Part shown: piece by piece, positions 1 to 64,000 of the stretch
How positions within the stretch are numbered: the stretch's first letter is position 1
Layout of the letters: the number at the start of each line of letters is the position of its first letter
Assembly (NCBI GenBank): GCA_038087875.1
Contig: CM075979.1
Coordinates: forward strand, 75,826,001 to 75,890,000
Length of the DNA stretch: 64,000 bases
DNA from: Malacoraja senta
Lineage: Eukaryota
Reading direction: 5' to 3'
Notes under the pieces: model-generated
Database searches by the model: none
What the model was told of the DNA's origin: nothing
Seen by the model: only the letters and a program-made list of their open reading frames with translations
Program-made: the position numbers and the translations under genes

Positions 1-500
1 TTCAATGAGATCCCCTCCTCTTCCTTCTAAACTGCAACGAGTTGCAGCTTTCTAAGGCTCCTTATATGTTAACTTAATCATCCCAGGGATCATTGTCGTA
101 AACTTCCGCTGCACACTCTTCAAAGCCAGCACATCTTTCCTCAGATATTTGGCCCAATATTGTTTGCAGTTTTCCAAATGTGGCCTCACCGGCTCCCATA
201 AAAACCTCAGCATTACATGCTTGCTTTATATGTTCTAGTCCCCAAAAAATGAATGCTAGTATTGCCTTTGCCTTCCTTACCACTGACTCAATCTGCAAAT
301 TAACCTTTTGGGAATCCTGCACCAGCATTCCCAAGTTGCTTTGCACCTCCGATTTCCTGCTTCCTCAGCACTACCTGCCCCTCCACCTACCTTCGTATCG
401 TCCGCAAACTTGCCCAAAAAGTTATCAATTCCCTCATCCAGATAATTGACGTACAAAATGAAAAGTAATGGACCTAATGCTGACCCCTGTGGAACACCTC
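1..500 (-). mobile_element. CR1 LINE ORF2 fragment, degenerate
   Basis: Decayed RT/C-terminal motifs (DLGx[13 protein letters not shown]). Confidence 0.75.
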
Positions 501-1849
501 ACGGGTGGCATCGTATTAAAGGTCTGAAAATCCAAACGCAATTTAATGTAAAGAAGTAAAATGGCGCACTTTGGCAGAATGGTGTTGCAAAGCCGTATAA
601 TCTGAATGGGTTACATGAGCTCTATGCCTGGGACTGCAATGCAAATCTTTGGAAATAGGAATAGATTGATAAAGTGACTAAATGCAAAAGCTGCATATGT
701 TGGAAATCTGAAATAAAACAGAAAACGCTGAAACACTCAGCAAGTCAGGCAGCATCTGTGGAAGAAAAACTGTTAAAGTTTCAGGTCCAAGATGTAATGT
801 CAGAATATTGTTAATAGAAATGTTTTTCTTTTTGTTTAAGGTGATTTAAAAACACTTTATGTTGCAGATGTCACTTTGCTAAATACAAAAACTGGAAAGT
901 CAAAAACTAAACCATTCCACTTTCCTATTAAGTCTTGCATATACTTTTGCTTTTTAGGAAGGTCATAAATGCCTTGGGTAAAGGTGGAGTGAAGGTTTAT
1001 CAGGGTCATACCAGAGTGGGAGACCTCAGTAATGTGGTGTGAATGAAGAAGTTGTGATTGTTCTCCGACAGCTCAAAGATTAAGGCATGGTTAATAGAGA
1101 TCAATAGAAGCACGTATGCCTGCTATATAATATACCATATAATCTGCTATGTGGCCATTGAGAAATCCAAGTGGATCAGCATCTGGCTGATCAGGTAATG
1201 TTTGCCATTCACCCTTTCTACTCACATGGATACCAGTTCCCAATGCTCCCTTTCACATACAAGTTATCTGATTCCCTTGCACACTTTCCTTTCACCAGGG
1301 TCCCCAATTCCTGCTCTCTCTTTCAACTTGTCTGGGTCACTAGAAAATGTATTATCATTCTGTGAAGGAAAAAGTTGTTGAGGTATTAATAAGAATAGCA
1401 TCCAGTCATCCAGAAAACCTGTCAGTCCAGCACCACCAAAATTCCTTAGTGTGCTAGATTATTGGAGGTTCATTGGTACTTCCCACAGATAGTGTTCTTG
1501 ATGCGATCTGATTTGTAGGACCATTGGGAAACGACTAAATTAGACACTTTGTTGAAAGAGCATGTTTACGTACACTGGGCTTTTCTTTGTTCTAATGTGG
1601 TGATTATGCATTTGATGTTTAAAGTACTTAATTGAAACTGCAGCATCAAAATTGGTGTGATAAGCAGAGTGGCTCAATAGTCTTTGGTCATCCACCTTGT
1701 AAGATCGCAGGTGATAATGCTGACTCAGACGAAGTCTCTGGGAATAAATGAAGCTCTAATCACACATAAGTATCTTGGAGAGGAGATTATTGGTGGAAGG
1801 AGGATTTAAAAAAAGGTTTTCATAAAATGATGTTCATTGTTTCCTGCAG

Positions 1850-2055
1850 TGGAGAATATCCAAGTGGTTGGAGGCAATCCGGTGTCGTGGGAACATTTCT
1901 TCCATTCATTGATGTTGTACCATGAGCATTTACGGAGAGACATCCCAAGCACAGACACAATACAGTACAGGCACATGCCATTGAGGGGCATAACACAGCG
2001 TGAGATGGATGGCCTTATCGCCTTCCTGCAGCTTACTGCCACCATCGTCAATTGG
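1850..2055 (+). CDS. NUP205: NUP205 coding exon (1st in window; gene continues upstream)
   Basis: ctgcag|..|gtaagg; encodes VENIQVVGGNPVSWEHFFHSLMLYHEHLRRD...GLIAFLQLTATIVNW, recognisably Nup205. Confidence 0.95.
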
Positions 2056-2704
2056 GTAAGGTATTCTTGGATAAACCCAGCTCGAAGAATGTTCTTGAGA
2101 GAAATCTCATCCCTTTCTTTACTTTGTGCAGAGGTGTTCTGTGAATTTTTGTTTATCCCTCCCTCCTCTCATTTCAGTAACTAACCTTTCATTTTCTTCA
2201 TTTTCTTCGTTTGCTTCATTTTCAGCGGCGCTTTCCTGCTACAGAATCCTGATGAAAATCTCAAAACACTGAAGTTCCACGGACCTATTGGTCCATGAAC
2301 ATAGATGATAAAACATGTCGTCATTAGGCCTATTTGAGTGCTGGCTTTGACATGTTTAGGACTAGAATACAAAGCCTTTAATTGCTTAAATCGAGGCTAG
2401 AAAAATGTGCATAAAGACAGCTGTGGACTGTTCACACGTTACCATTGTCACATCGAATGCTTGGGTAGCCTTTAAGACATTGTTGATTTCAACAATGATT
2501 GCAACATATACATTTCAATTTGAGAGGCATGTTATACATATGCAGATATAAGCCACATATCACCTGTGGTAGTGCTCTTCTAGCTAGCCAGGTGGAGTAC
2601 TGGTCGTTGTTGAGTTGCCCAGTCTTAACTATAGGCAGGTAAGGTTTCCATGGAAGCATACAGAGTAAGAGCCACTCATGCGGGTGTCAGCTCTTTGAAA
2701 GAGA

Positions 2705-3222
2705 TCAATCAATCAACCTTTATTGTCATCTTGCAAAGCAACAGTTGTACAGTGCAAAATGAGAAGATGTTTCCCAGGGAATACCAGAGCATCGCACATA
2801 AAACTTAAACATTTCACACATAAATAAAAACAATAAAAACAATCCAGTCCCTGATAAAAACAATACGAATAGTTAAAAAGTGCAGGTAAAAAACAGCAAC
2901 ATTAAAATACAAGTAAAAACAGTCATAAATTGTCCAGGGCAGCTGATTTAAGTGGCCAGTGCCAGAGTTGTTATTAAATAGTCAGTGCAAAAAAGAAGAG
3001 AATCAGGTGGAGTAACTGTTTAGCAGCCTCACAGCCTGTGGAAGGAAGCTGTTTAGCAGTCTGGTTGTCCGGGCTTTGATGCTACAGTATCTCTTGCCTG
3101 ATGGCAGGAGATCCAGATGTGTGTGGAGGGGTGCAGTCTGTCCTTTGCTATGCTCAGTGCTTTTTTCAGGCAGCGGCTTTGGAACAGTTCTTGTACCGAG
3201 GGTAGGGAGACGCCAATGACCT
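2705..3222 (-). mobile_element. LINE 3' fragment (Rex1/Babar-like) with microsatellite tail
   Basis: (CAAT)n plus 'tttattgtca' tail; minus-strand C-terminal coding remnant of the HPxxxLF/LPSGRRY/SFLPQAVRLLN type. Confidence 0.65.
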
Positions 3223-3794
3223 AGTTGGTCCCAGATCTATCCTCTTACCTCATAGCCCTGCAAACATTGATTGTTTTCAAAAAGCTCTACAACTACCTTT
3301 ATCTTGAACTTGAGAGGAAAAATCAGCCTGTCTTCTTGACTGTGTTTCCATCCACTGACCAGAACCATGATGATGTACAATATGAGTGAGCAGACCAAAT
3401 GAACCAAGGGGATCAAGTGTCATATTTCCAGATGATTAGGTGGGATTGTGAGTAGTGAGATGGATGTTAACTTTGTTTGTGTTAAGTTAAATTTGTGGGT
3501 GAAAACATAGTGGAAAATTGAGTTGGGTAGAACAATATTTTTAAAATGGTGGTGGATTGAGAAACAATCATATTCACGGAGACTGAGGTGTTCTTGTACA
3601 CCAATCTGGTGCAGCAAGCTGTTAGAAGGCAAGGGACATGTTTGCTTTTATTGCTAAACGATTACACTCAGAGTTATTCCATAACAGATCTTGACACCTT
3701 CATCAAAGAAGTAAGGATAGAATTGTCCCTTGCTCTCTTGAATAACCAGCTGATTCAAAGAATAAGTCATTGAGCCTTTTCCTTTATTTTAGAT

Positions 3795-4553
3795 AGAAAC
3801 ATAGAAATTAGGTGCAGGAGTAGGCCATTCGGCCCTTCGAGCCTGCACCGCCATTCAATATGATCATGGCTGATCATCCAACTCAGTATCCCGTACCTGC
3901 CTTCTCTCCATACCCTCTGATCCCCTTAGCCACAAGGGCCACATCTAACTCCCTCTTAAATATAGCCAATGAACTGGCCTCAACTACCCTCTGTGGCAGA
4001 GAGTTCCAGAGATTCACCACTCTGTGTGAAAAAAGTTCTTCTCATCTCGGTTTTAAAGGATTTCCCCCTTATCCTTAAGCTGTGACCCCCTTGTCCTGGA
4101 CTTCCCCAACATCGGGAGCAATCTTCCTGCATCTAGCCTGTCCAACCCCTTAAGAATTTTGTAAGTTTCTATAAGATCCCCTCTCAATCTCCTAAATTCT
4201 AGAGAGTATAAACCAGGTCTATCCAGTCTTTCTTCATAAGACAGTCCTGACATCCCAGGAATCAGTCTGGTGAACCTTCTCTGCACTCCCTCTATGGCAA
4301 TAATGTCCTTCCTCAGATTTGGAGACCAAAACTGTACGCAATACTCCAGGTGTTGTCTCACCAAGACCCTGTACAACTGCAGTAAAACCTCCCTGCTCCT
4401 ATACTCAAATCCTTTTGCTATGAAAGCTAACATACCATTCGCTTTCTTCACTGCCTGCTGCACCTGCATGCCTACTTTCAATGACTGGTGTACCATGACA
4501 CCTAGGTCTCGCTGCATCTCCCCTTTTCCTAGTCGGCCACCATTTAGATAATA
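3795..4553 (-). mobile_element. CR1 LINE 3' end (young)
   Basis: ORF 4053-4517: QRDLGVMVH...[11 protein letters not shown]...RRLRGDLIETYKI...SRTRG; (TTCTATGT)-type tail. Confidence 0.92.
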
Positions 4554-4877
4554 AATCTAAGTGAAGATCTATTGCTTTCTTATAGAAGTTGATTTAGTTA
4601 CTGTATTTTTGCCTAGTTCATTCATTGTTTATTGAATAGTTTTACTGGAGAAAATCATGTTTAAATATGAAAGCAAATTATCATAAGCATTATCTGTTTG
4701 GACGTTAGATGGTCCGTGTTCATTATAGGTTGCCAAGTGGATAGTGCTCTGTCTGAGACCAATTTTGCAGAGGAGAAGGTGCTGGGTATGATCTCTGCTC
4801 TGCTAGGTGGCTGCAAAAGAGGTCTATGGTTGATCTGGTGTTGTGGATGGAGAGAAGTACTTGGCACATTTGATGTG

Positions 4878-5042
4878 TAGAAAGGAATTGCAGATGCTGG
4901 CTTAAACCGAAGATCGACACAAAAAGCTGGGGTAACTCAGCGGGTCAGAGTAACTCAGTTTGGTTTGAGACCCGAAACGTTACCTATTCCCTTTTCTCCA
5001 AAGATGCTGTCTGACCGTCTGAGTTATTCCAGCTTTTTGTGG
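4878..5042. mobile_element. Penelope-derived fold-back element (partial)
   Basis: gaattgcagatgctgg...cagcgggtc arm with inverted partner; remnant cccgaaacgt. Confidence 0.7.
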
Positions 5043-5129
5043 TACACTAGATGGTTTGTGTCCACGTTTCTGTTTGTCTGTTCTCATGTGAGCCCAGGCA
5101 GGATTAAGCTAGAGTGCAAATCTTAAAGT

Positions 5130-5448
5130 CAAAGGGCATGGACACCAGCCCCGTGGGCCACTGAGTCCACACCAACTAACAAGCTCGAATTTCCATGAAT
5201 TCTATTTTTATCTGCATATTCTCGTCAGCTTCCCCAGAACCTACCACCATGGGTAAGACTGGGTAATTTACAGTGGTCAGTTAATCCACCAGCCCCCACG
5301 TCTTTTGGGTTTGGGAGGAAACCAGAGCACCTGAGGTCACGGGAGAGAATGTTCAAGCTATGCACAAGTAGCATCAGAGGTCAGGATCGATCCTGGAAGG
5401 CTGCAGCTGTGAGGCACCAGCTCTACTAGCTATGTCACTGTGCTGCCC
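5130..5448 (-). mobile_element. HE1/V-SINE-like tRNA-derived SINE, degenerate
   Basis: Reverse complement of the GGCAGCACAG...CTCACAGC head and GGTTTCCTCCCA central motif. Confidence 0.65.
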
Positions 5449-5601
5449 TCTTCAGATGTACAGCTCTCTTGGCACAACATGACTCAAACTTGTGGGGTTG
5501 TGCTTTTGTAAGACTCCAATACTATCATGATATGGAAAAGAGGACATGCGGATGGGAGCAGAAAGTTTCCAGTGCTTAAATTCACTCATTTTATCTTGCA
5601 G

Positions 5602-5784
5602 AGTGAGAATGCTCGTCTGGCTCTGTGTGAGCACCCACAATGGACGCCTGTTGTGGTTATGCTAGGCTTAATCCAGTGCAGTATCCCACCTGTGTTAAAG
5701 GCTGACATTCTGAAGGCACTTGCAGCATTTGGCAAATCACCCGAGATTGCTGCTTCTCTTTGGCAATCGTTGGAATATACCCAG
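5602..5784 (+). CDS. NUP205: NUP205 coding exon 2/32
   Basis: ttgcag|..|gtaagt; SENARLALCEHPQWTPVVVMLG...WQSLEYTQ; 183 nt, phase 0-0. Confidence 0.95.
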
Positions 5785-5965
5785 GTAAGTAAAGCTAAAT
5801 GCATTGTCAAGTTTGGTACAGTACGTTGTGGTGTTGAGTGAAGACAGGGTAATGAAAGTGAAATGAAAATATTCAGTGACAATGGCTTCTGCTACTAAAT
5901 GCAACACAGTGAGAGCAGGACTGAAGAATTATGCTTTCTGGTCTTCTGACATTCATTCTGTTCTT

Positions 5966-7412
5966 GAACTTGGAGAGGTATGGAATTAGAGGAATAGTAC
6001 TGGACTGGATTAAAAGCTACTTAAGTAACAGGCAACAGTTTGTAAATCTGGGTAGTCATAATTCTACATGCTTGGACATTGTGTGTGGTGTACCACAGGG
6101 GTCAGTGCTGGGCCCAAAATTATTTATCATGTACATAAATTATATTTATAATGTGTCCAATGTCTTGAGGCTGGTTTTGTTTGCAGATGATACAAATATT
6201 TTTTGTTCTGGGGAAAATTTAAAACAGCTATTGGATAAAATAATAAAAGAAATGGGTAAATTGAAAATATGGTTTGATAGGAATAAAATTTCATTAAATC
6301 TGAGTAAAACTAAAATAATGTTATTTGGTAATTGTAGAATAAATACACTAGTAAGTATAAAGATAAATGGGGTGGAAGTTGAAAGAGTGCATGAAAATAA
6401 ATTTCTTGGGGTTATAATTGACGATAAAATAAGCTGGAAATCACATATTAAACATGTAAAATTAAAATTGTCAAAAAGTATCTCTGTATTATACAAAGCC
6501 AAGCAAGCTCTGGATTACAAATCACTCCGTATTCTTTATTGTTCATTAATTTTACCCTACTTAAATTATTGTGCAGAAGTCTGGGGTAATAATTATAAAA
6601 ATTCGATACACTCATTAACCATGATGCAAAAAAGAGCAATTCGTATTATCCATAATGCTAAGTATCTGGGTCATATGAATCCATTATTTTTAGTCAAAAT
6701 TATTAAAATTAGAAGATTTGGTTACATTCAAAACAGCTCAGATAATGTTTAGGGCCAAAAATAAAAATTTACCTGGAAACATTCAAAAATTATTTAACGA
6801 GCGTGTGGGGGGTTACAATTTAAGAGGAATATTTAACTTTAAGAAACAAAAAGTCCGTACGACTAGAAAAACCTTTTGTATTTCGGTTTGTGGAGTAGGA
6901 GTGTGGAATAAATTGAACGGGGAATTGAAGCAATGCACAAACATGAATCATTTTAAAATGATATATAAAAAAATAATTCTCAAGGGGTACAGGGATGGAG
7001 GGGATGGTTGACAAGTGGGGGTTGATGTTTATCTTGCTTTACTATTGTTTACTTATGTTTGGGTACTTCAGATATGAAGTTTGTATGTACATAATAGTTG
7101 TATGTATATATATGTCTGTAGGTATTATGGGAAATTGCCTAGGGTAGTATTATTATTAGTAATGAATTGATTTTTAAATATGGTAGAAGTGTTGGGGAAA
7201 AGGGGTGAGATTTAATAAGTTATTCTTTCACTCCTTTTCGAGCTTGTACAGACACAGAGTTGGACATTGGAACTTTGATTTTGTTCTTGTCATTGCTTTG
7301 TAAATATTGATTGGAATGTCCAATTGTTTGATAATTTCGATTTTGTTAATATTAATGTCTTTAATGTCTTTACTTGTTTGGAATAAATAAATAAATAAAT
7401 AAATAAATAATA
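5966..7412 (+). mobile_element. 5'-truncated AT-rich LINE (L2/Crack-like) RT region with (AAAT)n tail
   Basis: ORFs 5931-6752 and 6718-7011: [39 protein letters not shown]; one frameshift ~6690; (AAAT)n at 7382-7412. Confidence 0.9.
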
Positions 7413-7668
7413 AACATGGATAGCTCGTGGAAGGGACCTGTGGCAGAAAAGCTTGTTGGTGCTAAAGTGATGTGGTAATCAGCATAGCTAAAATGAAAAA
7501 GCAAAGCCAAAGTGAGACTGTCATTAGGGCTTGATTTCTCCTACATTAGTGCCAAACAATTTGTAACATCAGTTGTGCATATCCTGACGTTATCTTCAGC
7601 GCAATCCATTTTCATGACATTACAATAATAACTATTACATTTTCAACAATGTTACTTTTATCTTTTAG

Positions 7669-7719
7669 ATTTTGCAGACAGTTAAAATCCCAAGTCAGAG
7701 GCAAGACACTGGAATTGAG
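7669..7719 (+). CDS. NUP205: NUP205 coding exon 3/32
   Basis: ttttag|..|gtatgt; ILQTVKIPSQRQDTGIE; 51 nt. Confidence 0.93.
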
Positions 7720-8607
7720 GTATGTGTTTGCAAGATAACAGCTGTACTGAATGAGCAGGTGCCCAAAGCTATCAAATATGTGACTAGTATTTCAAAAGAT
7801 TTCTCGCAGTTGCTCAGGATTGGTATTATGCCAGTAATGGAGGATACAGTGTTTCGGATGCTCTGACCAGCTGCACAGGAAGAGAGAGCTGCAGGATTGG
7901 GGAATTAAATTATCCACAGATGGGATGAGAATTAATGTTTTATAGACTTTTCTCACCTTAAAATGGAAGTGCAAATGATGGAAATAATTTATTGTGCCAT
8001 ATCAAAATGTTTCAACTACCCTGCACAATCGTGTTTGTAAAATCACAGATATTTTCAGTAATTTCCAGCACTTGATTCAGACATTATCATTTATTTCGTT
8101 GTTTACATCATCTTTGCAATGCTTCAACATTAATTGGACAATATAAGACGTAAAAAATAGGACCAGGAAAAGGTCATTCAACTTCGAAGAGATATTTTTG
8201 CGTGGCAGGAAATAGGTGAAGAATGAAGTGTGATAACTTGGGGAATTTTGTTTGCCAGCATCCCAAAATGAAATCTATCAACAATCTCACGACAGACAAG
8301 ATCAAAATAGGAAATCAAATGGAGCAATTAATTCCAAAGTTCAGTTACAAAGCATGTATCTCTGTCACTTCTAGATTTGACTGCCAGCTGGTCTTCCTTC
8401 CTTCATCCTGCATACATGTGAAATCATCAATGTCTGCAATTGTATCCTAAAACGGCATGGGCTCCAGCAATAAGACCCTTTCTCAAATCCTTTCATGGTC
8501 TCTTCCTCTTTCACTCGGTAAAATGCTCCATGTCCACACTCCTCCATGGTGTCTACAGTTCTCCATTTCGGATCTGGCATCTATACCTGATTGTACTTAA
8601 AATAACA

Positions 8608-8983
8608 AGGAACTGCAGACCTATACCAGAGATAGAGACAAAATGTTGGTTAAACTCAGCGGGTCAGGCAGCATTCCTGGAGAACATGGATAGGCGATGT
8701 TTCAGGTCGGAACCCTTCTTCAGATTGATTGATCGGTTTTACTTCCTCAGCTATTGGTAAACCTCAGCTGCACAAGCTCTCTGAATTTGCAGAAGTGTTA
8801 TTGAACAGAAATTTTATACTGACCAAAAATAGGAGCAATGAGGTCAGGTGACCAAAAATGTACAAAGGAACTAGTTAAATGCTGCAGGAAGATTTAAAGA
8901 GCTTGTGCATCTGGGGATTTTGAATAGTGAAGTATGTAAAACCTATCAATCAGTCTGAAGAAGGGTTCCGACCTGAAACATCG
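8608..8983. mobile_element. Penelope-derived element with 48-bp inverted repeats (8695-8742 / 8936-8983)
   Basis: cgatgtttcaggtcggaacccttcttcagattgattgatcggttttac and its near-perfect reverse complement. Confidence 0.75.
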
Positions 8984-10593
8984 GGTTCAACAAATGTCTT
9001 GCAACATTCAGCTAGGTTAAAGTATCAGAAACATTTGCCCATTATTGCTCTCTCCTATTTAAAGCGATAGGAACATTAAAGATGGTGAATTATATAATAT
9101 TTAAAATGCAGCAAAAAATGTCAGACAAAATTATTTTGCAATGTTGGGTGGATAAAATATGTCATCCACTTTCTCTAAAAAAAGATTGGATTTAGTAAAA
9201 ATGTGCTAAATCCTCCCTTGAGGTGGATTTGTTGTTGGCCTTTTCTCTTACTGGTCACAGCACTTACAGCTGAAAAAAATATTATAAAACAAAATTATTA
9301 TTGTTAGCTTCTTCTGTAGCCTATAGAGAATACACATTTCTGTATTTAAGATGCACACCTGCTTGGGAAGAGATTGAGTATTCTGTATAATTTCCACATG
9401 GGTGAATCAATTACTGTAATTGTATTCAGATAGCTTGGAATTGATTAATAGCGTGATCCCACTTCATTCTGCAAATCGTGTAGGGTTATCTGTAATATAT
9501 TTTTGAAAACAAACATTTTTAAATTTTGTAAATGGTTAACCACATAATATCTGTGAAAGTCATAAAGCTATGATATATATTTATCCTGGGGTGTTTTCAT
9601 GGTGTTGAATGGCGACCCATTCTGAAGCTGCAGTGTATTAACCTATTCAAATGATAGAAACATAGAAAATAGGTGCAGGAGGAGGCCATTTGGCCCTCCG
9701 AGCCAGCACCGCCATTCATTGTGATAGACAATAGGTGCAGGAGTAGGTGACACTGAAACCAAGGGAGATTTTGGGTTGGTGTACTTACTAGCGGCTGGTG
9801 TATCTACAGTCCTGCTCACAGGTCAGCTCATTATTGTCTTCGGCCCTTGAATTGAATCACAGCAGCCGGAGATGGGCTGAAGGTTCTAATGCTAGCTCGT
9901 TTGTCCTCCAACTCCTCCACTGGACATCTCTGATTGAAATATAGCACTGAATTCATGCCTGGCATAACTGTTGCAGACCATTCATTTGAATGAGGTTTGC
10001 CAACATTCATAAAAAATGCAACTGGCTTGTTTCTTTTTTTAAAAAACGTTTTTTCATTAATTTCTCATAGTTTAAGGTATTTTAATAACTTTTTCATTCT
10101 TAATTACTTAAATACCTGACTTCAATTGTCTCTGCCTCTTGGGATGGCTGAGGCAACAGTCAGCCAACCCTTGAGGTTGATTAGTGTTGTAGATCTGCAA
10201 GAGGTGAGTTTGCTCAAGTGAGTGGCTGGCCGGGTCATACTGATAGCCCTGTACTCTTCAAATGACTTCCGTTGGGATGACAGACTGGGAAATTTTGCCC
10301 TGATGAATGGACACTGAGCTGGGCATTGTGTTTTCCTTTGTTGCTGGGTCTGTTGAGTATTTCTAGCATTTTTTCTTTTCATTTCTAGGCAATTTGGGAT
10401 TCAATTCCCACCTTTGAGAATTTACTATTTTTGTGTGCAGTTTAGGGTCCTCTATAAATGTTAACTTGAGAAATGAGATACAAGCACCCAGATTTCCTGT
10501 TCATGATTCCATTAGTCTAGGTGTGACACAAAGCCTTTTTTAAACTCTTGCTACAGAAACGCCTCCTTTTTTATCTCCTGCTACAAAAATGCT

Positions 10594-10732
10594 TCTCTTC
10601 TTCTTTCGTGTGGCGTGCACAGTCTAAAGTTGTTGGACAACTTGTTCTATTTGATCTTCCGTTTATGCACGTCGAGTTGATTGCATTAGTCGAAACAGGG
10701 CGGACCACGTGAAGGTTGCAATATTCCACCCC
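10594..10732 (-). mobile_element. ~140-bp non-autonomous retroelement (SINE-like) with ribozyme 5' end and (GAA)n tail
   Basis: TSD ACA(A/G)AAATGCT at 10583-10593 and 10733-10743; minus-strand 3' tail GAAAGAAGAAGAGA. Confidence 0.8.
10680..10732 (-). ncRNA. HDV/CPEB3-like self-cleaving ribozyme (predicted)
   Basis: Minus strand reads GGGGUGG-AAU-AUUGCA-ACC-UUCACGU-GGU-CCGCCCU-GU-UUCGA-C-UAA-UGCAAU: 7-bp P1 with G1:U wobble, 6-bp P2, 3-bp P3, CPEB3-type L3, catalytic C followed by UAA. Confidence 0.8.
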
Positions 10733-11310
10733 ACAGAAATGCTGGTTTAGTCCTACTACCTGGTTGCAATTTCTAACTGAACCAGACTTTTCACACTCGT
10801 GGCATTTTATTTGACCAAGAGGTTAACTCTGAGTTGAGCTTCCAATTCCAAATCCTGTTCATTGCCAAAGTCAATACTTCTACCTCCACTCTTGCAATGG
10901 CAACTCTTGCCCGTGTGATCATCACCCCAATTCACAATAGCCTCAGCCTAACTGTCTATTGGCTTCAGGTCTGATAAGCATTTAAAATTAAAATGTTCAT
11001 ATTGGGTTGGGCAGTACAATGTTGGCTCGGCTCGGGACTTTATCCAGGATTTATCTCACATGAATAGTGTGATTGGCATAATTATATGTGGCCAGCAGAT
11101 ATGAAATCCATAATGGCAGCCAGTGTTGGTCTGTTACGCCTGTGATCCAGTTGAATTCTAATTTTATGTTTGTGCATACCTCTGGATGGAAGTGGTGACG
11201 AGGTGAGAAGTTCTTTTGCTCCGAATTATTAAGATCGGGAATGCACTGCCTACAATGGACGTTGGAAGCACTTTCAGCAGGAAACATAATATACGTGATT
11301 AAAAAAGAAA

Positions 11311-12267
11311 ATAATAATAATAATAATAATAGATTTTATTTATATAGCGCTTTTCAGGACTCAAAGTCGCTTTACAATTGAGAGTCAGGAATAAACAAAA
11401 CAAAATAGAGCAGTAAGACAGAGGGGAGGGGAACATGGGACTAAGGGTATGCAGAGGTGAAGAGATGGGTCTTGAGGCGGGACTGGAAGATGGTGAGGGA
11501 CTCAGAATTTCGGACCGGTTGTGGGAGGGAATTCCAGAGCCTGGGAGCTGCCCTGGAGAAGGCTCTGCCTCCAAATGTGTAGAGGTTTGATTTCGGAGTG
11601 GAGAGGAGACCAGCTGATGTGGATCTGAGGGACCGTGAGGGTTGGTAGGGGGAGAGGAGGTCAATGAGATAAGGGGGGGGCCAGGTTGTTGAGGGCTTTG
11701 TAGGTGAGGACCAGGATTTTGTAGGTGATCCGGTGGGAAATGGGAAGCCAGTGAAGTTCTTTGAGAACTGGGGTGATGTGGTGCCAGGATTTGGTGTGGG
11801 TAATGAGTCGAGCGGCTGCATTTTGGACCAGTTGGAGTCGTTTGATGCTGCTGGAATTGATTCCGAAAAGAAGAGAGTTACAGTAGTCCAGTCGGGAGGA
11901 GATGAAGGCATGGATGAGTCTTTCAGCAGCGGGGGGTGTGAGAGACGATCTGATTTTTGCAATGTTGCGGAGGTGAAAAAATAATGTTTTGACAACATGG
12001 CGGATGTGAGGCTCAAGGGAGAGGGTTGAGTCAAGGATCACGCCAAGGTTGCGTGCCTGAGGAGATGGGGAGACAGTGGTGCCGTCGATAGTGAGAGTGG
12101 GGTTGTTAATTTTAGTGAGTGTTGATTTGGAGCCAATGAGGAGAAATTCTGTTTTGCTGCTGTTTAATTTAAGGAAGTTGAGTTGCATCCAAGATTTGAT
12201 GGCTGATAGACAGGAGTTGATATGGGAGAGAGGGGGGTGGGTGGGGACTTGGTGCTGAGATAGATAG
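11311..12267 (-). mobile_element. L2 LINE 3' portion
   Basis: KTEFLLIG, ARNLGVILDS, RLDYCNSLL, LQLVQNAAARL, LHWLPI; (AAT)n tail; probable TSD AAAAAGAAAATA (11302-11313 / 12268-12279). Confidence 0.92.
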
Positions 12268-12435
12268 AAAAAGAAAATACAGAACCATGGGATAAATAAC
12301 CAGGAATGGAAGCAATCAGATAGTTCTTTCAAAGAGCTGATCGATCAACAACAGCGCAAATGACTAAGCTGCTGTCTAATTCTGTCTATTCAGTGTGATT
12401 TTAGATTCTTAATTGACTTATTCTGTTTTGCTCAG

Positions 12436-12644
12436 GTGGAGCTGAATGAAATTGAATCTCGCAGTGAAGAGTATGCTCTCACCAGATCATTTTGTTCCCT
12501 AATAAGCATCTTGGTTGAAAGCTCTTTCCCCACAAACCTTGGAGCAGGACTCCGTCCTCCAGGATTTGATCCATATCTCCGGTTCCTCAGGGACTCTGTG
12601 TTTCTCCGCTTCCAACAAGAGCATACAGGAGAGCTGCAGAAAAG
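12436..12644 (+). CDS. NUP205: NUP205 coding exon 4/32 (apparent 1-nt deletion near 12613)
   Basis: ctcag|..|gtgaga; VELNEIESRSEEY...DSVFLRF, then TRAYRRAAEK only in a shifted frame; 209 nt between phase-0 sites. Confidence 0.93.
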
Positions 12645-12969
12645 GTGAGAAGTAGTCTTGACTTTGGAAGCAAAGCTAAGTTTTTTTATTTTGTCCATGT
12701 TCCTCCATTGAGAACTTTTATGCACCTAGGTATCAGTTCTTTGATGTAAAAATAAAAATGTGGGTAATACTTAGCAGGTCACTATGTCCGAACAGGTAGT
12801 GAAGGGTTATTCCAGAGATGCCAATTGTGAGCTTTATTCCATAGATGCTGCATGGCCTTAAGAGAGTTTACAGCATTTTCTGCACAGATTTCCAGATTCC
12901 TCAATATTTTGAATCAGTCCTTGGGATCTGTAAGATAATACTGATTTTGACATGTATGATCTTCCACAG

Positions 12970-13069
12970 TGGGAGGTGGCTGAAGTTGTACTTGAAGTTT
13001 TCTACAAACTACTGAGAGATTATGAGCCACGATCAGATGATTTTACCGACCAAATGGTGGAGCTTCAAG
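12970..13069 (+). CDS. NUP205: NUP205 coding exon 5/32
   Basis: ccacag|..|gtaagt; WEVAEVVLEVFYKLLRDYEPRSDDFTDQMVELQ. Confidence 0.94.
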
Positions 13070-13089
13070 GTAAGTGATGGAATATAGAT

Positions 13090-13830
13090 AGATCAGCTGC
13101 AGAAATGGGCAGAGAAATGGCAGATGGAGTTTGGCAAGCGTGAGTGTTTGGGAGATTGAGTGTAAGGAGAGAGTATACAGTTAATGGCAAGATCCTTAAA
13201 AGCATTGAAGGGCAGAGGGATATTGGAGTCCAAGTTCATTAGGTCAAAGGTGGCAGGGTGGCAAAGTAGATAGGGTGGTAAAGAAGGCATATGGAATGCT
13301 AGTCATGATGCAGCTCCACTGGACTTTAGTTAGGCTGCATTTGGAGTATTGTGTGCAGTTCTGGTTGCCCCATTTCAAGAAAGATGTGGAGATTTTGGAG
13401 AGGGTGCAGAGGAGGTTTTGTCAGGAATGCTGCCTGGATTAGAGGGTTTCAGCTGTGGGGAGAGGTTGGATAGACTTAAATTGTTTGCTCTGGAGCGGCA
13501 GAGATTAAGGGGTGACTCGAAGTATATAAAATTATGAGACGCATAGATAGGGTGGACAGCCAGAACCTTTTTCACAGGGTGTAAATGTCCAACACTAGAG
13601 GGGGGAAGTTTTATACAGAGAGAGTGGTGGGGCTTGGAACACATTGCCAGGTGTGTGGAGACAGATACGATAATTAAGAGGCTTTTAGAGAGGCACATGG
13701 AAGTGCAGGGAATAGCCGGTTATGGATCATGTACAGGCAGCTGAGATCAGTTTATCTAGGCATCATGTTCGACACAAACATTGTGGGCCGAAGGTCACGT
13801 TCCTGTGGTGTAGTGATCTATGTTCTATGA
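13090..13830 (+). mobile_element. CR1 LINE 3' portion, degenerate
   Basis: LEYCVQFW-type and RLRGD motifs; ctatgttctatg tail. Confidence 0.8.
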
Positions 13831-15090
13831 ATGTTGAGCATTCCTAAGATTGGAGTACATCAAGGGAATCAAACTTGTAAGCTGGAAAGAATTTGGTTTA
13901 TTAATGGTCGTATTGTAGGATTTGCCCAATTATCATGTAATTTATCCTTCAATGGGGTTGAAAGTAAAATTTGAATTGTAAATCCTTCTTCCTCTGAGAT
14001 TTATGCTGATAAAAATGGATATTTCTGGATTAGGGAGTGAAACAGCCCACAAATCAGCACAGCATATTGAGTAAAGAAATCTCCACCCCATTTAATAATC
14101 TCTGTACAGTAGTGATGTGACACTCTTTCCATTGTGGGCTGCTGATGATGGAATTCATTGAATGAGAACACCACAATATCCGTTCGTATTTATTAAAGTG
14201 CAGAGGAAACTTGCCAGTTAAATTAGCATTTACAATTGGAGGTAGTCTGGAATCCAGCATTAAGGGAGCAAAAACAGGATTAAAAAAAAAAGAGTCAACC
14301 TGCTTTTATGAAAGAAATCACGTGTTTAAAACATTTGCTCGAGTTCTTTGAAGATATAACAAACCATGGTGAATAAAAGAGAACCAGTATGTGCTTAATG
14401 CCTAAAAGGCATTGATAAAGTGCCACATAATAGGTTACTGTATAAGATTCAAGCACATGCAGTTGGAGGTCATATCATGACATGGGTAAATGATTGGTTA
14501 TCTCACAGAAAACAGAACTGCGATTAACCAGTAATTTTTGGATTGGCAATTGATAACGAATGGGTGCCACAGTGTTTGCCTTAATTATTTACAATCTATA
14601 ATGACTTGAATTAAGGTACTGGTGTATTCACATGTTTACTGATCAGTGATAAACCTATTGATTGGTAAAATGAGTTTGAGAGGCTGACTAACCTACTCTT
14701 GGTCCTTTCTTATTTGTGCTGGAAGCTAAGTGGGAACAGCTTAAAACTTTCCACATAAACCTTTGTAGCCAACAGGCAAAGATTTTCCAGCCTGCATTAA
14801 AACCACAATAAGATGTCAGCCCAGTCATCGGAGACACACAGTGAATTTTACTTCCAGTCAGGGCTTGCTGGAGGAAGCCATGTACTATTAAGTGAAGTAT
14901 TATGAAACAAAATAACTACAATGTCAAGATATGAGCAACCACAGCATTGAGCAGCTTGCAGATTAAATTTTGTCTGTGTTTTTAATTATATCTTGAGATT
15001 ATTCTCGCCATTTTCATGATGCAGTCATGCAATATCAAACTCTAAAAAATATATTATCGAAAAGAATTACTCCTTTTCTTTGAACCCTAG

Positions 15091-15228
15091 GAGAACTGGT
15101 GGTTGCCTACAAGTCTCCAGGATACAATCTGATGTTTCACTTGTTGAATGATTCTCCAATGCTGAGTCTTTGCCTGAGCCTTTTGGAGGAGGGAGTTAAG
15201 CTGCTAGACACATGTGCACCATTCCCTG
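15091..15228 (+). CDS. NUP205: NUP205 coding exon 6/32
   Basis: ccctag|..|gtaagc; ELVVAYKSPGYNLMFHLLNDSPML...APFP. Confidence 0.94.
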
Positions 15229-15984
15229 GTAAGCAAAGAACAATACACAGTGTAGAAATGAGTTGGGATGCTGATGTGTTTTAATACTGCTTTGTACGGA
15301 TGTATTTCAGAGCTGTGCTATTAGAATTTAACTTGCAAGCCAGAAATATGCTTTTCTACATGCCCTGCAGCTCCCTTGATCCATGCTGTTAAAAAATGAC
15401 TTAATATTTCCTCCTCCTTTATTTATGACACATTTTCAATAACGCAAAACTATTGAGTTCATCGATCTCAGTTTTTCTTATACCTGTTATTTTATTAAGA
15501 AAAGAGTTGTGTTTCTTGATTTGTAACAAGATACCTAGAACATTTGCACAAAATGGCTTTCCTTTCAGTTATACAGATTCATTGCACATCAGGCAGACCA
15601 GCCTCCTCTCAATTGCCTATGTATACAATGCCCAATGCCTCAGGAAAGCAGCCAATGTGATCAAGGATCCCTCCCAAACTCATACTCCCCTTCCCCCTCT
15701 CCTGTTGGGCAAAAGATACAAATGTTTGTAAGCAGGCTCGAGAACAACTTTCCCGCTGTCATCTGCCTGGGTGGAATGCAAAACAAAGATATCCAATGTA
15801 TCTCGGTACATGTGACAATAAAAAACCTAACCTCTCGTTCTCTCCATTCCATCTTTATTTTTCCCTCGCATTCCCCACACACAACCCGCATCACCTTCAG
15901 AATACCTGCATGTTCTATGTTGTTAATCACAGTCATAAAAAATGTTTCAGTTAAAATGTTATAAATGTTATAAAAATGTTTCAG

Positions 15985-16174
15985 GTAAAAAGCTCCTGGA
16001 AAAGGCAGTGGAATATTCTTTGGGTCTTCTGGAGCTGGCCCTGCAGAAGGAGAATCAATTCATGGATTGGCTGAGAGAGAGCCACTCTTCCATCATAGCT
16101 ACACCCCTTGAACAGCTGCTGCAAGGCATCAATCCACGCACCAAAAAAGCTGACCATGTTGTTAACATTGCCCG
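15985..16174 (+). CDS. NUP205: NUP205 coding exon 7/32
   Basis: tttcag|..|gtaagt; KKLLEKAVEYSL...GINPRTKKADHVVNIAR. Confidence 0.94.
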
Positions 16175-16349
16175 GTAAGTCATACCCCGTAAATTTTACA
16201 CATGGTTCTTAGTAATATATAAAACTCCTAACTGGGCGATCATATCTTGGAATAATGGAAGGATAGAACATTAAAGGAGGACAATAAGCGAGTTTGGTAT
16301 TCCGACTGCGCATGCCCAGGTCATAGGTCACTAGCTATAAAACAGTCTT

Positions 16350-17295
16350 GGCAACGGTGGTGCTGCATTGTGTGCAGGCTTGTGTTTCGTCCGTAGTCGG
16401 GGTCGGCTCTCCGTCGCTGCGGGTGCAGTTGAGTTGCTGTTGGGCCGTCCCCGTCCCCTCCCCGATATCCCGTCCCTGTCCGGGGGTGGCCTTAGGTTGG
16501 CGGGGCGGCCCCGGACTAGCAGCCGCTGGCTCCAGCTCGGTTCTGCCTGTCCCGCTGGGTTGGTCGGCAGCCCTCCGCCTCCACCCCCCTCCCCTCAGTC
16601 CGACACCGAGATCCTGCTGAAGATGGGCGACTTGGAGCCGCTGCTGCTGGAGTCGTTCTGGTCGGAGAGAGAGTCTGTGGACGGGCTCCTGCCGCTGGAG
16701 CTGCGGGTACTGTTGGTGATGGTGGTGCTGGCGGCAGCAGCAACCTCCTCCCCCTCCCTTGCCCAGCCCCAAGTTCAGGGTCTGGGCCAGCTCCAACTCC
16801 AGGTCAGGGCTGAAGGCAGCCCTCAGCACGGTCCAGTCTAGCGCTGGGCCGGAGGAGGCCGAGCCCAGACTGGCGCAGGCGAGGCCGGGGCCCTCGCTTC
16901 TCCTCGGGTTTCTGGATGAAGTGGCAGCGGGTACCGTAGGGGCAGAAGTTGGTGGTGTGCAAGGTACGGCTTGTACTTGGGGTAGCGGCTGAGGCCGTGG
17001 GCGAACTGGCACTTGTCGCCGTAGCAGCCCATTGGGGAGCGGGTTCCTCTGGAGTTGGAGCGGGTTAGGCTGGAGTTGGCTCTGGCTGTGGGTCTGGGGC
17101 CGCTGGTGTTGTCGGTCCGGGCTGTCGGTTGGCCTGGCGGGAGAGGCGGAGGTGAGCTGGGGTTGGGACACTCGAGTGTTGGTTGAGGGGTGGGGGGGGG
17201 GTGGGGGGGGGGGGGGGGGGGAGGGGGGGGGGAGGGAGGAACCGTGGATGGTCCAGTGGCGGTTCGGCAGCACTTGTGGGTCTCCCCCCACCCGG
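16350..17295 (-). pseudogene. ZFP36/TIS11-family (ZFP36L1-like) gene-derived copy with internal deletions, antisense in a NUP205 intron
   Basis: Minus strand, in changing frames: CYGDKCQFAHG..LSRYPKYK / LHTTNFCPYGTRCHFIQKPEEKR (tandem CCCH fingers) and C-terminal DSLSDQNDSSSSGSKSPIFSRISVSD* (TGA at 16595-16597); sharp GC/CpG-rich island in AT-rich intron. Confidence 0.88.
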
Positions 17296-19371
17296 GCCTA
17301 CTGAACTATAGGCCCATCACACATTTTGTAGATAGCTCATGAGGTATCTACAAAGACTCCTTCCTCTTCCCTTTTTCCATGTTCCTACAAGCAATGTTCT
17401 TTTTTGAAAGTTAAGTGGAAGGCCATTCAGCCGTTCCATGTATACCATTCATTAAGATCATGTCAGATCTTTTACCTCAGCTCCACGTTCCTATCCCTTG
17501 ATTCCCTTAATATTCAAAAATACATCAATCTCTCTTCAATATATTCAGGGATTAAACTGGAGTTCTCATGGTTAGATAATCCCCAGCATTCACTGCCCAC
17601 ATGAAAATCCACTTAATTTGACATTGTGACCCAGGTTCGAGACACCCAACCAGGGGAAGAACTAATCCTGTATCTACCCTTAAATATTTTGTATGGTTCA
17701 TTGAGATCATCTTTCATTAACACTTAAATCCTCTTGAAATAAAGACCAACATATAATTTTTTTTCCAAATTATTTGTTGCACCTGCACATTACCATTCAA
17801 CGATTTGTTTCCAAGAATACCCAGGCCCAACTGAACATTAACGACCAACATGAGTTTTGGCTAAATTTGTGTATATTTTATTTCATTTGCCATGTCTTTT
17901 CCACTTCATTTTACACAATCTTCATCTCGCAGATCTTTCTTCATCTCTCTCACAACTCTCACTGTCACATAACTTACTACTGACAGCAAACGATGGTATC
18001 TTTTGGTTACTCCTTTCATCCAAATTATTAATTAGATAATGAACTGCTGAGCTCTTAACTCTAAACTCTAAAGTTCACTGAACTCTAAAGCACCAAAATT
18101 ACTGAGAGAATTTGGATAGAACACAGGAAGTCTGGAATGAGAATTCTTCTAATTAAGTACATTCACTGCTCATATGGTGTCCTATACTTCTGGGGGAAAA
18201 CAAATGTTGATTGGGTGACTGCTATTACACATTTCATTGTGCAATCACTCTTTCTTCCACCCGACTGTGGAGCATCCTTGCATCCCACCTCTCTTTCTCT
18301 GCCTCTTAAGGCGTATTTAATTTTCAGGTATACATAGAACATAGTACTTTATAGCACAGGAATAGACCTTCTGACCCACTATATCAGCGCCAATCATGAT
18401 GTCAATTTAATCTACCATTTGCTTGTACATGGTCTATATCCCTCCATCGCATGCCTGTTCATGTGCCTATCTGAATGTGTCTTAAATGGTGTTATTGTAT
18501 CTGCTACCCCCACTTTTCCTGGCAATGTGTTCCAGGCACATACACTGTTTTTAAAAATAAAAACCGTGCTTCGCATGTCTCATTTAAACTTTCCCCCTCT
18601 CACCATAAACCTGTGCCCTCTAATATTTGACATTTTACCCTGTGAAAATGACTGGCTATCCATTCTGTGTGCCTCTCGTAATTTTCTGAAGTTCTATTGG
18701 GTCATCCCAGCCTCTGATGCTCCCGACAAAATAATCCAAAATTCTGATGGCAGCCATTGGCAGAAATGTTCCTCTGCAGGTGCTGCCAGACCTGCTGACT
18801 ATTTCCAGCATTCTCTGTTCATTAGCTACTTACCTTTATAATTTCCAACTCTCATGCCTTTGTTTCAAGTTTCATTTCAATTATATATTTGTATTTCAAA
18901 GAGATTAACCACAGACTTTTATATTAATTATTTATTATTAGTTTAATATTTGAATGTAATTTAGTTTTGTTCATGACACTCCCTTCTCATTCTTTTACTC
19001 TTAGTCCACAGGATATGTTTTTTTCAAATCTCCTTTCCTTATTGTATTGCTGCACATTCCTCTCTCAGCAAATTCCTGAATTCAGTCTTCAGCAGCTATA
19101 TTTCAAAAATGCTTGAAATTAATCTCTGTTCCCAACCTCAGTATTGTGTGCTAATCAGAATTAATTAAGAGAACATAGGTGTGCTCATACCTGAGAATGT
19201 TTTGAATTTAACAGGTCGAGCACACAAAACACTGAAGCTGACTTAGTTACTACCATCTTGGTACCACAACTGGACATCTGTGATTTATGTCTCAATGTTG
19301 AAGTGGTTTTAATCAAGTAACTGTTGAGCAAAAGATTTAATGTCTTCTCAACTGCTTCTCCTGTTCCTCAG

Positions 19372-19492
19372 CTACCTGTGCCATGGAAATACCAACCCTG
19401 ATCTGGCCTTTGAAAGTGCTAAAATTCTCTGCTATATCTCGCGCTATCCAAATATTCAGGTGAAACTTGTGGGAGACTTTACTCAGGACCAG
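19372..19492 (+). CDS. NUP205: NUP205 coding exon 8/32
   Basis: cctcag|..|gtaaga; YLCHGNTNPDLAFESAKILCYISRYPNIQVKLVGDFTQDQ. Confidence 0.94.
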
Positions 19493-19600
19493 GTAAGATG
19501 CACATGTGTATGACTTATGATCTGCTTCATAACCCAAGATACTTATAGCTAGGATATTGAATTGCTCTTGATCTAAAAGTTTTTTTCATCAATCAACTAT

Positions 19601-19990
19601 TGAATGAATGAATGAATGAATATAATAATAATAGATTTTATTTTTTATTACAACTTTAATTGTCATTCAGGTATACACATAGACACAGTGCACATTGAAT
19701 GAAATTTCGTTGCATTGACTCTTCAAAGTAGCAGCAGAATATAACATTTATATCAGGCGATCAGTAAAAGTGCTTAGTGTGTCCATAAAAAAGTGCTTCA
19801 TGTGCATAGTTAAAAAAGGAAAGTTTTTAAAAGTGGCAATGTATAAGAAAGTTCTAGCATCGGTTTGATTGTGAGTTCAATAGTCTTATGGCCTGGGGGA
19901 TGAAGCTGTTGCAGAACCTGGTTGTCCCGCTCTTCATGCTGCGGTACCTCCTCCCAGAGTTCAGCAGTGTAAACAGTCCATATTGTGGGC
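19601..19990 (-). mobile_element. LINE 3' fragment (Rex1/Babar-like) with (GAAT)n/(AAT)n tail
   Basis: Microsatellite tail; minus-strand LPSGRRYRS...SFIPQAIRLLN-type remnant. Confidence 0.65.
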
Positions 19991-20239
19991 TATTATACTA
20001 TTATTGAATTAGTACTATTGTAGAACAGCCTGGGGTATCTCTAACAGAGGTACTCTTACTATGCACCTCATACCTAATCCATGCACCATCCAGGAGTGTT
20101 TGCTGATTCTGTAGGATGGTTGATACACACCTAACTTGACAGGAACTTACCGATGGAGGGGTTGACCACATGAGCTTGATCTGATTTGATACGATCATGG
20201 TTGAAGCTGTGCCATCCACTCCAACTCATTTCAGTTCTT

Positions 20240-21043
20240 GAATTAGAATTTCCTTTATTGTCATTCAGACCTTTCGGTCTGAACGAAATTCCGTGCCTGC
20301 AGTCATACATATAATAAAAATAACAAAAACACACAATAAACACAAATTAACATCCACCACAGTGAGTTCACCAGGCACCTCCTCACTGTGATGGAAGGCA
20401 AAAGTCTTAAAGTCTCTGTCTCTTCCCTCCTTGTTCTCCCTCTGCGCTGAGGCGATCCAGGCTTCCGTTGTTGTGACCCCGCCGGGTGATGGTAAGTTCA
20501 GTCCCGCGGCTGAATCCAAGCGCCGCGAACGGGCCGGTTCAAACTCCGCGGCCCGGGGTGGTCGAAGCTGCCGAAGCTGCCGCCCTCCAGTCCAGCGGAC
20601 GAAGCTGTTGTTGCGGGAGCTCTGGAAAAACAGGTCACCAACCTGTGACCTGCGAGCTCCCGACGATGTCGTCCACTGGGCCCGCGGCCGAGCCTCCGAA
20701 TTCAGGTCGCCGCCGGTACGCCGTCACAGCCCGAAGTCGGCCAGCCTCGCGTTGGTAGGTCCTGGCTGGCTCTGCCTCCGGAGCTTCGAGGTCGGTCGCA
20801 GTTGGAGGCCGCCAGCTCCGCCATCAGGCCTCAGCGGAGACGGAGACGGGGGATACGACAATAAAAAGTCGCACCCCCCCGAAGGAAGAGACCAAAACCA
20901 TGTTTCACCCCCCCCCCCCCACACATACACAACCTAATAAACTAAAATTTAACTAAAACAGGACAAAAGAAAACAACACAAAAATAAAAAAACAGACAGA
21001 CTGCAGGCGAGCCGCAGCTGCCAGGCAGCGCCGCCACTTCCGG
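20240..21043 (-). mobile_element. GC-rich non-autonomous retroelement
   Basis: CpG-rich body; 5' GGAAGTGGCGGCG..CAGTCTGTCTG plus T-rich tract; 3' GACAATAAAGG; architecture shared with 29058-29608. Confidence 0.65.
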
Positions 21044-21364
21044 ATGATTTTGATTCCCATTGTCTCAAAAATGCACGAACAGCTTTTAATAGCCTTGATG
21101 ATTGCATAGATTTACGGTACAAAATGGTCACCCTTCTGTCCTGAGAAGATGCTCCTTAGTTCCAGCCTCCAGACATCCACCTTTACTGTCCGTTTGATGT
21201 AATAATTGGTGCAAACTCCTTTATTCTGCAGTAATTGCAAGATCAACCAGAGCATAGGAATGAAGTTAATATTAGTTATTTTTTACCCTATGGACATATG
21301 TTCTAAATGGACGATTCCCAAGTGTGTATCCCTCTGACACTAATTTGTTCTTGTTGTTATGTAG

Positions 21365-21446
21365 ACTGTCAGTGAAACGTTGATGGGTGGTTTTGTGGAG
21401 TGTTTGGATAGTGAAGGTGCTGAGGAAATGATTCAACCTGAAAATG
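21365..21446 (+). CDS. NUP205: NUP205 coding exon 9/32
   Basis: atgtag|..|gtaagt; TVSETLMGGFVECLDSEGAEEMIQPEN. Confidence 0.92.
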
Positions 21447-22726
21447 GTAAGTGCTCATGTGGGGAAAAAAAAAAGTAGATTAAAAATGAGGACAAAATTG
21501 ATGCATGAATTTAAAATACACGTTATACTGTAAAACTCTCCTGCAAATGAATTAATATTGGAATTAATAAACTCGTTTTGGCTTTGTGCCTCTGGAAACT
21601 TTTATTTCCTCAACCTTGACAATCTCCTGCTGGGGCTCCAGATTTGACAAGAAATGGAAGCTAAGAGAAGAACTACAATATTGGTCTTAATGTAAGAGCC
21701 CAGAAGTATAATGTTATGCTACATCTATACAAGGCTTTTGCGAGACCCCAACTGAGTGCTATATGCATTGGGTCTCCTTAATTAAGGAAGTGATTTAAAG
21801 GTCTGGTTCATAGGATTCATTATTGTGCCATGGGTTGATTCAATCAGAGAGGATCGTGTAGAATGTGCTTTTTCTGTTGGAATTTAGAAGAATAAGAAGG
21901 ATTGTTATGAGGTTTGCAAAATTAATTATATAAATATGTTTCCCGGGGTGGAATGTTTCCTGTGGAAGGCATTGTTCCTGAGGTTGCCCACTAATTCTCT
22001 GAGCATTTGGGGTATGCGAGTATAGAGGGAAGAAAGCCAGTGAAAGAGTTGAAAGGAGGGAATGGACAGGAGCTGATTGGTGGAAGGATAAAGGGGAGGA
22101 TAAAGAGCAGGTGGAACTGAGAGGAAGAGGAAGAATTTAAAAAAACATTTTCTAAATGGTAAGAGACTGCAGAGTTATATGCATGTCCTTTCTGCATAAT
22201 TTGCAAAAGGCTCCTATGCAGGTGGAGCAACACATTGAGAAAATGGATGGAATGTTATCCTTCATTAATGGGAGAATTGAAATGAAAAGTAGGGAGCTTG
22301 TGCTTCAGCTAGTGAAGGCATAATGTCTTATTTATGGAAGGACGTTAATTTGTTGGGTGAATCTTTACAGAAAGATTGCATAATCTAGGCTTGTATCTGT
22401 TGAATTTAATAAGAGTGAGAGGGATGTTGATTGTCATGTTTCAAACCCTAGGTCTTGACAAGATGGATGGTGAGAATGTTTCCATATGTGGAAAAACCTA
22501 GGTCACTATTTAAAAATAACTTCACCAACATGAAATGTAAATTATTTTTCTCCTTCCAAAGATGCCAACTAACCTGTTGAATGTTTCCAGCCTTTTCTGT
22601 TTTTATTTCGCACCCCTCTGCCTACCCATCTCACTGACCTTCTGGATTATGTATCTTCATTCTTATGTATCTTCATTCTTGCTGGCAAGAAACTATTGCA
22701 TTGTATTCACAAGTTTCTCATTACAG

Positions 22727-22891
22727 CTATTGTTCCAGAGAAGAAATCCAGCTTGGTCAGACATAACATAAAGATACATATCCTGAACTTGCTGATAAAT
22801 TCCTTGGAACTGAAAGCACCCAACTTGGCATTCTACCTGCTGGGTTATGAAGTCCGCAAACCAGTGAATGCTACCAACCTGCAAGATCCTG
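22727..22891 (+). CDS. NUP205: NUP205 coding exon 10/32
   Basis: ttacag|..|gtaact; IVPEKKSSLVRHNIKIHILNLLINSLE...NLQDP. Confidence 0.92.
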
Positions 22892-23593
22892 GTAACTTAA
22901 ACTTAGCTTTATTCCTTGTGCGTTAACATATTTACATGCGGAGCTGTTACTCTATTTCAAAGATGATGACTGAAGAGGATTCTTTGGGATAAAATGTACT
23001 CCCATAGCATAGTGTTAACGTCAGAAACTTTTTCCCAGGATGGAAAAAATCAAATATTAGAGGGCATAGTTTTAAGGTGAGAGGGCAAAGTTTATACAGA
23101 GGTCAGTGAGTACTTGGAACTTACTGCCAGCGACGGTGGTTGAGGCAGATACGATAGTGGCATTTAAGTGACTTTTGGATAGGCACATAGATATGCAGGG
23201 AATGGAGGGATTACGGATTATGTACAACTAGATAAGAAAAGGTCTTGGATATCAATTTCGGTACAAACATTGTGGGAAGGATTTTTTCTTGTGCTGTATT
23301 GTTCTATGTTCTGTATGCTGACATTGGAAATGTTCTTGTTTAGAGAGGCCATTTCTCAAGGTAAGTTTAGGATAAAATGGGTTGTACTTGATAATAAACT
23401 GACAATGCTGCATAATAGCTACAGTACCTCTCACAACCATTGTATGTTCATCCATTCCACCTCTTGCGTCACCCTCATTCATTAATTTGCAGCACCGCAC
23501 GGCCCCTGCACAATATGATTGAAATAAAAAAAATTGTAGACTCATAATCTATTGAGATTTTGTCTAACTTGATTATTTTTTAATATTTATAAG

Positions 23594-23718
23594 GAGTCCT
23601 TGGATGTCCACGAACCTGTCTTCACTCCATTTTAAATATTCTTGAGAAGGGCACGAAAGGAAGAAATGGACCCAGTGTTATCAAAGAGTCCCCTCATTTG
23701 GCCGAGCTTTGCTACCAG
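23594..23718 (+). CDS. NUP205: NUP205 coding exon 11/32
   Basis: tataag|..|gtagga; VLGCPRTCLHSILNILEKG...HLAELCYQ. Confidence 0.94.
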
Positions 23719-25510
23719 GTAGGAACAGCTTATCCTGTCCTCTCCTGTTTGAAGGGTTACTTGTGTCTGTTCTGGAGAGGTAGATGAATATGCAGAACCC
23801 CTGATTTTTGATGCTCATTTACAACTGCTTCCAACTGACATCTGCTTCAGCATCAACATAAAACTATTGTGTGGTTCTTATTTTAATATATTTGTTTGTT
23901 CGTGGGACCTGCCTAGCATTTATTACCTATCCCTAGGTTCCTCTGAAGTGAATGCTTTGTAGGCCATTTGGAAAGTATTTGAGAAGTAACAACACCTCTG
24001 AAAGGACATCAATGGACCAGGTGTGATTTTACCACAAAATGGTAGTTTAATGGTTAAAATACTGGGACCAGCTTTTTATTCCAGAGATATTTAACAATCA
24101 TTTTTCCCATTTTACAAAATGGGATTCAAACTCATTTCTGCAGTTCGGTGACCCAGACCGTACCTCAAGATTGAGAGATTGTTGATAAGAAATGAATTAA
24201 GGGATAAGGTGTTAATGCAGATAAATAAAGATGAGGTACAAATCTGCTATTATCTAATTGAAAAGGTGGACAAGCTTCAGAGGGTTGAAAGGTTGAACTT
24301 TGCTTTGATGTTCCAAAAGTATTTTAATAAGGGTATAAACTGCCTCCAATATTGGTGGGGGAATTGTCGTTGGTATGCAGGTGAAAGAAGGAATTCTGTG
24401 CTAAATCCTTTGTGGGTTTTCTGAAAAGTCTTTGCCTGGGCATGGACATTGGATATAGATTGGATCTGGCCCAGTAAATGATGCACAATTTCACGTGATC
24501 TAACATCTAAAGAACAGCAAATGCTGGAAGCATTCGGCAGGTTAGACACCATGAGGATATTTTTGGTCTGGGATGGTAGTTTGCTGATGACTCAAAAATA
24601 GGTAGAGTGGCAGATAGAGTAGGTGGGTGCCAAAGAATATAGAGGGACATAGATCAGCTGCAAAGTTGGGCTAAGTGGTGATAGGTGGAATTTAATCTAT
24701 ATAAGTGTGAGGTAATGCATTTTGGGTTGTCTAACACTGGTCAGACATTTACAGTAAACAGCAGGGAATTTGAGGGTCATTAATCTATAGAGGGAAATTG
24801 GGATGTAAGTTCATAGCTCCTTGAAAATGGTGACCCAGGTGAAAATGGAATTTGGCTTACTTGCTTTCATCGGCAGTATTGAATATACGAGGTGACCTTT
24901 ACTCAGTGACTAAGCCTCCACAGCCCTCTTTTGTGTTGTTTCCAGAAATTCAATACCCTCTGCTGAAGAAATTTCTCATTGCAAATCTGAATGGCTGAGC
25001 CATTATTTTGAGACATTGACTCCCTGTGCTGAACAAACCATCTGTGCAGAACCCCCCCCCCCCCCCCCCCATCTACCATGTCAAGCCTTTTGTATGCTTC
25101 ATTAAACACCTTTCCTTCATCCCAACTTTGGAGGGTGTCTGCTAAATCTCTCCACATAAAACAAACCCACAATTACATCTGAAAATAAACTGCTGGAAGA
25201 ACAAAGTGGGTCATATAGCATCTATGGAGACAATAGGATGGTCATCATTTCGGGTCAAGGGCCTGCAAGAGGACTTGGATGCGACTTGACCCACTGATTG
25301 TTCCAGATTCGAACATTTGTGGTCACTTTTATTGGCAAGGGCATTGATAAAAGGCCATCATAGAGAGACCCAAGAAGAACGGAGAAAGTGCCTGGAGCGT
25401 AACCTTATTTAAAACAATATTAAGTGCATCAATGGTAGTGTTACTGGATCCGATTTAATCTAATCTAAACGATATGTAGTTCTTTCATCTTGTGACCTCT
25501 TCTTTTCTAG

Positions 25511-25625
25511 GTGATTTACCAGCTGTGTGCTTACTCTGATACCTCTGGTCCAACCATGCGATACTTGAGAACAAGCCAGGATTTTCTCTTTTCTCAGCTC
25601 CAACATCTACCCTTTGCAGTTAAAG
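25511..25625 (+). CDS. NUP205: NUP205 coding exon 12/32
   Basis: ttctag|..|gtaaat; VIYQLCAYSDTSGPTMRYLRTSQDFLFSQLQHLPFAVK. Confidence 0.95.
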
Positions 25626-25876
25626 GTAAATGAATATCTGGGCAGGACCTATGTTCTGCCTTATATTCTCTCTTTTCAGTAGATGTTCCTGTTTCCTCGC
25701 ACTTTGTCTCCCTCTTTTTAATCCCCTTTTCTTATTCCCTGTCCTGTTCCAAGGCTAGACTTTACTATCAGCATTGCTGATTGATTTCCTTGTACCATGT
25801 TCTTTGTGTTAAATAAAGTGCGTGCGTCAAAATAAATAACCATTTTATTAAAAGTTGGATAAATTCCTCTCTGCAG

Positions 25877-26026
25877 GCCATGAGATCTCAGCTTTGAACC
25901 AGATGTCATGGCTGATGAAGACTGCTGGGATTGAACTGCGTGTGACATCTTTGAATCGGCAGCGTTCTCACACACAGCGCCTTCTCCATCTGCTGCTCGA
26001 CGATGTGCCGATGCGTTCGTATACCA
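25877..26026 (+). CDS. NUP205: NUP205 coding exon 13/32
   Basis: ctgcag|..|gtaagt; HEISALNQMSWLMKTAGIELRVTSLNRQRSHTQRLLHLLLDD. Confidence 0.95.
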
Positions 26027-27083
26027 GTAAGTTATTGTGAGCGCACAGGTATCCTAAAAATCATACCACATTGAAGGACATGGTCATTAGATAATTAGTG
26101 CCACTACCTCAACCTACTTTATAATCTTGTGATTTCCTTGTTTATTATTTCTTTTGGAAAGTTACTATTTAATATTATTCCAATGGTCTTTCGAACTGGT
26201 ACATTCCAATTTCTGTATAAACTTGAAATTCCCCTCCTTTTATCTTCACCTACTTTAAGTCTGTGTTCTCAATTTACCCGCTCTCCTTCCGGGGGAAATT
26301 AATTCTTTCTATTCAAACAAATCATAATTTTGACCGCTTCTATTAAATCTTTCTGTAACTTTGCCTGTTTTAACAAGCACATTCTCATCTGCTCCAATCC
26401 CTCAAAATTGATTTGGAATTTAGTGCAGTTAGTTGCTCAAAAATGACTTCCAATTTGATTATTTTCATGAACCCATTGGTGAGAACTACCAGATCGTCCT
26501 AAAATCTATATTTCCGAGCTTAATTATTTTTGTTTTAGTCAAGTCAAGTCAAGAGAGTTTATTGTCATGTGTCCCAGATAGGACAATGAAATTCTTGCTT
26601 GCTGTAGCACAACAGAATATAGTAAGCTTAAATACAGAACAGTTCAGTGTGTTTATGAAGCAGCTCTTTTCATCTACTGAAGTAGAAGACAATGACTGTT
26701 CTACTTTTGCTCATTGATTACAGCTTCTCTGCATGTTCTTGATCAATATTGAATGAAGACATATTTTATCTTTGCCAAAAATCCACAATTGGCCACCAAA
26801 TAAACTATTGCTTTAGAAGGTCCCTGAGCTTCCATTGCAAGGCAACTAAATATGTACTGTATGGGTTGCCCTTGGATCTCAAATGGATAAGCTAAACAAA
26901 CTTTAATTAAGTCTTTGTACTTTCATCTGTTTGTGAAAGGAGTCAATAATGACAACATTCTGACTAATCTTATTTGTTTATCATCTAGTTTTGTGTGCTT
27001 CTAATTAATTCTGTTCTTGAATATCATTGTATGATGTACAAAAGTACTGGTTGCTGCTTCATGTTGATGTCTTCATCCACCAG

Positions 27084-27158
27084 TTGATGCCGAAGGAGGT
27101 CTTGAAGAGGATATGAGGACCATCACTGGGTTTCTACAGGTTGACAGTACCTCGAAAG
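27084..27158 (+). CDS. NUP205: NUP205 coding exon 14/32
   Basis: caccag|..|gtattt; DAEGGLEEDMRTITGFLQVDSTSK. Confidence 0.9.
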
Positions 27159-27171
27159 GTATTTTCAACTT

Positions 27172-27945
27172 TAATTTAGTTTATTGTCACGTGTACTGAA
27201 TTACAGAGAAAAGTTATTTTGTTGTGTGCTATCCAGCCAGCGGAAAGAATATACATGATTACAATCAAGCCGTCCACGGTGTACAGATACAGGATAAAGG
27301 GAATGATATTTAGTGCAAGATAAAGTCCCATAAAGCTTAATTAAAGATAGTCCGAGGGTCTCCAATGAAGTGGATGGTAGGTCAGGACCGCTCTCTGGTT
27401 GGAGATAGGATGTTCAATTGCCTGTTAACAGCAGGGAAGAAACTGTCCCCGAATCTGGAGATATGTGTTTTCACACTTCTGTACCTGTTGTTGATGGGAG
27501 AAGTGAGAAGATGGATTGTCCGGGGTGAGGCTTGTCGTTCATTATGCTGGTGGCCTTGCCGAGGCAGCGTGAAGTGTAAATGGAGTCACTGGAAGGGAGG
27601 TTGGTTTGCGTGATGGTCTGGGATGGAGCCGTTCCCAAACCATGCTGTGATGCATCCCAATAAAATGCTTTCTGTGGCTCATCTGTAGAAATTGGTGAGA
27701 GTTGTTGGGGACATGCTGAACTTCCTAATCCTTGTAAGGAAGTCGAGGTGCTGGTGTGCTTTCTTGGTGATCGCTTTGATATGACTGGTCCAGGACAAGT
27801 TGCTTGTGATATTTAATCCTAAGAACTTGAAACTATCAACCATCTCTACTTTGGCACTGTCAATATATACTGGGGTTAATTTACCACTTCGCTTCCTGGA
27901 GTTGATCACAATCTCCTCTATCTTGCTGACATTGAGGGACAGTTA
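27172..27945 (-). mobile_element. Rex1/Babar-like LINE RT C-terminal fragment
   Basis: ORF 27679-27909: VDSFKFLGLNITSNLSWTSHIKAITKKAHQHLDFL...LTNFYR; GTGACAATAAAC 3' end. Confidence 0.8.
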
Positions 27946-28371
27946 GGAGAAAAGAGGAAATTGAATAACATTTTATGAGTTAATATGATGTGATCATAGG
28001 TATCATTCTTTATAAATCGATTTCACCTAATCATTTCAGCGACACTGAAAAACCAAAAGTGTCGTATATCAAGAACTGTTGTACATCTGCAAAGATCCAC
28101 ATGCCTGCTTCTTATCTGTGTGACAGTTGTTTATTCATATGTCATATTTCATGATATAGGCAGTGTAGTTATTGTTTGTCAGATACATTAAACAGGCATT
28201 TAAATTTCTGTTGCTAAATTTTAATCCATTTTCAGTGCAGCTATGGGCTCGGCATACTCGCTGGTTTGGATCAAAGTTATTCCAGTCCAATATCTATCAA
28301 GGCATGCTTAGTTACTGGAAGTAACTCAGGAGTTTTTTGTGAGACTTGATGTTTGAATGTTGTTGTTCTAG

Positions 28372-28529
28372 TACGGCGAAAGATCCTCAGTATTTTGGAT
28401 TCAATTGACTTTCGTCAGGAGAGCACAGAAGAGCTTCACCTGGACTTCTTTGATCGTGTTCAAATTGAGCAGGTCATCTGTAAGTGTGAGCACAAGAACC
28501 AGCAGGGCCAGACTGTCTGCAATGTGAAG
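28372..28529 (+). CDS. NUP205: NUP205 coding exon 15/32
   Basis: ttctag|..|gtaatt; VRRKILSILDSIDF...GQTVCNVK. Confidence 0.95.
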
Positions 28530-29057
28530 GTAATTGAGTCTGAATTAGCATCATGTGGGTAAATGTCTCACTCATCTTCTTACCCTCTTGATCTCTGCCG
28601 TGCTCTCTGTCACCCATGAGTCCATGGCAGCTTTCAGCAGAGCCTCATCGATCCCATTTCCCCATATTTTTCCAATTCTCACTCGTATGCCCATCTACAC
28701 TTTTGTACTGCTTTTTGCCAATTACCTACACTTACGTGGTAGTCAATTAATACATATTTGATGTGTGAGAGTTAACCAGACAACCTGGGGCAATTTCACA
28801 TGATCACAAGGATAATGTGCAGACTCCACAAGCATGAGCACCTAATGTCAGGCTTGAATCCAAGTCACTGGCACTGTAAAACAGCAGGCTAACTGCTATT
28901 CCATGATCCACCATTCTCTAGTTTGTATAGAGAGCCTCTCTTGCGCTTACCCTGTCTCACCCCCTCACCTTGTCGACTACCTGCCCCGGTCCACCATCAG
29001 CTATAGTCTACTGAAGACGTATCCTGGTCAAATTACCATTTGTCACAGAGAGAGGCA

Positions 29058-29608
29058 GAGACCCGGTTGGTGCCAGCAATGGCTGCCTCGCCAACAGTCT
29101 GTCTGTCCTTTCCTTCTTTGTGTTTTAATAGTATGTGTTAAATGTTTGTTTTTAGTGTTCTTTAGCTTGTTTTATGTGGGGTGGGGGGTGGCGGAATTTT
29201 TTCTAATCTCTTACCTAGACGGAGATGCGATTTTTTTTTTCCGTATCGTATCTCCATCCACACTGTGGCCTAACATCGAGGAGTTGGCGGCCTTTGCTGC
29301 AGACCGATTTCGAGAGCTCCACCGTGGTGAGCCTATGGGACTTTAACATCGCAGAGCCCGCGATCGCTTTGCCAGGGATCGACCTCGGAGTTCCAACAGT
29401 GGGTGCTTGCGGACTTTAACATCACGGAGCCGCGGTCTCTGGTCAGAGACCGACTTCGGGAACTCCAAGCCGCGGGAGTTTCGATCCTCCCGACACGGGA
29501 GTTTCGATCGTCCCGACACGGGAGTTTTTGTATGGCTGTATGGTAATTTGCATATCACTGTCGTTTAATTGGTACATGTGACAATAAAAGACTTTTGAAA
29601 CCTTTGAA
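29058..29608 (+). mobile_element. GC-rich non-autonomous retroelement
   Basis: 5' AATGGCTGCC..CAGTCTGTCTG plus T-rich tract; 3' GGTACATGTGACAATAAAAG with (TTTGAA) tail; internal 23-bp tandem duplication 29474-29527. Confidence 0.65.
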
Positions 29609-29912
29609 GTCTTGCTCATGGAATGCTGGGCTTTGGGCTCAATGTTTGCAGCTAACAATATCCAGTAAAGGCCTCTTCTCCAAGTTTATGTTGAGATCCA
29701 CACTGGATCCAGAGGGTGAAAGATCATATGCTCATAAGCAGTGACAAAGATGCCTGGTTGCCATCCCAACCATTCTTCCTTGTATTGTAGTATCACCATA
29801 AGAGATTGCAAAATATCTCCCTCTGTTTTCAGGATGCCCTCTTTAGATATTTTGACATGGGATTTTCAATGTAATCTTGCAACATTAATATTTTCATTGC
29901 TTTGTCACCTAG

Positions 29913-29993
29913 CTCCTACACAGAGTGCTGATTGCTGAAATAAATGCCCTGCAAGGAATAGCAGCCATAGGACAAAGACCCATATTGATGGAG
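29913..29993 (+). CDS. NUP205: NUP205 coding exon 16/32
   Basis: acctag|..|gtgagt; LLHRVLIAEINALQGIAAIGQRPILME. Confidence 0.95.
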
Positions 29994-30129
29994 GTGAGTT
30001 TCTGTGCAATGGGTTTTATTGTTGAAATCAACAGCAACACTCTGGTCTCCCTCAGTGGTATGTTACATGCAGTGAACAGCTATATCTTGTGGGAACAGGA
30101 CACTTCCAGATTGGTTCTGCCTAACTAAT

Positions 30130-30680
30130 GATCACAATGCTACATTCAGTAGTTAAGAAGGTAAATGGCATTTTGGCCTTCATTGCCGTGGCTGGGATTA
30201 AAAAAAAGACACAGGGTTGATGCAATTGCCTCACTTTGAATGCCTTGTTCAGTTTCTATCCCCCTTCCCAAAGAAAGGTTCCAGTAACATTTGGAGGCAG
30301 TCCAAAGCAGATTTACCAGGCTAATTCCTGGGATGAGAGGGATGCAATTGGAACAAAACCTGTTTTTTAAACTTCAGCAATTTTTTTTAACATTTAAGTT
30401 CATAAGGGGGCTTGACAGGGTAGACTTTTGGATGTTTACATCATTAGAAGAGTCCTGAACCTGGGGACATAACCACAAGATAAGGAGCCGGTCTTTTAAA
30501 ATTGAGGTGCTTAGAAATTTCTTCTCACTGCGGTGGGATGAATATCTGAAATTCTCTGCCCTGGCAGGTTCTAGAAACTGGATTACTCGAAGTATTTAAC
30601 GTTGGGTGTATAAATATTTGAGCTATCATCAAGAAGAGGGATTGAGTCCCGCATTGATCAGCTGCTCCTGATGTTGTTTG
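30130..30680 (+). mobile_element. CR1 LINE 3' fragment, degenerate
   Basis: Decayed KKANG/FTRLIPGM/RGH-type motifs. Confidence 0.65.
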
Positions 30681-31070
30681 GAATTGCTTGGTTCCGGGAA
30701 ATGACTAAAACAATGAATCTTTCCACAAAATATCATTAGTTTATGGAACAAATTAAAGTTGTTAGCTCAACTTCAAAAGTTGCTTTAACTAAAGAAATGT
30801 TCTTAGTTTTCAAAGATTATTTATGTTGTAGTTAGCCAGTGGTATTTGTCTTGATTGAAACCGATTTGAGCTTGCAACAGTCTTTTTTCATCTACATTGT
30901 TCAGTTGTCTCACTTTTTGTGCATTGGGAGACCTCCTGTAATTTAAAATATTTCTAGTTTTATCAACCTTTGCTATTCTGTGTTTTTGGGTTTGTCCTAT
31001 GAACACTTGGATGTTGTCAACTGTTAAGATGGGTTAATCTTAATTCTAATATTGTGTCTGTGTTGTTCAG

Positions 31071-31262
31071 GAAATCAACACAATTTTGCAGCATGTGGTG
31101 GAGAGGAACAAGCTGCGGGAGTGCCTCCACGCCAAGAGGCACATGCTGGAGTCTTGGCGTCAACTTGTCGAGATCATACTTGCAGCCTGTCCCCCAGATC
31201 TCATTCAGGGGGAGGACAGACAGCTGGTCATCCGAGATCTGCTGCACGAGCTCCACGACAAG
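31071..31262 (+). CDS. NUP205: NUP205 coding exon 17/32
   Basis: gttcag|..|gttggc; EINTILQHVVERNKLRECLHAKRHMLESWRQLVEII...LHDK. Confidence 0.94.
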
Positions 31263-32951
31263 GTTGGCTGAAAAATGCCTAATTACTCTGCCACTTATTA
31301 TCTTAAGTACACAAATTTCAGAACTAAAATGCATTGGTATATTGTAAAAGGTGGATGAGATAAAAGCAGTAGATAGAAAGAAGCTTTGCTTGGAAAAGCA
31401 AGAAGTCGAATTATCTTGGGTGGAGGTAAGAAATAATAAGGGATAGAAAATAATGGTGGGATTGGCCTTTCGGGGCCCAAGTGGTGGTATTGTGTAAATT
31501 GAAAAATTAGAGGCGCAGGTATGAAGAGTAACAGGGTAGAAGAATAATCAAAGGGAACTTTAATCTTCAGGTGGGGCAAACAATAAATGCATTCATGAAA
31601 CGTATGCAAGATGGGTTTCTGGGTGTATGTTGAAGAAATTTGTTGGGAACAGGCTATTTCTCATCTAATATTGTGGTCTTTAAGGAAGAATATCAGAATA
31701 TGTTGGAATTTAATCTTTAAAGTGAAACTGATTTAGTTCATTCTGATACAGGGTATCAAATTAAAACAAATAAATTTGTGTTTGGTTTACAATAAACATG
31801 TATCCCTTTAAGGTGTCAAATCCAATAAGGGAAGTAAGCTAATGGTGGTTAACAAGATAAGTTAAAGATGGTGTTACATCAAAGATAGAGTTTGATCAAA
31901 GAAAAAAGGTCAAGACTGATGAAATTTCAGAATTTGTCAACGAGTAAAGGGAAACAGCACAAAACAATAATCTGGGAGAAACAAAATATAAAACTCGATT
32001 ATGAAAGCAAATCTACGTTAATTTGAGTCCCTCACAACTAAGGCAGAGAAATTAAACAAATATATCAATCAATTAGTTGATAGTAGTTTTATGGCATTTA
32101 ATAAGTAATTGTAGAATTGGGCAAAACCAACATTGATTTCTCCAGGAGAAGGCATGCTCGATAAATCATTATAGTTTTGTGATTGTGACTAGCACAATAG
32201 ATGAGGATGAACCAGCTACAGTGGATTTGGACTCCAGAAGGCTTTTCATAAAGTGCCATGCAAGAGGTCATTGCAATGGAGGCTGTGACTGGAGAGGTGT
32301 CACAAGGATTGGTGCTGGGCAGCGGTGAGAGTTATGAAGAGTTTGCAGAGAAGTAGAGAGGTTCCATGTGGATTCTGTAAGATAGGTGAACGGGTGAGCA
32401 CACGGGAATTGGAATAATAAATAGAAAGATAGGCCACCTACTTTGTTAAAAAAAATTGCAACTTTAAATGTATTTTTTCAGTAGTGAAAGATGTCAACGT
32501 TTTTGTATTCAGAGAGACGTGAATGTTCTCGTACACAAATTACTTGAAAACAAACTAGGTGCAGCAAGCAATGACGAAGGCATGAAGTATGTTGGCCTTT
32601 ATTACAAGAAGCTTTCAGTACAAGAGAGAAAATGTCTTATTGAAATTATGTACAGCCCTGGTGTGACTTCGCCTGGAATACTGTCCACAAATCTGGTCCC
32701 CAATCTAAGAAACTTTGTACTTGCAGTTGAAGAAGTGTAATGTAGGTGCACTAAATTGATTCCTCGGTTGGTGGGGCTGACCTATGAGGAGATATTTAAT
32801 TGACAAAGCTTGCATTTTATATTAACAACATTATTTCATCAAAACATTTGACTCACCAAACATTATTTGAATCATATTGTGATTCTTGGGAACATATTTT
32901 CCAGTGCTCTGTGGTGTGATGTATTTTAGAATCGACATCTCTCTTACTTAG

Positions 32952-33192
32952 ATCCTCAACGAGGAGGCTGCCCAGGAACTCATGCCCATGGTGGCTGGAA
33001 CAGTGTTCACGCTAACCGCTCACCTCAGCCAGACAGTCCGCAATGAGCAGAAGCAGGCGCTCAATGCCCATTCTCAGAATGTCCTTAATGGCTGCTCCAT
33101 GCCAGGGGATATTTCAGCTACCTTTGGCTACATTGGGGACTCTTCTCTTCACATCATCCTCAGGAAGCTCTTGGATTTCATCCTCAGAACTG
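32952..33192 (+). CDS. NUP205: NUP205 coding exon 18/32
   Basis: acttag|..|gtaggt; ILNEEAAQELMPMVAGTVFTLTAHLSQ...KLLDFILRT. Confidence 0.94.
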
Positions 33193-33550
33193 GTAGGTTC
33201 CACTGAAAATACCACTGCTGTTCACCGAGCAACTAGATTCTTGGAACGTTGATTCCAATTGTCTTGTTTTCACGTGTTTTGCTGTTCCCAACAATTCTAT
33301 ACTGTCCACTGTTTAGACTCGAGTTAACAATAACTTGGTGTCAAGAACCATGTAACTTTTACAATTTCAACTCATGGGAAGTTCATAATAAGAAACCTTA
33401 ATCCATCTGTTTGGGAATTCACTTTTTCATTAATCTATGTGTAAAGCAAGTTTCTTTTGCCTTTTGTGCATGTCCCAATACATAAATAATCACTCTTGGT
33501 ACAGTGCAAGTGAAAGGGTGACGATCACTGACACATGTTGTTGTTGGCAG

Positions 33551-33649
33551 GTGGCGGTTTCCAGCGTGTAAGAGCACACCTCTATGGAGCACTTTTGTAT
33601 TACCTGCAGACGAGTCAGAAGCCTGATGAACCAGACACTCTGGAAACAG
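33551..33649 (+). CDS. NUP205: NUP205 coding exon 19/32
   Basis: tggcag|..|gtatgg; GGFQRVRAHLYGALLYYLQTSQKPDEPDTLET. Confidence 0.95.
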
Positions 33650-34678
33650 GTATGGTTGCTCTATACATGGATATGATTGTTGTAGGTCATGGAAATGGGA
33701 GTCTGTGAGCAATGTTTTTTTTCCTCTTATGTCACATTTCTGATTATCCAACTGAGGAATCTTGAGCCAAAGAGTGGACTCTAACTCTCAATCAATTAAA
33801 ATAGAGAACAACATAGGGTAAAAGCAAAACATAAAATACTGCTGGAACTCAGTGGGTCAGGAGTAAAATCCTTTCTCCGGTCAAAGTTTGCTTCTGGCAT
33901 CCTATCAGAAAAGGATGGATTTGAACCCATACACGTCCTCCCCACGTTGCAAGCCTATGACTTACATACAGCCCATTCATACAAATTAGTGTTTGTGGAA
34001 TCGGTGGGAAAGATGGGGAAGGATTTACTGGCGGCTGCAGAGCTACATGCAATGTCTGCTACGTGGGAACGGGGCATTGCCATGTGCCTTCACTTTCCCA
34101 ATCTCTCCCCTCCAGTTGTAACAATCATGAGCTGGGACGAGCAGAGCTGGGAGAGTTGAGCAGACTTGCTCTCTCACTCACTGGGTCAATGAAGCCAACC
34201 ATTTCTCCTCCCGTCACAACTGTTTCTGTTCATTTCTGACTGAGGAACAGAATGCTGTCATAACCTGGTGTCTTCCAGTATCCTTGATGTAAAAGACCAA
34301 TATAACAACAGTTCATAATATTTTTCTGCTAATATAGGTCTGCTAGTCTGCTGGAAGTTTAAATTGACTGGCCCACACATTAAGAATGGTCAATTTGTCA
34401 AGAAATGTGAACATAATTCAAATGAGCTATTTAACTGGGAAGTACAATGTTTTTTCATTCTAGCAAGATGCAAGCAGTATTGGCCAATGTTAGAAGCCTT
34501 GATCAATCATGTTTCCTTCTATATCAAACTTAGTGCCACTAAAGCTTATTATAATGCATTCCGTGTTTCTCTGACTGATAGCTCTGACTTCGAACTGATT
34601 CATGGTAGAAAATAGGAATTGTATTTCTGGGTGGGCTGAGTGCAATATCACCTGCTGCCATCAATCATTATGTTGCAG

Positions 34679-34827
34679 GAAAGCAAACCATGTGGGAGAG
34701 ACTCACAGCTCCAGAAGATGATTACACCAAACTGCAAAAGGATAACATGAATATCATAGAGAGTTATGGGGCATCGTTGATGGAGGTTGTTTGTCGAGAT
34801 GCTTGTGATGGGCATGAAATCGGTCAA
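34679..34827 (+). CDS. NUP205: NUP205 coding exon 20/32
   Basis: ttgcag|..|gtaagt; KQTMWERLTAPEDD...MEVVCRDACDGHEIGQ. Confidence 0.95.
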
Positions 34828-35559
34828 GTAAGTATGAGTAAACCACGAGTATGCCCAAAGGCCAAGGTGACCACTGCAATATTAGATTTGTACTCTTCCA
34901 TTTTAACGCCTTTCTCCCACCACAAGCAACTGACGTTTTTCGTTGATATGTTGCCTTCATATATTCACTGGGTAATTGTATCATGTCATGTCATACAAAC
35001 CAACAAGTGGCGGCCTCTGTTCTTGTTCTCTCTTATTAGCTGATCTTCTCATTAGCTGACGAGTCTTGAGACCAAAAACGAGAAATCTGACTGAATTTAG
35101 TTTAGAGATACTGTTCGAGTTCTGACTGTTGGTCAGTGAATCACATCAGAAACTATGGATGTTCATTGAGGACAAAGATGAGCTCTTGTTGACATGGCCC
35201 CTCATTGTTGAATAAGAAAGAAACAAGATATTAGGTTACTCAGTAGAAACAAGAACTACAGATGCTGGTTTACAAAATAAGACAAAGTGCTGGAGTAACT
35301 CGGGTCAGGTAGCATATCGGAAGAATGTGGATAGATGATGTTTCAGGTCGAGACCCTTCTTCAGGTTGGATTAGGTTACTCACCCTGAATGATGTGTGCA
35401 GTATCTTCATTTCATATAGTGTTCTCTACACCTAGCAGATTCAGTTGGGTTGGTTTAAGGGAATATGATAAATTGGAGAAATACTTGCTCCTGGATTCCC
35501 AACCCTAGAACTGTCCCCACATTGCACGATATCTCAGTGAATTGATATTCTCATTTCAG

Positions 35560-35751
35560 ATGCTTGCACTGGCAGTGTTAGACCGGATTGTGGCTATTGA
35601 CCAGCATCAACAATGGCTCTACTATCTCACCAACAGCGGCTACCTGAAAGCACTGGCAGACAGCTTGGCCCAGGATGATGCCATCCTTCAAAGCATGCTC
35701 AGTACCAAACCTCCTTTACTGAAAGCTTTGTACCTCTATGAATCTAAAATG
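35560..35751 (+). CDS. NUP205: NUP205 coding exon 21/32
   Basis: tttcag|..|gtacgt; MLALAVLDRIVAIDQHQQWLYYLTNSGYLK...YESKM. Confidence 0.95.
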
Positions 35752-35817
35752 GTACGTTTTTGGAGGTTTATTTATTTTTTGCCAAGCTAGTGTTAAAAAT
35801 GTGTTCACTCATGTACA

Positions 35818-37990
35818 TAGATACATAGGCAATAGGTGCAGGAGTAGGCCATTTGGCCCTTCGAACCAGCACCACCATTCAATGTGATCATGGCTGATCA
35901 TCCACAATCAATATCCTGTTCCTTCCTTCTCCCCATATCCCTTGATTCCACCAGCCCTAAGAACTCTATCTAACTCTCTTTTGAATGCATCCAGTGAATC
36001 GGCCTCCACTGCCTTCTGAGGCAGAGAATTCCACAAATTCACAACTCTCTGTGTGAAAGAGTTTTTCCTCATCTCTGTTCTAAATGGCCTACCCCTTATT
36101 CTTAAACTGTGGCCCCTGGTTCTGGACTCCACCAACATCGGGAAAAATTTTCTGCATCTAGCAATCCCTTAATCCAATCCCTTAATAAATTTGTATGTTT
36201 CTATTAGATCCCTTCTCATCCTTCTAAATTCCAGTGTATACAAGCCCAGTCGCTCCATTCTATCAACATATGACAGTCCCGCCATCCCGGGAGTTAACCT
36301 CGTGAACCTTCGCGGCATTCCCTCAAAAGCAAGAATGTCCTTCCTCAAATTAGGAACCAAAACTGCACACAATACTCCGGGTGTGGTCTCAACAGGGCCC
36401 TGTACAACATGCAGAGGACCTCTTTGCTCCTATACTCAACTCCTCTCGTTATGAAGGCCAACATGCCATTAGATGTCTTCACTGTCTGCTGTACCTGCAT
36501 GCTTACTTTCAGTGACTGATGTACAAGGACACCCAGGTCTCGTTGTACTTCCCCTTTTCCTAACCTGCCACCATTCAGATAATAATCTGCCTTCCTGTTC
36601 TTGCCACCAAAGTGGATAACCTCACATTTATCCACATTATACTGCATCTGCCATGCATTTGCCCACTCACCCAACCTGTCCAAGTCACCCTGCATTCCCA
36701 TAGCATTCTCCTCACAGTTCACACTGCCACCCAGCTTTGTGTCATCTGCAAACTTGCTAATGTTACTTTTAATTCCGTCATCTAAATCATTAATTTATAT
36801 TGTAAATAGCTGCAGTCCCAGCACCGAGCCTTGCGGCATTCCACCAGTCACTGCCTGCCATTCTGAAAGGGACCTGTTAATACCTACTCTTTATTTCCTA
36901 TCTGTCAACCAATTTTCTATCCATGTCCATACCCTTCCCCCAATACCATGTGCTCTAATTTTGTTCCTCCTTACTCATGCCTCCATAGTCCCCATTGTTC
37001 AACTGCATTACTGACATTTCCGATTTTTCCTATTACATCTCAAATTGCAGATTAAAACATCATATTATGGTCACTACCTCCTAATGGTTCTTTTACCTTG
37101 AGTTGCCTTATCAAATCCAATTCATGACGCACCAAATTCAGAATTGCCTTTTCCCTGGTAGGCTCCAGTACAAGCTGCTCTAAGAATCCATCTCGGAGGC
37201 ACTCCCTTTCTTGGGGTCTAGTACCAACCTTATTTTCCCAGTCTACCTGCATGTCGAAATCTCCCATAACCACCTTTGTTACATGCCAATTTTAACTCCT
37301 GATGCAACTTGCACCCTATCTCCAGGCTACTGTTTGGGGGCCTGTAGATAACTCCCATTAGGGTCTTTTTACCCTTACAATTTCTCAATTCTATCTACAA
37401 TGACTACATCTTTTGATTCTGTGTCACCCCTCGCAAGGGACTGCATTTAATTCCTTACCAACAGAGCCACCCCATCCCCTCTGTCCACCTGTCTGTCTCT
37501 TCGATAGGACGTATACCCCTGAATATTCAGTTCCCTGCTCTGATCCTCTTGCAGCCATGTCTCTGTATTTCCCACATCATACTTACCAATTTCTAACTGA
37601 GCCTCAAGCTCATCCACTTTATTTCTTATACTTCACATATTCATATATAACACTTTTAATTCGGTGGTACACAAAAATGCTGGAGAAACTCAGCGGGTGC
37701 AGCAGCATATAGATGCTGCTGCACCCGCTGAGTTTCTCCAGCATTTTTGTGTACCTTTGATTTTCCAGCATCTGCAGTTCCTTCTTTAACACTTTTAATT
37801 CGGTATTCACCTCCCCTCTCACACGGGCTCCTATTTCACCTGACCTTGCTCTCTTATCCCTTCTTGAACTTTCCGTCCCATTAATTTGGGTCTTTCATAA
37901 CTTTTCTTGTACTCTCTTCCCCTTTAACTCCATCCTTATAGTCCCAATTTGTCAACCCCTCCCCCCCGCTATTTATTTTAAATCCACCCG
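35818..37990 (-). mobile_element. CR1 LINE, internally deleted (RT 3' half joined to endonuclease region), with nested Penelope-derived insertion
   Basis: ORFs 36345-36722, 36169-36372, 35908-36138 (RT/C-term) and 37052-37273 (MGDF..VDW, PTREKAILNL, GSDHN; APE domain). Confidence 0.9.
37666..37786. mobile_element. Penelope-derived fold-back insertion with 18-bp TSD
   Basis: Perfect 43-bp stem 37666-37755; TSD TAACACTTTTAATTCGGT at 37648-37665 and 37787-37804. Confidence 0.85.
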
Positions 37991-38789
37991 TAAAAGTGAG
38001 CTGCACCAAGGTTCCTATTATCGACTGTCTTTTGTATTAACTTCAATTACTGGCAAGTTTCTCTCAGATTAGGTTCACTCCCCTGTGGTTAACCTTTTGC
38101 CTATGAGGGGTTTTAATTGTTGCAAGACATTAGTAATGTGCAAGAGCTTTTATTGCAGACTAAAGGGTGCCAGTATGCATGTCAATTAAAAAATAAGCTG
38201 CATTTATCAACTTTTTTCCCCATCTATCTACCTAAGCTAGTAACTGCATGTTACTAATATCTATGAACAATTCAGTCCCCTCATGGACAAAAGGTTAACC
38301 AGCAGAGGAGCAAGTTTAAAATGATAGACACTTCCCAATAATTACACTTTAACTTGTAATATAAAAACTGAACTCTTAGTCTAAATATTAGACCTCTCCA
38401 AAGCCTACACATCCTACCTGTATTGGGCGATCAGAACTGCACATACTTAGTTGGATTTGGCACGGAGACAGATTGTTCGTTTCATAATAGTGCTTATGGT
38501 GCATTTTGGTTCACCACCTGATTTGGACCTCCTTTCTCGACCTTGAAATATATCCTGTAACCCTTCACCCGCCTTCTTGTTGCTTCAGTACTCTGCATGA
38601 GTGAAAGCCCAACCTACCGGAAGCACAATACAAACCTTGGCTCTGACATTTGCTGCCATCAAAGTACAGGGCAGAAGTTGCAACAGGAGTGGGGGCTGGA
38701 AAAGAGCGATGGAAGTGCATGTGCAAGAGGCACAATTGGTGGAATGTATCAATTAGTCCAATAAAACTTAAATTATATTGGTATATGTG

Positions 38790-38994
38790 GGAAGGCACTG
38801 CAGATGCTGGTTTAAACCAAAGTTTGACACAAAAAGCTGGAGTAATTCAGCGGGTTAGACAGCATCTCTGGAGAAAAGGAATAGGTGACGGTTCGAGTCT
38901 GAAGAAGGGTCTCGACCCGAAACGTCACCTATTCCTTTTCTCAGGAGATTCTGTCTGACCCGTTGAGTTACTCCAGTTTTTTGTGTCTATCTTC
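38790..38994. mobile_element. Penelope-derived fold-back element with hammerhead-like core at its centre
   Basis: Inverted arms flanking CTGAAGAAGGGTCTCGACCCGAAACGTC (38899-38926). Confidence 0.8.
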
Positions 38995-39145
38995 AAAATA
39001 TTGTTATCCTATTTTTGTTTAGTTAAATTGCAATTGCTTTTTTAAAAGTCTATTGCAATCCACAATTTTACAAAATTAACAGTAAGTTTTTAAGACTTTA
39101 AAATGTTTGTTTTAGTGAGTTTTTTCTGTTTTAAATATTCACGAG

Positions 39146-39267
39146 GCATTCTTGACAAGAGTGGCTAAGATCCAACCAGGAACTGAAGGGATTCTGACGG
39201 CTGGGGTCATTGTACGCCTGTCCCAGTGCCAGGTCTATGATCATCGGCCTGAAACTGAGTCACACAG
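39146..39267 (+). CDS. NUP205: NUP205 coding exon 22/32 (GAG acceptor)
   Basis: cacgag|..|gtaagg; AFLTRVAKIQPGTEGILTAGVIVRLSQCQVYDHRPETESH. Confidence 0.9.
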
Positions 39268-40820
39268 GTAAGGAGTGCTAATGGAGTCTGAGAATTCCAT
39301 TGTTAGTTTCAATGTAAAAATGTATTACCATTACCATTCAATGTAATGGTTTGTGTTAACGTGCTGAATTATCATATTGACTCTGGTTGTAATGCGTGGA
39401 TTCTGCGTCCAACTCTAAAACCATCATGAGGTGGGCATAGAATTTAATTATTAGGATTTCAGTTTTGCTGTTTTGTTTGGCTTGTGTGAAAATTTATGTG
39501 CAATGTGACGAATAAAACTGATTGATTGATTGATTGATTGAAATCAGTAGGAATCTTTATAAAATATCAATTTAAAATAAAGGCTCTAGGAAAAAAATGT
39601 GGATTTATTTGTCACCTTCCTCAAAAAATAGAGAAGACACTTTATCTGGTTATTTTGGAACTACTATTGCTACAAATGGGATAAATGCAGAACAATTCTG
39701 GCAGTTTAAAACTGGGCAATTGTGACGCACTGGGAAGTAGCATAATTATATTCCATCACAATCTAAGCTGATGAGCAAGCATGTTTCCTTGCTGCACTAT
39801 CACAGCCTAGCCGGGTCATCAACCTGAAACCTGATCATGTACAAAAGCAGCGTGCAAACGGGATGGAGATCCACATCCTGGGTGATACAGAGCCCAAGAA
39901 ATGATGCCAGAGAATTAACGGAAGCATTATCAACTACCCTTGCCAAAAATGCCATGTTGATGGTCCTATTCATCACTGAAGGCAGCCTTCAGCCAGTTTG
40001 AGTCACTGCAAGAAATGGCTCAGAACACTGCTTACAAAAATATCCAAGATTTGACCAGATTCTGTCTATAGTATTGAAAATGTGGGATTGAGACCAGTGC
40101 TCTAATCGTGTTGTTCCAGCAAAAGTACAACACAGGAATCAATCCGTCTGTAAAATCTACGTCTTACCCACAGTAAGCCTGACAAATCCAACCAGCTAAT
40201 TACTGTTTAAGTGATCTTCTCTGTAATCCATGAAGTGATGAAAAGTATGGTCAATGGTGCTATGCAAAGCCAATTTAATACCATAAAAGTTGGCTCCAGG
40301 TGTACCTAAAATAGAAGTGCAAGTAGTTCTGCTATAAGTAGTCGTGAAAACATGCATAATAGAAAATCAAGTTGTAAAGACAATTGTGTCATGGGAAAAG
40401 GGAGTTTGGGACAAGTGTTTCAGACTTGCAATAACAAAGTCATTTTTCCTGCAGAATTTTCAAGTATGTCTTTCCACAGCCATGTTATTTTTTGTTACTG
40501 CAAGCTAAAAAGACGAAAGTCTGTGTATTACATTGTTTAATGAGCATTGTTGCACAAGTGTCAATAGAAGCTGTGTTCTTAAGAGTAAATGGTGTCTGAT
40601 TACTGCAGGGATGCTATATAGAAACAATTTTTGTCCTTATTCTGTTTAAATCCAAGACATCTTTCTGCTTGTCAATTTCCAAAGTAATATTTTAGTAGTT
40701 CTCTGGTTCCAGATTTAAAATCGTGTTACAACCAATTTATATAATGCAAATAATATTCCCTTATTCATCACTGACATTATATTCAGCATCTTATGGAAAT
40801 GCACATTATAGCAGAATTAA

Positions 40821-41698
40821 AGGTAGACACAAAATGCTGGAGTAACTCAGCGGGTGAGGCAGCATCTCTGGAGAGAAGGAATGGGCGACATTTCGGGTTG
40901 AGACCCTTCTTCAGATTGATATCAGAGGAGGGGCGGGACACAGATAGAATGTAGCCGGAGACTGTAAGACTAATGGGAGAACTGGTAACGGGTAGGGGAT
41001 GAAGAGAGAAAGCAAGGGCTATCTGAAGTTAGAGGAATCAATGTTCATACCGCTGGGGTGTAAACTACCCAAGCGAAATATGAGATGCTGTTCCTCCAAT
41101 TTGCACTGGGCCTCACTCTGACAATGGAGGAGGCCCAGGACAGAAAGTCAGATTGGGAATGGGATGAGGAGTTGAATTGCAGAGCCACCGGGAGATCAGG
41201 TAAAGTTAATGAGCGGAGATGTTCAGTGAAACGATCACCGAGCTCGTGCTTGGTCTCGCCGATGTAGAGAAGTTAACACCTGGAACAGCGGATACAATAG
41301 GTGAGGTTGGAGGAGGTGCAAGTTAACCTCTGCCTCACCTGGAAAGACTGTTTGGGTCCTTGGATGGAGTCGAGGGGGGAGGTGAAGGGACAAGTGTTGC
41401 ATCTCCTGCAGTTGCAGGGGAAAGTACCTGGGGAGGGGGTGGTTTGGGTGGGAAGGGCTGAGTTGACCAGGGAGTTGCGGAGGGAACTGTCTCTGGAAAG
41501 CAGAAAGGGGTGGAGGTGGGAAGATGTGGCCAGTAGTGGGATCCCGTTGGAGGTGGCGAAAATGTTGGAGGATTATATGCTGTATACGACGGTTGATGGG
41601 GTGGAAGGTGAGGACAAGGTGGACTCTGTCCTTGTTACGAAGGGGGGAGGGGAAGTAAGAGCGGAGCTGCTGGATATCGAGGAGACCCTGGTGAGGGC
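40821..41698 (-). mobile_element. Penelope-like element 3' part: GIY-YIG endonuclease remnant plus terminal repeat
   Basis: Minus strand: LVLTFHP..RIQHIILQHFRHLQRDP; PGTFPCNCRRCNTC; TCTSSNLTYCIRCSRC..LYIGETK..LGDRFTEHLRS; 3' end carries the fold-back family repeat. Confidence 0.88.
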
Positions 41699-41985
41699 TA
41701 CCTGTACTCAGGCTTCTCATCTTTTCCTCCTTCAGTTTATCTGCTCTGTACGTTTCCTTGCTCTTCATTTCTACAAGGGTTGCAAAACTGTTTGAACAAG
41801 GGAACCATTACGATTTTTAAAAGACATTAGGACAGGTACATGGATAGTAAAGGTTTTGGGGGGTGTGGTCCAGAAACAGGCAAGTACGACAAGCTGGGTT
41901 AGGCGACTCAGTTGGCAAGTTAGGCCAAAGGGCCTGTTTCTGTGCTTAATGGTTCAATGAATAGAACACATGTCTTTTTTTACAG

Positions 41986-42124
41986 TATGCTTTGCATCAG
42001 AGACCCATTGGGATTTATTCCGGCCCCTGTGGAAAGGTATCGGCAGATCCTGCTCCCGGCTCTTCAGCTTGTTCAGGTGATGCTAACCACCAGCACAGGG
42101 AAGCATCATCAGGCTGCGAGTCAG
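41986..42124 (+). CDS. NUP205: NUP205 coding exon 23/32
   Basis: ttacag|..|gtaagg; MLCIRDPLGFIPAPVERYRQILLPALQLVQV...AASQ. Confidence 0.94.
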
Positions 42125-42822
42125 GTAAGGACATCTAAACAGTGGGGAAATGTGGTTTAAAATTGTGAAATCAGACACTCCGCAGTCTTCCGATCCTTAC
42201 CAAGTAGTTTTGCAGATGAAGTGAATTAGTTGTGGAAGTGATCCTTGACCATGGCTATTTGTGGGTGCAATTCTGCCAGTGAAGTATTTGTTTGATTGCG
42301 GATTGTTGAATTGCGTCTGCAATTAAACCTGCAGAACAAGAGTAAAGCAGGCCAGCCTAAAATGTGTAAATTTACCGAAATAATTTACTTCAGAATGTTT
42401 TCAGGGTTGTTTGGATTTCTAAATTCAGTTAGAGAATTGCAGTTGCTAGTTAGCATTGTTTGTTGAGAACCTGGAGAAATGAGGGCCACCCCAAGACCAC
42501 ATCCTGAGTGATGTTAAATGTCTCAGCAGCACAAAAGATCCAGGGCACTTTTCAGGAAGAGATAAGTTCTCCGAATCCTGCCTGATTATACTTTGAATCA
42601 TCATCAATCATCACAGGTTGTCTATTCATTATCGCATCATTGGTTATAAATCGTGTCATGAGTTATTGTTCTTCATTGTTAACATTGCAGTCGTGATTAC
42701 ACTTTAAATACTTAATTGGCTGTAAATACATTTTGTAATATTTTTAGGTCATAGGGGGGACTATTTAAATGCAAATGTTCCTTCTCCTCATCTGGTTATA
42801 ATGATGATCTTCTCTGAAACAG

Positions 42823-42949
42823 GTTCTACAGTTCCTAATTGCTCATTCAGAACCCATCCAGGCCATCCTACGTTGTCAGGAGATAACTGCTGGGTCCTTG
42901 CGTGAACTGGCACTTTTAACAGGCATTATAGGCAAAACAGCCTTACCGG
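42823..42949 (+). CDS. NUP205: NUP205 coding exon 24/32
   Basis: aaacag|..|gtaaga; VLQFLIAHSEPIQAILRCQEITAGSLRELALLTGIIGKTALP. Confidence 0.94.
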
Positions 42950-43615
42950 GTAAGAAATAATGTCATAGAGTTGTATAGTATAGAAACAAGCCGTTTGGTT
43001 TACTGCATCTATGCAATTGTCTGATCGTTTAATCTTAGCCTCTTGCATCATTCCTTGATATCATCTTAGCATTGTTAATTACTTTGTAGAAAATTTGTAC
43101 TTAACGAGAACTCTGTATTGTGCAAATCATGTGGCAATTTAGAGTTTGTGAAAGATGGTAATAATGCATAGTCGGGTATCATCAGTGTAAGTCTGGATTG
43201 ATGTAAGTGGCTGATAACTTGAAGTATAACACGAAGAGTATCAAAATTTGACCCGGAAAGTTTAATACGTTATTGACACTGTCTATCAAAGTTTACAGAT
43301 GAGGAACGGGTAAGTATACAAAAGTTGTGAAATCGCACCTCATCGACAATCCATGCTTTATCAGAGGACCTACACTTTGTAGGGAAGCAGTCTACTCAGT
43401 GACATTTCTAGTTACATTGTCATAAGGGTCATTGAACCATACTGAATGGAAAGAGGGCCTTCGGCCCTACTTGCCCACCTACACTAGTCCCACTTGCCCA
43501 GGCTTGGCCCATACCATCTAAACCTTTCCTATCCACATACCTGTCCAAATATCTGTTAAATGTCACAATGACATTAATGTGAATAATCAGTTAATCTCGT
43601 CTTTTACTATTTCAG

Positions 43616-43692
43616 GTGTGGTAAGTGAAATAGAAGCAGAAGGCAATTTTGGTACAATTGTGGAACTTAGAGGTCATATCGGACGTTTCCAG
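43616..43692 (+). CDS. NUP205: NUP205 coding exon 25/32
   Basis: tttcag|..|gtattt; VVSEIEAEGNFGTIVELRGHIGRFQ. Confidence 0.92.
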
Positions 43693-44460
43693 GTATTTAT
43701 CTTTGTATTTAAATGCTTGGTTCTTCTTGCTCTCCCCTCTCCACTCACCTTTTGATCCACATCTCCTACATTGCCCAATCAGTGTTATATTTTTCGGGCT
43801 GGTTCTCGTCTACATATGTTCCCACTACTTCCAATGCTAGGATATTCTTCCTGAGGTGCGATCCCCAGAACTGAATGCAGTAGCCCAAATATGGTCTAAC
43901 CAGAATGTTACAGTATATACCTAATATAATTTCTACCACATTCTACCGTCAGCTCTCTTGTGATAAAGGCCAACACTGTATTTGCCTTTTCAATTTTCCA
44001 ACCTGCTTGCTAGATTAGGTGTTAAAATCTATCTATTTTACGTGTTAATCTTCAGCCTTGACTGCTGAGGTTGGTGGTTTGAGATTTATTATTTATAGGC
44101 AGCAACTCCAGCATTCATTGCCTGTCCCTAGTTGGGCTGATGGTGCCCCATATCCTTTAATTTGTTTGCTGAAGGCAATCCAACAATGGTGTTGGATAGC
44201 AAATTTCAAAATTTAAACCCAGCAAAAATAAAAGAACAATGATATATTTTAAAATTAGGATAGTGAGTGACTAAGAGAGGAACTTTTGTAGATGTGCAGA
44301 TTTCTATGTGCCTGTTACTCTTGTCCATCAATGTGGTTGAGATTGTGGGTCTGGGAGGTGTAAACAAATTAGCTGCATACCAGCTAAAGTTACTGAGCAA
44401 CGTTGGTAGAGGGTGAGAATGTTTAAGGTGATGCTTGAGGTGCTAAATATATGGGCAAGC

Positions 44461-45392
44461 TTTAGACAATAGACAATAGGAGCAGGAGTAGGCCATTCGC
44501 CCCTTCGAGCCAGCACCGCCATTCAAGGTGATCAGGGGTGATCATCCCCAATCAGTACACCGTTCCTGCCTTCTCCCCATATCCTCTGAGAGCTATCTTT
44601 AAGAGCCCTATCTAGCTCTCTCTTGAAAGTATCCAGAGAACCGGCCTCCACCGCCCTCTGAGGCAGAGAATTCCACAGACTCGTAACTCTCTGTGTGAAA
44701 AAGTGTTTCCTCATCTCTGTTCTAAATGGCTTACCCCTGATTCTTAAACTGTGGCCCCTGGTTCTGGACTCCCCCAACATCGGGAACATGTTTCCTGCTT
44801 CTAGCGTGTTCAAACCCTTAATAATCTTATATGTTTCAATAAGATTCCCTCTCATCCTTCTAAACTCCAGAGTATACAAGCCATTCTCTTAGCATATGAC
44901 AGTCCCGCCATCCCTGGAGTTAACCTTGTAAACCTATGCTGCACTCCCTCAATAGCAAGAATGACCTTCCTCAAATTAGGGGACCAAAACTGCACACAAT
45001 ACTCCAGGTGTGGTCTCACTAGGGCCCTATACAACTGCAGAAGGACCTCTTTGCTCCTATACTCAACTCCTCTTGTTATGAAGGCCAACATGCCATTCGC
45101 TTTCTTCACTGCCTGCTGTCCTGCATGCTTACTTTCATTGACTGATGAACAAGGACCCCCAGATCCAGTTGTACTTCCCCTTTTCCCAATTTGACACCAT
45201 TTAGATAATAATCTATCTTCCTGTTTTTGCTACCAAAGTGGATAACCTCACATTTATCCACATTAAACTGCATCTGCCATGCAGTAGCCCACATACCCAA
45301 CCTGTCCAAGTCACCCTGCATTCTCATCCATCCTCCTCACAATTCACACTGCCACCCAGCTTTGTGTCATCTGCAAATTTGCTAATGTTACT
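44461..45392 (-). mobile_element. CR1 LINE 3' end (young)
   Basis: ORFs 45106-45327, 44852-45109, 44532-44879; (agacaat)n tail on + strand. Confidence 0.92.
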
Positions 45393-45622
45393 TTCTCCAG
45401 GATGGCCTGATATTCTTGAGTGTGTTTGGAGCTGCACTCATCCAGGGCAATGAAGGGCATTCTACTACATTCCTATAGATAGTGGAAAGCTTTAGAGAAT
45501 CAATTTGAGTCTTTTGCAACATGGTTCCCAACCTCTGACCTGTTCTTGTGACCAATGCATTTATGTGGCTGTACTGATTAACTTTCTCGTCAGTGGTGAG
45601 ACCCAGGATGTTGCTGGCAGAA

Positions 45623-46006
45623 CCAAAGATCCTATAGCAAACAAGATAGATCACTCGACGAAAAAGACGTAGTATGGTCATGGGCAAATTCATGGGTAAT
45701 TTTCAGCCCCATTTCCGTAACCGGCTTCCGTCTACGCACCAAAGATCCCATAGGATACTAGTACGGAGACGGAAGCCGGTTACGGAAACATCCTCGTAAA
45801 AATAAAAGTTATTTGGGAAAAATCTTCTCATTTTCAGAATTATAATTTATTAACACAAACTGTTCCCCCGCAACGTTGATTACACTGTGATTCAGGTCGG
45901 GTTACTGAAATGGATGAAAAAAAGGGCCACGCTCCGTTGCGTACTACACGTCAGCCCATTGCATTTAAAAGGAGAGGTCTATCTTGCTCCGCTATAGGAT
46001 CTTTGG
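45623..46006. mobile_element. MITE (non-autonomous DNA transposon) with ~30-bp TIRs
   Basis: TIR CCAAAGATCCTATAGC...CAAGATAGA at both ends; GCAGAA duplicated on both flanks. Confidence 0.85.
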
Positions 46007-49000
46007 GCAGAAGGGCAATGCTTTAATTATCCAGAATTAGTGGTTTGAGGTAGTCATCGTCTGGCATTCGTGTGGTGCAAATGTTACTTGTGTTTTGTTA
46101 ATGTGGGAAAAGTTTGAGGAATGAGAAATGAGTCATTCACAGCATGGTGCACAGTCTCTGACCAGTTGTAGCTGTGGAATTTGCATGGCTGATCCAGTCA
46201 GGGTTCTGGTCAGTTATAATTCCTCAGGAAGGTGGTATTGGAAATTTTCACTTTGGAAAATTAATGTATTTAGGCTCTGGATTGTTGGCAGTGATCGTGA
46301 TCTTAGTTGTAAGACTGGAGTGATCCTCGCCTCTTACTCAGAATGTTGTGTGGGCCTGACATCATGGGAAATTGATTGCTTCACAATATAAGTGTGTTAA
46401 TTGTCACTGTTTCAAAAAATAAAATTGGTAACAACTCATGGTGCTCTGCCAAGCATTATTCAGCTAACACCAATTATAATTAGATTAGTCTTTGAATATT
46501 CATACTTTTCTTGAAATGTGTTGTTAACATAATAACTGTCAGGTTTGCTTCTAACAGTCATTGTACTTCAAGCTCTGATGCTAATTTTAGTTTCCCTGTT
46601 GTTCCTCTGGCATCAGCAAACTTTTCACAAATAGAATGAGATGGTAGATCTACTGCAAACTCAGTAATGCTGAAGAATGGCACCTTTTAAAATTACATTG
46701 CTGAATATGGACAAATTCCACATTTATTCCTTCTTATTCTATGTAAACACAATTTTGTTCTCCACCATCTGTTTTTATGTGTCTATTTTATCAAGTTATT
46801 CATTTATGGGATTTGTGCATCGCAGGGTAAGACCAACATTTATTCCATGTCCATTACTAATTGCTCCTCAGAAGTGGTGGTTCTTGAACCGCTGATGATG
46901 GTACTTAGTGTGGTTTGGTGGGAAATTCCAGATATGGCAATGGAGGAGAAATGGCTATAAATTTCTCAAGTCAAGAAGATGGAGTTGGAGGGAAAGTTGC
47001 AGAGTGGTGTTTCCATATGCTTGTTGCCTTGGTGCATCTTGGTAGAGTTTGAAGGTTGGTAAGCTGCTGTTGAAGGTAAATAACATAAGAAACTGAAGTA
47101 AGCCACTCAGCTCCTCAAATTTGTCAGGAAGATCATGGCTGATACAATCTTGGCCTCAGGGTTAATATTCCCCTCTCCCCATTTGTTTTTATTTTGGAGG
47201 AGCAGACTGCAACTGCAATGCACCAATTGTGGAGAGAATGATCATTTAGTGTGGTGGATGGGATGCCCCAGAAGTGGGCTGCTTTGTCCTGAATGGTGTT
47301 GAGCTTTTGAAAATTGAGCAATTTAGTAAGTACTGAATATTCCACCACGCGTGTTTTGTGGCTTTTTGTAATGGTGGAAAGGCTTTGAAATATCAGGAAG
47401 TGAGTCATTTTCCACAGATAACCTAACTCTGCCCTATTCTTGTGGTAGGCCACTTACATTTCTGGTTATTAGTATTACCCAGAATATTGATGATGGGAAC
47501 TATGATGGTGGCAGGTATGTCAATTAATGTTAGAGATAATGGATTCTCTGCTGTTGCTGTGCATGGTCTTAGTCTGGCCATTTTGTGCAACAATGTCTAT
47601 GGTTGGATATTGTCTAAAACACAAGAAACAGGAGCAGGCCACTTGACTCCTTGAGTTTACTTTGTCATTCAATAAGATCATCAGCTGAAACACAAACAAG
47701 GAAACCCCTTCCTGATGACCAACTTTCCTTTGCTAATGAATCATTACTTAATTTCGGAGAGCATTTAGAAGAAGCATCTTGAGTTTCAGTGAGATTGAGA
47801 ATTCAGTCTCCATCTTCTATACTCCAATGTGTTTAGCCCAAACTGCTCAATGTTTCCTCATAACTCAACCCAGTCATACCAACAATCAACTCAGTGAACA
47901 TTCTTTGCACCTCCTCCAATGCTTCCACATCTTGAGTATGACCAAAAATATACATAATACTCGGGATGCTGGTAAGATCACATCCAATGACATTGCATCA
48001 AACTTTCATATGTTTATACTGAGTACTCATGGAGATATACAGTGTGGAAACAGGCCCTTCAGTCCAACTTGTCCATACTAACCAAATTGATATTCTGGAC
48101 TAGCTCAATGTTCTTGCATTTGGCTTATATACTTACAAACCATTCCTATCCACATCCACGTCCAAATGTCTTTATATTATAGGTCAGTATAGCATTAGCC
48201 TTCCTAATTACTGGCTATAGCTGTGTGCTAGCTTTTTGTACTTGAACGAGGGATGCCAGATCCTTTTACATTACAATTTATAATTGCATTCAGTTTAAAT
48301 AATAATTTGCTTTTTCATTCTTCATTCCAAAATGGATAATTTCACATTTTCCCATCTTACACTCTAACTAACTTCTTGCCCACACATTTAACCTTTTTCC
48401 AGATTCCTTTTGCAGGCTCTTTGTTTCTTCCTCACAGCCTACTAACCCGCCTACTTTTATCTCAGCAAATTTGGCTGAAGTACATTCAGCCCCCTCTTCC
48501 AAGTCATCAATAATTGAGACTGCAGTGATAACACATATGGCATCCCAGCAATGACTAATTGAAAATCTTGCATTTATTCTGACTTTGTTTTCGGTTGGCC
48601 ATCCATATCAATAAATTACGGCCAATCACTTGCCTTTACATTGTGCAGTAACCTTTTTGTGGGACTCATAGACTATCCTTTGGCCCAATTTGCCCATGCA
48701 AACCATGATTCTCCATCTACACTAGTCCCACCTGCCCTCGTTTGGCCAGTAGTCCTCTGATTCTTTTATTTCTTTGTACCTGTCCAAGCGTTAGAGAACT
48801 CTATCAAATGAAATCTGTAAGTCCAAATACCCCTATATCCATGCGGTTGGTTATGGATCTGGCAAATGCCTTCCTTTCTGCCTTTCTTTGTAGAATAGTA
48901 TTGTTATTCATCATTTTTGCCTCATCCAATTCTGAATCCTCAGAAGTCAGCTTTGGTTCACATTTGGACCAATCTTATGAAGAGATTTAGACCCAACTAC

Positions 49001-49962
49001 TTCAAGGAAAGCCCTCCTGGTTATTGGTAATCTAATCAGCCTATCGGCGAGAAATTTGAATGTACTGTTGATGACACCAACTGAAAAAATTGTCCAGGAA
49101 AGAACTGCAGAAGCTGGTTTAAATCAAAGGTAGACACAAAATGCTGGAGTAAGTCAGCGGGACAGGCAGCATCTCTGGCTGTGCTGCCTGTCCCACTGAG
49201 ACAATTGTCCACATTGTTAGTTCGACGTCTGTCTTTTTACTGTGCTGGGGAAACTTGGCTAGAGGCATAGCTAGTTCAAGAGCACAAATATTGAATTCAA
49301 CAGGTATTATTTATCAGTTTTGTTAATATTAAATTATTTTTACAGTACATCCTGTGTGTCAGTTTGTTCCTTGATATCTGGAATAGTGAATCAGACCATG
49401 TGAATCCTGGCATTGATGCTATGTAACATAGATGGGATCATCCTGCTGAACATGGCTGCAAATACTTCATCCTTGCCTTTGGCACTCCTATGCAGGGCTC
49501 CAACATTACTGTTTATATGTATTTTTTCTTGGAACCTCCCAGTTTGCCGTTTATTTGGCTGTCACCACCGTACACAATTTAGACCTTTGATTTCATCCAC
49601 TAGTTATAGCATCACTGAGCCCTGTCCATTGCATGCTGCTTTTGCTGTTGCCATTTCACTGGGTTGGCACCTCATCTTCTGGTCTGCTTGATATTGCTCA
49701 CAACTATAGATTGTAGTAAAAGACAGTTTTGCTGCTGCTGATGGTCCACAGTACTGAGCTCCTGGACGTGTTGTGGGTTGGTCCCATTTTAGTATGACGG
49801 TGGTGCCATACAATCCAAGAGAGAGCATTCTCTGTATGGAGAAATGTAGGTGTCTCCAAGGAATGACACATCTAGAAGTGGTTCATTGGTAAGAATGCGG
49901 GCAAGTTAATTTCTCACTCACATTGCTTTGTTCAACTACTGCAAACCCAATATGAATCTATA

Positions 49963-50096
49963 GAATCTGACGAAGGGTTTCGGCCCGAAACGTTGCCTAT
50001 TTCCTTCGCTCCATAGATGCTGCTGCACCCGCTGAGTTTCTCCAGCATTTTTGTGTACCTTCGATTTTCCAGCATCTGCAGTTCCTTCTTAAACAC
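49963..50096 (+). mobile_element. Penelope-derived terminal-repeat insertion starting at a hammerhead-like core, 11-bp TSD
   Basis: CTGACGAAGGGTTTCGGCCCGAAACGTT (49967-49994); TSD ATGAATCTATA at 49952-49962 and 50097-50107. Confidence 0.82.
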
Positions 50097-51038
50097 ATGA
50101 ATCTATATCCTTCAGCATGTGCAGTTCAGCCTAAAGGTACTGAACTATTCTTGGTGATTGACAGTGAGAATCCTTCCCAATATTTGGTACTCCTAATTCT
50201 TTTTTGAAGTGTTGTCCAAAATGGAGTAATGATTCATCAGGAAAGGAAAGTTAGTAGTCAGGAAATGGTTCCCTTGTTCGTGTTTGAGCTGATGAAATTC
50301 TGTTGTGGATTCTGGAGTCAATGATTCAGACCTATGGGACTACGTATTTAACTCTGTACCAATGTCTCTAGTGGTCTTATCCTGCTGGTGGACCCTGCTT
50401 TATTCAGGTCACTGCTGAAGTAGTCTGACACGTTAGCTGTACATTTTGTTTCTGTGTTGCTTGACTATTCTGCAGAGCAGTTTTCCTGATTTAGACAGAA
50501 TTCCCTAAGATGTTCATCATGAAAGCTTTGCTGGGTGCGGATCAAATTTGTTGTGTCTAAATCTGCTACTTTAGTTCCTCTGTGTAGCAACACCAGCTTT
50601 TTAGCCTCGCCAGCTTTGTTCTCGCTGTGTTTTGAAACAGCTGAATGATGTTCTAGATTACTGTGGAGAGCAGTTAAGAGCAACTGCATTTAGATCAGCT
50701 AGTAATTAATGGCAGATTTCCTGCCCTGAAGGACATTAGTGGATCAGATGGATTCTTGTGACTCCAGATTTTTGGGGTCATTGTTACTTAGTTTAAAGTT
50801 AAACTGATTTGCTGACTAATGGAAGCCTCAACATCTGGTTCTGTCTTTATGAAGTATGGCCAATAATTTGTACTGGACGTCTAGATTTAAAGGGGATATG
50901 TGTAAAGTATGCTTTTCTAGCTGTATTTCTTAAATGCTTAAATTTCACATTGTGTTTCCTACTAAACTGATATACTTTCTCAGTGAAGGACTTGACATTT
51001 TCAGTATTGCTGATGTTTTTCTTTTTTTTTACTCCCAG

Positions 51039-51167
51039 CGTCAGTGTCTGGCCCTGCTCAGCCGTTTTACTGTCTCAGACAGACTTTCTGAGTTCAAAAA
51101 ACAGCAAGAAGCCACTCAAGTTGGTGGGGTTAACAAGAAAGATGAAATGGAACTAGCAATGCAGCAG
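51039..51167 (+). CDS. NUP205: NUP205 coding exon 26/32
   Basis: tcccag|..|gtatgc; RQCLALLSRFTVSDRL...KKDEMELAMQQ. Confidence 0.94.
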
Positions 51168-51552
51168 GTATGCTTCGTTTTGGTGGTTTCTCTTGTTTTT
51201 CTGTATGTCTTATTCGAAGGGGTAACTACCCTAATTGATACCAGTTTCAGCCTGAACTTGCTTTTTGGTTGTCTTCAAAATGGACAAAATATTGTTCTAA
51301 CTGGATCGATCAATTAAAATAATGCCAAATGGTAGTTATTTGGCATGATAGATGATTTATTCCAAACAAATGAGTTGGATTTTAGTACATTGGCAGTTGT
51401 TCATTGCAGCTGTTTGTACTGTGAGCACTTGTTGGCTGAGAACTCAAATTCTATCTGGGACTGTGGCTAGCTAATAGGCAATAAGGAATCATTAGTTTTC
51501 TAATGTTTTGGTTAAGAATAACAGTGTAAGTAATACTTTTTTTTCCTTACAG

Positions 51553-51679
51553 ATTTGTGCAAATGTAGTTCAGTATTGTCAAACACTTCTGATACAAAGC
51601 AGTGCCGGGTCCCAGCATACAATTTGTCTCTTTACTCCTAGTCTTTCTGAAGGGACATCTCGAGAAGGAACCCGGCAAG
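51553..51679 (+). CDS. NUP205: NUP205 coding exon 27/32
   Basis: ttacag|..|gtaagc; ICANVVQYCQTLLIQSS...CLFTPSLSEGTSREGTRQ. Confidence 0.94.
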
Positions 51680-51789
51680 GTAAGCAGTCATACCTTTGCA
51701 TAAGCATATATTCCAGTGTATTCATCTCTCACTTTCCAGATTTGTGTTACATTTTCCTAGCATATAGCAAAGCTTTTGGCATAGCAAGG

Positions 51790-53260
51790 TTTGACTGCAA
51801 AGAACCATGAATGACGAGAGAAATTGAGGTTCCGGTCAGGAAAATCGGGAAGCATGGGTTGGGTATTGGTAGGCAGGATCAAGTGTATCCCTCATGGGTA
51901 TAAGGATTGGCGTCATAGATTGAGGGGCATACTTAAGCAAAAAATTAAGGTCTTAAAGGGTGCATGAAATAACTCTGGTAGATGAGATTGTGGAGACTCT
52001 GAAGAGATTTTATGTATATTAATTTTAAAAAGGGTATTTAAGGAAAAAATAGAGCCCCTCTTGAACCAAACTAATCATCTGTGTGTGGAGTCGCAGGAGA
52101 TAGGCAAAGTCCCCAATGAATATTTCTTTCTTTTTTGCCATGGGGAAAGATATGAAGGCAAGTGAGCTTGGGAAAGTTGAGAGCAATATCTTGAGGACAG
52201 TCAGTATTATAGTCAGCATGGTTTTGTTCATGTCTCATGAATTTGATTTAGTTTTTTTGCAAAAGTAACCAAGAAGGTTGATGAGGGCTGTAAGCATCTA
52301 TATGGACTTGTGCAAGGCCTTTGATGGGGTTCTGCATGTTTGGTTGCTCTAGAACGATCGCATGGGATTCAGGGAGTACTAGCTAACTCAATACACAATT
52401 GGCTTAATGGTAGGAGGCCGAGAGTGGTGGTGGAAGATTGTTTTTGGACTGGAGGCCTGTGATTAGTGGTGTATCTCGGATTGGGGCTGGACCCGTTGCT
52501 GTTTTGTCATCTATATTACTGAATTGTATGAGAGTGTACAAGGCGTCATTCATAAGTTTGCCGATTATGCTAAAATAGGTGGTAGGGTAGGCAGTTAAGA
52601 TAGCTATCAAAAATTACAGCGGGATCTTGCTCAGCTGGGAAAATGGGCCAAGGAATGGCTAATGGAGTTTAACTCAGATTAGTGTGAGATGTTACTTTTT
52701 GGGAGGTTGGTCCAGGGCAGAACCTTCACAGTAAATGATACGGCCCTGGGAAGTATTGTAGAGCATTGGATCTAAGAGTGCTGGTACATAGTTCCCAGAT
52801 GCGGCATCACAGGTAGATAGGGTGGTGAAGAAAGCCTTTGGCACATTGGCCTTGATCAGTCAAGGGAATGATTAAGGAAATTGCATTATTATGTTACAGT
52901 TGTACAAGATGTGGTGAGGCGGATGGTGGAGTATTCTGTTCAATTTTGGTCAGGCTATTTGGTCAGGCTGGCCAGGTTTAAGGTAAGAGGGGAAAGATTT
53001 AATAGGAACCTGAGGGGCATCTTATTCACACAGCCAGATACATGCCAGAGGAAGTGGTTGAGGTAGGTACAATAACATTTGTACCTACAGGGTACAAATA
53101 GGTAGGTACAATAACATTTAAAATACATTTGGACTGGTACATGGATTGGAAAGGCTTAGAGAGATGAGGGTCAATGCAGGGAAATGGCACTAGCTCAGAT
53201 GGGGCATCTTGTTCGGCATTGATGTTGGACCAATGGGTCTTTGACATACAGTATGACTGA
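51790..53260 (+). mobile_element. CR1 LINE fragments, old and degenerate
   Basis: Decayed KAFD, DLxxLxxWAxxWxMEFN and VQFWS motifs. Confidence 0.7.
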
Positions 53261-53387
53261 TTTGCTTCTGTGTGAATGAATATAACTAAGTTGTACTGTT
53301 TATAGGTAATGTTTGGCCATGTTTAAGTGCAATCTTTGTCTGGCTGTGTCTAACTAATTGCTTTACAGCCAGGTTGGATCATAATTA

Positions 53388-53600
53388 GAAACATAGAAAA
53401 TAGATGCAGGAGTAGGCCATTCGGCCCTTCGAGCCAGCACCGCCATTCAATATGATTATGGCTGATCATCCAAAATCAGTGCCCCATTCCTAATTTTTCC
53501 CCATTCCCTTCATTCCGTTAGCCCTAAGAGCTAAATCTAACTCTCTCTTGAAAACATCCAGTGAATTGGCCTCCACTGCCTTTGTGGCAGAGAGTTCCAC
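53388..53600 (-). mobile_element. CR1 LINE 3' UTR stub
   Basis: Nearly identical to the 3' ends at 3795, 35818, 44461 and 59700. Confidence 0.85.
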
Positions 53601-53870
53601 TTGCCTTGTTGCCACTTTTACTGTAAATTTTGAAAAACGGGCAAATTTTGAACACACAGGATGCAGCTTTATGTTTTAAAAATGTTATTTTTGGCTGAGG
53701 CAGTATCTCATCAATACACTTTTTGTTTCCCACCTCCGATGTTTCCCATCTCTGATTGATGTCTGATTAATTTAGAATATGTTGAAGATGGTATGTGACC
53801 AGGCTAAAACTGTTGCTGTTTTCCAGCTTGAGTTACAGTGACAGAAATTTTGTTCCACCCCTGTTTACAG

Positions 53871-54037
53871 ATGCTCAGCTGGCAATGGTTCCTTACTGGA
53901 GGCTGCCCAGCCTTGGGATCGTACTGTTCCTATTGAGGCAAAGTGCAAATGATTTCTTCAGCAGCTATGAGAGCCACCGGCAGAGTGTGACCAAGTATCA
54001 GAATCTGCAGCACCTTCCCCCAGATGAAATAAAGGAG
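53871..54037 (+). CDS. NUP205: NUP205 coding exon 28/32
   Basis: ttacag|..|gtctgt; AQLAMVPYWRLPSLGIVLFLLRQSANDFF...LPPDEIKE. Confidence 0.93.
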
Positions 54038-54664
54038 GTCTGTGTGTGGTATTATTTTGTGAATTGAAACCTTGAACTGATACCCTTCCCTTGGCTAACC
54101 AACAGTGCATGATTGTTTAGATTATTTTAAGATACTTTCTCCCTTACCTATGCTCTGGGTTCCATTCCGAGAATTCCACCCTTCCCCTATGATCTCAGCC
54201 AAATGGCCTTTCTCTGAGAGATATCTGGCCTGTGGATCACAATGAGCTCTGTCATTACTTTTACTTGCTGTGCAGTTTCCAGTGGCGAGGCACAAATAGC
54301 AATCATAATGAGGAAATAGTGGGCTTTTCCCCCTCCTCTTACCAAGAAACTCAAATATCTGTATTAGAGTCTCATCTGTTAATGGAATTTCTCAGTAACT
54401 TGGATGACAGTACACTGGCCGACGTTTGGCAGTAATGGAAAGATGGGTGGCACTACAAACACAGCATTAAACTACTAATGCCTTGTTATTCTATCACGTG
54501 AGTTAATTCTTGAGAACTGAGCAGTTGGAAAACCAGTGTTCAGAAATGATCCGGTATTTGTTTCAGTGGATTAATTACCTCCATGAGCCTTTTTTGGATC
54601 ACCATATTGTCTCTTCCAAAGAAAATTAATCCAAGTTGCATAGTTCTTTCCTCATAAAAGGAAT

Positions 54665-54958
54665 GGTAAGAGTAGAGTCGTTGCCTTACAGCACCAGAGA
54701 CCCGGGTTCCATCCTGACTATGGGTGCTTTCTGTGCAGAGTTTGTACGTTCTCCCCGTGACTGCGTAGGTTTTCCTTGAGTGCTCCGGTTTCCTCCCACA
54801 CTCCAAAGAAGTACAGGTTTGTAGGTTCATTGACTTCGGTAAAGATTGTAAAATTGTCCTGAGTGTGTAGGCTAGTGCTAGCATATGGGGATCGCTGGTC
54901 GGTGTCGACTCGGTCGGCCAAAGGGCCTGCTTCCACGCTGTAACTAAACTAAACTAAA
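54665..54958 (+). mobile_element. HE1/V-SINE tRNA-derived SINE
   Basis: B-box-like GGTTCCATCC; central GTTTGTACGTTCTCCCCGTG..GGTTTCCTCCCAC; (AAACT)n tail. Confidence 0.85.
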
Positions 54959-55108
54959 TGCCTGACATTGGGAAAATCATTTGTTTTTTCCCTGTCCCTG
55001 CTGAAGGGCAATATTTGTGTGCCCAGAATGCTCCAGTTAGTTCTAACAACTGGAAACAACAAAACTGATGTACAGTTCAACTGATCAACTTTGTCGTGTG
55101 CCTCACAG

Positions 55109-55232
55109 CTATGCCAAGCAATAGTGCCGACTGGTGTGGACAAGATTTCAGCTGCACAGCGACAGGTTCTGGCTAGACGACGACTTGTGCACCAGATTAA
55201 CCATCAAGCAGAGCTGCTCTCCCTCTACTGTT
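55109..55232 (+). CDS. NUP205: NUP205 coding exon 29/32
   Basis: tcacag|..|gtatccttt (U12-type donor); LCQAIVPTGVDKISAAQRQVLARRRLV...LLSLYC. Confidence 0.93.
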
Positions 55233-55645
55233 GTATCCTTTCTTGCTGGTTTCCATTCAGCTTCACAGGAATGAGGGAAGCTGCACCTTTTCTAAAACTC
55301 GTCTGAGTTGCTGCTTAATAATCGCAGGATGTAATAAAGGCATGGTCTGGAACATGGTGGTGGTGATGAATAAATTGCACTGTCTGGTGGTGGGGATGTG
55401 AATAAAGTCTCCAGTTTGGATGGGCTGAAGGGTAGCTAATTAAGTCTCAGGCTTGGAGGAGGATAGAGAGGGATGTCTCCAGTTTGGTGGATTTAGGGGA
55501 GAGGATTAAAGTCTGGTTTGGTAGGAGAGAGGTGAATAAAGTCTAGTAAGGGGGGGTTGAAAAGGTAAATGGTTTAGTGGCGGGATAGGGGAGCATGAAA
55601 ATTGAACTGTTTTCAGTTTTGTTCTTTGACATTTTAACTTTTCAG
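55233..55645 (+). other. U12-type (minor spliceosome) GT-AG intron of NUP205
   Basis: Donor GTATCCTTT; branch-like TTTTAAC a few nt before the CAG, with almost no polypyrimidine tract. Confidence 0.88.
55330..55560. repeat. Degenerate G-rich minisatellite inside the U12 intron
   Basis: Recurring (g)aataaagtct(cc)agtttgg / ggtggtg units spaced ~30-40 bp apart. Confidence 0.55.
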
Positions 55646-55774
55646 ACATTGTGGAAAACTGCCTCTTCATTTTGTGGCGCCATTTAGAGTATTACTTCTT
55701 GCACTGTGTTCCCTCGGATACCCATGATTTTCCAAATGTCCTGAATGTTTCCTACAGGGGTAGGGAACAGCAAG
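55646..55774 (+). CDS. NUP205: NUP205 coding exon 30/32
   Basis: tttcag|..|gtaaga; (Y)IVENCLFILWRHLEYYFLHCVP. Confidence 0.93.
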
Positions 55775-57756
55775 GTAAGATGCAGGTTTGAGGTTATTGC
55801 AAATACTGACTTGCATTAGATTGATCATTTTAATCACAGGGTGTTGGTCTACTTGTTCCCTGATAGATATTCAGCAGATTACACTTGCATTCTCTGAACG
55901 TGTTAACCAAAGTTCATTACCCAGTGCAATAGGCCACAATCTGAATTGGACGAGTTTGCATGAAAATTGTGATGTTCTGTTACACAATCCTAATGGTTTG
56001 ATTCAGTTAGTAGCTTGAGCTGCAATAATATTGAGCAAGAGAGGTAAATAATATCAGTCTAGGTTAAGCTTCTGATAACTAGAAGAATAACTATCTGTGC
56101 TCAAAAGTAATTTCAATAGGGGGGAAAAATCATCCTCAATGATGGTGAAGGATGGCAGAAGACTGCCCAAGACGAAACTGAAACATTCGCAATAATTTGT
56201 AACCTAAAGTGCTGAAGAGATGATCCATCTGGGCTTCCGCTCACAATCCTCACAAACACAGAAACTGTAACAAGCAGTTTGATTCACTGCATGTTATTTA
56301 GAAATGGCTGATAGCACTGGTTGCAACATAGACCATAGTGCTGAAAACATGTGGCTCTCAAACAAGCCACACCTCCAGCTAAGCAGCCCCTGTACAGTTA
56401 CAGCTCTGGCATCTACCCTGCAATGTGAAAAATGGTCCAGGAGTATCCTGTGTACAAAACAACAGGACAATTCACACTAGCTTATTACCACTCAATTAGT
56501 CTATTCTTACCTTCTGCACTGTGTTGTATTGTTGACAGTGCTGTCAAACTGCAATTACTCAACAGCCTGCTCACCGATGGGCAGGCTAGATTTTCCCAGG
56601 GCAGCTCCACTTGGACCACATTGCGGCCTTCATCCAAACATAGACAAAGAGCAGCGGTGCAGTGAGGTGAAAGTGACTGCCTTTAACATCAAGGCATCGT
56701 TTGACCAATTGTGACACCAAGGAGCCTTGATAAGAATGAAGTCAGTGGACATCAACTAGGAAACACTGTAGTGATTAAAGCTATATCTCGCATAAGGGAG
56801 AAGGCTGTGGCTGTTGGGGTTCATCAGCACAGTTTTAGGACATCACTGCAGAAACGCCTCAGTGTTGTGACCGAGATCCAACCATCATCAACTTCTAAAC
56901 CTTCCTTCTAACATAAGGTCAGAAGTGAGTGTATTCACTAGTGATTGCACAATATCTAATTTGATCCGCACTTCCTGTCAATGAAGTATCCCATTTATGC
57001 TTGCAGCAAAATCCAAATAATATTTGGATGTGCTGCTGAATAGCAAGTAACATTTGCATTAGAAAAGTGCCGGGCTCTTGTGATCTCCAACAGAGGAAAT
57101 ATAACCATATAACATTGATATTTAATGGCGTAACCATCACCAAATGTGCAGTGACTTCCATTAAGAAGGGCCCAGACCTGAAACATCACCCATCCTTTTT
57201 CACCAGCAATGCTGCCTGAACCGCTGAGTTATTCCAGCACTTTATGTCTATCTTCCATTAATTAGAAGCTCCATATAAACACTGACTATGAAAATGGATC
57301 AGAGGCTGAATATCTTGCAACATATAACTCCCTTCCTGTCGCTCTTAAAACTTTCCACCAACTGGAAACGCAAATCAGGAGCATGATGGAACATACTCCA
57401 CTTGCTTGGATGAGTGTTGTTTCATTAATACTCAAAGCTCAGCATTGCCAGGTTATCAAAAATTACAGCTGTTCAAGTGGGCTGAAGAATGGATATTGAG
57501 TATAGAAGTTGGGATGTTATGATACAGTTGTACAATATGTTGGTGAGGCTACATTTCAATTCAGTTTTGGTCACCTTGCTGTAAGGAGGATGTTATTAAG
57601 CTGGAGATTTCAAATAGATTTTTCTCACTGATTTAGTACAGTATAATTTGAAAACAAACTTGAGAGACAGTATGGCAAAATTTGGTAGTCTTGAGTAGCT
57701 AATTTCTGGAGTTGACCAAACTGCCAACTTTGTTTCTTATATTTTATTAAACCTAG

Positions 57757-57833
57757 ATTCTCAGAGGTTTGGTTCAAATCCTGATTCCAGGCGTCTCATT
57801 CTCAGTCAATTAAATCAACATGACCTTGAGCAG
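57757..57833 (+). CDS. NUP205: NUP205 coding exon 31/32
   Basis: acctag|..|gtaggt; (D)SQRFGSNPDSRRLILSQLNQHDLEQ; phases fit both neighbours. Confidence 0.85.
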
Positions 57834-58426
57834 GTAGGTTTCAACCTTAATTACGGCCGTGTTATCTATCATGTGATGATGGTCACAGTTATAAAATCTG
57901 TTACCTGCTATACTTGATATCAATGAAGGATCTGTCAGTGATATTCTTATGATAAAATTGATGGAGCTTTTTAATGCCATGTTTAAAGGCCATTAAACGC
58001 ATATTAGGTGAATAAATACATGAATTGGAGAGAGAACTTTCCAGGGACTGTCCATAAAGGCATGCTAATTATGGGATAGTAATTTGAGATATAATTGTGA
58101 AATAGTAATTTTGCAGAAAGCAGCTGGAAGAAATGATGACATTGATATCACCCATTTCAAGGAGATCAGAATCTTGCTCTTCTAACTGGCCCTACAATGG
58201 GACCATAGGTCATCTGCTGCTGGAAAGATGCAAGAGTTGATCGCTGGTTGCTCATGTGTCGTTCTGCCACGGCCGCCATTGCTCACAGCCATATTAGGTA
58301 AATGTCCAGGAGCATTTGACGGATGCAGAGGTTTGGCCTGAGGCCAGTGAAGCTGAACATGGGGTGTGGGGCTTGTTTCAGTTCTATGTTTAACAGTGCA
58401 AACTGAGTTTTGTCTTATTTCTCCAG

Positions 58427-58579
58427 CTTCAAATTGATGCTGCAGCGAGCTTTGGGGAATCTCTACAAAAGAAGTTGCTCGAAATTGAGAATGGTTATTG
58501 TAGAGTACGGTCAAGACACTTGTTTATTCAAGCACTCGTTCGGCGAATTCGTGGCCTTGTGAGGATAAAGAGAACTTGA
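58427..58579 (+). CDS. NUP205: NUP205 last coding exon (stop TGA 58577-58579)
   Basis: ctccag|; LQIDAAASFGESLQKKLLEIE...FIQALVRRIRGLVRIKRT*, matches the Nup205 C-terminus. Confidence 0.95.
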   Translation, partial: LQIDAAASFGESLQKKLLEIENGYCRVRSRHLFIQALVRRIRGLVRIKRT

Positions 58580-58708
58580 TAGTCTTCTCAATCACACTAC
58601 TGTACACATCCGTTTTCTCTTTTCATGGCCTTTTTTAAAATGTCATTTCTGTAAGGCTCACAAAACTAGTATAATTTTTTTATTGTTGAGGACCGACCTG
58701 TAATTACA

Positions 58709-58738
58709 AATAAAAGGTTATTTTCCAGATAGAATAAA
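58709..58738 (+). terminator. NUP205 polyadenylation signals
   Basis: AATAAA at 58709-58714 and 58733-58738, 130-160 nt after the stop. Confidence 0.6.
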
Positions 58739-59699
58739 ATTCAGCGTTTCGAATTAATTACCGAGTTTTGTCAGAGTCTAGGAGTGTATGGAATACAAGA
58801 CTGGCTGCTTCAGGACTGATTCAAATTAAAGCTTTGCTTGATGTGATTGTTACTACAGGGGCCAATAAGGGATTGCCCATCCATTACCTTTCATTTGAAG
58901 GTACTTTCATAGCACACAGGTTTTGATGCAGCTTCCCATGCTGATAACCACATTGCTCCAGTCAGGTGTGATATTTGGGCAGTTTGCAAATGAACATAAG
59001 ATTGTCTTTGAAGAAACCTATTTTGTTTTATTAAGATCCGGTAGATCATCATTTTATTTTGTATTTCCCTGCTTGAATTATTCTAAATGTAATTGAATAT
59101 AACTTTATCAGCTGCCATGGTGAGTTCAGGGATTGAAATTACTTCCCCTCCCCCCATGAACACAAGCTGGTGATGTCACCATTTTATAAATAATTTGAAA
59201 TTGATTGCTGTCTACTCTATTTTTCACTCTAAATCCCTATCTTGGCTCTGTTCGGTAGTAGTCACCTCTAAGGTAAGGTTTGGTGTTAGTGTGCCCTTCT
59301 AGGGAGTTGATTAAATGCACCTCTGTGGTAATGAGGGAGCTATACAGTTGGAGATGTCAGCTTTCAAATGAGGCATTACCTGAGGCAACCTGTGCCTTCA
59401 CAGATGGACAAATACATGAGTCCTCCCATTATGCTTTCCTATGGTACTGTTAGATCATTGCTGAATTTAAACTGCAACATTTCACCACTGCTGCTAGCAA
59501 AGTCTAGTGTTTACTGTTTGTACTGAAATGACTTGCTGCAGCTCTGCAGGCCTATTAATGCTAAAGTACAACAAATATATATTCAATAATCAAATAATAT
59601 GATAAACTAATAATCAGTGGTTGTGAGTAACCAGGCCATATTAGTGCAAAACCGAAGTATGTAGTGCAACCAAAACAAAGTTCTTGTAGATCATATATG

Positions 59700-60880
59700 C
59701 TACATAGACAATAGGTGCAGGAGTAGGCCATTTGGCCCTTTGAGCCATTCAATGTGATCATGACATCCCCTGTTCCTGCCTTCTCCCCATATCCCTTGAC
59801 TCTGCTAACCCTAAGAGCTCTATCCAACTCTCTCTCGAATGCATCCAGTGAATCGGCCACCACTGCCTTCTGAGGCAGTGAATTCCACAAATTCACAACT
59901 CTGTGTGAAAATGTTTTACCTCATCCCAGTTCTAAATGGCCTGCCCATTAATCTTAAACTGTGGCCCCTGGTTCTGGACTTCGCCAACATCGGGAACATG
60001 TTTCCTGCATCTAGCGTGTTCAATCCCATAATAATTTTATATGTTTCTATAAGATCCCCTCTCATCCTTTTAAATTCAAGAGAATACAAGCCAAGTCGCT
60101 CCATTCTTTCATCATATGACAGTCCCTCCATCCTGGGAATTAACCTTGTGAACCTACACTGCACTCCCTCAATAGCAAGAATGTCCTTCCTCAAATTTGG
60201 AGACCGAAACTGTACACCATACTCCAGGTGTGGTCTCACTAGGACCCTGTACAACTGCAGAAGGACCTCTTTGCTCCTATACTCAACTCATCTCATTATG
60301 AAGGCCAACATGTCATTAGCTTTCTTCACTGCCTGCTGTACCTGCATGCTTACTTTCAGTGACTGATGTACAAGGGTACCCAGGTCTCCTCGTACTTCCC
60401 CTTTTCCTAACCTGACACCATTCAAATAATAATCTGCCTTCCTGTTCTTGCCACCAAAGTGGATAACCACACATTTATCCATATTATACTGCATCTGCCC
60501 ACTCACTCAACCTGTCCAAGTCACCCTGCATCCTCATAGTATCCTCTTCACAGTTCACACTGCCACCCAGCTTTGTGTCATCTGCAAATTTGCTAATGTT
60601 ACTTTTAATTCCTTCATCTAAATCATTAATGTATATTGTAAATAGCTGCGGTCCCAGCACCGAGCCTTGCGGCACCCCGCTAGTCACTGCCTGCCATTCT
60701 GAAAGGGACCCGTTAATCCCTACTCTTTGTTTTCTGTCTGCCAACCAATTTTCTATCCATGTGAATACCCTACCCCTAATACCATGTGTTCTAATTTTGC
60801 CCACTAAACTCCTGTGGGACCTCATCAAAGGCTTTCTGAAAGTCCAGGTGCACTGCATCCACTGGCTCTCCCTTGTCCAG
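59700..60880 (-). mobile_element. CR1 LINE RT plus 3' end (young)
   Basis: [49 protein letters not shown]. Confidence 0.93.
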
Positions 60881-61571
60881 TTTACTTGCTGAGGTAGTGT
60901 TGTGCAGTGTTCAAAAGCCTGATAGTTGCAGGGAAAAGCTGTTTTTAAACTTTGAGACGATTCTTGGGTAGATTCCTGTATTACCTTCGTGATGGTAATA
61001 ATGAGATGAGAGTGCGTCCAGGGTGGCGAGGTTCTTTGATGATATTAGCTGCTTTCTTGATGCATGTACCTCCTGTAGATCACTTCAATGGTGGGGAGGT
61101 CAATATCTGTGTTGCACCAGGCAATAACTACCACGTTCTAAACCTATCTTCGTTCCTGGGCATTCGAGTTACTGAACCAGGCCATAATACATCCAGTCAG
61201 TGCACTCTCTACGTACACCTGCACAAGTTCAAGACAGTATTCAGTAACATATGGCATCTCCTCTTCTAAGGAAGTAGAGGCATCAATGAGCTTCCTTTAA
61301 GATTGGGCCAAATTGTTAAGAGAAAGACACTTACATTTTTTGTTGTTCAGTTTAAAGGAACGCTGAGTTATTTTGATTGGTAATAGGTTTGTTCATAATC
61401 TGAATGACATGTATAAAAATCCACTGGTGGAGAGACGCAAAATTGGTTTCTAGAACATAGGTGTTAAAGAAGGATCCGGCCTTGAAATATTACCTATCTG
61501 TGTCCTCCAGAAATGCTGCCTGACCTGTTGAGTTACTTCAGCATTTTTTGTAAACCAGCAGTTTATTTGCA

Positions 61572-61807
61572 GGTAGACAAAAGTGCTGGAGAAATTCAGC
61601 GGGTGCAGCAGCATCTATGGAGCGAAGGAAATAGGCAACGTTTCGGGCCGAAACCCTTCTTCAGACTGACGGTTCAGTCTGAAGAAAGGTTTCGGCCCGA
61701 AATGTTGCCTATTTCCTTCGCTCCATAGATGCTGCTGCACCCACTGAGTTTCTCCAGCACTTTTGTCTACCTTCGATTTTCCAGCATCTGCAGTTCCTTC
61801 TTAAACC
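61572..61807. mobile_element. Penelope-derived fold-back with back-to-back hammerhead-like cores, 12-bp TSD, nested in an older copy
   Basis: ~100-bp inverted arms; cores at 61637-61664 (-) and 61679-61706 (+); TSD GTTTATTTGCAG at 61561-61572 and 61808-61819. Confidence 0.85.
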
Positions 61808-64000
61808 GTTTATTTGCAGTTCCTTATGTCTGATGTTATGTGTGGATTGATTGAGAAAAGTTTCTCCTAGTGTTTGTATTGTTTCAAGACGACTGCAAGT
61901 GATTATAAGGTTGTAAAGAATTGAGTCTTTTTCACCATACGGTTCAATCTCAAGGTGTACGGATTTAATAGCACTGACCCCAGAGAAATAAGCAGTGCTG
62001 GTTCATCAGCTCAACTCACTGAAAACTAGTGAGCAAAAGGTTATTTTTCCTGGATGAGGGACAAACTGATGGTGGTATTCAAGATATATAATTTTACATT
62101 GTGAATGTAGATTTTTTTTATCACTGCTGGAGAGATACTAAAATAGTTGTACATCATTGACAGGGAGAAAATGAGTGAAGAGGCACAAGATTGTGTTTTA
62201 GAACATAGGAGCAGTTTTCAATTCTCTGAATTCAAGTCTGATCCTGGTGTAAGGAAGATATGCATTTCTTCTTTTCTCTCTTTAACGGCCGATGACCTGA
62301 CAGTCTGGGCCAGCATATACTGTTGGTTCCTTTCACAGCCATCGCTGCTCTATGCCACTGCTGCAGGCAGCACGTGTTGATCCAGCTGATTTAGTGCCCC
62401 CAACACCATGACCTGAGGCCACTACGACCACGTTACCTCCCGCAGCCACCTCTCCCTTTCCATGTTCCAAGAACGAATTGTACCGCTTCCCCTTTGGGGT
62501 GCTTTACAAGGGCAGCCCTAGGTGAGCTCACAGATAGTTCACAGCTACCGACTTTCCCCTTCACTACTCTCATGTTTCCTTCTTTGCTTCCAAATCTTTC
62601 AATTGTTCCTAGACACCAGGCTTTACCATGAGGAAAGGCAATCGTAGTCTTCAGGGAGAGACAGTTGTATGTGACCCTTGGATGACGGCTGTGTAAGGTA
62701 CGGTCTGATGGGGGTAGGTTTATCAAAACCAAGAGGAGAGATATAGCCAATGCTTAACATAAACAAAACACAGCCCTTCCAACAGTGCGGCACTCCCAGG
62801 GTAATGCACTATTGGCTTTGTATAGGATTCAAGTCTAGAGCAGGAGTGAATCAATTCCTACGTACTATCGCTGATCCCTACCTGACATTCTGAAAGTAAG
62901 CAGCCCTACCTAGCATTACGTGTGTTATTTACTAATCAGTCATATGTTCAGGCACGCTGATCTTCTCAGGATTGTCATAAATGGACTGGACAGGATTTGC
63001 CCTCTGTCTTGAAAGTCGATCACACATTGAAATTACGCATTGACGTCATGCACAAGACACTTATTTATATTAAAAAATTTATTTATAGATAATATGAACC
63101 TATTAACGTAGGTTGGTACAGCCGAACGAGCACTACAGTCACAGTGCCGAGGAATTACAAGCAGGAACAGTCATGTATGTTCACACGAGCCATCTCAGGG
63201 TGGGAGACACCACTCATTATGATTCACTACAGTCTCATGCAAAAATCACCACCAATTTCACATGAAAGCTTCATGTGATTAAAATTATCTATTGATTGGT
63301 CCCAATCTCCTGACTACTGAGATCAGAAATAAAGTAGCCGTTTGTTCTTTATTGAGAAGGCAGTTAACGTTACAGGAATTCTCTCCAAACTGACTAAGGA
63401 CTTCCTGTTGATTATAAACAGATGGTCAACAACCAAAGTCTGGTTTTTCATCTGTAGAATTATTGTGTCAATAATTATTACTTCTTTGAAATGGAAGAAA
63501 TGATCCACAATGGCAGGATGAGGAGGAGATTCTGGCCAAAGCCTGTAATGGAAGCACAATGTAACAAGGGACCAGTGCTTTTTTGGCTGATAAAAATGAT
63601 TAAAGATGTTAGAGATGAGCACAGGAGCGGAGCATTTTAACTTTGGGGCCTCTCACACTGTCTGCCCTGGGGTTTGTTTGTATAAACTGCTCCCTCGTTA
63701 TCCTGGCATTAATACGGAGTCGTTTATTCTGACAAAGGCACTCGTTATAAGCCCTGAAAACTCTTTCATGACAACCCCAATGTTCCTTACAAATGTACAG
63801 AGTGGCCTTTCAGCAGATCCAAACTTAGAAGCTGCCCCTTCAATGCAGATACAAGTAATTCTGAAGATTAATTCAATTAAATACATAAATATTTTATAAA
63901 CTCTTCTTTCACTTCCCTCTGATAAACAACCCCCTTTTCCCATCCCCAGTGCAAACAGCACCTGATATTTTTCTTTTGATTCCCCCCCCAAAATGAATCA

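Follow-up and report, generated by a model that had tools for sequence, protein, structure and literature searches.

A recent retroposon insertion in an intron of NUP205, headed by a predicted minimal HDV-like self-cleaving ribozyme

In the stretch of 64,000 nucleotides analysed here (the window), an intron of NUP205 contains a short insert in antisense orientation to the gene, which raises the question of what kind of element starts with letters that resemble a self-cleaving ribozyme and how such an element got there. The insert covers positions 10732 to 10594 of the minus strand (139 nt); a target-site duplication (TSD) of 11 bp flanks it and its tail is rich in GAA, all of which was read directly from the letters. 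As part of the best explanation as a whole, it is probably a full-length copy, inserted recently, of a non-coding and very abundant retroposon family that depends on a LINE and has a predicted 53-nt minimal HDV-like self-cleaving ribozyme at its head. The coordinates of its parts are collected in Table 1.

Table 1. Parts of the insert and its target site, with positions in the window
Feature	Positions	Strand	Basis and remarks
Upstream TSD copy AGCATTTCTGT	10733-10743	minus	Read directly; 11-mer occurs once in empty-site contigs
Minimal HDV-like ribozyme (predicted), 53 nt	10680-10732	minus	From G1 (10732) to the end of P2' (10680); descriptor, Rfam register and theta-trained model
P1 5' strand GGGGUGG	10726-10732	minus	Pairs with CCGCCCU (10697-10703), 7/7; G1·U36 wobble at the predicted cut site
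P2 5' strand AUUGCA	10717-10722	minus	Pairs with UGCAAU (10680-10685); six Watson-Crick pairs; outer pseudoknot
P3-L3-P3' ACC UUCACGU GGU	10704-10716	minus	Predicted catalytic core with U20, C22 and G25; P3 3/3 pairs
J1/4 GU, 5-nt linker UUCGA for P4, C44 (10689), J4/2 UAA	10686-10696	minus	Read from the sequence
3' domain	10614-10671	minus	Outer 8-bp stem (10664-10671 with 10614-10621) around a 7-bp hairpin (10627-10643); seen in the MFE folds of both the window copy and the majority-letter copy
GAA-rich 3' tail GAAAGAAGAAGAGA	10594-10607	minus	Read directly
Downstream TSD copy AGCATTTTTGT	10583-10593	minus	Read directly; one C>T difference from the upstream copy

A preliminary description of the locus had proposed a retroelement insert of about 140 nt, and on rereading, its coordinates and letters hold for G1 (10732), the catalytic C (C44, 10689), the insert, the tail and the TSD with its one mismatch. 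The exact empty site was found in three related organisms (B, C and E; contigs of X2, X7 and X10; joints 10572/3 to 10733), in which the 11-mer AGCATTTCTGT occurs once and is directly followed by AGCAGGAGATA. As three related organisms carry this exact empty site, the insertion is lineage-specific and recent, and the TSD together with the empty sites shows that the insert was retroposed. An origin of the TSD as a by-product of a local tandem repeat of about 33 bp was rejected, since the empty-site alleles hold the 11-mer once and exactly where expected; inside the 139-nt element itself, no tandem repeats were found. Because it lies antisense to its host gene, this copy is absent from the NUP205 read-through transcript, and it is probably a silent product and not a source. 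No second copy of the element was detected within the window at up to three mismatches, by short-word blastn or by nhmmer.

In sequencing runs from four organisms, 6,202-11,407 contigs per run match only the element (10596-10733), and its flanks have single-copy depth. Loose contig ends pile up in these four organisms at 10732/10733 on the G1 side, a check that had been proposed in the preliminary description, and at 10596 in the tail; the consensus of the flanks beyond is unrelated, with an agreement of about 0.35. On the tail side, the flanks of other copies past 10596, where the loose ends start, begin with ...TTCTTCT (plus strand), and the length of the tail thus varies among copies. Near-identical words are present in runs from at least nine organisms. 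These observations show a family of thousands of dispersed copies with G1 as its 5' boundary.

Two libraries of organism B also contain contigs in which a single base links element position 67 to a fresh G1 (10732 to 10666, depth 363-596), and inverted joints occur as well. Such contigs are consistent with a retrozyme-like propagation, partly via tandem or circular RNA, in which two cuts would release a ligatable unit with 5'-OH and cyclic-phosphate ends, and circular ribozyme-bearing retroelements are known for hammerheads (PMC7761336). This contribution is nevertheless very improbable, as the joint from position 67 to G1 amounts to about 0.5% of element depth, and as the window copy, like most of the family, is a dispersed single unit that has a TSD and a tail.

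The first 53 nt of the element show the nested double pseudoknot of HDV ribozymes in canonical order, with P1, P2, P3 and P1.1 (C22-G37). The preliminary description had called this fold complete, and the pairs of P1, P2, P3 and P1.1 as well as L3 and J4/2 were confirmed; the fold is recognised by a descriptor and by a model trained on theta ribozymes (E=8.5e-4). All key residues of the HDV type are present, namely the G1·U36 wobble, the catalytic C44 ahead of UAA, and both U20 and G25 of L3; P1.1 consists of a single Watson-Crick pair and P4 is reduced to the 5-nt linker UUCGA, giving the total of 53 nt. When the whole element is folded, the nested part of the ribozyme also appears in the MFE structure. 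The folding energy of the whole element is unremarkable (z=0.36), which is expected for a pseudoknot and therefore uninformative. Judged from its letters, the predicted fold of the first 53 nt is supported as that of a complete minimal HDV-like ribozyme and is statistically solid, and its predicted cut site coincides with the 5' end of the family.

The possibility that these 53 nt merely satisfy an HDV-like descriptor by chance has to be considered, as very many windows were scanned and structure alone is cheap: a structure-only descriptor finds 46 sites in the window, so that the specificity is carried by the sequence constraints. With these included, the descriptor matched one site in the window and none when A, G or U was placed at the catalytic position; 400 random windows of matched dinucleotide content gave no match. 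R1, a covariance model trained exclusively on theta ribozymes of phages, returned the element as its sole significant match in the window (24.3 bits, E=8.5e-4; next match 10.4 bits), in a global alignment with G1 at 10732 that left P2 unscored, that is, before its six Watson-Crick pairs were counted. A search with Rfam models had also been proposed and gave a divided outcome, which can be put on the side of chance: the HDV models aligned globally and in the same register but below gathering (RF02682, 16.7 versus 44 bits; RF00094, 14.7 versus 50 bits), mainly because the P4 of 20-35 nt is missing, and the CPEB3 model had no match at E<=10 in a 71-nt search. No Rfam family reached its gathering score on the element, and no tRNA or other Rfam family was found there. 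Three metagenome ribozymes, each starting at the 3' end of a tRNA gene, came from a search that put no constraint on inner P1, P2 and P3; each is fully paired with different letters, P2 covaries among these independently retrieved relatives, and their P3-L3-P3' core is identical to that of the element, even though P3 was free in the search. They provide the unbiased evidence for pairing, as the P1/P2 pairing of the 42 phage theta examples is partly circular, the parser having required it. With the empty random windows, the significant model score, the identical core of independently found tRNA-adjacent ribozymes and a fold that starts exactly at base 1 of a repeat family, chance is exceedingly improbable. 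As a scan for copies of the family, the metagenome search returned only these three ribozymes, which are of phage type, and in IMG/VR none had the UUCACGU core.

In its letters, the predicted core is a hybrid, with the architecture of minimal/theta ribozymes and with the L3 and P1.1 of mammalian CPEB3. Among its closest known counterparts are the minimal (P4-less) HDV-like ribozymes and the theta ribozymes of phages (Riccitelli 2014; Kienbeck 2024, PMC10879173). The element shares with them the length (53 nt versus 52-59 nt in 42 phage examples) and the order of segments with a linker of 5-6 nt in place of P4; P3 (ACC/GGU) is identical, L3 agrees at six of seven positions, CUAA recurs in J4/2, and P1 likewise has 7 bp and a G·U pair where the cut falls. 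Self-cleavage in vitro is on record for P4-less theta ribozymes of about 56 nt, and a C-to-U mutation abolishes it; their published layout comprises GG, a 6-nt L4 and CUAA, and none was found in the eukaryotic genomes searched in that study (PMC10879173). The published theta core ACC-U-CC-ACGU-GGU ... GG ... CUAA does not fit the element, which has UC and GU for CC and GG. With U21 instead of C in L3 and GU instead of GG in J1/4, its P1.1 has one pair rather than two, and TTCACGT does not occur in the supplementary tables of the theta paper (PMC10879173). Theta ribozymes moreover follow a phage tRNA, whereas the element heads a eukaryotic retroposon and has upstream of it a TSD in a NUP205 intron.

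The likeness to CPEB3 concerns L3 UUCACGU at positions 20-26, P1.1 formed by C22-G37 with U21·U38, the lack of J1.1/4 and a numbering that is the same up to position 38, so that the proposed match of L3 and of a single-pair P1.1 to the mammalian CPEB3 ribozyme was correct. The CPEB3 ribozyme differs by a real P4, a length of 67 nt and its nature as a single-copy mammalian intronic element. The label "CPEB3-type" in the preliminary description can hence be kept only for L3 and P1.1, because the linker in place of P4, the ACC/GGU P3 and CUAA belong to the minimal/theta class.

It is established that the 5' ends of non-LTR elements can be defined by ribozymes (PMC3414825, PMC3185411). Short derivatives without coding capacity, such as R2 SIDEs and NARTc, in which the ribozyme head is retained together with the 3' end, are known as well (PMC3414825, PMC3383444, PMC3185411). 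With R2, RTE and L1Tc and with these derivatives, the element would share a cut site that is its 5' end (predicted here), the lack of a conventional promoter and a LINE enzyme acting at the 3' end (proposed here). R2/RTE/L1Tc-type ribozymes are larger and have a P4, their hosts are insects and trypanosomes, and R2 is rDNA-specific, whereas the element is dispersed, present in very high copy number, 139 nt long, hosted by a vertebrate and equipped with a stripped-down ribozyme. Non-LTR elements of Schistosoma also carry a small self-cleaving ribozyme at the 5' end, but this is a twister-variant and not HDV-like, and the host is different (PMC8501958). In a literature search, no published description of this ribozyme-headed retroposon family was found, in agreement with the preliminary description, whose author knew of none in cartilaginous fish.

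How the 5' end of each copy is set leads to transcription. No Pol III A or B boxes were matched in the element, even with a relaxed consensus; this agrees with its description as promoter-less, and without an internal Pol III promoter it falls outside the classical definition of a SINE. As its first base is the predicted cut site of the 53-base HDV-type ribozyme, the element probably does without a promoter and frees itself from longer transcripts. In contigs of the RNA libraries, no loss of uncut 5' junctions was seen, with ratios of contigs reaching past G1 to those reaching past the tail of 56:51, 46:52 and 35:28, where contigs reflect presence and not abundance; four RNA-labelled libraries were used for the comparison, one of them flagged as probably DNA, and DNA contigs gave much the same picture (377:287).

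Alternatively, the G1 end might be set by an internal promoter in the first 50 nt or so, with the fold serving 5'-end protection or protein binding, or as promoter and ribozyme in one, like Pr77/L1TcRz of L1Tc. The first 77 nt of L1Tc and of NARTc act at once as promoter and as HDV-like ribozyme (PMC3383444), GUUUCGA (positions 37-43) is loosely B-box-like, and nothing in the RNA-library contigs points to processing at G1. A promoter of this kind is doubtful, though it deserves some consideration: the boxes are absent even at relaxed consensus, neither the catalytic C nor the G1·U wobble has been lost, and a promoter would not need a significant and complete ribozyme that is predicted to cut at the very nucleotide where the family begins.

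The ribozyme could also be an inherited relic, if the element were an internal-deletion derivative of a ribozyme-headed LINE that kept the head because full-length cDNA includes it, and that no longer cleaves efficiently. R2 SIDEs and NARTc arose by such internal deletion (PMC3414825, PMC3383444), and frame 3 after the ribozyme holds a short open stretch to a stop codon (CNQLDVHKRKIK, then stop), as at the end of a LINE ORF. Family variants also bear on this: three of 53 positions vary in the ribozyme and five of 86 in the rest of the element, and the variant frequency in the ribozyme is not lower. In favour of a working ribozyme, its only variants at 10% or more are G32A, G42A in the linker and U45G at a variable position of J4/2, of which G32A (10701; 14-29% of depth) preserves pairing by converting U5·G32 to U5-A32. 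A relic is nonetheless quite unlikely, as a uniform G1 end over thousands of contigs needs remaking in each generation, which an inactive head without promoter would not supply; furthermore, all core positions are intact in the young copy, and the highest summed depth falls on the ribozyme half of the element in all eight runs.

At the other end, the 3' domain may be a recognition structure for a partner reverse transcriptase, for which it is a candidate on the basis of its modelled fold, and two private differences of the window copy (10665 and 10623) lie in or beside its outer stem. The preliminary description had suggested a search for an autonomous LINE sharing the 3' tail, which brought none to light in the window, where no similar sequence occurs elsewhere. 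A nearby RT fragment (5925-6749, plus strand) was rejected as partner, since it ends in (AAAT)n rather than (GAA)n and does not resemble the element.

Taken with the boundaries and the fold, a recent copy of a LINE-dependent retroposon headed by a predicted self-cleaving minimal HDV-like ribozyme is the account that is likely to be correct. Against it stand the one-pair P1.1, which it shares with the slow CPEB3 ribozyme, the Rfam scores below gathering, the uncut 5' junctions in RNA-library contigs and a variant frequency that is no lower in the ribozyme than elsewhere. Source copies would be transcribed within longer transcripts, and the ribozyme would fold co-transcriptionally and cut immediately 5' of G1. 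The cut would release an RNA with a 5'-OH, whose 5' end might be shielded by the compact double pseudoknot, and the 3' stem-loop and GAA-rich tail could then be used by the reverse transcriptase of a partner LINE for target-primed reverse transcription. Copies starting exactly at G1 and flanked by TSDs of about 11 bp would be the outcome.

Insects and trypanosomes are the known hosts of retrotransposons that have HDV-like ribozymes at their 5' ends, and P4-less versions are known almost only from phages; if the account is true, a high-copy vertebrate retroposon would combine both. A wider reading, which is tentative and rather unlikely to hold, is that tens of thousands of copies of a minimal HDV-like ribozyme with a CPEB3 core (L3 UUCACGU, one-pair P1.1, no J1.1/4) are present in one vertebrate lineage, that vertebrate mobile elements use the P4-less "theta" architecture, so far regarded as nearly restricted to gut phages, and that such ribozyme-headed retroposons could be the ancestral source of the exapted CPEB3 ribozyme, because the catalytic core is letter for letter that of CPEB3. 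If the main account is true, the family would supply a concrete candidate, open to test, for where the core of the CPEB3 ribozyme came from. It would also give sequence-function analysis a near-minimal ribozyme of 53 nt that occurs in nature in thousands of variants, and it would show a way to SINE-like success in a vertebrate that does not depend on a promoter. Intronic insertions in sense orientation would cut host pre-mRNAs, from which an orientation bias is predicted that can be measured genome-wide.

The claim of a retroposed insert with a target-site duplication (TSD) held when assembled contigs of four organisms were aligned to 10400–10900 at an identity of at least 80%. Single contigs in three of them connect 10572/10573 straight to 10733, and the reconstructed empty allele, ...AGCATTTCTGT AGCAGGAGATA..., contains the target with the 11-mer once and without the element. 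The flanks of these three organisms are about 3–5% different from the window, and the run closest to the window has the filled 5' junction with zero differences. From the majority letters of the family, the window copy deviates at two positions (10623 and 10665) and at the polymorphic site 10634. The element, which terminates 3' in GAAAGAAGAAGAGA, is a young retroposed insert, and re-reading of the sequence reproduced all coordinates of the preliminary description.

The insertion site lies inside a local tandem repeat of ~31–33 bp units (GCNTTTNTGT AGCANGAG.. AAAAAAGG..; 10530–10593 and 10733–10765), of which two lie downstream and an incomplete one upstream, and as a result the TSD motif recurs in near-identical form at about 10552–10561.

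Positions of the insert, its duplicated target, its ribozyme relatives and other features
Feature	Sequence	Positions	Strand	Basis or remark
Insert, 139 nt	window	10732-10594	minus	read from sequence
TSD, upstream copy AGCATTTCTGT	window	10743-10733	minus	read from sequence
TSD, downstream copy AGCATTTTTGT	window	10593-10583	minus	read from sequence
LINE fragment, RVT_1 domain (E=4e-15)	window	5925-6749 to about 7410	plus	(AAAT)n tail at about 7375-7410
Nup192/NUP205-family exon-like open frame, profile 525-604	window	1831-2181	plus	profile match
Nup192/NUP205-family exon-like open frame, profile 1427-1463	window	34609-35040	plus	profile match
tRNA-adjacent minimal HDV-like ribozyme	L001	1317-1373	minus	metagenome pattern search
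tRNA-adjacent minimal HDV-like ribozyme	L002	2481-2537	plus	metagenome pattern search
tRNA-adjacent minimal HDV-like ribozyme	L003	228-283	minus	metagenome pattern search

No other sequence resembling the element was found within the 64-kb window. Four DNA runs each yielded 6,202–11,407 matching contigs confined to 10596–10733, with flanks at single-copy depth. It had been asked whether 5' ends pile up at G1, and contigs indeed diverge from the alignment at 10732/10733 at the 5' end and at 10596 at the 3' end, continuing into unrelated sequence (consensus agreement about 0.35). The ...CCCC end at G1 is shared by a subfamily that differs in J1/2. On the element, summed word depth exceeds that of the flanks by four to five orders of magnitude but is not a copy number, and copies can therefore be stated only as at least thousands, probably far more. 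About 9% of aligned contigs resemble the window copy at 99% or more and about half at 90–95%, which indicates an old family with recent activity; near-identical words occur in runs of at least nine organisms.

Several minor observations concern the family. The T at 10733 (base -1 to G1) is also matched in about 47–48% of copies in all DNA runs, well over its base frequency of ~30%, with loose ends at 10733 versus 10732 numbering 80 versus 92, 177 versus 200, 207 versus 221, and 120 versus 130; one explanation may be that the partner endonuclease favours target sites where the second strand is cut after T. Summed contig depth was about 1.5–2 times higher on the ribozyme half (10689–10722) than on the 3' half (10604–10654) in 8/8 runs, the reverse of the 3' bias expected with 5' truncation, which suggests several families with a common head or a more diverged 3' half. 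Contigs in two libraries of organism B, one of the relatives, continue from element position 67, after a single additional base, into a new G1. This 10732-to-10666 joint (depth 363–596) amounts to a partial dimer in head-to-tail order whose two ribozymes are spaced 68 nt from each other; it may mark a composite subfamily or point to excised RNA of unit length. Inverted joints from 10655/6 to 10722 occur as well.

The element begins with a predicted HDV-like ribozyme of 53 nt (GGGGUGG AAU AUUGCA ACC UUCACGU GGU CCGCCCU GU UUCGA C UAA UGCAAU). P1 forms 7/7 pairs including a G1·U36 wobble, P2 six Watson-Crick pairs, and P3 three pairs; C22 is able to pair with G37, and C44 (10689) opens J4/2. As a structure descriptor, the helices alone were satisfied at 46 window sites and thus had low specificity, whereas addition of G1, L3 UYCNCGN and the CNAA junction left exactly one. 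With the catalytic position set to A, G or U, zero sites were found in the window, and 400 dinucleotide-matched random windows also gave none. Two Rfam HDV models, proposed earlier as a check, supported the fold in part: both gave full-length alignments in an identical register, placing G1 at 10732, but scored 16.7 and 14.7 bits against gathering thresholds of 44 and 50, mainly because 20–35 nt of P4 are missing. A covariance model whose training set comprised 42 unique phage theta ribozymes (IMG/VR) and excluded skate sequences gave 10678–10732 (minus) as the sole significant window match (24.3 bits excluding the P2 pseudoknot, E about 8.5e-4, global); the second-best reached 10.4 bits.

Minimal HDV-like ribozymes are already known (PMC10879173). 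The skate element agrees segment by segment with the commonest published theta ribozyme (P1, J1/2, P2, ACC, U, CC, ACGU, GGU, P1', GG, 6-nt L4, CUAA, P2'), except that CC...GG there is UC...GU here, which is exactly the CPEB3 state. In CPEB3, with U21, C22 and A23–U26, P1.1 consists of one G-C pair plus U·U and J1.1/4 is lacking; a mouse CPEB3 primer whose first base lies 18 nt from the cut site has the sequence G-UUCACGU-CGC.... The proposed likeness to CPEB3 therefore applies to L3 and P1.1, whereas the overall architecture is minimal and theta-like, and from its sequence the predicted ribozyme is a hybrid of the two. In vitro, theta ribozymes about 56 nt long show self-cleavage that a C-to-U change abolishes (PMC10879173), so a P4-less ribozyme with such a layout can be active.

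A metagenome search with only GGGG, UUCACGU, CCCUGU and C.AA fixed, leaving inner P1, P2 and P3 free, matched three loci. The start of each ribozyme coincides with the final nucleotide of a tRNA gene within a tRNA array, the setting in which phage theta ribozymes occur (PMC10879173). Inner P1 and P2 are fully paired with differing letters in 3/3, P3 ACC/GGU is common to all, and L3 UUCACGU, J1/4 GU and the one-pair P1.1 are of CPEB3 type. This UUCACGU/GU variant is outside the published theta motif and absent from the stored supplementary tables of the theta paper. L002 has two more theta-like matches (1298–1346 and 2639–2693).

Within the family, three ribozyme positions vary at a share of at least 10% in any of eight runs, and all are tolerated: G32A turns U5·G32 into U5-A32, G42A lies within the linker, and U45G is at the variable J4/2 position. 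Variable-site density in the ribozyme (3/53) is not lower than in the remaining element (5/86), which fits selection without demonstrating it.

Ribozyme-headed non-LTR elements and short derivatives are already known (PMC3414825, PMC3185411); no description of a minimal HDV-like ribozyme heading a high-copy vertebrate family was found in open-licence papers and bioRxiv. The family probably represents a promoter-less retroposon, in which self-cleavage at G1 would produce the RNA 5' end and mobilisation would proceed through a LINE. The main rival, transcription initiated at G1 by an internal promoter that may act jointly with the ribozyme as in L1Tc Pr77 (PMC3383444), appears unlikely; a search of the element gave neither A nor B boxes. 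In four RNA-labelled libraries, of which one is flagged as probably DNA and others may hold DNA or pre-mRNA, contigs (indicating presence only) entering unrelated upstream flank versus passing the tail numbered 56:51, 46:52 and 35:28, similar to DNA contigs (377:287). These ratios lend no support to cleavage at G1. The reverse transcriptase fragment in the window was rejected as partner LINE: its tail is (AAAT)n, and the fragment is unrelated to the ribozyme element. One reading frame 3' of the ribozyme, CNQLDVHKRKIK-stop, would be consistent with the element having arisen from a LINE through an internal deletion.

The two exon-like Nup192-family matches place NUP205 on the plus strand, with a large part of the gene covered by the window. 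The minus-strand element is thus antisense in an intron and outside the NUP205 pre-mRNA, and the window copy probably does not act as a source copy but is a silent product.
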